Under the pieces are notes generated by a model. It saw only the letters and a program-made list of their open reading frames with translations, did no database searches and was not told the origin of the DNA. A DNA stretch of 64,000 nucleotides from Adineta vaga (lineage: Eukaryota > Animalia > Rotifera): NCBI GenBank assembly GCA_021613535.1, contig CP075494.1:8556001-8620000 (forward strand). Direction: 5' to 3'. Made by a program: the position numbers and the translations under genes. Shown piece after piece: positions 1 through 64,000 of this stretch. Numbering within the stretch: the stretch's first letter is position 1; each line of letters begins with the position of its first letter.

Positions 1-2106
1 AAAACGTAATGCACAATATGCAAGTGTTCGAAAAACGATAAACATACCGAAAAGTACCAAAAAATTATAACCAATATCAATTCCTACATCGAAATATTTT
101 ATTGCATCTTTACTTAGAAATGTACCAGTGGGATTATTTCGACACGAAGGAATGTATGAACCATCAACACATGTATATATACGATCACCGCGAAATTGTA
201 ATTGTAAACATGCATCATATGAATATTTAAAAAATGATATCCATTTACCCCACACACCTAACCAATGTGGAAGATTTCGAACAAAAAATCCACCAACTAA
301 CATTAAAGTAAGAAGAAGAACCGTTGCACAAGTCATTGCATGTTGTAAATTTTTCAATGCTGCACCTAATAGAAGACCGAGTGATTCTGCGACAAGTATA
401 GCTAACAATTGAAAAACCAGAATAGCAAGAAAAATACCAAAATTTGGATTGATATTCGCCATCCAATAGGCAATAATAAGAAATAATGTTGGTAAAACAA
501 GTTTTAATGGACCTTCTGCTAGAGATTTTGCTACAAAATAGGATGATAAACGATATGATCCACTTGCACGTTCTTTTTCAATGACTGCTCGTTCAAATGG
601 AAATGATAGTAAACCATTCATTAATGTTTGTAACGGCCAAAATGTCATTAAAAAGAAAATAAATGATGAACGATCAGAAAGTGTATCTTCGGAAAAATCC
701 ATTCGTAACCAACACAAACCACTAACAACAGCTAAACCTAATGCTTGTATACAATTAAGCAATGTTAATTGACTTTTACCACTTAAACGAAATGCTCGTG
801 AATAAAGAATTAACATTTGAGGTAGAAAACCTATTGGCCATTTACTTTCATCATTTGTTGGAATTAAATTGACATTATCCGGATTGGTTAAATCTGCTTC
901 ATTACCGGATGGTTCAGCAAGAAGATATTGTTGACTAGCTGGAGAGGACTGTTGTTGAAATTCAGAAGAAATTGTTTTAATATTGGATACTAATCGATTT
1001 CGAAGATAAACTTGTTTAAGTTCTTCACGAACGTTCATATCTTGATTTACAAGATCCATAACATAATCAGCCGGATTATATTGTTCCGGAGAATGATGTC
1101 CTAACGTAGCGAAATATGCAAGAGCATCATGTGGTTTACCCTAAAAAAAAGAAAATAAGTTTTCTAAGAATAGACAGAGAAATGATTAAAATTACCATAA
1201 AAATTGTTTTTCCATCAGCTAAAAGTATCAATTGATCAAATGATTGAAATATTTGTGATGATGGTTGATGTATAGATGTAATGATTGTTTTACCCTGCAT
1301 AGCTAATTCACGAAGTACATCCATTAAAGCAACGGCAGATGTACTATCCAAACCGGATGTTGGTTCTAGAAAAAGATTGATTAGAAGTTTTTCGTTCGAT
1401 GGTAATCATTTTCAGTTGACTTACCATCAAGAAAAATAACACTGGGATTTGTTAATAATTCTGTTCCAATATTCACTCGTTTCTTTTCACCACCAGATAC
1501 TAACATAATTGGAGTATTAGCACATTTTCGAATACGTAATTGATCAATAATTTGTTCAACTTGAGCTAATTTATCCTGTTTAGATAGATGATTTGGTAGT
1601 CGTAATAAAGCGGTATATGTTAATTGTTGTTTAACAGTTAATTGTTCAAAAAATAGATCTTGTTGAAGAACATATGCTAGTTTACGTTTCATACTTTTAT
1701 CATATCGTTGATTATTAAACCAAATATTACCAGTAACACCACTCAATGCTCGACCAGCAAGTGTATTCAATAGAGTTGTTTTACCACAACCTGATGGACC
1801 CATTAGAGCAACCACTTGTCCTGGATGAATTTGACCAGAAACTTGATCAAGTAAAGTTCGTTGAATAAATCGTTCTTTCGATGATGGATCAATCATTTTT
1901 GCTGGAACGCTGATAACTTTTGAAACGTTGTGAAATGTTACTGTAATACGTGGTGATAAGGAGGACAGAATTCGACTACCTTCGACAGACATTTGAACTT
2001 GTAATGTATCACCATCACGCATTTCTATGATATGTTGATTCGGCGATTCCGTTTCATGATTAGATCCTTCATGGATATAACTTTCAGTAGGTTGAACAGA
2101 AGTCAT
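1..2106 (-). CDS. ABCG-family half transporter (NBD-TMD); exons 2106-1425, 1365-1196, 1140-<1; 3' end lies beyond the window start
   Basis: Walker A GPSGCGKT, signature VSGGEKKRV, Walker B/D-loop IFLD|EPTSGLD restored across a GT-AG intron (1366-1424), H-loop SIHQPS, YNPADY, ABC2 membrane domain with [13 protein letters not shown]. Confidence 0.93.
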
Positions 2107-2709
2107 GATAATATTTATTGAGAATGTGTTTGAATTGAATGAAAAAAATGAAAACACATACATTGTATTTATACTATGATTGTCTCGTACTGACATCACT
2201 AGGTTAATAGACAACGTCATGTTTGCCTATAAAGTGTGTACTTTACTAACTGAAAGCGTTTTGTCGTATTCTTCTCAGGTAAAATCAAACGATATAGACC
2301 AAGAGACGCTATGCTAATCGCACTGATCGTACTTCAAGTGTACGAGAGTGATTGCATCAATAGATAGTTTCAAAACTAATTACAAATAATAATCAGAAGA
2401 TGCTTATCTTGGTCGAAAACAATCGTTTATCAATACAATCGATTATGTATGAACATGGTGTATACCAACAGATATTTTTACAAGTAGTAGAACATTGCGA
2501 GTAAGGATAAAGTATCAGCTGATCAACCCCATTTTCAAGAGTTGAGGAATTTCTAGCATTGATTTATTCACGTTTATATTTTAATGAGCGAAGTTATATT
2601 TAACTATAATTTATGTCTATCTATGCAATGAAATAACATTCAAAAACAACAATAGACATTGAGAAAAAAAAAGAAATGAGCACCGTCGATATATGAAAAT
2701 CACTGTATA

Positions 2710-5700
2710 TTAATAGATGTCCGGACAATTTGACCAATTGCGTTGCCAATATTTTTCATTAGATACCCAAACTTCTTGTCCAGTTATTTCATGTTTAGTA
2801 GGACGAAACCATCTAAAGGAAAAAGTCGATAGATATGATCTCAGAAAAATAAACTTAAGATTTACCTTGGTTGCCATTCTTCTCGACGTTTTTCCATCGC
2901 TTGTCTAACTTGTCGTTGTTTTTCTTCGAGACGATTTTTTTCTTCTCCAGCTTTATCAATATTACCTTCTTCCATCGTACGAATATCAGGCCGAAATCGT
3001 GCATCCGTTGGTGGTAATGGTGGATGTGTTTTTCGATTTTCTTCACTCCATTCATTAAGTCCCATAGTAAATATTGAAAAATTGTAATACTAAAAACAAA
3101 ACATCATATGAAAATTTCTTTCGAGTAGAAATTCTTTTTAGAATTTTACTTGATCAGCATATTCTAGTTTGGGTATAATTCGCCAAAGTGTCAATGAATT
3201 CGAAGGTAGATTAAGTTGTTCATGAGATATATCAACATCTGGCACATCTTCATCTGGATCAGCATTATCTGCGCTTGATGCTGAACTTGTAGCACGCGGT
3301 TGAGGATTTTTAGAAGCATATTTTGCATCTTTTTTTTGTTGTTTTAGAAATGATTCAAAATGTTCAATATCAATTGAATACAATGCTTCTGTCCAATAAC
3401 CATACAAACCACGTACTTTACGTTTACTAACAATAAAAATCAATATATATATATAAATATACTTTTCTATTATAGGTTTATGCAAAATTTCTTACTGAGA
3501 ATCAGTAATATAACCTTCGACTTTATGTAATTCTTTTGATGTCCATGAATATGGTTTGAAATGTAATGTTGCTTTTATTTTATTCGTATGATTGACAACT
3601 TCTACAGTACCATGCTATGATATGAAAAATTGATGAACTTCTTTCTTTTCCAATTCGAATTCAATTAACTTACATATTCAAACCAAAGACGACCAACAAC
3701 AATATTATGAATTGTACAAGTTACACTTTCCCAAGTGTAAACTTCTCGATGTCTAAAACAAAAATGAAATTGTCCTAGATTCATATTTATCAATTGGAAT
3801 TTACCGTTTTAATTCGAGCGTTAATAATCCTTTTGGATTAACTTCCATATTTTTTACAGAAAATTTTGCTTTTGGTAAAATACTTCCATAGAATTTCCAT
3901 CGTGCACCGCCGTCTTTTGATTCACATATAAATGCACTTACAGGTGGATGATGACTAACTTGTTCAGACACATAACGAAATGGTAAATCATCACTAAAAT
4001 AATCAAACAGAAATGAATGAATTATGAATAAATTCGATCTCACCGAGAAAATTCATATGTTTCACCAAGTAACGGATTGAATGGTTTTGATAAACGATCG
4101 ATATTACTTGCAATTGACGACACAACAAATGCAGAAACATACTGTTTGCAAAAAGAAAAGTTTCGTTCGAATATATTTTCTCTCTAACTATCAATATGTT
4201 TATTTCAAAATACCTGCATTCGCATAATTGGATCTGTACATTCATCAGCTTTATCCAATAAATATGAATAAAGCACATTTTCTGTAAATCGTTGTAAAAA
4301 TGACAGAGGCTCATTCCAAGCAATTGGCATTGTTATTTTCGATAATTCCTTTGTGAACAAAAACAAATTCTCATATTAAATTCTCAATTCTGATCAATAA
4401 TTTACTTTTCCGATGCATTGTTTAAGTATACTCCAAATACTTATTTGAGATCGATCAAACATTGATACTGGAAGTTTTGTTCTAAATTATATAGAAATGA
4501 AGGTATTCAATGTAGTTTTTTGAATTATTAGTTATAATCATTGCAACTTACCGTTGAGCATTTTTATGTAAAGAAGAATAAAAACTATCCGACGATGTCA
4601 TCAGAATAAAGACTCAAATTAATACGTATCTATGTGAATTCTTTTGATAATATACTTTATGATCGAATTTCGAAAGACTAATAAAACGAAAGAAAATATT
4701 CGCCGCTTTAAATACGTTATGTCGAGAGAAAGATAAAGATATTGTAGGTAATAAATATGTATCGCATGGATTTACCTGCGCACTCATGCGAATAAATAAT
4801 GCATACATTATTTTATCTAAACGATATTGTATATCTTTTTTTTTGTATTTCTTTGTCAACGAAATAGCGAGAGAAAAGAATTTGTTAGTTAATTACTCAT
4901 CTTAGATCACGCCATTCGTTATTCGGAGACTAATCATTGGATAAAATAAAATATACATACCGACCAAATTGTTTTCGTGAAAGTATAGTCCAGTTTCTCA
5001 TTAAATCACGTTGAATATCGTTGGTGTAATGATCAACATCTATACAACAATAGAAAAGAAGGTGATCAGTTATTTCAACATGCATTCGACTTTTTCTTCT
5101 TAGTGAAGAATATCTTTAAACAAAACGTTTGTTCACAGGTAAATCCTCTCTTATCTATAATCTTATCGTTTCTTCTATGTACATTTTTTGATTATATAAA
5201 ATACTATAATTCTGTCGATGATAATAAATAGTATAAATTGAGCTGCTTGTCAAATATCTTACAATTTTCCTTGTTTACACAATGTTTCTCTTTTTTATTG
5301 ATTACCATGTGAAATAAAAAAATGAGTTTCATAGAAGAATATGTTTTACAAATAGTTGATACATGAGGATTATATTTCAGTCAAGTGTATTTGAAAGATT
5401 TTGTTAAAACAACAAAAAAGAAATTCGATCTTTTCACATATTTGACTTATTCTATCATTTTTAAACAATAAATTTAAAGTGAGAACCTTTTCTTTTTCAA
5501 TATTTTAAACGACTAATTATTGAATAGAATTTTTCGATATCGTCTTCATAGTTACAAAAAGCAAAAGTAAAGCTATCTGAAAACTATACATTACTATCTA
5601 GACAATTGCTATCTTCATTACTCAAAAGTGTTCTTTTTCAATGAACGTCCATTAAAAGACAAAATTTCATCATTCTGAATGAAGAGAAAATGACTTGCTA

Positions 5701-5775
5701 TTTCGTTCTACATAATAATAATCGTAGTTAAATACCGTCTGCATCGAAGAAATCATCTGTACCATCATTAGCCAT
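2710..5775 (-). CDS. Oxysterol-binding protein-related protein, ORD-only (ORP1S/ORP2-like), multi-exon; FFAT-like first exon 5775-5736, alternative first exon 4601-4552
   Basis: OSBP signature [20 protein letters not shown]|[40 protein letters not shown]-terminal NWSNCPDIY*. Exon phases are compatible for 5775-5736 ([13 protein letters not shown]), 5039-4961 and 4481-4406. Confidence 0.9.
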
Positions 5776-6941
5776 TTTCGACTTAGTACTAAAAATATAA
5801 ACGAATTCTAAAAGAAAAACAAAATTTCTTTTTTTCTTCTTGATATACATACATAATTCAAACACGTTCTTTCACTTTGATTACTACAGATATATAACAA
5901 GACTAGCCTTGTAGAAGGCAACAAAATATATGTATTGATCAAGCGTGACGCTTGATAAAAAGAAATAAATAGAACGAGCAAAATGACACAATCTTTTAGA
6001 TCATGTGATTTGTTTGGGATAATGAATAATTAGAAGAAAATCTCATATTAGCAAAAAAAAATTCAAACCATTTCGAATAAGATTTGTTGTCGACGACATT
6101 TTAATATTTATGCAGCATGAATAAGAATACGAAGGAGAAAAAATAAGTTTTTCTTTCTTTGTATCAGCTTCGATTTTTCTTTCGTCACTTCGATGCATTG
6201 CGTTGCGTAAAACGATCATAAAAAGATTCTTATGTTTCTAATCGATTGAACAGAATGTCATTTCACTTCCTATATTTAAAAACTATCTGTGAAACATAAC
6301 TAAAACATTTTTCATATGCAAATACGATATATTATGTCTATGATTCATTTTATCGAAAAAAATCGATCGTGATTGATGAACCAGAAGAGATACTGATATA
6401 GTTTGCAAAGATTTGATCTGATGTAAGTAAGATTATATTCATTGAAACTTGATTCAACTAATAATAATATCAAGGAAATTTGATAAAATATCTCACCGTA
6501 ACTAGTAATTTATCGTTTAGTTTTATTTTACTATTCATTATAAAGAGGTGTACATAACATATCGTTTTGAAATTCAAATCTCGAGTACATCATTTTTTTG
6601 TACTAACAAATATGTGAAGAAAATTCTATTGAACTATTGTATTGACTTTGTCATATACACATGTCATATTTCAAACATTTCAATTATTTTACACATTAAC
6701 AAAAAGATGGCGCTCTGGTCTATATCTACATTAACTAATAAACATTTAGATTAGTTTTATTTGCTTAACATGATAACCAATATAATAATCGCTGACGACT
6801 TCAACTAACATAACTATTAACAATATTAATAATAATTGTTATCATTTTTACTTTTCTATAAAAATAAAAACATATTCAATAAACTAACAAGTTATTTCTT
6901 TTTCTCTAGTAAAACAAATGAAATGAGAATAATACGAAAAT

Positions 6942-12356
<5,415 letters not shown>

Positions 12357-13127
12357 TTTGATAAAGAACAAAATCTTATACAAAACATGTGATTGGTTTT
12401 TCTCCGGTGCTTTCTTCTTATTCTCTAATCAAAAACTAACTTTTCAAACTGAAGAAAAAAGAATTCGTATCTTTCAATTCAATTTGGTTTTGTTTTTATT
12501 TTTTTTACTTGTACAGTGAATATAAAACATGTGCTTTTTGTATGGTTTCTTTTGTGCAAGTTGTTCATTTTCATTCTTTTTGCATTGTGTCCAGATGATT
12601 TCGAGAGAGACAACAAAAATTCACAATAAAAAAAGAACACATTTTGTGTGAATGAAGATGATATCAACTTTGTCTTCATATAGATTTCCACGAGAATCAA
12701 CACTGACACACCGATTCATAGTACTCCATTATGTTCAAGGAGAGATTTCATTCACTTAATAAATCGGAAGAAATATTTGAGATAATTACTTCTGACATTG
12801 ATTTCCGTTGTATTGAAGTAATCTCTGGATTCCTAAATTGAACAATTTTTTCTTTCTATGTTTTTAACAATTGATGTTGGAGAAAAAAATCTTGTCGTTT
12901 TCTTTTTATTTCATTGTTCGGTAGCGTCCTCTTTGTTGTCGACTGAAGGAGAAAAAAAGCCTATTTGTTACACGAGAAAACGGCAATGGTAGAAGAAGAA
13001 GAAGAAGACATCGCGCGTTTCACTCACTCATCATTTATACTTGTAACGAACGTTTTTTTTCACATGATGATGTTTATTTTCTTTTTTTGAGATGTACTTT
13101 CAAAAGAATTTTTAAAGAAAGGAAACT

Positions 13128-16100
13128 ATGCCATTTCCTCGATCAGCCAAGGAAATATCAACAAGCGATGGTGAATGTGGAAATTTATTTTCAAAAGAAG
13201 ATCCAGAAAAATTATTTGTTGATTTAAGAGAAATTGGTCATGGAAATTTCGGAGCTGTTTATTATGTATGAAATTTGAAAGTTTTTCTTTTTCAAATAAA
13301 TGATTTCATCTACGTATTGATCATATAGGGTCGAAATTTTGAAACAAATGAAATTGTTGCTATTAAAAAAATGGCAACTGGACGAAAACAAAATGCTGAA
13401 GTAAAAATCTAATGTTTTCTTTTTTTTCATATTTTAATCTTGATGATTGTAATAGACATGGCAAGATATTCTAAAAGAAATTCGATTTCTACGTGAATTA
13501 AATCATCGTCATTGTATTGGATATCGTGGATGTTATTTAAAAGAATATACAACATGGCTTGTGATGGAATATTGTCTGGGTTCAGCAGCTGATCTTATCG
13601 AAGGTTTGTATAAGTTGACAGATGTATTCGTATAGAAAAAAATTGTCGTCGTTCGTTTTTAGTTCACAAGAAACCACTAGCAGAAGATGAAATAGCAACG
13701 ATTGTGTGTGATACACTTAATGCACTGGATTATCTTCATTCTATGCATCGAATTCATCGTGATATTAAAGCAGGAAATATTCTCTTAACCGAAGATGCTA
13801 TTGTTAAACTAGGTAATTCAATTCGAAAGAACAACGATTAATTTCTTCATTGATTAAGCTGTGATACAACATAGAGAACATTCTTTGAAAAACGTTTTCG
13901 ATTTATACGAGACACTAGATTAAATTCTTGTTTTTTTCCTTTGTTTATAGCTGATTTTGGTTCAGCTGCACTTTCAAGTCCAGCCAATAGTTTTGTCGGT
14001 ACTCCGTAAGTAACATTCGTTAAATTTGTCTATTCAAATTTCAAATTATTTTCTTTTTCAAGTTATTGGATTGCACCGGAAGTTATTCTAGCAATGGAGA
14101 ATGGACAATATGATGGTAAAGTTGATATCTGGTCACTTGGAATAACTTGTATCGAATTAGGTTTGTTATATCAGTATGAATGTTTTCTTTCATCAATTTC
14201 AAATTCATTTAGCTGAACGAAAACCTCCTTTATTCAACATGAATCCAATGTCTGCTCTTTATCATATTGCACAAAATGATCCTCCAACATTGATGATGAA
14301 TACTGAAAATCAACAACCCAATTCGAATGGTACAACACCAGTCTATTCAAATGATTTTATTGCTTTTATTGCAAAATGTTTACAAAAAAATCCCAATGAT
14401 CGACCAAATCCTTCTGAATTACTCAAGGTATATAACAATCTTTTATCATAATATTATCTATTAGAATGTTTGTTTTTAGACAACATTTATAATTAATAAA
14501 AGTAATCGTGATATTTTGATTGAATTAATTCGCCGTACAAAAGAAGCGGTGAAAGAATTCGATAATATACGTTATCGTCGAATGAAGAAAGTTCTCATGG
14601 GTCATGATGAACAAATCAGTATTAATACAAGTAATTCATCTGTACCTAATTCAAGTATTATGGAATCGAATGAAATGATTATGATGGATATCGATAGTTC
14701 AACGAATACATCATATCCAATCTTAGATGATGACGATAGTCGTAGTATAGATTTTGTATCAGATACAAATCATATTTACCCAAGTGATGAAATAAGTTTA
14801 AATTCAAGTCAATCAAGTCTTCAACATCCATCTTCCATGCCATTGAATAGTCTATTAATTGGTCGACAAATATCAACAGCATCTCAACCAATTCCAAATC
14901 AAATAAGTTCAAATTCGAATCGACGTTTTTCATCCATTGAAATAAACAACGAAAAACATCTTTCACTTCTTAAACCATTACCACCCCTTCAAATAAATGT
15001 TGATGAAACGAGTTATTCGATAAGAAACGATGTATGTTTAAAAGATAATTTTCGTAAGTCATTCTTTCTCATTCATTTTTTAGTCGATTGCTTCTGATAA
15101 TTCTTCTACTCATCAAGAACCAAATATGCATGCTCCACTTGCGAATGAATTTTCTACTATAAAAACATCACGTATTGTCATTCGTGAACAACGTGAACAT
15201 GATTTGGAAGATCAACAACGTGAACAGTTTCGTGGTTATAAACGTATGCGACGACAACATCAAAAACAATTGAAACAAGTCTGTTTTGATTGTATTTTGA
15301 CAATCTAAAATGAATCAATTTCATTGATTTAGTTTGAAGAACGATGTCGTAATGATAAAGTTGAATTACGTTCCAAACTTGAACGAGAATATAATTCTTT
15401 TCAAGAACAAGTTCATATTGAAAATAATCGTTTATTAGAAAAACATCAAAAAGAATTATCAGATCGTGTTAAATATAATCAAAATCATTTGAGAAAATTC
15501 GAACGTGAACAACAAACAGATTTTGAAGATGAATTAAAACGTTTTCAACAAGAACAAACCAAACAATATAAAATCAAAAAAGATACTTTCAAAAAAGTAT
15601 TTTATTGTCAATGAATTTTATTTTTCTTAATTGAAATGTTTTTTTTATCTTCTAGGAAATCTTAAGTTCATCAACACGTGGTAAAACTGAAAAAGAATGT
15701 GAAATTCGTCGTTTAAAAGATGATTTACAATCAAAATTACGTCATGAAGAACAAACATTAAAAAGTCAAATAGGACATGATCATAATGTTCGTCGTTTAC
15801 AATTAAAACGACGTAAATTATTATTATTACATGTTTTAGAACAAAAATTATTCGAAGAAGTTTGTTTCAAAACATATTCTTACTTCTCTATGTATCTTTT
15901 TTCGTTTCAGAAATGTACAAAAACTATGGATACAATTATGCAACGACATGCTCTATTAAAGAAACATCATGAACAAACCAAAGAACTTGAACATAAACAA
16001 TTGAATAACTTGCATAAGTAAGACATGAATATTTTTAAATTCTTCCTTTCGATGAATTATGATACCTGTATGTGAATAAGATTTTTGGAAAATATTTTAG

Positions 16101-17383
16101 AATGCGAAATGAATTTACAACAAAACAACATCAAACTGAAGTCATTAATTTTCATGAATATAGTAATCGTCGTCAAAAAGAATTAGCAAAACGACATGCT
16201 TTAAGTCAAAAGCAATTTCCAAAAAGCATTAAAGTAATTAATTTCATCAAATAAAAACTATGTTGAGTTATGTAAAATTGAATTCTGTTCTTAGATGAAA
16301 CAAGCAGATATTAAACGTCAACATAAAGAAGCGTTTAATACTCAAACCAAACAATATAAAGTTTTAAAAGAAAAAACACGTTTAGATTATTTAAATGCAT
16401 CAACGAATGGTACACGTGAAGAACTTGATTTGAAATTAAAAGCATTGAAAACGGAACAACGAAGAAAATTTGATTCATTATATCAACGTTATGAAGAAAT
16501 GATACAAAAAATGCTTGATCATCAAAATTTTAAATTAAATTCCGATCAAGAACATGAACGTACTTCATTAAAAACAATACTTGATGATGATCAACGAAAT
16601 TTACTTAATTTACAAGAAGAAAGTCGTCATCGAATGGAACAACAACATTGTGATGAACGAAAGCAATTAGAACGAAATATTGAAGAACGATTAATTGAAT
16701 TGAATAAACAGGTATGAGAAATATATATATATATATATACGACAGATTTCCTATTCAACAAAGTCGTTGATAACTAATAGTAGTGAACACGGTTTGTATT
16801 CTGAAAAGAACTCAATCGATCAGTATCAAAACAAGTAATCCATCATTGAATTATGTGCTTTAGTTTTCTTATATCGCTCATTCTGAAAAGAATTTTCTAA
16901 CTACATCAATGTTTGTATTTAGTTACTAATAGATTTTGGTGATATGTGTATAATCAGAGGTAGAAGGTATTAGAGTACTATTTTGACTTACAGGAATGTT
17001 ATCGAAGTAATGTTACATAGATATTTATTTCTATTTTTGATGAAATTCGAATGAAATAATGGAATGTTTGTATTTAAATTTAGATGGAACAAGAATTAGT
17101 TGCATATAATGAAGATCGTACACGACAATTTGCTTTACTTTTGGAAAAACAACGTCGTGAATTATCTCAAATCGATTTGGAAATCACAACTTTAGGTATA
17201 AATATCGATGATTTAGCTGAATCAATGCAAGATATTCATATGTTTACTGCCAATTCAATTGTTAATAATCCTTCAAATATGAATAATCGAGCATCCATGA
17301 TCAGTTTACATCGTTCTTGTAGTTCAAATTCGTTTGTTGCCAATACAACGAATAATGGAAATGGTACTACAACTTATCAGTAA
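13128..17383 (+). CDS. TAOK: TAO (STE20-family) Ser/Thr kinase with long C-terminal coiled coil
   Basis: [103 protein letters not shown] introns can be placed throughout. Confidence 0.95.
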
Positions 17384-17757
17384 AGACCATTTTTTGTTAG
17401 TCAAAAAACAAATCCTTTGTGAATACAGTGATTTCATCATTATCTTTTCTCTGTTCGAGTTCCAAATCAGGTCATTTCTTTTCTTTTTTTCTCTCTTTCT
17501 TCCGTCTTTGTACAAAAGAACCAAATCAATGTATTATTGTTTTCTTGTTCTTACATTCTTGCAATCAGTTTGTGTTTGTCTTATTTCTTGTTGTTCTTTA
17601 TATCATTCACGTCAAAACACTTTTTTTTCTTCTCTTTTCACTGCTATACTTCACACTATTTTTCTAAATATCGATCAAAGCAATGAATTGTTTTCATTTC
17701 AGATTATTTCATTTTATTATTTTCTTCTATTTGTTTTTGATCGTCGATTAATCTAAC

Positions 17758-19279
17758 ATGGCTAACAATAATTCCATATCTAATAGTGAACAGCCCACTT
17801 TACCAATGCAACAAGAAACAGATCAACCAGTAACAATACAATCAACACTGCCAGGTAAAATAGACAAATGAAAACCTAAACATACATCCGATCATTCTTC
17901 TATTAAACAAAGATTTATAACCTTGTAAAACAAACGAATTAAATGAGTTCTAAGGATTCAAAACATGTTTTTTTTTGTTAATGTTTCTACTATTCCGATT
18001 ACTTTTTCTTTCGTCTAATAATGTTCATGAAACCATTGAAAATTCTTCATGAATAACAAATGAATGAGAAAATTTCATATGATCCCATGAAATGCTTTTC
18101 TAGAACGTCTGATTGGATTTTGTAGCACATGCTTAATAAAAGATTAATGATTATAGTCTAAAATATGGATTCATCTGACTTAAAAACTTTTACTTCATAT
18201 CAATATTCTGATTATATACAATTTTCTAAATGGATCCGATGGATCTAATCAACATTTATAACTAAATTTGACTGTCGGATGTTATTTGTCAATTTCATTA
18301 AATATCTATTAAAATTCATCGATCATCATATGTTGTATTTCTTTTTCAAATTCTATTATTATTGTCTCAGTGCGAATTCGGTTCTTTGCTATAATAGTAC
18401 TATTATATTAATTTCAATTATTACAAGAGATTCTTGTTTTTTCGAATTATATGATGACATTTCGATGACGAATATAAGATTTGCTTCATTAGAACTTTCA
18501 CATTTTTCTAATCAATCAAATTTAAACATATTATTTTCTTAGATGAACCACCACCAGCATATGAAATAACACCATCATCTGGTACAAATGAAATTCTTGC
18601 AACAGCAACAGTTATCGAAGCTCCACCACCCTACTGTCTTGTTGATCCGAGTAAAATTCGTAATATGGATCATATACCACAATATCCTCATATATCACCA
18701 GTAGAAATCATTGATCTACATGGAAATGAACAAGTATGAGTCGAAAAAGGATTTTTTTTTGTACTGAACTATTTCTCTCATTAAATAGTCATCTCATTAT
18801 ACAAATCGTCCAGCAATGTCTTCATGGCTTATATCAGGTTCAAATATGGACATTGGAACAGATTGCACATTTCTAATGGCTTTGTGAGTAATGATCATTG
18901 GTTTATGATTAGCGGGAAATGTATTTTATTTTTTAGTATTATTGCCTTCTTTTTCAATTGGCTTGGTTTCCTTGCTGTTGTTTGTCTTATTCCAACGATT
19001 GCTGCTCGTTTCGGTGCAATGTCAGGGTTTGGTTTAAGTGTTGCTAAATGGATAACAGTAATGCGTTATCACGAATTTAATAATTCAACAATTATCAATG
19101 GCAATTTCACTTCATCGTTTCATCGTACAACGGTTCATGATCCAGCACAAAATTTCGTCTTTGCTATTGTTTTATTTGCTGGATTTTTTCTCTTCATTCG
19201 AGGTTTAATCTCGTATATTGCAGTTAAAAATCGTGCTAATCAAGAAGGACAAACAGCAGATGTATTTACTTGGTACTAA
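17758..19279 (+). CDS. NDFIP: Nedd4-family interacting protein (PY motifs plus 3 TM helices), 4 exons
   Basis: PPAY and PPPY motifs in exon 18543-18733. IGTDCTFLMAF..AFFFNWLGF..TIAARFGAMSGFGLSVAKW is characteristic of NDFIP1/2. Confidence 0.88.
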
Positions 19280-19800
19280 AATCTCATTTCTAGATCTATT
19301 ATTCATATTATTGTCAGAAAAAAAACTAAGCAAAATTCTTCTATATACACATAGCAAAACAAATCAATATTTATATACTTAATTTATTTTTTTGCCTCAT
19401 CTTTACTCTTATATTCTTCTGTCAATATATATATATATCAATATGTATGTCAACGGTTTCGATTTCTATCTCGCGAAATAAATCCTAAATATACTTTCGT
19501 AATCTCGAATGCTTTGTTTTGAACAAGGTTATCATTCTACGATCATAAATCTTTTGTTTCAACTTTAATTATTAAGATAGATTTATATAAATAAATACGA
19601 ATATTATCATCGATACATCTTTGATGGTGAACAAAACCAGAAAAACATGCACGTATACTCTCTCTTACAAAAAAAATTATAACAATAAAAAAAAATCAGT
19701 GTCATCGCTTCTTCTTATATATATATATACATATGTAGAGAATAGAAAAGAAAACAGGAGACAAAACACAACAAGAAGATATTGAAGATGATGAAGAATA

Positions 19801-20711
19801 TTATCTTACTGACAGCGACAAGTTGCAGAAATGAAATACACCGGATCTGCATGATGAGTTAAATTCTATGGATTTGTAGTTAATTATGTGATGTACAGGA
19901 TGTTTGTCGAAGATGTTCTCGAGCATGACGATGAGATTCTGAACAAGAACAACCAATCATCATTTCACGATTTAAAAGTGTATCAGCTGTTGCTTGATCA
20001 CCATTAGCAACTAGACGAAAACATTCATTTTGAATAAGAAGAAAACAAATATTTGATTTCGTTTCAACTTACTTGCTGTGTGAACAGCTGATTGTCCAAG
20101 CCATCCATTTTGATGAATATCAGAACCAGCTTTCAATAAATAATCAATGATCTCAGCATGAGTTCCACGAACAGCTAACAAACAAAGAAAAAACAGAATA
20201 ACAATAAATAAATTCGTTCGTTCGTTCTCTTTTTGTCAAACCTACCAAGAATCAAAGGAATATCACCATCATCATTTTTACAATTAACACTAGCTCCAAA
20301 TTTGACAAGTGCTTGTACAACATCTAAATGTCCACTTTGGGCGGCAGCATGTAAAGCTGTATAACCAAATTGGCCTCGTTTCTGTATATCAGCTCCAGCT
20401 TCAATTAATGCTTTCACAACATCAAGTCGACCAAGCATAGCGGCATTCATTAATGGTGTATAACCATAAGCATCACATGCATCAATATCAGCACCTAGAT
20501 GAAATCAGAACGAATTAATCATAAGGAACCTTTACAGAAATCTACCTTCTCGAAGCCAACATTTAATACCATCAATAGATCCACATTCAGCTTCTTCAGG
20601 TAATGAACGTTTCGTTTTTTGCGGACTACTGAATAGACTCAAGATGAGACTTGTTGTAGTTTTTATCCATGATACAGGATAATAGATATCAGAAGAATCA
20701 ACAGATGCCAT
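19801..20711 (-). CDS. Small ankyrin-repeat protein (about 4 repeats) with a Cys/His-rich tail, 4 exons
   Basis: GYTPLMNAAMLGRLDVVKALIEAGADI, GYTALHAAAQSGHLDVVQALV, GDIPLILAVRG. The spliced frame is open from ATG 20711 to TAA 19801. Confidence 0.85.
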
Positions 20712-22687
20712 TTTAGATTAACTAAAATATGAAATTCATACAATAAGATCAATGTTTCATTCGTTCTTTTTTGCTCGACATTTATCACAGAAGATTTAGA
20801 AATTTTTCTTTTCAAATGTCAATATATTCTGAAGGTCATAACACGTATGCAAAAAAAACTAGTTGAAGTATCGAAATCTCATTTTATCATTTTTATATTC
20901 TATTATGTGTGATATGCACTCTTTTTCACCTACCGATAGATTGATTGTAAAACTTCGCAATTCGTTTGTCAATGTGCGTTGTAAAACACAACAGCAGTTG
21001 CGAATATTAGATTTATAAAACTGACTTTGTACTCAATATTTATGCTCTGTTAGAAGGAGAGAAAAAAATGAGAGAGAGAAAGAGAAAGAAACACCAGTAA
21101 CTGATCACGTCGTCGAATGATGGTTTGCTTTTTTTTGTATCGTCTTTTATTTCTTTCTCCTTTGCCCTTGATGGAAGTAGAAGCACGACCAGTGTGCGTG
21201 ATCAATAGATACTTGGAACGAGAGAGAGAGAGAAAACCTAATCAAGAGAATTTATTCATAGAAGTTATTTTTCTTCAACTCAATTTATCTATCAATACTT
21301 AATAATACTCGAAAGAACTGAAGCAAAATTGGAGGCGTGAGAAAAGTCTCCATGTGTGAATAATTTGTCTTTTCTTCTACTATCGATGATGTTTGTCTAA
21401 ATTTTACTAGTCACTACTCCTATTTCATATACGTTGACATAAACTGATTAGTACATGATTTGAATAATTAAAATATAATCAAGTTTGAATCGTGAAAATT
21501 AAAACACAGATTACTTTCACATTCATTTGGAAGAATGATTTTCTAACAAGTCATGAGCATTATCATCCTAATGATGTTTAATATAACTAATATTTATTTC
21601 AACTATCCATCGGATCGGATGTAGAGAAATGATATTTTTGTTTCAAAGATTTTTTACCTAATCACCTATAGATTAACTTTTTTTTCAAGCAAATATAACG
21701 TGAATTTTCGAATGTATGTTCCTGATGAAGTTTTACTCATTGAGCGCGTATATAGAAGAAATTCTAAGAAATGATGTTTTAATTATAGAAAAGCAAATAT
21801 GAAGTTGAATGAGTCGTGCCAGTAGATTCTATAAAAATAACAGCTGATGACATCGACTTGCTATTCATAGTTGCCAAGTAATATTAAAAAGTAAACATTC
21901 ATTTTATATTTAGGCAACGAGGTCAACAAGAGCAAAAACTCGAACGTTGGAGAAAGAAAGGCTGCAAATGATATTTCGCCCTCCACGAACGGTTTTCTTT
22001 CCGATGATTCCACACGTTTTTTTTTCTATATCAAAACCTGTATTCTTTTCAAAAGCTAAATTTATTTATTAATTTTTTGAATAAGCAATGAATGGAAGTG
22101 TTTAATATTTGAATATTCTTGTATCTTTAGAAAATGATTAATAAGATAATAGAAGACATTTAGGAAATGTTATTGTAATTCTGTGACTTTTCATTCACTG
22201 AATAGAAAAGTTAGCAAGATTAATTAAGTTTATAAACGAATAGTTATCGTTGAAGAGTTTACATGCTCTTTTTTGGCTATTTATAATGATTTTTACTTAA
22301 AAAACTGTCTCTTACGTAATAGTTAATCAATTGCCAAAAGGTTTAAGATAAAAAAATGCGTTATAAATTATCTATTTATAGTAATTATTGTTTAGTTTAT
22401 TTCGTAAAGAGAGAAGAACGCATATGAAAGACCGTAAGAAACAACTTCGGAATAGAACAGATGACGCTAGAATACAAAGAAAACCATTTTTACGATAAAT
22501 TTCAAAGGTAATTTCCAAAAAACTTAAAAATAACATTCGTTTCGTTTCACAAAAGTAAAAATTCTCGAAATCAATGGTAAAAACTGAACCAATCAGATGA
22601 TTCTATTGATGATTCACATCATCAGTTTTTTGATAACTACTTTCTAGTTCTACAACATACACATAACAAACATATAACTATTGTAAA

Positions 22688-23842
22688 ATGTCTTCTCAAA
22701 GTATCTGGTACGCGTACGATCCTCAATGGGCATTATCGATGCGTGCACGTTTGAACGATGTCGATATATCCGATTTATGGTTATTAGAAAATCCATCTTC
22801 TACGTCAACTTCTTCTCCTCGTTTAATTCTTGATAAATATCTTGGTAATCCAATTCAACAGATAACATCAAAAAAGTCATCTGAAAATGAACTTAGTTAT
22901 GATTCATTACGTGGAGATCATCAAACAATCGAAGCATTGAATAATTTTCTTCAACAACAATGTTGGCGTAGTGCTGTCGATTGGACAATAACGTATTTAA
23001 TAAAAAATCCTCAAGATTATCATATATGGTTTATTCGTTTTGCTTGTTTGATTAAACTTCGATTATTTCAAACAATTGAAAGTGAATTCGAAACATTCGG
23101 TAATCTTAATTCCATCACGAAGTTACCTTTTAGTTTACGTCTTCTTCATGCTGAATTGCCAATCTATATGGATTCGAATCATTTTCATGATGGTCTCGAT
23201 CGTTTATTTCGTTTATTGATGATAACAAATACAATTCTAAGTATTTTACCCAAAGATCAAACACAGTTATGGCATCGAAGACGTTTACGTATTCTATATT
23301 CTATTGCTAATTGTTATGTATTAATGAAACGTATTGATTTAATTATATCCACTTTAGAAAATCAGATACTTAAAAATGAACCACTTGAACAACAAATCGA
23401 AATTTATTTACTAATTGTTCGAATTTTATTACAAACAGGTGATGAATTAAATGCTCAACGTGCATTTGATCGTGCATTGAATTTATTACCATCGAAAGAT
23501 AATCTTTCAGATGCATTTCTTTTAACCAAAGAACTTTTTTCATTATTTCGAAATGAATTTTTAAATAATAAATTATTAACAGCAATGAAAAATCCAATTG
23601 AAATCAATAATCATTGTGTTATTCTACTTTATATGTCAAAAATGAAAGAATCATTGGATTTCTATGAAAAATTAATTCGAGAAAAAAGTACGAATATTCA
23701 TGAAGCAATTATTTATAATATGTGTACAATTTATGAATTAGAATCATTTCGTTTTACACAGAAAAAACATGATTTAGTCGATTATATTAGTCAATATGTT
23801 GGTGATGGATTTAGTTTAACAGCATTGAAATTACAATTATGA
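22688..23842 (+). CDS. TRAPPC12: TRAPP complex subunit 12-like (TPR), single exon
   Basis: 384-aa ORF with WRSAVDWT, WFIRFACLIKL, PFSLRLLHAELP, NNHCVILLY, NMCTIYELES and a GDGF..LKL end, all typical of TRAPPC12/TTC15. Confidence 0.85.
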   Translation: MSSQSIWYAYDPQWALSMRARLNDVDISDLWLLENPSSTSTSSPRLILDKYLGNPIQQITSKKSSENELSYDSLRGDHQTIEALNNFLQQQCWRSAVDWTITYLIKNPQDYHIWFIRFACLIKLRLFQTIESEFETFGNLNSITKLPFSLRLLHAELPIYMDSNHFHDGLDRLFRLLMITNTILSILPKDQTQLWHRRRLRILYSIANCYVLMKRIDLIISTLENQILKNEPLEQQIEIYLLIVRILLQTGDELNAQRAFDRALNLLPSKDNLSDAFLLTKELFSLFRNEFLNNKLLTAMKNPIEINNHCVILLYMSKMKESLDFYEKLIREKSTNIHEAIIYNMCTIYELESFRFTQKKHDLVDYISQYVGDGFSLTALKLQL

Positions 23843-24129
23843 ACATTGACCTATTTTTATTTGAAATAAATAATGAAAAAACCAAAAACGTTCTCTTTCT
23901 CATTTTCCATTGTATAATTATTCACTTAAAGCTATTAGTAGAGTATTTGATTAACTTTTCTAACATAGAAAATTGATCTTACCTTCTTGTGTAGTACTAC
24001 GATTTGTACGTCAAAGAATTCTTGTGCGGAATAGATGTATAGTCTTGATTTTGATCCATACGATCAATATATAATTAACTGACCAACAAGATATGAGATT
24101 TTTTTTAGATTTGTATCGATCAACATATC

Positions 24130-25390
24130 ATGTTATCATGTCGTCGTGTAGTTTTCTCACACTTACGTCTTCCCTCAAATCAAATCGCTTGTCTGTTATC
24201 ACAGCGTTTTAATTCATCATCGAGTGAATTATCAAGAATTCTTCAGGAACATTCGTATGGTTTAGAAAAGAAACCAACATCTACAATTGCCTTCGAAACA
24301 TTTGTTCAAACACCTGCAGAATTCGTTGCTGATAGTTTTGTATATATTCATGATAGTCTAGCATTACCATGGTGGGCAACAATTGCATTATCCACAATTG
24401 CTTTTCGTACTATTGTCGGTGCTACAATGACAATAACTCAACAACGTTTTATTGAACGTTTACAAACTGTTCGACGTAATGTTGTAAATGAATTAGAACC
24501 GCAAATACGAGTATTAAATATGCAAGCAATGAGAGGAAAAACAGCATCTATTATTGAAGAAAAAAAACATTTGAAACGAGAGGTAAATATATATATGTGT
24601 AATTAGTACGTAAATTTACAAGTATAATCTGGAAAATAGGCACTTCAATTAACAAAACAAGGTTATGCAGAATATAATATTCATCCAGGTAAATTATTGA
24701 TTCTCGCATTATTTGGTTCTGTTCCATGGCTTTATTTTACATTTGGTATTCGAATGATTTGTATGTCACCTATTACATTACGTAAGTATTTCGAAATTAT
24801 AAATTGATTTACTTAATAAATATAAATTTGACTATATTCTATAGCTAAAATGTCTCAGGAAGGTGTTCTATGGTTTCAAAATTTAGCCGAAGCTGATCCT
24901 TACGGTCTTTTACCGCTTGGTTTTCTAATACCTAGCCTAATAGGCATCACTGTCAGTCAAGAGTTTCTTTCTTTATTCTTCATTAGTCTTGTCTTTTTAT
25001 TCTCTAGTTTAATGGCATGCAACAACCAGGTTCTGTCAATCAACGACTTGTTTCAGCTGGTCGCATTCAACGTGGAGTAACTCGTTTAGTAGTAATTGGT
25101 TTTAGTTTGATCGCAGTCAAATTACCAGCTGTATGTTTCAAATCTTCTTGATTATTTTCTGAGAAAATTGCCTTTTAATTTATCTGAACTAGGGTATCGT
25201 ACTCTTTTGGACATTGAATAGTTCATTACAACTTGCTCAAACAATGCTTTTTGAATTACCACGAATGAGAAAGATATTACGCCTTCAACCATCTCGCTTT
25301 GGATCTCAACCGATTCAAACTCGATGGAATCTTTGGAAAGATAAATGGTCACTTTTCTTTCGAACATTGAAATGGTACTCAAAGTTATAA
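24130..25390 (+). CDS. COX18: Mitochondrial YidC/Oxa1-family insertase, COX18-like, 5 exons
   Basis: Arg/Ser-rich mitochondrial presequence, IHDSLALPWWATIALST, EGVLWFQNLAEADPYGLLP, LPAGIVLFW. Short C-terminus without the long Oxa1 ribosome-binding tail. Confidence 0.8.
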
Positions 25391-26264
25391 GTTGTAATAT
25401 ATAAAAATAAAGATAAAGAAAATCAATTTCTTTGATTAGTCTTTTATTCAAAATAGATAACTTCTATAATAAATCGAAAATCATTACTAATAGCTTTTCA
25501 TAGAAAGTTATATTCTTGAATTTATTATCTAAATTTAGCATTATCAATTCCCTGTATACTTAATGCCGAGAGGACTACTATTTTTTTTCTTTATTAATCC
25601 TCAATACTATTTTTATCATTGAATCTATATTCCATCTTTTATAATATCAGAATTGTAATCAATAAATATTTCTGATGTATAATAGACATTAAAAATTTGT
25701 ATATTCTTCTCACATGTTTAATTCTTGTTTTCCTAATGAAGAAAAATACACACGCACACATAAATACAAATCGGAAAAAGACAAAGGTTGAAAATCATAA
25801 TATATACAAGTCAAATAGTCATACATACAAATATATCTTTTTTTGTTTCTCTATATACAAAAAAATATACAAATGAAAGCGATCTTTTTCTTGTTTTCTC
25901 TGCATCATTATAACTATACAACATTTAGAAAAAAAGAAACGACTGAAAAAAATCACAGATGAAACACTGACAAACACATTATTAATGAATAGAATAGATT
26001 ATATATAGGTATATACATAAAACTGTTCCTTAATCATAGACTTTAATAGAAACAAACAACGATCAGAGTTGATTGTGAATCAATGAAACACACATATACA
26101 TGTTCTAATGAGACGAAACCGGGCTAATAAACTTTTCTTTTTCTCTCAGCATTTTCTATTTACATTATACATAAAGAAGAAAGTAGGCTACAGTTACCTG
26201 AAAATTATTTGTTTGATACACAAGTATATTTAGATATTTATATACAGAAGGTGATTTTTTCGTT

Positions 26265-27028
26265 TTACATCATACCGATTTGATTAAATACAGACTCATC
26301 ATCACCATAGAGATCAATGAATACACCTAGGACTTGAGGATGTTCATTTGCTAATGCCCATTCAACGAGTGACATATCGCCTGTTTTACGCTGTTCTTCA
26401 TATCGACGCCAATCGACACCAGATTTGAGTAATGTTACAACAACAGACCCTTGATTACATTCAATCGCTCGTTCTAATGGAGTTTTATTTTCAAAGCCAG
26501 CATAATCAACAGGAAAACCACGAGTTAGTAAATAATCGATAATATCTAAACGTCCATAGCCTATAGCAACATTCAATGCTGATTCTCGAGCAACTGAAAT
26601 GCAATACTAAAGAAAACACATACACATATCAATGTGTCGTTGAAACGTTCAAATCAATAGAAAGACTTACAATTGTGACCAAGATGAAAAAGAAGATCAA
26701 CCATTGCTAATCTTCCATTAGCAATAGCTGTGTAAAGTGGTGTATGTCCATTTGAATCAAGTAAACATGCATCAGCTACAGATGGCTGTTGCCGAAGACG
26801 GCTATGTAACCGAATTATACCTGCCACGTCATTTGTTCGAACGGCATGATGTAAATCAAATTTTGGTATTTGTAAATCTGTGTGTTGCTGCTGCTGCTGT
26901 TGTTGTTGTTGTTGCTGAGATGAAGAAGATTTTCCTTGATTGGATGGTTGTTGATAAGGAGCATAATGACTACGATGATGAATTCCAGAACTTGCATTAT
27001 GATGATGAAAATTGTTTTCAGTCAACAT
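26265..27028 (-). CDS. PolyQ-containing ankyrin-repeat protein, 2 coding exons
   Basis: N-terminal His/Ser/Gln low complexity, then LHHAVRTND, GHTPLYTAIANG, ESALNVAIGYG, KTPLERAIECN. One intron at about 26607-26670. Confidence 0.85.
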
Positions 27029-29491
27029 GTTCGTTTTGATCAAAATGAAAACAGTTAAACAAAAAATATCTAGAAAAAAAAAGAAAACCTTATCTTTCAT
27101 ATATCAATCAATCAATCGAATAGATAAGCATAACGATGACCTTCTCTGTTTATTCTATATTTCTAGTTTAATATGTTCTTAGTATCTCGTACATTCTTTC
27201 TCTTGATATTATTCGAACGTTGAAATCAAACGTCTTTAACTATTTTTTGTATTGTATTTAGATTAACCCTCGTGGAAAAAAACAGGAATTGAATCATACT
27301 TACGAATTTCTTTCTCTCGTCTAATACGCGTTCATATGTATGATGAACGAGATGCATATAGCTTACATCCCGTTCCTATTTCCTACATATTCATATAAAA
27401 TCATCTATCGCTTTTGTTCGATGATTTTCATTGTTAACAATGCATAACGTTGCAAGACCTTGTTCTCATAAGATGCGTACACATTATACTATTGAAAGAA
27501 AAAGAAAACGGGGAAAAAAGGATATGACGAAAAGAAAAGAAAAAGCCTCTGAAGTCCATAAATCTTCTCACCAAATGCATTTATACTCGCATAGTTTACA
27601 ATTAATAGTGAACGAATCGGTTTGAACATCATTGAATTATTCAATAACTTACTATAACAACTCACACAACATTATATTGTGTATGTTTTTCTTTACTTTC
27701 GAGTAGTGCATTGACGAGTCTTTCGTTTTTTCTCTCTTTCTCTCTCCCATTCACTCACTCTATGCGCTATATATAAGCTACAATCAGCAAGTTATTTATT
27801 TGAAGATGAAAGCATCATCGTCATCCGTATTACGACGACTACCTTTGCTCTTTCGTCAATCGAAAGAGAGAAGAAGAAAAAGGCAGAAACGTAAAAAAAA
27901 AGAAAAGTAAATGAAATCAATTCACTTACTCAATCGTACAAAAAAAATGATTCAGATAAAAAGAAACAGCAATATTTTTGTTATTTATTGCTACTACGAC
28001 TGCGTTTGTGCTTATGTCGATGGACGAATCAAGGAATAATATCATGACGACAATGCATGCTCTTTTCTTTTTTCTTCTTCTTCTTCTTTTTCTTCTTCAT
28101 CTACAGCTAAAAAACCACACGCGACAGCTGCTCGTCGAGAATATATCATGAGAAATGCAATGAGAGAAAGAAAAAGAAAGAAAAGAGACAGACTATAGCC
28201 TTGTCTCATCTGGAAACGACGGGGATGATTTATTAGCAGTACGTAGGCGAAAATAGAGGAAAAGTATAGAAATAGTTTTTCCACTCACTCTATTTGTTTC
28301 GCATGCATCAACAGTTATATTCTAATGGAATAAAAGAAAAAGAAAAAAATAGAACAGAAAACTTGTCGAGCTCCATGCGTCTAAAGAAGTTTCGAGAATC
28401 AACAGAAAACGGAAGTTTTCTTTATTTATATGTTACTACTAACAATAATAATAATAATAAGAAGAAAAAACATTATGTTCCGATTCAAAAATTAAAATAT
28501 TACCTGGTTATATCGTAGATTCATTGACGTAAGAAATTTTGTTTAGTCAATGGGTGGAGGGCCAAAAAAAGAAGAACGACGACCGCCTGATAACAAAAAG
28601 CCCTTTTATGAATATCACGCGATAACTTGCTTTGTAAACTATACTCATCCTTTCAATGAAGAATCTTATTTTTTTCATTCTTTTGAGTTTTTTTCTCAAA
28701 TATATGTGTAGATGATGACCTCGTATGAAAACGTTCGATAAGTATCAGTATTTATCGTAAATACGTCATATACAAAGTGTACAGATAAAATAAAAACGGA
28801 ACGATAGCGAAGGTTCTTTTCTTTTTCTTGTACTCTTCGTGTGAGTCGAGTCACTATTCGATAAATAAAGCGACGAGATAAGGAAATTTTTGCATCGAGT
28901 GAAATTTTTTATTTACGATCGATAAATGTATCGTCTTTCGATCAAGGCTGTACAATTTGAGATTGTCTCATTTCAGTTTTTTTCTAATGAAACATCAACA
29001 GAGGATTTTAATCACGTTTTCGAATGGGACAAATCATTGAAATGATAAAAACAAATTATGATATTTTTAATGGTTGTTAAACGCAATATTATCTAACAGG
29101 AGCAGTGTACTCTCCCTTGATGATTTGTTATTTACTTATTTAAATAAAAATCTTACCTTTTTTTTCTCTTCATAAAACTATACTTATCTTTGCACCGAAA
29201 TTTAGGCTTACTTTTTCGTTGATTAATCTATTTTTGGTTAAATTCGAACAACAATAACCAAAGAATTTTAATAGAAAAGAAATCTATGAATCATTGTTTA
29301 CATTTCGTTAGAAAAGTTGTTGTGATCAGCTGATGCGATGAATGTTTTTCTGAAAAATGATAAATAATTGTGCAATTCTGAAAGTAAAAAAGGGAAAAAT
29401 AAACTCACTTCATTTCTTATTTTCTCTATCATTTTTAATGAACACATTGTTTAGAAAAATATTTTTATAGAAATACAAAAAATAATAGAAA

Positions 29492-30022
29492 TTATTTTGA
29501 TGAATAATTTAGCATTTCTTTTCGTAATTTATCCAAAGTTGATTTATGTGATAAAAACATATTTTTCTTTATATAATTTTGAAAAATCATCCAAGATTTT
29601 CCATGAAATTGATCAGTAATTATCGTTGTTGTTGATTTTAATGTATTCGTATGCATACAATATTGATGATATGCATGCATTATATACAATGACGTATGAA
29701 TATGACTTGTTAAACAAGAATTTTTTCGATCTATATTCATTTGAACATAATAAGTTGATGGAAGATTAATGTTCATCCATGAAATCAATGGTATTCGATC
29801 GGTGATTTCATAATACGAACACGTGTCATTAATTTTCTTCAATTCATTAATATGAATAATAAATGGATGAAATTTCCATAGATTATTTACGAGAACATCA
29901 AAAGTTGTTGTTAAAGGAGCATCAATAGATACAATTTGTTTCCCATGAAATGGAATTGGATAAACTACAATGGCAATCAAGACTGGAATGCAAAGAAGAA
30001 AGAACGGACGATGACTTAACAT
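29492..30022 (-). CDS. SRPBCC/START-like (polyketide cyclase-like) fold protein with N-terminal hydrophobic signal/anchor; uninterrupted CDS
   Basis: ATG 30022 gives MLSHRPFFLLCIPVLIAIVVYP. The pattern KFHPFII..YEITDRIP..YYVQM..TIITDQF followed by a C-terminal helix SHKSTLDKLR resembles bacterial SRPBCC and fungal DUF7053-type proteins (recognised from memory). Confidence 0.6.
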   Translation of the reverse strand: MLSHRPFFLLCIPVLIAIVVYPIPFHGKQIVSIDAPLTTTFDVLVNNLWKFHPFIIHINELKKINDTCSYYEITDRIPLISWMNINLPSTYYVQMNIDRKNSCLTSHIHTSLYIMHAYHQYCMHTNTLKSTTTIITDQFHGKSWMIFQNYIKKNMFLSHKSTLDKLRKEMLNYSSK

Positions 30023-30300
30023 CTTTTCTTTCTGTTTATGATAAAATATGGGTAAGAGAGGGAAGGGTTGGGTTTGGTTATATTTTATCAATGAAGGAAC
30101 GAATAAATCGATCGAAGACAATACTAAACCAATGTTATGTGTTGATTCAATAGTGGGCGCTACTATCTGATATCACTGAAGTACAGAAAATATTTTTATT
30201 ATAATCTTTACATACAAGATACATTCGGGTGAGCAAATACAATGAAATCCCAACTTTGTTTTTCTCAATCTTAGTTATTACTATGATGACTATTATTGTT

Positions 30301-31341
30301 TCAATAAGCAATATGAAGAACACCACTACGAACATAGTAATATAAATGTTGACCACCAGAACCATAAACCCACGTTTTCAGATCAAAAAGATTTGTACCA
30401 TCTTTTGTACCTTTGACTTTATAAACTCGTACGGCTCTTTGATTTCCATACCAGTCAAGACGAGAACCACTAAGACATGTTTCTGGTGGATGATCGATTC
30501 CATTTTGGGTTAAAAAGTACGCAGTACCTTTTCCATAGATTTTTCCAATACCGCTTGGTTCAATACAAACAGCAGCTGATTCATCAAGTCCAATGCCACG
30601 AGCTAATATTCCTGTATCCTTATTCATACGAGCAAGAAATGTTACCAGACGACCATGTCGATCACGATTATCAAAATGAGAATCGGTGACGACATCGGAA
30701 AGGAAAGGTTGTCGTAAAAAATCATTATAGCCAAGAGTTAGAAGATTAATATACGGATTATTAAGCGCTTCAACTGAAGTAATTGTTCCTTCAAGAGCAG
30801 AAAAATAAGTACCACCAAGGATGGCACAGCCTGCTGAAGTACCACCAATTGGTATTTGTTTTATACTGCGCAAATAGTCAAGTGCATAATGGACTTTTGT
30901 ATTTTTCCAAAAGTTAACATAATTTGCTTGATCACCACCAGAAATAAAGACAGCTTCCGCATTCAGAATTGTTCGTTCGACTTCTGGATCATTGGCCAAT
31001 GTACGAGAATTGATCAATAATGTTTCAACAGAATTTATCGTTCCTAAATCATAGATATAACTATTATAAGCATCAGTACCAGTTGCTCGTAATATAACAA
31101 AATCACCGCCGCCAGCTTTTTTGATCATCCATTGAAATATTTCATCAACATCGGCACCTCCTCCAACCAGAACAGTACCACCAGCAGTAGTTGTATTCAC
31201 ATCATTCGCATCACCAATCAGTCCTATGGATGCAACACTTCTGCCATTCACATTTGTTTTCTCTTGAATCGACGCTCCACTGATAAAATTTACCAACGAA
31301 ATAAAACAACTCAATACAACAAGTAGATTCACATACATCAT
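30301..31341 (-). CDS. Cyanophycinase-like serine peptidase (peptidase S51 family), with signal peptide, intronless
   Basis: LVGGG, GGDFVILRA, AEAVFISGGDQANY, nucleophile elbow GGTSAG, DSHFDNRDRHGRL, GIGLDESAA. The likely start is ATG 31341 (MMYVNLLVVLSCFISLVNFISG); the ORF extends to 31404. Confidence 0.9.
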   Translation of the reverse strand: MMYVNLLVVLSCFISLVNFISGASIQEKTNVNGRSVASIGLIGDANDVNTTTAGGTVLVGGGADVDEIFQWMIKKAGGGDFVILRATGTDAYNSYIYDLGTINSVETLLINSRTLANDPEVERTILNAEAVFISGGDQANYVNFWKNTKVHYALDYLRSIKQIPIGGTSAGCAILGGTYFSALEGTITSVEALNNPYINLLTLGYNDFLRQPFLSDVVTDSHFDNRDRHGRLVTFLARMNKDTGILARGIGLDESAAVCIEPSGIGKIYGKGTAYFLTQNGIDHPPETCLSGSRLDWYGNQRAVRVYKVKGTKDGTNLFDLKTWVYGSGGQHLYYYVRSGVLHIAY

Positions 31342-32104
31342 ACCTTTACCGATAGTCGTGTGAAAATGTTTAATAACAAAAATATTATAGATTAAAACTG
31401 CCATAGTATCACATTTTCTTTCTCTCTCTATTGATTTTAGATTTAAAAAAAGATCAAATATATTCTATTATTTTCAATCTTGATGAAAATTCATTTTCTC
31501 ATCGAAAACAACAAGGGATTGTTAATTTTATTAGAAAGAAGAAAATCGACTAATTCAATTAATAGTTAGTATCTATCTATAAAAGCCATCCATACTCATT
31601 CTTTTTGGTTTTTCTATAAACAAATTATCGTTAATCGAATTTTGATATCTGCTGCGATATTGAATATAAACTTCCGATGACAAAAGATCTTCAACACTGC
31701 TCTATCAGTATTTGTTTTGTGACAAGATCAGTTCATTAATATATTTCGACGTGTGTTTTTTTTTCAAATAGTGTAATATATATATATTATAAAAAGGGAA
31801 GAAAAAAGATAGGGACAAAAGTAAGTAGAAGAGTACAGGATGTTAAACACAACAATGAATGAGATGACGACATCGTAACGATCAAGAAGAAAAGAAATAG
31901 AGTGAACGTAAAATAACAGCACTCACATACATGAACATATGACAACGACAAGACACAATTTTTTGAGAAAATAAGACGAAGTAAACATTGTTGTCTGTCC
32001 GACGTCATTCATATACCTACCGAATTGGTTTGTTTTGTTTTTTGTAGTTTTTATTTATATACACCGATTTTTATTTTCAATATATAAAAAAAATAATAAA
32101 GCGA

Positions 32105-33544
32105 TTATCTAGATGAGTTTGTATTATACGATGTTATAGGTGCAGATTGTTGTTGAAAAAATTTTGATGCAAGTAAATCTTGTTGTTGTTGTTGTTTTAA
32201 TACTAAACCTAAAGATGATAGAAAAAAATTTCAATCTGAATAAATAACAGAAAATTTTACCATCTAATTTATCATAATCAATTCGCATTGTTTTATGTGT
32301 TTTACGCCAAAGTTGAACATCAAATACACAATAAACACCCGATTCATATGTATCATATTTTAAATCAGGCATGATATTTTTTATTCTTGTTAACCATAAA
32401 CGTTCTTCTTTATGATAACGCCAATCACGTTTATATAATTCGGCGGCAGCGGATAATTGCACATAATCATTACCAAATGAATAGAATAGAAAGAATAATG
32501 TATCTTCATTTAAATTTGAAAAATTTACAGGAGATAATTTTTCACGTATCTGTAAGCCCATTTGATATTCAGATGGTACTTGATAATCGATTTCATGTGC
32601 TCGAGCTTGATTATCAGAAAATGGAGATACAAAGGATGGATATAAATCATTTGGACTTTCCATACCTAGAAAAACGAGAAGATTTCAATAGATTCATAGT
32701 ATTCATGTTGATAAAGAATACATACTTAGTCCTAATGTTGTTAAATCAAAATTCAATAACATTGATGAATCTGGATGTTTTTCTGCATGTTGAATCATTT
32801 GTAAAAGTCCAACGAGACCATATTGATCTGTAATTGTCGTTGGTGGTAAACCATTGGTATTCGTGATTGTTGACGGCGTATTTGATAGGTGCGTTATTGT
32901 TGTTGATGATGATGCGGATGATGGTGTTGATTTTGTATTGGAAGATGATTGATGTCGATTTATTAATGTACTCAATGGATCAATGGATGTTTTAAATGGA
33001 ATAGGTGACTGCGGTTGTGAATGTTGTGATGAATTATATCCATTACTTATTGATTGATGATTTTGATATAGAGATTGAATATTATTCGTCGATGATGATA
33101 ATGATTCATGGAAATTATTTCGATGAGGTAATGGTGGAAAATCTTCTTGTTGTAATTCAAACTATAGCGAAAAGAAATCTATTGTCTTTGACAAAAAGAA
33201 AATAAATGTTTTACATTTTTCTCTATTTGAGTTTGAGGAGATGATCCAAGTAAACCATCAAATTGTGATGAAGTGGATTGTTGAAAATTTAGAAGATTAG
33301 GTTGTTTCATTAATAATTGTTGTGCTAATGTTGACGAAGATGATGATGATGACGTTGATGATGTTGGCTGTCCTATTGTTGTCCACTGTTTTCCACTGCC
33401 AATCGATCCAAGTAAAGATGAAGTATTCGAATTTAGAGATGATGGTATTGTTGATACTCCACCATTACTATTGACATGTAAATAAGAAGATGGTGTAGAT
33501 GATGATGATGAATTGGCAGTGGCTGCCAAATGTAGAAAAGACAT
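32105..33544 (-). CDS. CNOT2: CCR4-NOT complex subunit 2 (NOT2/Regena), 4 exons
   Basis: EDFPPLP, DQYGLVGLL, DLTTLGL, LYPSFVSPF, IDYQVPSEY, NOT box EDTLFFLFY..QLSAAAELYKRDWRYHKEERLW. Confidence 0.93.
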
Positions 33545-34065
33545 AATGTTTTGAAAAAAAATAACAAATCGAAGAATTTCTTTTTTGTTTTTCTCTAAGG
33601 AAAAAGAAAAGAAAGATTAAAATATGAACATGTAAACAGATAAAATCGAGAAAAACAAGTCACAATGTTCAATAAATGTTAGTATTTTGTTTTGACGAAT
33701 AATCTGTAAAAAAAAATATACGCATCAACCATAGAAAAAAGGTCCGGATGAAGATGAATTGACATTCGAAGAAATGAGTCGCGACAATCGCTTTCATTCG
33801 ATTCAAATGTTAATGAAAAGAAATAATTAAATTTTTATTTTAGATTTTATTATCAATGTTTAAAAATAACATCGAAAAGGTTTCTTATATAAATAAATAA
33901 TAATGCATAAAACAACTAGCGACATCCTCTATTCTCATTTGTTACAAGAATAAAACCATTCATCTACTTCGAAAACGTCTTTACGACTATTTTAAAGTAA
34001 AAAAGTAGATTTTATCAATCAATTCATAATAAAACGAACTATTTATTAATCTATATATAGATTCA

Positions 34066-35320
34066 ATGTCTCTCAAATATCTCACTCGATTTTCATACTT
34101 TCTTCTTCTTTTCAATCTGACTATACATGCGCAACAAGAACAATCAGTCATCGCTTTTGAACCATCTTCAATCAGTATTACAGTCGGTCAAAATTATTCA
34201 GTCAATGTTCGTCTTCTAATACCCGATATCATTCCACCCAATGTTTTCTTGATGTTTATGTACAATGATAAACTCTCGGATGCAGACGGTTATATTCAAA
34301 CTTTACCAAATATAACATTTACTAAACAAACAAGTGATGATCAAAGTCGAATGATTATTGTTAGTGGTCGTCGACAAGGACATGTTGTTGTGACAGCACA
34401 ATCGCCACAAGTAAACATATCATCATTCTACGATTTTCTTCTTATTGATATTGCACGAAGTAAAACATTAAATATTTTAATACAACTTGTTGGATGGATT
34501 TATTTCTTTGCTTGGTCAATATCGTTCTATCCTCAAATTATACTTAATTTTCGTCGTCAAAGTGTCATTGGATTAAATTTTGATTTTTTAGCATTGAATA
34601 TTCTTGGACATACATGTTACTCTATATATAATCTATGTTTGTATACGTCACATGATGTTCAAAAACAATACTATACTGCACATCCACATGGAATTTTACC
34701 TGTTTTGCTTAATGATGTAAGAGAATGATTCATTTGGAATAGATTCTTTATATAAATTATTCATATAGGTTTTGTTCAGTGTTCATGCTGTCATTGCATG
34801 TTTAGTAACTGTTGGTCAGTGTGTATTTTTTGAACGTGGTACACAACGTGTTTCCTACATAGCTCGTATAATTGGCGGCGTCTTAATCATTTTTTTACTT
34901 ATATCTTCGATCGTTGCATTTACAAGTCATTTATCAACATTAACATTACTTTATTTTTATTCCTATGTGAAATTAACAATAACAATGATTAAATATGTTC
35001 CACAAGCATGGATGAATTATAAACGAAAATCTACCGAAGGTTGGTCAATTGGTAATATTCTGTTAGATTTTACTGGTGGAGTATTAAGTGTCGTACAAAT
35101 GTTTTTACTTGCAATTAATTATGATGATTGGTCATCAATATTTGGTTCACCAACAAAATTTGGATTAGGATTATTTTCAATTATATTTGACATATTGTTC
35201 ATTCTTCAACATTATATATTCTATCGAACAAATCGATCAATCGTTCGACGAACAAAACTTACGACAAATGAGGAAGATAATCATGATGAAACATCACCTA
35301 TTCTTCCTGCACGATTATAA
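34066..35320 (+). CDS. CTNS: Cystinosin (lysosomal PQ-loop cystine transporter), one intron 34717-34768
   Basis: Signal peptide and luminal domain, GWIYFFAWSISFYPQ, SVIGLNFDF, VLLNDVLFSVHA, KYVPQAWMNYKRKSTEGWSIGNILLDFTGG, PTKFGLG. Confidence 0.95.
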
Positions 35321-35849
35321 TTCAGTACAAAACGGTGTTTTCCTCTCTGCTAATACAATTCTTCTGTCCATGTAATTCCTTTTTTTCTTGTCAATTACAA
35401 TCAAAAATAAAATATTGTCAAAAGACTTTTGGGAAGTATCTCAGTAATCTATGAGAGTTTCAGTGATAATCATCACTTTATTATCGTAAATTTGTTCTTT
35501 TTTCAAAAAGAATTTGAGATAGATAACAAATGTCAGATCAATGAATATATAAAAGAAGAAGAAGAAGAAGAAGATGAAGGAGAAAGCACATTTGAGTTGA
35601 TCCACACGAATTGAATGAAAGATTATCTACTGTCACTGCACACAAGAAAAACAGATTCATAAAGAAACTTAGTCACACATCAATCAGTTAACAAGTGTAG
35701 ACGAGAAACAAAATCAAACAAAAAGAAAACAACTGTTCTGAATGTGCTTGTGTGATGATGAGAGACAGAGAAAGACAGAAGGAGATTGTTTGTTTTTTGT
35801 TCATGTCATTGATATAATAAATAAGAATTTTATCTGATCGGTTGATCGT

Positions 35850-37556
35850 TTATGATAAGACACAAATGCGTGGTTGATGTCGAGATCGAGATTTTGTTGG
35901 AGGAAGTGTTTCACCACTTAACGTTCGACTACATCCACAATTTAGAGTAGATCGACCATTATGTTGTTGAACAACTTGTTGATTCTCGTAAGGTGAATGA
36001 AAAAATGAAGTTGAATTTATTGGTATTTTGACTGGTTCTTCTTCAGTATTACGATTATTTTCTGAAAGAGTTGGTGGTCGATGCAATTCCGTTAAATAAT
36101 CATACATTGTACTTGTTTGAAAACGAGTCAACGCTAATTGAGGAAATGGTAAGAGATCAAATGTACGTGGTGGTCGTCGTCGAAACCATTCATGTTGTTT
36201 AATTTGTTCAACAGTAAAACGTTGATTTTTATTAATATGTAATAAACCATGAATAAGTGAAGTTAAATGTAGTTCAACATCATCTGGAATGGTATAAACA
36301 CCTTTACCAATTGTTTGAAATAATAAATAAATATTATCAGCTTCAAATGGTAAACATCCGGTGACAATATTATATAAAGTTACACCACATGACCAAATAT
36401 CAATCGAAAAACCACTATATGTATCTTCACCATTGGCTATTTCAGGACATTGAAAAGCAGGAGTACCTAAAAGATGATATTCATTGTAAGATAAAATTCT
36501 TGTTTTGACTCAGATTTATTAATAATTGACTAATTCTATAGATTAAATCTTATTTTAATGTATTTCTCTGATAGATTTAAATTAATTAATCTCGAGAGTT
36601 AAAAAAACACCACATACCTTGACTTCTTGTAATTGTATCATCAAAACTGAACCTAAATAGAAAAGAAAAACATTGATATTTTTAATCAAATTCATTCTTT
36701 CGCATCTATTTACATATCCAGTTGTTCTGCTGTTCCAAAATCTGTAATTTTCAATTGATGTTCTATTGTAATTAATAAATTTCCTGGTCTAAATAATATA
36801 CAAATGTATTCTATATCTCTGAACGTTTTTTGTTACATACTTAATATCATTATGAATAATGAATTTTGAATGTAAATATTCGATTCCATCGATCAATTGT
36901 ATAAAATATCCATGTGCTTGCCAGATAGGAAATGCTCTTGTGTCTCGTTGATGTTCATCACTATCGAGCATTTCTTGTAATGAAACAACGCAAAGATCAA
37001 TAAATAAATATAGCTTTTGTTTTTCATCATTTCTAATAAAATCATATAATTTAATTATATTTTGATGATTTAGTTTTTTTAATAAACGTATTTCTGTTGC
37101 TGCCATCTTTTCACCGTGTGGAGTTTTACGTAAACGTCTTCGTTGCATAATTTTAACTGCACGTCGACATAAATTACGACGATCTAAACATTCTTTTACT
37201 TTAGCATAAGAACCTTGCCCAATAACATCACCAAATAGATAAGCTCCGATAAATTTTGCACGTTTACGTTTAGCATAAAAATTGAAATCATCTTCGGATG
37301 AAACACGTTGAATAGGAACTACTGTAGGTGGAGTTAATTCAAATATACAACCGGATGTTTGTTCACCATCATCTTCTTGTTCATCAAATAAGATATTAAA
37401 TTGAGCACCAGCATGTTCAGATGATGAATGACCGTTTTTATAATTGTACAAGATCGATGGTTGCTGAATATGAGAATATAATTCGTCTTTTTCAGATGAA
37501 TATTGAGAAGTATTTCCAATGAATACTGAAGATGGTAAGAGACTTTTATCAGTCAT
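35850..37556 (-). CDS. STK11: Ser/Thr kinase LKB1 (STK11/PAR-4), 4 exons including a 35-nt exon 36652-36618
   Basis: KRKRAKFIGAYLFGDVIGQGSYAKVKECLD..LCRRAVKI, QAHGYFIQLIDGIEYLHS, DIKPGNLL, SQGTPAFQCPEIANG, TTMY/TSTMYDYL-type C-tail motif, CaaX end CVLS*. Confidence 0.93.
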
Positions 37557-38391
37557 GTCCACACATCATTTAGTTCTGAGAAAATAAAGTTGTTTTTGAA
37601 ATAAAAATATTTTCAATTAATGATGAATCTCGATCCCAATAATTCTTCGAATATTCTTAAGTCAAAATAGATGTAATTTAAGATTTTATTTGAACTATAA
37701 TGTTCTTTTTTGCGAGATAATCTATCATAAATAATGGTTGTGATAGACAACGAATAAAATAATCTGTATGATTTCTTAATTCTATCTGATCGATAGATGG
37801 CAATGGTTTAGTTTATAAACAAAATCTCTCTTAAAGAATATAATGTATTCTAGTAGCAATTAAAATTATCTTTAAAATTTGCAGATGATTCCAACTTTTG
37901 GGAAAGATTAAACATAAAAATAGCAACATTTTGATCTGTTTTCTTTTTTGTTATTAATGATTTTGTTTCTTATAAATATTTTATCAGATTTCTTCTTCAC
38001 TCTATACGAAAGAAGAAAAGAGCGTGTCTGATGATGATTGATTTGTTTTAGTCACCTGTATAAGCGAACAAACCGTTTGTTTGTTTCGTATCACTGATTT
38101 ATCTGAGTATTTTGATATGTATACATCACTGTCGCTAATCAATCGCCAGGTGTCCAAAGTTTAAGAGTATTTCGTATATTTTTTTTCTATTCGGTTTTTG
38201 TGTGTCCCTATTAGGTGAGTGGGAATATTTTACCAACAAACCACAAAAAACATAGTCGGCTGTACAGAATCCACTAATATATAATATTTTTGTAAGTTTA
38301 TATTTTTTTCTCCTTGGTTGGTCACAAAATATCGAGTTTCAGGTACTCTTTCGTCTCTCTCTCTACACAAATTTTCGACCTTCAACTTCTT

Positions 38392-38393
<2 letters not shown>

Positions 38394-38432
<39 letters not shown>
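38394..38432. repeat. (CT)n microsatellite upstream of the 38663 gene
   Basis: Uninterrupted ctctct run at about 38397-38432, with a shorter CT run at about 38355-38364. Confidence 0.9.
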
Positions 38433-38434
<2 letters not shown>

Positions 38435-38662
38435 TTTTTTCATTACGCCTTCAATACTTGGTTTTATCTCATTAACCAATCATCCGGCAAAAAATAATAA
38501 CCACATCACTTTGCGATTAAGGGGCATACCTATATTTTGTTTTAGTTTTCTTGTTTTTTTCTCAAAGACAGTTTCTTCTCACTTTACCTGCGCAATATTC
38601 GAGAATAAGTCTCATTTTCTTTTTTATATACAGATAAATTAACTGTATAATTCATATACAAA

Positions 38663-40245
38663 ATGAGCGGACCATATAATCATCAAGTAGCAGCTGGACA
38701 AAGTTTTGGTCAAGGTATTGGCTATACTAGTGGAGTAAATGCCAGTCAATTTGGTGGTAACGCAGCTGGACAAGCTGTTGGACAAATTGCTGGACAAGCT
38801 GCTGGACTAGCTGCTGCTGCACAAGCTGCTGGACAAAACTTTACTCAAACCTCTTCAACATATCGAGCAGAATCTCATCAAACTCAACAAAATCCCGGTG
38901 TTCGTGCACAACAATTACAACGTAATGAACGAGAAACATCGTCTCAAGCTGCTTCAATACAACACACAGCAGAATCCCATCAAACTCAACAAAGTTCTAA
39001 TAGTCGTGGAGAAAAACTACAACGTAATGAACGAGAAACATCATCTCAACCTGCATCGACACAACGATCTGCTGAAGTTCGCTCCAGTCGACATGCTTCA
39101 AAAAATCAAGGAGGACATCATCATCATCGTCATCGTGAACGCACAAATTCCCAAAGCTCTAGCAGTTCCTCTGAAGGTGTTTATAAACTCGCCGGTGGTG
39201 ATGCTGGAGCAGCTGGTCTAACTGCTTCAAATTCCCATCAACAGTATTCTGCTGAAAGTGCTTACGCTTATGGAGGAGCTGCAAATGGTGTCGTTGGTGC
39301 ATATGGAGGAGCTGCATATGGTGCAACTGGTGCATATGGAGGAGCTGCATATGGCGCAACTGGTGCATATGGTGCAGGTGCTGCTCCTTGTGGAACCACT
39401 CAAGTTGAAGGTCCACGACGACCTGGACGTCATCAAAAACAAGTTATTCGACTACCTGACCAAGCTCAAGGAGCAACACGACAAGTACGACGCCGTCTTC
39501 CGACACCAGAACCGGATACATTGGAACGAGTGTAAGTTTTCAGAAATATGTTTAAATTGAATCTTATTTCAATTTGTTATAATCTAGTTATATTCAACGT
39601 GTAGGTGGTGAAGTTATCGAAGAAATTACAGAAATTCCAACAACACCACCACCTCGTGTTCAAGAACGAACTGTTACCGAACCAGCTGGACCACCTCGAG
39701 TTGTCAAACGAACCATTCGTGTACCACCACGAGGTGGTGACTGTCAACAATCCGGTGGCTTTTCCGGTAACGTAGGTCAATCCAATAATTTATTGAGTGC
39801 CGGAAGTTATGGAAGTGTACAACAAGCTTCTGGTAACTTTCAACAACAGGGTGCTGCCTCACCTAGTATTAATAGTGGTGCATCCTTTGGCACTGGATTC
39901 GGTAATGCGGTCGGTGGTGCATCACAAGGTGCTGGATTTGGTGGTGCAGTCGGCAATTTCAGTCCTGCTGGTGGCAGTTATTCATCTGTCAATCAGGCTT
40001 ATGGAACACAAAATGCAGGTTTTCCACAACAAGCTCCAAGCTTTGGTGGTGGTTTCCAACAACAAGCTGCTAGCTTCGGTGGTGGTTTTCAACAACAAGC
40101 TGCTAGCTTCGGTGGTGGTTTTCAACAACAAGCTGCTAGCTTCGGTAGCGGTTTTCAACAACGACCAACTGGTGCTTTCAGTTTCATAGCGCAAGGATTA
40201 ACACCAAGTGCTGGTCTTCATCAAGCTACCTGTTTTTATGTTTAA
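38663..40245 (+). CDS. Uncharacterised Gly/Ala/Gln-rich repeat protein with a Pro/Val/Arg/Glu core; exons 38663-39531 and 39588-40245
   Basis: A 56-nt GT-AG intron joins ORF 38663 (..DTLERV) to YIQRVGGEVIEE.., which continues in frame into the 39793-40245 ORF and ends ..ATCFYV*. Confidence 0.85.
38867..39058 (+). repeat. Tandem 102-bp (34-aa) coding duplication
   Basis: AESHQTQQ...LQRNERETSSQ occurs twice; the copies start at 38867 and 38969. Confidence 0.85.
39269..39375 (+). repeat. 33-bp coding tandem repeat (YGGAAYGATGA), about 3 copies
   Basis: tatggaggagctgca.atgg.g....tggtgca is repeated. Confidence 0.85.
40018..40161 (+). repeat. 33-bp coding tandem repeat (GFQQQAASFGG), about 4.3 copies
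   Basis: ggttt.caacaacaagctgctagcttcggtggt is repeated. Confidence 0.9.
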
Positions 40246-41982
40246 ATTTCAATCAATTCCATCTTTTCTTCACTTTTAACTGTCGATGAAATAACAACGT
40301 TCTGAATTATACGATTTATTTCTTGTTTTCTCTTGCTTAGTTCTAGACAAATATGTTTCTTTTTTTGCGAAGACTTCCTATTGTGTAATAGTAATGTATT
40401 CATCGAAGACAAAAAACAACCGTTTAATTTTGCTTGCTATCAATCTATACAAAAGTGCTTTAAGTTTCTTTTCTTTACTTCTATTTTTTATTCCTAATAT
40501 ATCTCTCTCATAAATAAAAAAGAATATAAAGATATAGCTATACAAAAAAACCAAAAGACAATACAGAAAAAAACAAACTTACATTGCTTGCTGTCGTTTA
40601 TAATTATGATGCACATCGATGCACACGTACATGTACACACCACAGACAAAGAAAAAATAAAATAAAAATATATATACCTGTTCTTTCATTTTATGATTGT
40701 CGTCGAAGATAATGACTGCATCGATCATGATCAAGACATATGACAAAACGATGTTTTAATAATGCTTTTCACCTCAAAGGAAAAAGAAAAACTAAGAAAG
40801 AGAAGAAGTCTTTCTAAGGAAGAGAAATATATTTGTGTAGTAGTTTTCTTAAACTAAATAGATGCCGTTATCATCCTATGAAAAAGACTAATGTTCAATT
40901 AATATGGCGCTGTTGGTAAATGAGGACGACACGATGATTCATTCTTTATTGAACTAGTTAGTTAGCTTGCTTGCTTGTCTGCCGAAGAAAGAAAGAAATG
41001 AATGAAGGAAGGAAGAGTCATTTTCTTCTTTCTTCTTTTTTTTATATTATTTGTTCTTTCTATTGTTTTAAAACTACATTTATCTTGAAGGGTAAGGTAG
41101 GTTGGGTGCCGTCGACTTCAAGGATCTTTTTCTTTTTTTTTCTTTTCATTTGACAAATCAAATTGTTACATATTAAATTTCCTGATATGAAAAAAAAAGA
41201 ATTTAGAAAGATAAATGCATTCATTTCGAAGAAAAGAATATGTGTTATAAAACATATGCTCATGTTTTTTCTTCTTCTTCTTCTTCTTCTGTCTGTTTTT
41301 TGTCCTTGTCGATCGAATTGGTAGCAGCAGAAAAAAGAAATGAAATCTTTGTCTTATTCTTGTTTCGTAAGTAATTAAAACTTAAGCTATCGACTAGATC
41401 AATTGTCTCGACTGTCTAATGACGTGCAAAGTTTTATCACCTTATAATGTCTGTCTTGTTTCCTATTGTCTTCAACAAAATTTTGTTTGTTTAACGCGGC
41501 TGTAACAACATCGACATCTTATTTATTTGTTCCTATCGTCTCACGCTCTGTCCACTGCTATCGACATGATGTTTAGCCTTTATTTTGATCAATTTTTATT
41601 TATATTCAACATATCTGAGAGAAAAAAACATCTTTATGAAAGAAGAAAGACTTTGATTTGATGATGACCATGAAAAGAAAATCAAATAGTTCTTGTTTGA
41701 TTGATTAATGTGATTCATATGATTGGTAAGTAATAGTAGAAAGTAATTTATCGATAGTAGGGTTAGTCGATGTTACGTGATCTCTTGTCATTAAGAAGAG
41801 CAAATCATGTAGTACTCGTTTTCTTTTCTTCTTTTCTTCTATCGACTAATACTTACCACATCATCACCGACAGGGATGAATGATACGGCTTATACATCAC
41901 AGGTGAACATAACGAGATTGTATTGATATTCATTTTCTAGATGATTGTGTAAGCGAATTACAAATAAATCAACAAGAAGAGA

Positions 41983-44900
41983 ATGATTAACCGAAGTTGG
42001 GGTATTGAACTTTGGGTTTGTATTGATTATTTTAAAATTCTTATTCTGGATAATTCCTAGGTTTCTTTTTCTTCTCAGGATCAATTTGATAATGTCACAA
42101 AATATACAGAAAAAAGTATTCAATTCTGTGAAAAATACGAAGCATTTCTTAAGGATCGCTGTTCTGTGGAAGATGATTATGCAAAAGCTTTAAAGAAATT
42201 AACTAAAACATATACACCAAAATTAAAAGAACAAGAAGAATTTTATAATAAGTAAAGTTTTTTCTCTCGCTTTAATCAAACTAATCTATTTGTTCTCTCT
42301 CTCTAGATACTCATATACATTAGCATTTTGTTCGACATTGAAAGAATTACAAGATATCGCATCACAACATGAAATTATTGCTGATAATTTACGTGAACGT
42401 ACTATAAAACATATACAATTAACAATTAAAGAATGTCGAGAACAAAGGAAAAAATGTCTAGATGAATATAGTAAAACTAAACGACAACTTGATAAACAAC
42501 ATGATCTGATGATTAAAGTATATATTGAAATCAATTTCAATGCATATCGAAACTATCAATAAATATTGGAATTTGTTTTTGTTTTCTTTTAGTCTCTACG
42601 AAAATATGAAGAATGTCATGAATCTGCTCGTCGTGCAAAAGAAAGTTATGAAAAAGCTCACGAAGATCTGGATCTATCTCGTGCACAACTAGAAAAAACA
42701 CGTGATTTAATGACATTAAAAACAAAAATCTCAGATGATGCACATACGAATTATTCAACTCAAGTATCTGTTTATAATGATACACAACGTTCATTTTATG
42801 AACGACAATTACCAAGTATTCTATGTGATTTACAGCAATTAGATGGAAAACGTTCGAATGATGTCAGAAAGATTTATTCACATTTTATTCAATCACATAT
42901 GGAAGTTTTACCACGTGTACAACGATGTCTCGAAGAAATGTCCAAGCAAATTGAACAGTTAAATCCTTGTGCTGATGCTCAAGTTGTTATTAATGAATAT
43001 CAAACAGGTTATGCTATTCCTGATGATCAAAAACCAGTATGAAACGCGCATCATTCATTTGTATAGATAAATATCTTGATTTAATCATTTAGATTGATCT
43101 TAATGCAGGTGATCCATCATCTTCCTCCTTCTCATTATACAATGGACATGAACAATCGATTTATAAAGAATTCACACGTTCAAATACCTTAAGAAGTACA
43201 AATAGCGATTATGTGAGTCATAATGGTACTGCGACAATATATGCACCTAGCAGTCACATTAATGGAACACAAACCTTAGCAGCAGGAACATCTGCTATAC
43301 CTTCAAGGAAAACAGGCGGTGCAGCTAGTACAATAAGAAAACTATTTGGAAGTTCAACACAAAGAAAAGTAATTGAAAATTTCTAGCTATAAGCTATATT
43401 CTTTACTCAATTGTTTTTTAGGCTTCTAATGCAAGTAGTATTAGTACTGTTACAATCAATGCACCATTTAGTAATTTGCCACCTGCTCAACGTATACGAA
43501 AATTTCAAGAACAAATTCTTAATTGTAAAAATGAATTAGAGAAAAAACAAAAAGCCAAGTATGATTTTGTTTGAAAACTAAAATTGTTTTATTAATATCG
43601 AAAAACAAAATAATTTTTCTAGAGAAGGTTTGATCAAAATGAGATTTGTTTTTCAAGAAAATCCAAAATTTGGTGATGAACAAGATGTAGCACAACAGAT
43701 TGTCTCAATGGATGAAACTATTGAGAAACTATCAGCAGAAATCAAACGATTCGAAGTAAAAGAAAACGAATTTCTCGAACAATAGAAAATTTACAATTGT
43801 CTATTCTAGTCTTATATAACTGAAATTGAACGAACGAGAATACCAAATTCATCAGATATTGATTTATCTTCACGATCACGTACTAGTTATGATTCCGATC
43901 AATCGATAAGTAATCAAAATCTTGATATGGCATCACAAAATCGAAGGTAAACAAATGAACACTATTTAGTTTATCATATACGTTTGTGTGTAGTTCACTC
44001 TATTTTCATAAACATCAATATAAATTTTTCAATTTCAATCGACGTTGGTCGACGACGGTTTGGTTAGGAAGATAAAAAAAAAGAAATTGCTCCTCTTTTC
44101 ATTCTTTTCTAATCAGTTAAATGCATGCTGAAAATAATAAACAGATGCACTCGATCTATTTATTCTTATCTTAATCATCAGAATGAAGATTTTTATATAT
44201 TCTGTCTTCGATTGATTGAATTATTTCTTTTAGCTCATCGGATATTCCGGAACAGATTGGTAATGGGATTTATGATCAAACAAATGAATTCCATTGTTTA
44301 CCATCGATAACATCAATGACAGTACATCAAATTGATACGCCGACACGAGAATCAAATGGCTCATTCGAAGATGAAGATGCTGATGACGATCAAGTTGATA
44401 GTCATTATCAAGAACAAACAAATCAAGAAAATTATATAAAAGCATGTGTACTTTATGATTTCAATGGTAAATTAAACAATAGAATTGTTGTTTATTTGGT
44501 ACTTTTACGTAGAAGTATAGTTAAGAATATAAATACAGAAGAAATAATGATTCTATTGTTACCCATGGGAAATCTCAAATTATACATCGAGATATTGACA
44601 TGTATAGAAAATAATAATTAAGTAGTTTAGAAAGATATATTTTGATATAAAATATTCCTCAAAATGAGAATAGAAAACAATAACATTCATCTCGACTGAA
44701 TTAGTTTTCTTTTCCAGTCAGAATAGGTACATTGAATTTGATCTCGAAGTATACAAATAAAGCTAATCATTATCTAGGGTTTTCTTTTTCAATGTTCTAG
44801 GTGAAGGTAACAATGGTTCTCAATATGTAAATGCAGCATCAATCAATATTGGCGAATATGTTGATATTTTAGAGGATGATCATGGTGATGGTTGGACACG

Positions 44901-45009
44901 TATACAAAAATCTGATGGTTCAACTGGTTTTGTTCCATCTTCATATCTTCGTATTGATACACAATTACTTCTAACATCATCACAACAAATTGAATCTGGC
45001 CGTTTTTAA
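41983..45009 (+). CDS. F-BAR-HR1-SH3 protein of the CIP4/FBP17/TOCA-1 family
   Basis: First exon MINRSWGIELW|DQFD, ERxxxE-like DRCSVEDDYAKAL, QHEIIA, HR1 start FSNLPPAQRIRK, NPKFGD, SH3 motifs VLYDF..EDDHGDGWTRI..GFVPSSY. Confidence 0.92.
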
Positions 45010-45487
45010 AAATATTCACAATGCTTCTATTTGTGCTACTTATTTCCTTTTGTATTTTGTCGTTTTTCTGTACACAAACATACACGCACACACACACACA
45101 CACACATAGTGCCCAGCATCAATCCCAGTCAATAATGCATAATAGACATTAACATGTATGTGTATACAATGCCTGTTTTCCTAGTCAGACAACAGTTGAC
45201 CATCATAACAATAATCATCTATTCGTTAAACAGGCTGTCAGATATCTTGACATAATGAATGACTTTTTTTGCATGGATTTTTTTGACCTTTTTCCTTTCT
45301 CTTGTATATATTTATGGATATTTATATATATAAAATATATATCTTTTCGTTTTTTCTTTGTCTACCTCACGTGAACAGTATGCGAAAAAGAAAACTGAGC
45401 AAAGTTAAAACGAAATGATTTCCTATAAAGTCATCGGAAATAGTAGAGTTAGTTTGAAAGATTAGAATCTTTTCAGATTAGATCAAT

Positions 45488-47492
45488 ATGTTTAATTTTG
45501 GTTTGAGTACATCGCATAATACGAGTTTATTCGGACAATCAACACCAGTCAATCAAAATCGAAAAGAAAGCACGTTTTTGTTTGGAAATACAACAGCTAT
45601 ACCACCTTCAACACCGTTTTCATCGGCAAGTTTATTTGGTAAATGATAAAATTATGCCATTGACATCTTACTATATCGAATTCAGATGAATAGAACTAAT
45701 AAATAGAATTCTTTGTTTTTTTTTATTTAGCGGGGACAACATCAATTCTTCAACCATTATCACCTGAATCGACTACTTTTCCCAAATATCAACCAGCCAG
45801 TGGATTACATAAAGATAATCTTCAAACAACCTTTCATACAAAATTATCAGATGTATATCATCAAAAGAAAGTTTTCTCAAACTAACTGTTTTTCATTTCA
45901 TTTAGAATCTTCCTTTCAATGATCACAAAAAACTTTCTCTCTCATCTACATTCATAGTTACAACTACAAGTACAACGACAACAACTTCGTTTTCATTTGA
46001 CAGCAAACCCATCACTACATCAGCAATGGTATCCTTCAAACTAAACAATAGTTTTCTTGCTAATTTATTATTATTATTTAGACATTTTCATTTGGTACTA
46101 GCCAACCTTCAACGTCTCCCACTCTAGGCAACCTCCCATATGACTCATATTCGTTTTGATATGATTCAATTTTTTTTATAGGTAAAACGTCAACATTCTT
46201 TTCCACGACAACAACAAACACACCTTTCCATTTTCAATCATCGAAACCAGTAATTACATCATCGACGACGACGACGACTACTACGACTCGTAAGTTATTG
46301 CACAATTCTGAGGGTTTTTTTTATCGAATAAACGACATTTCATTCATAGCTGTTTTATTTTCAACAATGAAGCCATCGACAACGTCTGCTGTTGATTTAA
46401 AATTATTCCAAACAATGCTCAATACTCAACCATTCAATAAAGAATTAAATTTTCTTGCACGAAATCTTGAAGTAAGTATTTCAAATGATATAAAATTTAT
46501 TTATTTTTCATTTACTTATTTATTTTTAGCCGAATGTTAATCGTGATCGAGCTCGTCGTCTACGTACTGAATCGGAATCTACTACAACATTTCGTCCAAA
46601 GAAGAATCCATTTCTATCTATATTAAGTAAACCATCTGTTTTATCTACAACTTCAATTTCAACGAATAATTCTTCATCAAAAGCAACAAAACGAAAACTC
46701 GCTGATTCCTTCATTGACGATGATGACGTTAATGATCATGAAAAATATTTATTACTTACCGATCATAATCTTTCCTTCAAAACTCAAACATCAAAAATGA
46801 ATATCAAACGTCCACGCATGTTAGATATGAATAAAATTCGTTCGATTGTTCTTGGACATAATGATTCTATCAATGATACAACAATCTCAGAAAATCCTGT
46901 CGGATGGAAACAATATCCTACGTATGAAGAATATCTCTCAACAAAAAAATCAAATCATCAATTATGTCAGCTACCAAAATTAACACAGAAAGATTATTAT
47001 ACAAAACCAACAATTGATGAATTACGTTCATATTTTAATGAACAAGGTCAATGTTTTATTAAAGAATTTACTATTGGAAGAAAGCATTATGGTTCTGTAA
47101 CATTTCAAGGTTTACATATGAATTTAGCTGGTCTTGATCTTGATCGATTAGGTAAGAATATCGGAAATAAATATATGAATTTCATCTAAGCATTTTCTTT
47201 TTCCTCTTTTTTAGTTGAAATTGATCATCGTCAAGTAACTGTTTATCCAAATGAAAAAGATCGACCAGCTGAAGGTGAAGGATTAAATTGTCAAGCTCGA
47301 ATTTCTTTATTTGGTGTTTATCCAATTGATCGTTCAAAATCGAATAATGGTGAAGAAATTACAGATGCAAATCGATTAATTGAAATGAATTATAGACAAT
47401 ATTTAGAAGGCATGACAAAGAAATTTCATGGTCAATTCATTGATTATGATGTGGAAACAGGCACATGGACATTTGAAGTCGAACATTTCTAA
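45488..47492 (+). CDS. Nup98-like nucleoporin: few FG motifs, Thr/Ser-rich region, and a Nucleoporin2/autoproteolytic domain ending HF-stop
   Basis: FNFG/SLFG/FLFG/FSFG motifs. PKLTQKDYYTKPTIDEL, FTIGRKHYGSVTF, LDLDRLVEI..VTVYP..PAEGEGLN, FIDYDVETGTWTFEVEHF*. Confidence 0.88.
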
Positions 47493-48409
47493 TACTTTCA
47501 TTCATTTCAATATTCTATCTTTGTTTGACCTAAGGTCGATCTATTGTTTATTTTCTTCCGGTATAGGTTATTTCTTTCTAGACAAGATTTGTCAATTTGT
47601 TGAGATACTTTTTTTTGTATAAAGAAAACGTCAAATATATATGTATTTTTTTTTTGGTTCATGTCATACTAGATAATTTTTCTTTAATTAAATTTGAATA
47701 AAACTCAGATATTGTGGAGAAGACAAACATAGAATAATTCATGCTTTCAAGCCTACTCTATCAACACAAAACATGTGTTTTTGGTTATCTAGAAATATTA
47801 CTCATTCTGTGCTAATTAATATTTTTCTCAATGAATAAACATGAGAAGCTGTAGATAAAATAAATTGATTTTTATCGAATAGAAAACAATTTATTCCGCG
47901 CTATGAACCACATAAACATTGTTTTCATCAGTAGCTGCAAAGGAATTCTAGAATACAATTTCAGAAACAATATGTCTTATAGTAATTGAGATAGAAGAAG
48001 ACGTGAAGCTTTTTTTATTAAGTCAATTAGAAAATCACGCAAAAGGGATCATCCACTCCTACTAATCTCTCAAGATAAGTTTAATCTTCAACGCAACTAT
48101 ATTGCATTTGAAAATGTCAAGTTAAAATATCAAATAGTGTGCACATCAGATAATGCAGATGTTTCATACACCAGGCCATTGGGAAAGAAAAGGTGCTGAA
48201 AGTTTTTAATGAATTGAAATAATCGATTAGCGACATCTTTGAAAGATTTTTCAATTGGTTTACATCTTGACAACTACGTGAATAGGCAATAAGCTATTGC
48301 TGTTCTACACATGCTGATGTTTGGTAGATACGAATGTGAATTTCTTCTTTGTATTTGATTCCTTTTTATGTTTGATGTTTTTCGGTTTTAGAAACATCAA
48401 TGTAATAAA

Positions 48410-50569
48410 ATGTCGATAAATTTAAATATACCAGAAAATGATCCTTTCTCAAAAAAACAACCAATTCGTGCACATCGAAGACGTTTACAAGAATCATCAC
48501 GTCTTGGACAAAGAAATTTTCATCCGGAACTTGAAGCTTTACCATTATTAAAAGGTAGATATTAACTTTGATTGTTTTCTCGTAATTTCATTCTATTCAT
48601 TAGATACGCCTCCTGATCAACAAGATAAATTATTTGCTGCAAAATTAAAACAATGTTGTGTTATTTTTGATTTTTCGGATTGTGTTAGCGATTTGAAGAG
48701 TAAAGAAATCAAACGTGCATGTCTCAATGAAATTGTCGATTATATAACAGTGACAAGAAATTGTTTAACAGAGAATGTTTATTCCGAAGTGATAAATATG
48801 GTAAAATCGACTGTATGTGATGTATTTAATTTTTGAAGAAATTTTTCTATTTAGGTATCAATGAATCTCTTTCGAATTTTACCACCACTTGGTTCGGATA
48901 GTACTACATCGGAAGAAACTGGTGCAGAAGACGAAGAACCAACATTAGAAGCATCTTGGCCGCATACACAAATAGTCTATGAATTTTTCTTACGATTTTT
49001 GGAATCTCTTGATTTTCAACCGGGTATAGCAAAAAAATATATCGATCAAAAATTTGTCTTACAAGTAAAACGACTGTTAAATTTGTTAGATATTTTTCAA
49101 AGATGATTATTTCTTTAGTTATTGGAATTATTTGATAGTGAAGATCCACGTGAACGTGATTTTTTGAAAACAATTCTTCATCGAATTTATGGAAAATTTC
49201 TTGGATTAAGAGCTTTTATTCGAAAACAAATCAATAATATCTTTCTCAGGTATTTACAAAATTTTCTTTCGGAGAAAAACAAAACCAGAGTATACCGATA
49301 AGTCACCTCAATATTTTCTAATAGTATAAAGTAATATACATTTATGTAAAGGATATTCACTTTAGACGAGATTCTGATGATTTCCATGAATAAATGAGTC
49401 AAATATCCGGAGGTCTTAGTCTTTCTGAATGAAGTAGATAAACGACACATTAAATGATTTGATTCTTTTCAAAGATATATCTACGAGTATGAACGATTCA
49501 ATGGTATAGCTGAACTACTTGAAATTCTTGGAAGGTAACTTTGTTTTTCTCGAATTTCAATATGTATCTAGTGTTTTTCTTTATTAGTATTATCAATGGT
49601 TTTGCTGTACCATTGAAAGAAGAACATAAAGTATTTCTCGAACGTGTACTTTTACCATTACATAAAGCACATTCGTTAAATTTATTTCATCCACAAGTAA
49701 ATAAAATTCTAATCTCTTACTTAATTGTCTCATTCATATGATTATTATTCTAGTTAACGTATTGTATTGTACAATTTATTGAGAAAGATCCAGCACTTGC
49801 TGATCCTATTATTAAAGGTTTAATTAAATTTTGGCCCAAAACATGTTCAACTAAAGAAGTAGAATCGATTTTGAAAGAGATTTGATGTAAAAAAACATTT
49901 CTTTTAGGTTCTATTTCTGAATGAATTGGAAGAAATTCTCGATATAATCGATTCACAAGTATTCAAAAATATTTGCACAGGACTTTTCAAACAAGTTTCA
50001 CGGTCGGCGACATCCTCACATTTTCAAGTAAGTTCAGTAATCTTAATCATTCCCTAGATAGAATATAGTGAAAAGATTGGAGTATTGTTATTATAATACG
50101 TTCTCAACTACATTAATTTGACAATAGACATTTGCATTGTATTTATGAAGCGTACTTAAATCAATAAACAAATCTTATGAAAATTAATTTCCGACTTTTG
50201 TTTTTCAGGTAGCTGAACGTTCATTAGCTTTATGGTCCAATGAATATGTTGTGCAATTAATTGAAGAAAATTTAGACCAAATTTTACCGATTCTACTTCC
50301 ACCTTTATGTCGAATATCTAAAACACATTGGAATACAAATATAATTACTTTAACGTATAATTTATTAAAAAATCTCATGGATATCAATAAGAAATTATGT
50401 GATGACGTATTAAATACATTACGAGATGATGAACAAAAGTAAATACAAAATATATCTTTATAAATCTATTCTATTGAGAACATTTTCTAGATCAATAATC
50501 AAAGAACAAGATCGATCAAATTTATGGAAACGACTCGACAAATTGAGTTTAGATAAAAAACAAGAATAA
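48410..50569 (+). CDS. PPP2R5: PP2A regulatory subunit B56 (B')
   Basis: [93 protein letters not shown]. Confidence 0.96.
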
Positions 50570-51319
50570 CTTTCAATATACATGTTTTGCTTGCTGTGCG
50601 TTTGTTTGTAGTCCTTACGTTTTTTTCCTGGCAAAAACAATGCAAACGTGTGCCTACACATTTTTCTCACTCATTCATTCGCACATTTTCTATCTCTATC
50701 TCTCTCTCTCTCTCTGCTTTCTTTTTGCTCTTGTTTTTTTTCCAAATGCCTGACCCATGTGCCACATCAAACACTTGTTATTACTTGCAGAATGCATTTT
50801 GATAAAAACATTGAAGAAAACTTTACGCTGATTGTACAAATGAATTTAATTATTTACGTAGTTATCTTTATATAAAGTCGTAAAAAGACACTTGAAGATT
50901 TTGTCGTGAGAGTAAAGAACAACTGTGTGTTCTTTTGACGTGATTATTAATCTGAATTTGATTGAAACTTTTTTAGTTTTAATATTCATCACTGTCAAAA
51001 GTGTATTGCTTTTACCGAGAGATAAACTTTGACATATGTCCGATAGTTTACAAGGGGAGAAAAAAGTTAGGCTATGTCTTAGTTTAACTTTAACATGATA
51101 TCAAAAGATAATATCATATTTGATGAAAAATAACAAAATTGAGAATGATTAATGGACATTGTAGAGTATTAGTATCTTTAATGTAAAGAAATATCCGAGA
51201 ATCAATGATGATGATGATGATAGTGATTCGTATTCAATTTAATACTTAAATAGAAATAGATCTTAGATGAATACATAGATTTCTTAGAGAAAAAGTACAA
51301 CAATAGTTTCGATTGCCAT

Positions 51320-52125
51320 TTAACGAAATAGAATATTATAAAATAACATAACTGGAAAAACAATCGAGTAAGAAAATCCATTGGCCGAGCTCGGTTTCGT
51401 TGTCGGTACGATAGGTGTTGTAGTACCTTCCATATAGAATGTAGCAGTACCTTGGTTTGCATCAGAACATATTGACTCGTTTTTATTATTCGTATTACAA
51501 GCTGTTAGTCCAAAAACATCTGTTGAACCAAACACATAATCTTCAGTCATAACATAAGACAATGCATCACCGGGTATCTCGTTTGTGACTGGGTTTTGAT
51601 TACGCTTTAATCGATAATTATGAATAGGTCCAGCAGGTGTTGTAGGACGAAGCCATGATAGACGAACACGTCTAGATTCTAAGACAGGAGTAACATTTTG
51701 AGGAGGCGATGGTCGACCATAATCTGTTCGAAGATAGAGTTGTACATTTCTATCACCTTCCAGACAAATCAACTCAAATGAATATAATGTATCAGCTTGA
51801 AGATCAAGGACATTAACAGATCCTCGTTCTGGATTTTGAGAGGTGAAATTGACAAGAAATGTGCTACTTGATGTGTTACTTACTACTTCACACATACATT
51901 CTCTTGGTGAACAGTCTGTCACATTGATATATAATCTATCGAAACAAAAAAGATGATATTGAAAAGATGAGAAAATCATAGATTTCCTTACATAAGCCTA
52001 TCAGCTCCAACAGTTGATTGATTTCCACGTATAGGAATATCTGTGTATGCACCGAAAAAAGTAATTCTCGTTGCATAAGTTACTGTAATAAGTAAAGCAA
52101 ATAGAATTAGTTGGTGTCCTTGCAT
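51320..52125 (-). CDS. Secreted/GPI-type fibronectin type III domain protein, 2 exons
   Basis: Signal peptide MQGHQLILFALLITVTYA. FN3-like LQADTLYSFEL and PSPPQNV..VRLSWLRP..GPIHNYRL. Thr/Pro stalk and hydrophobic C-terminus PSSANGFSYSIVFPVMLFYNILFR*. Confidence 0.75.
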
Positions 52126-52724
52126 TTCTCTCTTTGTCTGACGCGAAAAAGCAAAATAATGATAAAAATATTGAATAACATGCTTTTTATCAGTGATATA
52201 TCGTAAGCAGATAGAGAGAAAATGTTTTATGTTGACACAAAACGGTGAGTAACCAAGAAACAATAACTGATAAAAAACATTTTGAAATAATTTAATCATC
52301 AGATTACTCATTCAACCAAGGACAAAGAACAACTAAACGAGATTATCTTTCAAAACAGATGTTTGATTTCGATAGGTCATTGTATTTGATTTATCTTCCA
52401 ATAGACAGATGAAAAGATGAAAGAAAATGAACAAATGTATATAAGAACGAGAAAAAATAACATACATAGTGAATATAAGTAGATCTTACTGTGAAAGAGG
52501 CATTTGCCAACACTTAAATGACCGTATGTTGCTTATGTTCGATGATAGAAGGAACGATGAACTCTTTCTCACCATCACAGAACGAGCAGAATAAACTACC
52601 TACCAATCTCTTCGTATGTATATATATATATATACATACTCATATGTATGCACATTTCTTTCTTTCTTTGATATTATTGTTATGTAAATATCCGAGAAGA
52701 ATAGTGTTCAAGTTGAGACAGTGA

Positions 52725-53643
<919 letters not shown>

Positions 53644-54524
53644 TTGAAAATAAATTCGAATATATATATTCAATAGCGATAGCATTTCCACCATATGTTC
53701 ATGCTTGATAATAGATTAAAAACAAGAAGAGAAACTGATGGATTTAATTGATTATGGTTCAGCTAACATGAATAAATATATGGTCGAGTGTACTCTCCAT
53801 TTGATCAGTCATTTGAAAGAACATATGACTTGTATTTGAGAAGATAAGAGTTAAGCAAGATAAGCATTAAATTGAACAAATAGAGTAAAAATCTAACTAA
53901 GAATTATAGTATTCAAGATTGACATAAGTTATTATCTACAAATTGCGATTAAAGTTAGATGCTAGGATAGTCGAATATAATCCAATGAATCATTAGTATC
54001 GTTTTTTATCCTATTAATAATCGATTAAATAGAGATAAGAGATAATTTTACTGAATAGTAATTACAAAAGATAATTCCATTTTGAAGGCCTTTAGTTAGT
54101 GAAGAAAATATTTCATGAAGGTGTTATAGACAAACACAAAACAATCTTTTGCAAGGTATGTCGTTTATTCAATGAAGGATAAAGATTTATACAAGAAATT
54201 TATGAGAAAGTTTTGTTCAATGTGCATAAGTTATCCATAAGAATCATTGAGAATTAGCAACAACCTCTTTCTTCATTTCAAATAGATGTCGTTAGTCGTT
54301 AATAGAAATCAATTATCTATTCAATTAAGTAACTTGTTTTGTCTATTGAGTTGTATTATTTTTGAATTTATTTTGATTTTCCTACGTTAGAAAAAGCAAA
54401 AAAGATATTTTTAAATATGAGTAAAATTTATTGATTGATTCTCTTGTACTTGTTGACAAAAAGGTCATTCATACATACATTCATTTATTCATTCTCTTCC
54501 TCTATCATTATTTTAAAGAGATTA

Positions 54525-56206
54525 ATGTCTTCAAGTTCAGTGCTGGATTTTGTTTCATCAACTTCTGCAGTTGTACAGGATGAAACATCGAATCAAAGTG
54601 TAGAAATTCCTGATCCACCAACACTGATTGTAACACATATTTCAACAAATAATAATACAAATAAACCAGCAATTAGTTCAGATAATAATTCTGATAGAGA
54701 TGAGAATGATAATGATAATGACGAAGAACAAGAAGGAGCAATACCAGTGAATATTACCTTCGATTGGATTGATGAACAAATGCGTGCTGGAGTGGATTTA
54801 CGTCCAATCCTGTCACGTCTCTTACCTGGCCTTCCCGATGATATATCGCCATCAGCACTATTTGAATTGCTTATGAACCTTTTTTTACCTGTACAACAAC
54901 GTCAAACACTTGAGCAATATAAAACACTTGATGATGCCGTAGAATTAATTCGAAAATGTAAAAATATTCTTGTTCTTACTGGAGCTGGAATTTCAGTTAG
55001 TTGTGGAAGTAAGTTTTTCTCATCCTTTCTACTGCTCTTAACTGACTTGATTCCATTCTAGTTCCAGACTTTCGTTCTCGCAATGGTATCTATGCTCGTT
55101 TACGTGAAGAATTTCCTGAATTACCTAATCCTACATCGATGTTCGATATCGAATATTTTACTCATGATCCTCGACCATTCTTTCGTTTTGCTAAAGAAAT
55201 CTGGCCTGGTCAATATCAACCATCGTTAGCTCATTATTTCATTGCCGAATTAGAACGTCGTAATCAATTACTCCGTAATTATACTCAAAATATTGATTCT
55301 CTTGAACATTTATGTCCGATTAAACGTCTTATTCAATGTCATGGATCATTTTCAACTGCAACATGTCGTCATTGTTATAATCGTGTGAATAGTGATGACA
55401 TAAAAAAAGAAATTCTACAACAAATTATTCCACATTGTCATAAATGTTCAAAGAATGTCAGTCAAGCAATACTTAAACCAGATATCGTTTTCTTTGGTGA
55501 ACCATTACCAGTTGATTTTCATAAAACAATATCAATTGATAAAGATAAATGTGATTTACTTATTGTGATGGGTTCAAGCTTAAAAGTATGTTTCTTCGAT
55601 TGTTTATTTTTTTCATTTTGAAATTTAATCGTTTTGCTATTTTAGGTTAAACCAGTTTCACTTGTTTCGGATCTTTTACCTGCACATATTCCACAAATTC
55701 TAATTAATCGAGAACGTTTACCACATAAAACATTTGATATTGAATTACTAGGCAATTGTGATTCGATTATTAATGAATTATGTCTTCGTTTAGCACGATT
55801 TGAACCATCATTCGGGCAAATCAAACAATTTAAATCACGTAATCATACATTAATGAATGAAATTCCCTATGAAAACTTACGTAGTTCAATGCAAAAGCAT
55901 AAGCGAAAAAAACCAAAATATTCTTCGAATACAACTTATGATTCATCTGTACCAAAAGAACGTTTATCCTCTCTTCGACCTCGATCATTTAAACCGACAC
56001 CAATTCCATCACCACCATCAACATCTTATTCTTCTTCACGTAAACGACCATTTTCTTCATTGAAAAATTCGACTCTATTCAATCCCGACTTATCTTATAT
56101 ATCTTATCCTCCACGACGATATTTATTTGCAGGTGCAGAAATCTATTTTTCATCATCTGAAGACGATGCAAGTGACGATGATTTACCCCGAAAACATACT
56201 GAATGA
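54525..56206 (+). CDS. SIRT1: NAD-dependent deacetylase, SIRT1 class, 3 exons
   Basis: LTGAGISVSCG|VPDFRS, LLRNYTQNID, QCHGSF, Zn CxxC..CxxC, KPDIVFFGE, GSSLKVKPV, INRE. C-terminal regulatory segment PPRRYLFAGAEIY. Confidence 0.95.
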
Positions 56207-56307
56207 ACATTTTTTGTCAATATGTTGTTCACCATTTATTTATACAATAAAACAGAAGTGACAAAACAAACTAGACAATATATCTGTTAAATAAATAAAC
56301 ATATGTG

Positions 56308-58177
56308 TCACGAGAAATCTCGATTTCGAAATACACATGGTGCAATAACTGACCAAAAGTATAAAAGAACGCATAGCCATGATGAAACAATTTTCACCCA
56401 AACAGCAGAAGTATTTTGATGGAAATCCGAAAAATTATGGATTGGTTTGAGCCAACTAAAAAAAAGAAGAAAGAAAAATCAGTAAAATAAAAGAAAAAGA
56501 ACGATCAGTCTTACTTTGTTAGTGTCATCATAAGATAGAAGGAAGCTAAGAAAAGCATCAAATGAAATAATGAATAATTATATGCGACAGAATCTTCTTC
56601 ATCGTCATAGCTTTTACCACCGTCTAATAAAAGATAATGAATAACGACATATGAAAAGACAAGAAAAACGTTTTGCTCACCAATTTTCGGTCGAGAATTT
56701 TCCATATCATCATTGCTAGATACTCCAAGTAGTTTTCCACTTGATGATTTTCTTGAACTTGTCATACTGAAATAAAATTCATATGATTTTCTCTCCAATG
56801 CACTGATTAAATCAAACTTACGCTGAATAAATAATTACACCGAAAAAAATAATCAATGCTATTATTGATGTAATCCCAATAGATCGGTTGCCTAGTGCAT
56901 TTAGATTAGTTGGATTACATATGGGATCTATACGAAATAAATTTGTTTTTCTTTATATAACACAAAACAAAAACAAAAAAAAAGAACAAATTATATTACC
57001 TGCTCTTTCACTTGTCATTGCTGACCATGTCAAATACATGACATAAACTGTCACGAATGATGATTGTAATAAACCTGATGTCGAATGATAATTTTGTACC
57101 ATTGGCAAGACAGATACAATGGAAATAATTAAACATAACAGAAAATTAAGGGTAATAAAAAATATATTGAGACTACATGTTGCTTTCGATGCATAGTAGA
57201 TATAAAGAAGTATAGTGGAAACAAGTGATATGAGATATAATGATGAAGTAAAAAATACAAGACCACAATAATGTTTTCGACTACCATCTTCACCTTTAGC
57301 AAGCCAATTTTCATTCCAACTAAGAAAATAATATGGGATTTTTATTTCTTCTTCTTATCAAAATAATATGTACCTGTGTGCAAAATCAACAATCAAAATC
57401 AATTGGATTAATATAAATATAAAACCACAAATACTTCCTATAATCATTAAAACTGAGAGAAAAAGATTAAAATGTTTCTTATTATTATTATTATTATCAT
57501 CATCTCAATTATTTACCCGTTGCAAATCCTCGATTTGGAATGAAAAACATTGCAAAACAAATACCAGTGATGATCAGCATTTTAAAAAACCAAAATCTAT
57601 TCAAAACAATATGCCTGAGGTTAATGAAAACATCCGTTTCTTTTTTTTTTGTTTGTTTCTATTACCCATTCTGTATTCCACTTCGAAAATCTTTCGATCG
57701 TTTCACACGTAACATAAATAACATCATTAGAAAGAAGAAACAAGCAAATGAAAATTGTATACGATAAACACTCATATAACCAACAATTTCTTCACAAGAA
57801 ATATGTCCTGAAAAGATTTCTTCATCATTCAATGTTTCATTTTTACATAGAGTTGGTATCTAATTATTCAAAAGAACGCATATTCATTCTTTTTTTTAAC
57901 AATAGACTTTTCTTTTCTGACCTTGGTTAAAACTCTTGTCAGATCAGGCATTAAAAATATACCGGAAATGATTGTACTAATTAATAAAAGCAATCCATAA
58001 GCTAAACGTGTTATTAATGAATTACGCGTTGACGGACAGCAAGCACAGCAAAGACTACAAGCAGTTGAACCAAAACAACAACCAAACTAAGGAAAAAAAA
58101 AGAAGTTGAAAGAATTTCTTTGGAATAAACAAGAACAATATCTGTTGAGAACTTACGATGCCAAGAACGCAACCCAT
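56308..58177 (-). CDS. SERINC: SERINC/TDE membrane protein, many exons
   Basis: MGC start, CCFGSTACSLCC, CGY..VYRI, QNGFWFFK, LIVDFAHSWNE, SGLLQSS..YLTWSAM, YNYSLFH..LASFYLMMTLT.W, WVKIVSSW, RNRDFS*. Confidence 0.93.
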
Positions 58178-59863
58178 GTTCGTCGTTTTCCGTTCTCAAT
58201 CTAAAAATGACGATGTCAGAAACGTCTTTCATCACATATTATTTAAGTAAATGAATCAGATTCTTGGTCTTTAGACGATTATTTATTTATTCTTTGAGCT
58301 ACTACTGCGTGACTGAATCAATTTTGACGTGAGTGGAAGTCTACACAAGAGGGCGCTGATGAACAGCACGGATGAGGAAGAAGAAGAAGAAGAAGAAAAA
58401 AAACTGCAAAAGCAAGCATATAATTTCATATTCTCGTTGATTATATTAATCAAAATACTAAGGCAGAAAAGAAAAAAATGATCTTGCCTACAAGAATTAA
58501 TCCTTCTATTATATCCGGATTTGTATGTCAAAAGTAACAGGAAATATATAAATCGAAAAGAAGAAGAAAAAAAAAGTTCATAGAAATAGAAAGAGAACAC
58601 TCGTCGAAGTGTTTGATATTTTTCGAAAGAAAAGATAAGCAGTTATATTTTCGAAGATAAGAATATGATTCTTTTGATTAAACGATATATCAAATTTATC
58701 TTGAATAAATGATTTAATATTATGATTTTAGATAAGTCAGAGAATATTTCTAATTGTCTTTAGACTTCGAGATATAAATTTTGTATTGTGACTGTATTGC
58801 TCTCGGAAAAATTGATATATAATTAATAACATAATGAATTATCAAGAATAGCAAATGAAATGAGTAGATTTTAGACAAATTTAATCGAGATTTTTCATGT
58901 TATTGTGGTTTTGCTCTTTAGAATATGAAAACCACAAGATGAATAGTTTTGTTTAACAAATGAAAAAACAAATTGAACTGAAAGATAAACAAAAATATTT
59001 TGAAAAATTTCTTTTATTCTCAATAATATAAACTCTTGTTATTATTAGACACATACATCACGTTTACTTTTTCGATTTCAGTTTAAAATACATCTACCGA
59101 AAAGATTCAATAATTAAGTGTTTATGTGGTTTGGTCATGCTGTTTTTCACTTGTTTTTCTACCTTGATACACTTTCATTCTGATCGATATTTTCATGCAT
59201 TGTAAATAAGCATTTTCTTCATTCGATTTTGAAGATATTATTGACAAGGTTACTATTTCGGATGAAACTCTTTTTCAAATTTCAAATTGCACATGAATTC
59301 AGTAGAATTTATTAGAATTGATTCGTAAAATTTGTTCGATATTGATCAAAAAAAACAAAGATAAAATCTTCTTCCTCTCATTTACAGGATGTTATGTTTT
59401 TTTCCTTCGAACTCGTGCAAATCAACTTCTAATTTATTTACCATTATAAAGAAATCATATAAATTAACGTTACCGTACGGTATTCACTTATCATAATATA
59501 ACCTAAACAATCATTAGAATAACATTAAAAAAATCAATTCAAAAACATGCACATTAACGATTGGTTGCTGGCAAGAGAAAAAAAAACGTTTTCCATCAAA
59601 TATTATTGTTTCATTACCTATCGAAAAACTCTTGCCCATTGATTATTTACTGAAGAACATTGAAATTAATTTCGTTTTTTTCTAATTTTCACATTTTATT
59701 TTTCTTGTTCTCAATTCGATGATCATCATTCCTTATACATTTTTATTTTTTCGATTTATAAAATTCTTCAATCTTGTGTTTATAAGTTTTCTTCCTCTTG
59801 CCAACAAAAAAATAATAACGGCCGATTGTTTTTCTTTTATATACATTTTGCAAAAAGATATTT

Positions 59864-60388
59864 ATGCGAGAAACAATAGACATTATGTCGGATTTACATT
59901 ATACTGTCAGCGAAACAATCTACCGACGATGTGGACAAATTAATGAAATTGTTTATGAATATGATGAAGTTCGAGAAGAACAAGTCTTAGAAAATATGCA
60001 AACAAAAAAAGAAAAACGATCACGAACTTATCAAGCATCGATTACACGTACCGAATATGAACGTATTGCCAATAAAGTTCAATATCAACGTTATGTTTTA
60101 CCATTTGATACGTTTGTCACTATTCTTCGTCCATTTATGATGGGTACATATGCTGCTGAAGAAGTTCGAGAAGCATTTCGTTTACTAGATAAGAATTCTT
60201 CCAATACAATCGATGTCGAAGAATTAGCTGGTTTTCTATCTGTTTTACATCCGATTATGAGTAAAGAAACTCTCTTAGGTTATATTAACAAAGTCGCTGG
60301 AGATGGCCAGAATTTTATTACTTTCGATGAATTTAGTCAAATGATTCTACGAGGTGTTGGACGAGATATTGTATGTGGCGATTTTTAA
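59864..60388 (+). CDS. EF-hand (calmodulin C-lobe-like) protein, single exon; start at 59864 or 59885
   Basis: EEVREAFRLLDKNSSNTIDVEEL and a second, degenerate loop AGDGQNFITFDEF. Confidence 0.8.
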   Translation: MRETIDIMSDLHYTVSETIYRRCGQINEIVYEYDEVREEQVLENMQTKKEKRSRTYQASITRTEYERIANKVQYQRYVLPFDTFVTILRPFMMGTYAAEEVREAFRLLDKNSSNTIDVEELAGFLSVLHPIMSKETLLGYINKVAGDGQNFITFDEFSQMILRGVGRDIVCGDF

Positions 60389-62281
60389 ATAGAATTGTGA
60401 TCGGTTATATTGACATTCGAAAGTTCCATCGATAACGTCACATTTATATGAACATTGAAATATCATTTGTGGTTCTTTTTTTCTTCCTTCTTTTATTTCA
60501 ATGCGTTCTCTCTCTCTCCCTCTCTCTCTTTCTTTTAGTGTGGTCGAACTAATTCACATCTATTGATTTTTTGGGAATTAGAATTTCGATCAGCATGACA
60601 GATATATTTATTTATACGATTTGAAAGTTTTCTCACATAAATTTAGAAAAAAATTCTTGTTCTGTATGTAACTAACGAATATTAAATAAGTTTAAGTTAA
60701 CGAACGAAAATATTTTTTCAAAATAAAACCTCTGATTGAATGAATTGACATATCTTTGAGTAAACAGTAAATCATATGATTCGTTTTATTTTTGCAATTT
60801 TGCGGCTTTTACAGGCAGCATGCTCGATCGCGATATGCATATTTCAAGAGTAGCATCTTAGTTACCATTAACATAAATTGTTTTCCACTTACATCAAGAG
60901 GATAAAAGTGTTGTATTGATTAAAATAGTGAGCGAGAAAAATTCTTGTCAAACTTGTTTTCTTCTCGTCGTAGATTATATAAGAAAAGATATAGCTTTTA
61001 ATGTTCTGGTCGAATTTCTTGGATGTAGATGAGAGAAAAACATTGAACATTGTTTTTTTTTGATAAAGAGTGAAATCAAATTATCAATGCAACGGAACTT
61101 ACATACAAGCTGATAAACTTTACTTTCTGGCGATTTTTTGTGAATTCTTTCTTGTTTACATATGTAAAATAGAAGCAGAACGATAAAGTTTGTCCGGCAG
61201 GTATAACAAGTATGTCTATTGTTTTCATCTGTACGAAAATATGTAAAATGTTTTTATTAAATAATACTTTCATACATTCAAAGTAAACAGTAACTATAAA
61301 AGATTAAAGAAATCCTGTGTTCAAATGTTCGATTCAGATAGAATATGTTTTATCACATTAGATAACTATATGTAACATTTAAAAACAATGATTTTCTATG
61401 AATGAGAAGAACGATAGGTTTAACTTGCCCTGATTTCAATCGTCTCCATTGTTAGATTTTATTCGTGTTTTATCTGATCGACAACAACATTTGGTAATTA
61501 TATGTACAAAGTCGATATTAAACGAACTGAACCAACGCTAAGATAAAGAGATCGGAAAAGCAAAGGGAACAATGATAGTAAATAAATCATCATTTTATTC
61601 TTCTAACTTTGCCTACACAACGGGAAAATATATGAATATAACATTATAAACGGTATAAAATGAACTATAATTCAACAATTGTAGATACGTTTTCTAGTCA
61701 TTTTATATGTAACAATCTATATTCGAAGCTACTTCAACAAAACGAACAATTGTCATTCATAATGTATTTGATTTATGAATCGTATAAATGATGTTATTTT
61801 TAGATATGTGACAAAAATTTCTTTGAGTCTTTTTTTACGGGTGGTGTAAGTAAGTAAGAAAAAGTATTTCTTCGCCTGAGAATTAACTTTATATTATTTA
61901 AATGAAAATTAAACGACAAGATGTTGACGTTAATTCCTTCTAGTTAAGAGTAAAAAACTATGCGTAGTATATAAGTCAGAACGATACTTTTACTGAGTAT
62001 GAAACAAAGAGGATTTTCTATCTGTTGGAGTTCTTAAATTGAAAGCTAATGACTTCTTTGACCTATTTAATCCTTTCATTTACATTTTTATTTATTGTTC
62101 GAAGAAGGGTAAATGATTTTCAGATAATTGAGGATTATGGCGAGAATAAAACCTAATAGAACATTATTCTAATAAGATCTACTCTTAAAGAATATATGTA
62201 TATTTTAATTCAAAAGACATTTTTCCATGATAAAAGGATTGTCATGAATGTAATAAACTAAAGTATGAAAAATGTGATAGT

Positions 62282-63322
62282 TTAAAATTTAGTTGTTTGT
62301 AATCGTGGATTTTTATTTGATACAGCTTTTTGTGCATTTGTTGTCGTCGGCTGAACTCGTCCTGCATTTGTTCGACTACGAAATTGATTAGTTTTTACAT
62401 ACAGAAAAGTTCTTCGCCATTCTTGCCAAAAACGAACATCTAATGCAGCAATGATAATTGGATCTAGGACGATTTCAATAAAATTAAGTAATCGAACATT
62501 ACGAGTAATTATATCATCACTGATTGATATTTGAAAAACAATAACATTTGGTGACCATAGTGAAACCCAAATAATATAGAAAAGAAGAAATTGAATAACT
62601 AATGAACGATTATATTTTTCACGTGCCGAAACATGATGTGCTGCTCGTTGTAACGTTGATGTTAATCGAACATGACGAACGCTCATATAAATGACGAGAA
62701 TGTTGAGAAAGATCGGAAGAGCAAACGCAGTGATAACATTGAAAACTTGAATGTAAATATTTGTATAAACAACTTGACAAGAATCTCTTGGAATTATTTT
62801 TATTTGACTCCAACCAGTATAAAATTGTACAAATAATGAAATCGCTGGTAAAATATAGATGAGTAAATGCGAAAGAATCAATGATTTAGTATGAATACGA
62901 TAAACATTTCGATTATATGCAATTTGAATATAACGACAGACATTTAAAGCTAAAAGAATATAGACTTCAAGAATGTTCATATAGTTGTCGAGAAGTGCTT
63001 CGAAATAATACATAAATAAAACCCATGATCGATTTGGATTACAATCAGCTGTTGTTGTGTAAATAATATAGATAAAAAAGTATCGAAAAAGTAGAAAAAT
63101 ATCTGTCACTAAATATGCATAGAGCCATTGCATTGAACTTTGTCGAACGGAGGAACAAAAGGCTAGTTGTAACCAAAAGATAGAATGAGTAAATATAGCT
63201 GCAATACAAACGATAAGTCGAGCTCTTCGATTTTCTATAGCTGACTCTGTCCATAAGAGTGGTTGTGGGCATAGAACATCTGTACCATTCAGACTCACTA
63301 ATGGCAATGTTATATTATCCAT
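62282..63322 (-). CDS. Orphan rhodopsin-like 7TM receptor, uninterrupted CDS
   Basis: Seven hydrophobic segments, N-glycosylation sequons (NIT, NGT), TM2 YLVTD, TM3 LALNVCRY, TM5 LP..LN..IY, TM6 LWSP, TM7 LDPII. The likely ATG is 63322. Confidence 0.8.
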   Translation of the reverse strand: MDNITLPLVSLNGTDVLCPQPLLWTESAIENRRARLIVCIAAIFTHSIFWLQLAFCSSVRQSSMQWLYAYLVTDIFLLFRYFFIYIIYTTTADCNPNRSWVLFMYYFEALLDNYMNILEVYILLALNVCRYIQIAYNRNVYRIHTKSLILSHLLIYILPAISLFVQFYTGWSQIKIIPRDSCQVVYTNIYIQVFNVITAFALPIFLNILVIYMSVRHVRLTSTLQRAAHHVSAREKYNRSLVIQFLLFYIIWVSLWSPNVIVFQISISDDIITRNVRLLNFIEIVLDPIIIAALDVRFWQEWRRTFLYVKTNQFRSRTNAGRVQPTTTNAQKAVSNKNPRLQTTKF

Positions 63323-64000
63323 TTCGAGTGGCAAATGTCTTCTTGAGAGTTTCTTTAGCAAATATGACAATCTAGAAAAGTGCTTTATCTATATATATAT
63401 AGATAGACATTTACCTGATAATTAGAAAGATGACGGAAGCTTATTTGATGTGCATGATAATAATGAACTTCTGTACTGTCAAAAAATAATATGATAAAAG
63501 GACATCTAGCACGATACCTAGTTGAATCAAAGTATATACAGTGTATTCATCATTTTATAACTCAACAAAAGACGAAGTACTTAAAAGCTCAATATCTATT
63601 TTTCAGTAAAGAAAAGTTCCATCTTAATTCATGCTAGAATACCTTTCATTTGTTGTACGATAGATCTTAACGGATCAAATGCACTTGGTATATATTAAGA
63701 GTAATTGAAGCAAATTATAACCATCTCAATACTAGACTTGTTATTTCAATTATAATAATGATAGTGAAATAAGATCGTTATTTTCTACTTTATTATGAAT
63801 TTCAATTGGGTGTATGGCATGCTACAGAAATAGATAAGAAAAGAAAATGTAGTATCAGATATTCATATTCAGAGGTAACGATAGAGAGCAAAATAAGTCA
63901 AAGACAATATGCTAAAAGCTTGAGAAAGAACATTTTAATAATACAGATATGTAGAACAAAATTATAATATATTAACAGATTGTTAGAAAGTTCTTTTCAC

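Follow-up and report, generated by a model that had tools for sequence, protein, structure and literature searches.

[quoted passage not shown] Cyanophycin, a nitrogen store of bacteria, is a polymer of arginine and aspartate that resists ordinary proteases. The original prediction, made from the sequence alone, took the gene to be a captured and domesticated cyanophycinase through which a microphagous animal digests this polymer. We favor a qualified form of that reading, in which a bdelloid gene of Bacteroidota origin encodes a secreted, cyanophycinase-like enzyme that would, on balance, cleave cyanophycin in the diet.

An intact, intronless S51 gene transcribed as its own unit

The full open reading frame spans 30301-31404 on the minus strand (367 aa), and from the ATG at 31341 it encodes 346 aa. 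We preferred the ATG at 31341 over that at 31404 because the starts of orthologues align there; the longest transcript contig, whose 5′ end is at 31349, also favors this start, a contig end being no proof of a transcript start. The features of the gene are as follows.

30301-31341 (minus): coding region for the 346 aa of the S51 cyanophycinase-like peptidase, intronless, stop codon TGA at 30301-30303 (ORF list, Pfam and transcript contigs)
31342-31404 (minus): in-frame 5′ extension to the ATG at 31402-31404, present in the 367-aa database protein and probably untranslated
31276-31341 (minus): residues 1-22, hydrophobic N-terminus, predicted to be a eukaryotic signal peptide with possible cleavage after I-S-G
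30928-30930 (minus): Gln138 codon (GGDQ), equivalent to CphB Gln101
30835-30837 (minus): catalytic Ser169 codon (GTSAG), equivalent to CphB Ser132 in the HMMER alignment to 3en0 and 7uqv
30649-30684 (minus): Asp220-Ser221-His222...Arg226, Arg228, Arg231, comprising the catalytic His and the pocket, equivalent to CphB D172, Q173, H174, R178, R180 and R183
30676-30678 (minus): catalytic His222 codon (DSHF), read from the sequence
30580-30582 (minus): catalytic Glu254 codon (GLDE), equivalent to CphB Glu201
30195-30200 (minus): AATAAA polyadenylation signal, beginning 100 nt past the stop; one transcript contig reaches 30177, ~18 nt beyond it
30177-31349 (minus): unspliced transcript coverage of the S51 gene as its own unit (transcript contigs, 4 runs)

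The intronless gene with its three catalytic motifs and the AATAAA, all described in the original prediction, are thus present as read, and the hydrophobic N-terminus it had noted shows an 11-residue Kyte-Doolittle mean of 2.0-2.9 across residues 1-20. This segment is disordered in the AlphaFold model (pLDDT 50-56), and small residues occupy positions -3 and -1 of the putative cleavage site. Every orthologue begins with a divergent hydrophobic stretch, whereas most bacterial homologues carry a lipoprotein-type Cys, as judged from the alignment; a crude lipobox pattern wrongly flagged rotifer N-termini. From these features we infer a secreted serine peptidase acting through Ser169, His222 and Glu254.

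The surroundings of the gene are eukaryotic.

31755-33334 (minus): 3′ part of a spliced CNOT2-like gene, with introns at 32171-32258, 32661-32720 and 33162-33214 placed from joints in transcript contigs
32124-32663 (minus): NOT2/3/5 C-terminal box (NOT2_3_5_C, 115.7 bits), in the upstream neighbor of the S51 gene
29492-30036 (minus): small gene, expressed and outside any Pfam family, between the S51 and ankyrin genes and beside S51 in other bdelloid loci too
26265-27100 (minus): ankyrin repeats, downstream, beyond the small gene
34066-35320 (plus): two PQ-loop ORFs in the neighborhood
36789-37562 (minus): protein kinase in the neighborhood

The earlier placement of the gene between CNOT2 and an ankyrin gene holds, except that the small gene at 29492-30036, which lies between S51 and the ankyrin gene, had been missed. 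The S51 gene is transcribed as a separate, unspliced unit. Transcript contigs from four runs of three studies, which bear out the expression that the original prediction had proposed to check by RNA, covered 30271-31349 (X1), 30177-31270 (X2), 30435-31328 (X5) and 30271-30779 (X6); depth was zero at 31439-31605, between the S51 and CNOT2-like genes, in 4/4 runs, and three introns were spliced out of the CNOT2-like gene and none out of S51 in the same runs.

An old resident of bdelloid genomes

In the host genome analyzed (100.8 Mb, 6 contigs, ~30% GC), whose protein matches carry the names Adineta (A. vaga among them) and Rotaria, the gene sits mid-way along a chromosome-scale contig of 16.9 Mb. 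Its adjacency to CNOT2 is retained in Adineta steineri, in Rotaria sordida and in two metagenomic contigs (L087 and L120), and a further metagenomic bdelloid contig (L122) keeps S51 together with both genes downstream of it, the small one and the ankyrin gene. The position beside CNOT2 thus predates the divergence of Adineta and Rotaria. Codon usage is fully host-adapted (GC3 19.6%, versus ~60% GC in Hymenobacter loci), and dN/dS values of 0.18-0.32 at dS 0.4-0.8 indicate purifying selection. The gene is old and domesticated and no contaminant. Bacterial contamination or misassembly, which the original prediction had named as a possible undoing, draws on the bacterial affinity of the protein and on nothing else that we found; five further assemblies or contigs, of other species, show the same gene order, and in view of this, of the host-like GC3, the transcript contigs from three studies, the mid-contig position and the spliced eukaryotic neighbors, its probability is negligible.

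The rotifer genome holds only two S51 genes. The second, a paralogue on contig C1, is non-syntenic with the CNOT2 locus, and no paralogues of the neighbors at that locus were found within 10 kb either side of it, so that an origin by whole-genome doubling is not demonstrable. The copy at the CNOT2 locus belongs to what we term clade A and the C1 copy to clade B.

Probable acquisition from Bacteroidota

The closest non-rotifer relatives of the protein are Bacteroidota (Hymenobacter, Solirubrum and Fulvivirga, 55-66% identity; Hymenobacter 60-66%). The best 120 database matches comprised bdelloids, metagenome proteins and Bacteroidota, with bdelloids the only named eukaryotes among them; the broad metazoan orthologues that would have told against a capture did not appear in this set. 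Four of the metagenome members were checked, and each has eukaryotic, rotifer-like surroundings. Species-representative bacterial genomes contributed 407 family loci, nearly all from Bacteroidota. Phylogenetically, the rotifer rows form a single clade (local SH-like support 98 in FastTree; SH-aLRT 98 in IQ-TREE, a quick-search value) that attaches, in an unrooted tree, within a crown of Hymenobacter, Fulvivirga-Aquimarina and Chitinophagales. An AT-driven amino-acid bias is common to the rotifer rows and could draw such rows together in trees.

When the very distant canonical cyanophycinases served as outgroup, a tree uniting all bacterial family members was not rejected by the AU test (p 0.72). 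Because the rooted tree is statistically unfixed, placement of the rotifer genes within bacteria is based on how the family is distributed, on operon context and on motif polarity. Regarding the last of these, clade B and Hymenobacter have in common the derived motif D-T-H-F-N-N-P-D-R-R-G-R, and basal bacterial members have the pattern of canonical CphB, D-Q-H...R.R..R. Taken together, these comparisons make horizontal acquisition of the gene very likely and point to Bacteroidota as, almost certainly, the donor group. The capture and domestication claimed in the original prediction are consistent with these relatives and with the synteny, host codon usage and purifying selection described above.

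Two other histories were weighed against a single capture followed by duplication. Vertical descent from an ancient eukaryote, or transfer from rotifers to bacteria, gains some room from the unfixed root, and is highly improbable in view of a family found in hundreds of Bacteroidota species of several classes and inside bacterial operons, of bdelloids as the sole named eukaryotes among the best 120 matches, of an intronless gene, of a wider cyanophycinase group that is bacterial, and of canonical-like motif states in bacterial members distant from rotifers. Two acquisitions from distinct Bacteroidota donors, one yielding clade A and the other clade B, would account for the non-syntenic positions of the two copies, for the Hymenobacter-type motif of clade B with Pro at the R178 position where clade A has Arg, and for the D-Q-H-F-T-Q-R of the deepest clade A member, as in some Cytophagales. 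Grouping clade B with the Hymenobacter-like group was likewise not rejected by the AU test (lnL 22 lower, p 0.27), but this grouping was chosen after inspection of the tree, both tree programs join all rotifer rows, and clades A and B are each present in Adineta and Rotaria; we consider a double capture unlikely.

A capture is expected in such a host and not exceptional, since thousands of foreign genes have been documented in bdelloids; enzyme genes of horizontal origin are the subject of genome-wide surveys (PMC3499245, PMC4632278, PMC5916493 and PMC11258130). The S51 gene was not found in the available text or searchable supplements of these four papers, and in the literature searched we found no paper connecting cyanophycinase and rotifers. 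Like other bdelloid enzyme genes of horizontal origin, it is bacterial-type, expressed, set among metazoan genes and common to Adineta and Rotaria; it differs from them in lying mid-chromosome and not near a chromosome end. The gene adds another instance to a kind of capture familiar from bdelloids, and it leaves the picture of the mode and frequency of their gene acquisition unchanged.

A cyanophycinase-like pocket and fold in a separate subfamily

The protein passed the Pfam Peptidase_S51 model (PF03575; 30.6 bits, cut-off 23.9), and its Ser169, His222 and Glu254 align with Ser132, His174 and Glu201 of CphB. It fell short of the curated cyanophycinase equivalog TIGR02069 (77.5 bits, cut-off 126.6). 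Cyanophycinase was its sole NCBIfam match, and its PDB sequence matches were cyanophycinases only. The best of these, 7uqv, is titled "pseudo-CphB" despite having the same motif residues, so that residue conservation alone is no proof of activity. Six residues near Ser132 are critical to the CphB pocket, Gln101, Asp172, Gln173, Arg178, Arg180 and Arg183 (Law et al. 2009, cited in PMC3235067), and five of the six are identical in the window's protein (Q138, D220, R226, R228 and R231). The sixth, at the Q173 position, is Ser in the window's protein and Thr in clade B, in Hymenobacter and, according to the same paper, in the active enzyme CphE, the other pocket residues being kept. Across 80 family and canonical sequences, Q138, S169, D220, H222, R228, R231 and E254 are invariant.

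The AlphaFold model of the protein (pLDDT 93) returned 3en0, 7uqw and 7uqv as the top nine Foldseek matches (E ~1e-16; TM 0.78-0.83 on target). The best, CphB 3en0 and 7uqw, reached TM 0.80-0.83 on target, versus ~0.6 for PepE. No PepE model matched the protein at E 0.01; PepE proteins, including that of Xenopus (7C9B), are of the same family and triad type, but show 14-17% identity and do not have the three-arginine pocket motif.

Compared with CphB of Synechocystis sp. PCC 6803 (3EN0, 7UQW; the TIGR02069 type), the rotifer protein has the S51 fold and the Ser-His-Glu triad at ~20% identity, but CphB is cytoplasmic, whereas the rotifer protein has a predicted N-terminal secretion signal, and ~70 additional C-terminal residues form a beta-rich extension of extra strands absent from CphB. 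CphE of Pseudomonas anguilliseptica and P. alcaligenes, compared by description and not by sequence, is similar in being secreted (a prediction in the rotifer case) and longer than CphB, but is proteobacterial and ~418 aa long. The closest resemblance is to lipoproteins of ~345-355 aa annotated as cyanophycinases in Bacteroidota (Hymenobacter, Aquimarina, Mucilaginibacter, Pedobacter and others), which are of the same subfamily (47-66% identity over the mature protein) and have the same C-terminal extension. The rotifer gene differs from these in a predicted eukaryotic-type signal replacing the lipoprotein Cys, in AT-rich codons, in its own promoter and poly(A) signal and in having no operon partners, and clade A differs from Hymenobacter-type members in an Arg restored at the R178 position. 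Judged by the curated model, then, the protein is not a canonical CphB or CphE and falls in a separate Bacteroidota subfamily. The label of bacterial-type cyanophycinase given in the original prediction holds as to bacterial type, pocket and fold, and not as to membership in the canonical group.

Bacterial loci of the subfamily

Bacterial members of the subfamily score 68-81 bits against TIGR02069, compared with 128-232 bits for the 2-4 canonical cyanophycinases that the same genomes carry besides them; the presence of these canonical copies means that the subfamily may have a different or narrower substrate. A SusC/SusD context, of a type suggestive of cyanophycin utilisation, was found at 11-14 of 80 bacterial loci, scattered over the tree, most of them with a beta-aspartyl peptidase and/or a canonical cyanophycinase, in the arrangement SusC-SusD-[subfamily S51]-IaaA-canonical CphB. 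Further partners are YfcC, a transporter of basic amino acids, and an arginine dihydrolase-like gene. One locus (L041), which falls in the Hymenobacter-like group that adjoins the rotifers in the tree, is of the SusC/SusD type and has both YfcC and the arginine dihydrolase-like gene, and the nearest Hymenobacter and Solirubrum relatives are stand-alone genes with no cyanophycin neighbors. In the literature searched, we found no description of the activity of this ~350-aa Bacteroidota subfamily, which, standing apart from canonical CphB, is a practical question for cyanophycin research.

A possible route for digesting cyanophycin

We propose that the rotifer gene derives from this Bacteroidota subfamily, whose bacterial members are mostly lipoproteins and, as we read the loci, belong to SusC/SusD systems that also comprise a canonical cyanophycinase, a beta-aspartyl peptidase, a transporter of basic amino acids and an enzyme degrading arginine. 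The substrate of the rotifer enzyme would most likely be cyanophycin, or (beta-Asp-Arg)n fragments of it, from the bacteria and cyanobacteria that the animal eats, and the products would be beta-Asp-Arg units, which IadA-type or Asparaginase_2-type enzymes encoded elsewhere in the genome could then split. A digestive role is what we infer for the enzyme, which probably enables the animal to digest cyanophycin.

The main alternative is a captured and functional S51 peptidase inactive on cyanophycin, acting on other aspartyl peptides, on short beta-Asp-Arg oligomers only or on an unknown polyanionic peptide. The sub-threshold TIGR02069 score suggests as much, as do a paralogous subfamily that shares its genomes, and in places its very loci, with canonical cyanophycinases, the C-terminal extension with no CphB counterpart, nearest bacterial relatives outside cyanophycin loci, and the naming of 7uqv as a pseudo-CphB with the same motifs. 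Set against this are the retention of the CphB-critical pocket residues, including the three arginines (as listed in PMC3235067), a fold far nearer to CphB than to PepE, and recurrent neighbors that encode a beta-aspartyl peptidase, a canonical cyanophycinase, a transporter of basic amino acids and an arginine dihydrolase-like protein. We regard another substrate as possible if unlikely; the cyanophycin reading is strengthened by the pocket residues, the modeled fold and the bacterial locus context, and action of the enzyme on cyanophycin appears rather probable.

There may be an even chance of a wider claim, that bdelloids are the first animals known with a cyanophycinase of their own: a secreted enzyme, captured once or twice from Bacteroidota, drawn from SusC/SusD surface-enzyme systems and kept as two paralogous lineages across the class, that opens the Arg/Asp store of grazed bacteria and cyanobacteria and leaves the dipeptides to be finished by resident isoaspartyl peptidases. 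If cyanophycin is cut, the animal would have access to a nitrogen-rich polymer indigestible to ordinary proteases, and the gene would make a clear nutritional case among bdelloid foreign genes, one enzyme lifted from a bacterial nutrient-scavenging locus and supplied with a secretion signal, a promoter and a poly(A) site of the animal's own.

Candidates for the second step

The rotifer genome yielded no cyanophycin synthetase when searched. A search for an isoaspartyl dipeptidase, suggested in the original prediction as a way to complete the pathway, returned an IadA-type gene at C2:977438-978762, each exon of which, searched individually, best matches TIGR01975, and Asparaginase_2 genes on C1 and C4. 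We considered the IadA-type gene as a second bacterial capture and dropped the idea, its nearest named relatives being eukaryotic. No IadA-type match was found in five Bacteroidota genomes, and a search of its largest exon alone against 1.84 billion representatives gave Selaginella and Capsaspora (49%) and blastoclad fungi as the nearest named relatives.

Transcription and genomic setting of the S51 gene

The original prediction of an S51 peptidase gene of bacterial type in this animal genome was confirmed overall by its ORF, motifs, neighbours, transcript contigs and match to Pfam Peptidase_S51 (30.6 bits vs a cut-off of 23.9). The catalytic motifs, stop codon and AATAAA, read from the sequence, were each found at the predicted site.

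Features of the S51 gene (window coordinates)
30301-31404, minus strand: S51 ORF, 367 aa
30301-31341, minus strand: coding sequence from ATG 31341, 346 aa
30835-30837, minus strand: Ser169 codon, in GTSAG
30676-30678, minus strand: His222 codon, in DSHF
30580-30582, minus strand: Glu254 codon, in GLDE
30301-30303, minus strand: stop codon
30195-30200, minus strand: AATAAA

The alignment of orthologues and the 5' limit of transcript contigs (~31349) point to ATG 31341, rather than the annotated 31404, as the probable start. The first ~20 residues are strongly hydrophobic by hydropathy, as noted in the original prediction, and without structure in the predicted model; the protein may be secreted into the digestive tract.

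Contigs of four public runs from three studies were placed on window 28600-33600. Their records do not state RNA; we take them as transcript assemblies because all four lack introns of the CNOT2-like gene (32661-32720 in 4/4 and 33162-33214 in 3/4, with 32171-32258 appearing as a gap between contig pieces). The S51 gene was covered in the same runs by single colinear contigs (30271-31349, 30177-31270, 30435-31328 and 30271-30779), one of which ended 18 nt beyond the AATAAA, and no depth was seen at 31439-31605. It therefore forms a separate transcription unit whose RNA is unspliced, bearing out the predicted intronless gene among spliced ones. At 31270/31325, one contig from run X2 folds back onto the opposite strand; as the contigs of the other runs are colinear, this most probably arose in the assembly of X2.

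Upstream of the S51 gene lies the CNOT2-like gene (NOT2/3/5 box, 115.7 bits), with a PQ-loop gene of two exons and a protein kinase beyond it; on the downstream side come a small gene that matches no Pfam family and then an ankyrin-repeat gene. The predicted linkage to CNOT2 held, the same order being found in Rotaria sordida, A. steineri and two metagenomic contigs on which the PQ-loop, kinase or ankyrin neighbours recur as well; on a third, the S51 gene occurs with the downstream small gene and the ankyrin gene. Since the order is common to Adineta and Rotaria, the insertion is older than their split. Contamination by bacterial DNA was ruled out by this repeated synteny, by a host-like GC3 (19.6%; window GC ~30%, Hymenobacter loci ~60%) and by the mid-contig position (8.59 of 16.93 Mb). 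Orthologue pairs gave dN/dS of 0.18-0.32 at dS 0.4-0.8. The gene is functional in its rotifer host. A genome-wide search (100.8 Mb, 6 contigs) returned two S51 genes only, the second on contig C1 with 68% identity and no neighbours in common.

The small gene (29492-30036, minus strand) is expressed and has a hydrophobic N-terminal stretch. Four other bdelloid contigs keep it immediately next to the S51 gene, on its downstream side (61-71% identity); in language-model features, its product resembles arthropod 'signal anchor' and SRPBCC/polyketide-cyclase-like proteins. Tandem near-identical orthologues in R. sordida (L085:6001-7041 and 8574-9614; dS 0.01) are a recent duplication or conversion. 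Elsewhere in the window, a GC-rich island (38663-40245, plus strand; 46% vs ~30%) holds long Gly/Ala/Gln/Ser-rich ORFs with short repeated motifs and looks like a low-complexity protein gene.

Origin of the rotifer genes

Among animals, bdelloids are the best-known carriers of foreign genes, which number in the thousands (e.g. PMC3499245, PMC4632278, PMC5916493); with such genes common, the S51 gene is a further case, of moderate significance. No mention of a rotifer cyanophycinase-like gene was found in the literature searched; public databases already auto-name rotifer orthologues 'Cyanophycinase'. The closest database proteins came from A. steineri, A. ricciae, A. vaga and several Rotaria species, followed outside rotifers by Bacteroidota proteins named cyanophycinase (Hymenobacter, Solirubrum, Fulvivirga; 55-66% identity), and no named eukaryote other than bdelloids occurred among the best 120 matches. 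A scan of species-representative genomes yielded 407 family loci in Cytophagales, Flavobacteriales, Sphingobacteriales, Chitinophagales, Ignavibacteria/Kapaibacteria, one Balneolota and one Myxococcota.

In unrooted trees (FastTree, 207 rows; IQ-TREE LG+C20 quick search, 76 rows), the rotifer clade joins inside a supported crown group of Hymenobacter-like, Fulvivirga/Aquimarina and Chitinophagales sequences and divides into clade A (the window gene, CNOT2 locus) and clade B (the C1 copy); all checked metagenomic members lie in eukaryotic, rotifer-like contexts. Two separate acquisitions are possible, in that grouping clade B with the Hymenobacter-like sequences survived an AU test (p 0.27), but both trees join all rotifer rows in one clade (local SH-like 98; SH-aLRT 98). 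With canonical cyanophycinases as outgroup (branch ~2.6 changes/site), a tree placing all bacteria together was not rejected either (AU p 0.72), so rooted nesting of rotifers within bacteria is not statistically demonstrated. The bacteria-to-rotifer direction is instead indicated by bacterial breadth, operon contexts, the lack of introns, the lack of other named eukaryotes among the best matches and motif polarity: D-Q-H...R.R..R is common to distant bacterial members and canonical CphB, and the derived D-T-H-F-N-N-P-D-R-R-G-R to clade B and Hymenobacter. The predicted horizontal transfer is upheld, and we consider acquisition from Bacteroidota highly probable.

In the family alignment (A1), the CphB Arg178 position is Arg in clade A, as in canonical enzymes, and Pro in clade B and the Hymenobacter group, both of which have an additional Arg three positions further along. 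The clade A motif also turns up in a few clade B members, perhaps through gene conversion or misplacement. Genes of clades A and B also occur, in rotifer-like surroundings, on two long contigs from one metagenome sample (L120, L121). These contigs have 44-47% GC, well above the ~30% of Adineta/Rotaria loci, and the clade A gene of this species branches below Adineta and Rotaria.

A separate S51 subfamily with a probable link to cyanophycin

The identification as a cyanophycinase stood in S51 fold and pocket residues and failed in the curated model, where the protein scored 77.5 bits (cut-off 126.6) and by that measure is not canonical. Five homologue-bearing bacterial genomes each encode one to four canonical cyanophycinases as well (128-232 bits; cyanophycin synthetase in 3/5), and the homologues therefore form a separate subfamily. 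A lipoprotein-type Cys follows the signal in most bacterial members and is missing from the rotifer proteins.

Evidence from structure, pocket and bacterial loci nevertheless ties this subfamily to cyanophycin. PDB sequence matches were cyanophycinases only, and the best structural matches (model pLDDT 93) were to CphB (TM 0.80-0.83 on target vs ~0.6 for PepE). Critical CphB residues beside Ser132 are Gln101, Asp172, Gln173, Arg178, Arg180 and Arg183 (Law et al. 2009, as cited in PMC3235067), aligning with Gln138, Asp220, Ser221, Arg226, Arg228 and Arg231; seven catalytic/pocket positions are invariant in 80 family and canonical sequences. Position 173, Gln in CphB and Ser221 here, is Thr in the active extracellular CphE (same text). 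The homologue directly follows SusC and SusD in 11-14 of 80 bacterial loci, with an Asparaginase_2-type beta-aspartyl peptidase and a canonical cyanophycinase after it and, in some, a carrier of basic amino acids (YfcC type) or a dicarboxylate symporter; in a Cytophagales locus whose copy falls in the Hymenobacter-like group beside rotifers, an S51 protein sorted by T9SS and an arginine dihydrolase-like gene are present as well. Cyanophycin-scavenging loci have been reported for Bacteroidota and others (PMC10206079, PMC6243061). An S51 enzyme with another substrate would fit the closest Hymenobacter and Solirubrum genes, which stand alone, and a look-alike in the PDB that shares these motifs and is titled 'pseudo-CphB'; the critical residues, CphB-like fold and cyanophycin-type loci speak against it. 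On this comparative evidence, cyanophycin degradation appears the best-supported function, and a somewhat probable one.

Three Bacteroidota loci (L041:61-13276, L016:337-8933, L070:3220-12318) are apparently complete SusC/SusD cyanophycin-utilisation loci, with up to three S51 types (T9SS-sorted, ~680 aa; lipoprotein, ~350 aa; canonical, ~280-300 aa). Also encoded there are a beta-aspartyl peptidase, a carrier of YfcC or dicarboxylate type and an arginine dihydrolase-like protein.

Cyanophycin synthetase was not found in a genome-wide search of A. vaga, so any cyanophycin substrate would be dietary. The second step of breakdown could fall to resident Asparaginase_2-type or IadA-type enzymes; the search for an isoaspartyl dipeptidase suggested by the original prediction returned Asparaginase_2 genes on contigs C1 and C4 and an IadA-type gene on C2 (977438-978762; loci L094-L097, L099). 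The four exons of the latter, separated by three short introns, were searched singly, and all best matched TIGR01975 (beta-aspartyl-peptidase). Such a metallo beta-aspartyl dipeptidase is unusual for an animal; a second bacterial capture was rejected, its nearest named relatives being eukaryotic (Selaginella, Capsaspora and blastoclad fungi, 41-49% identity).
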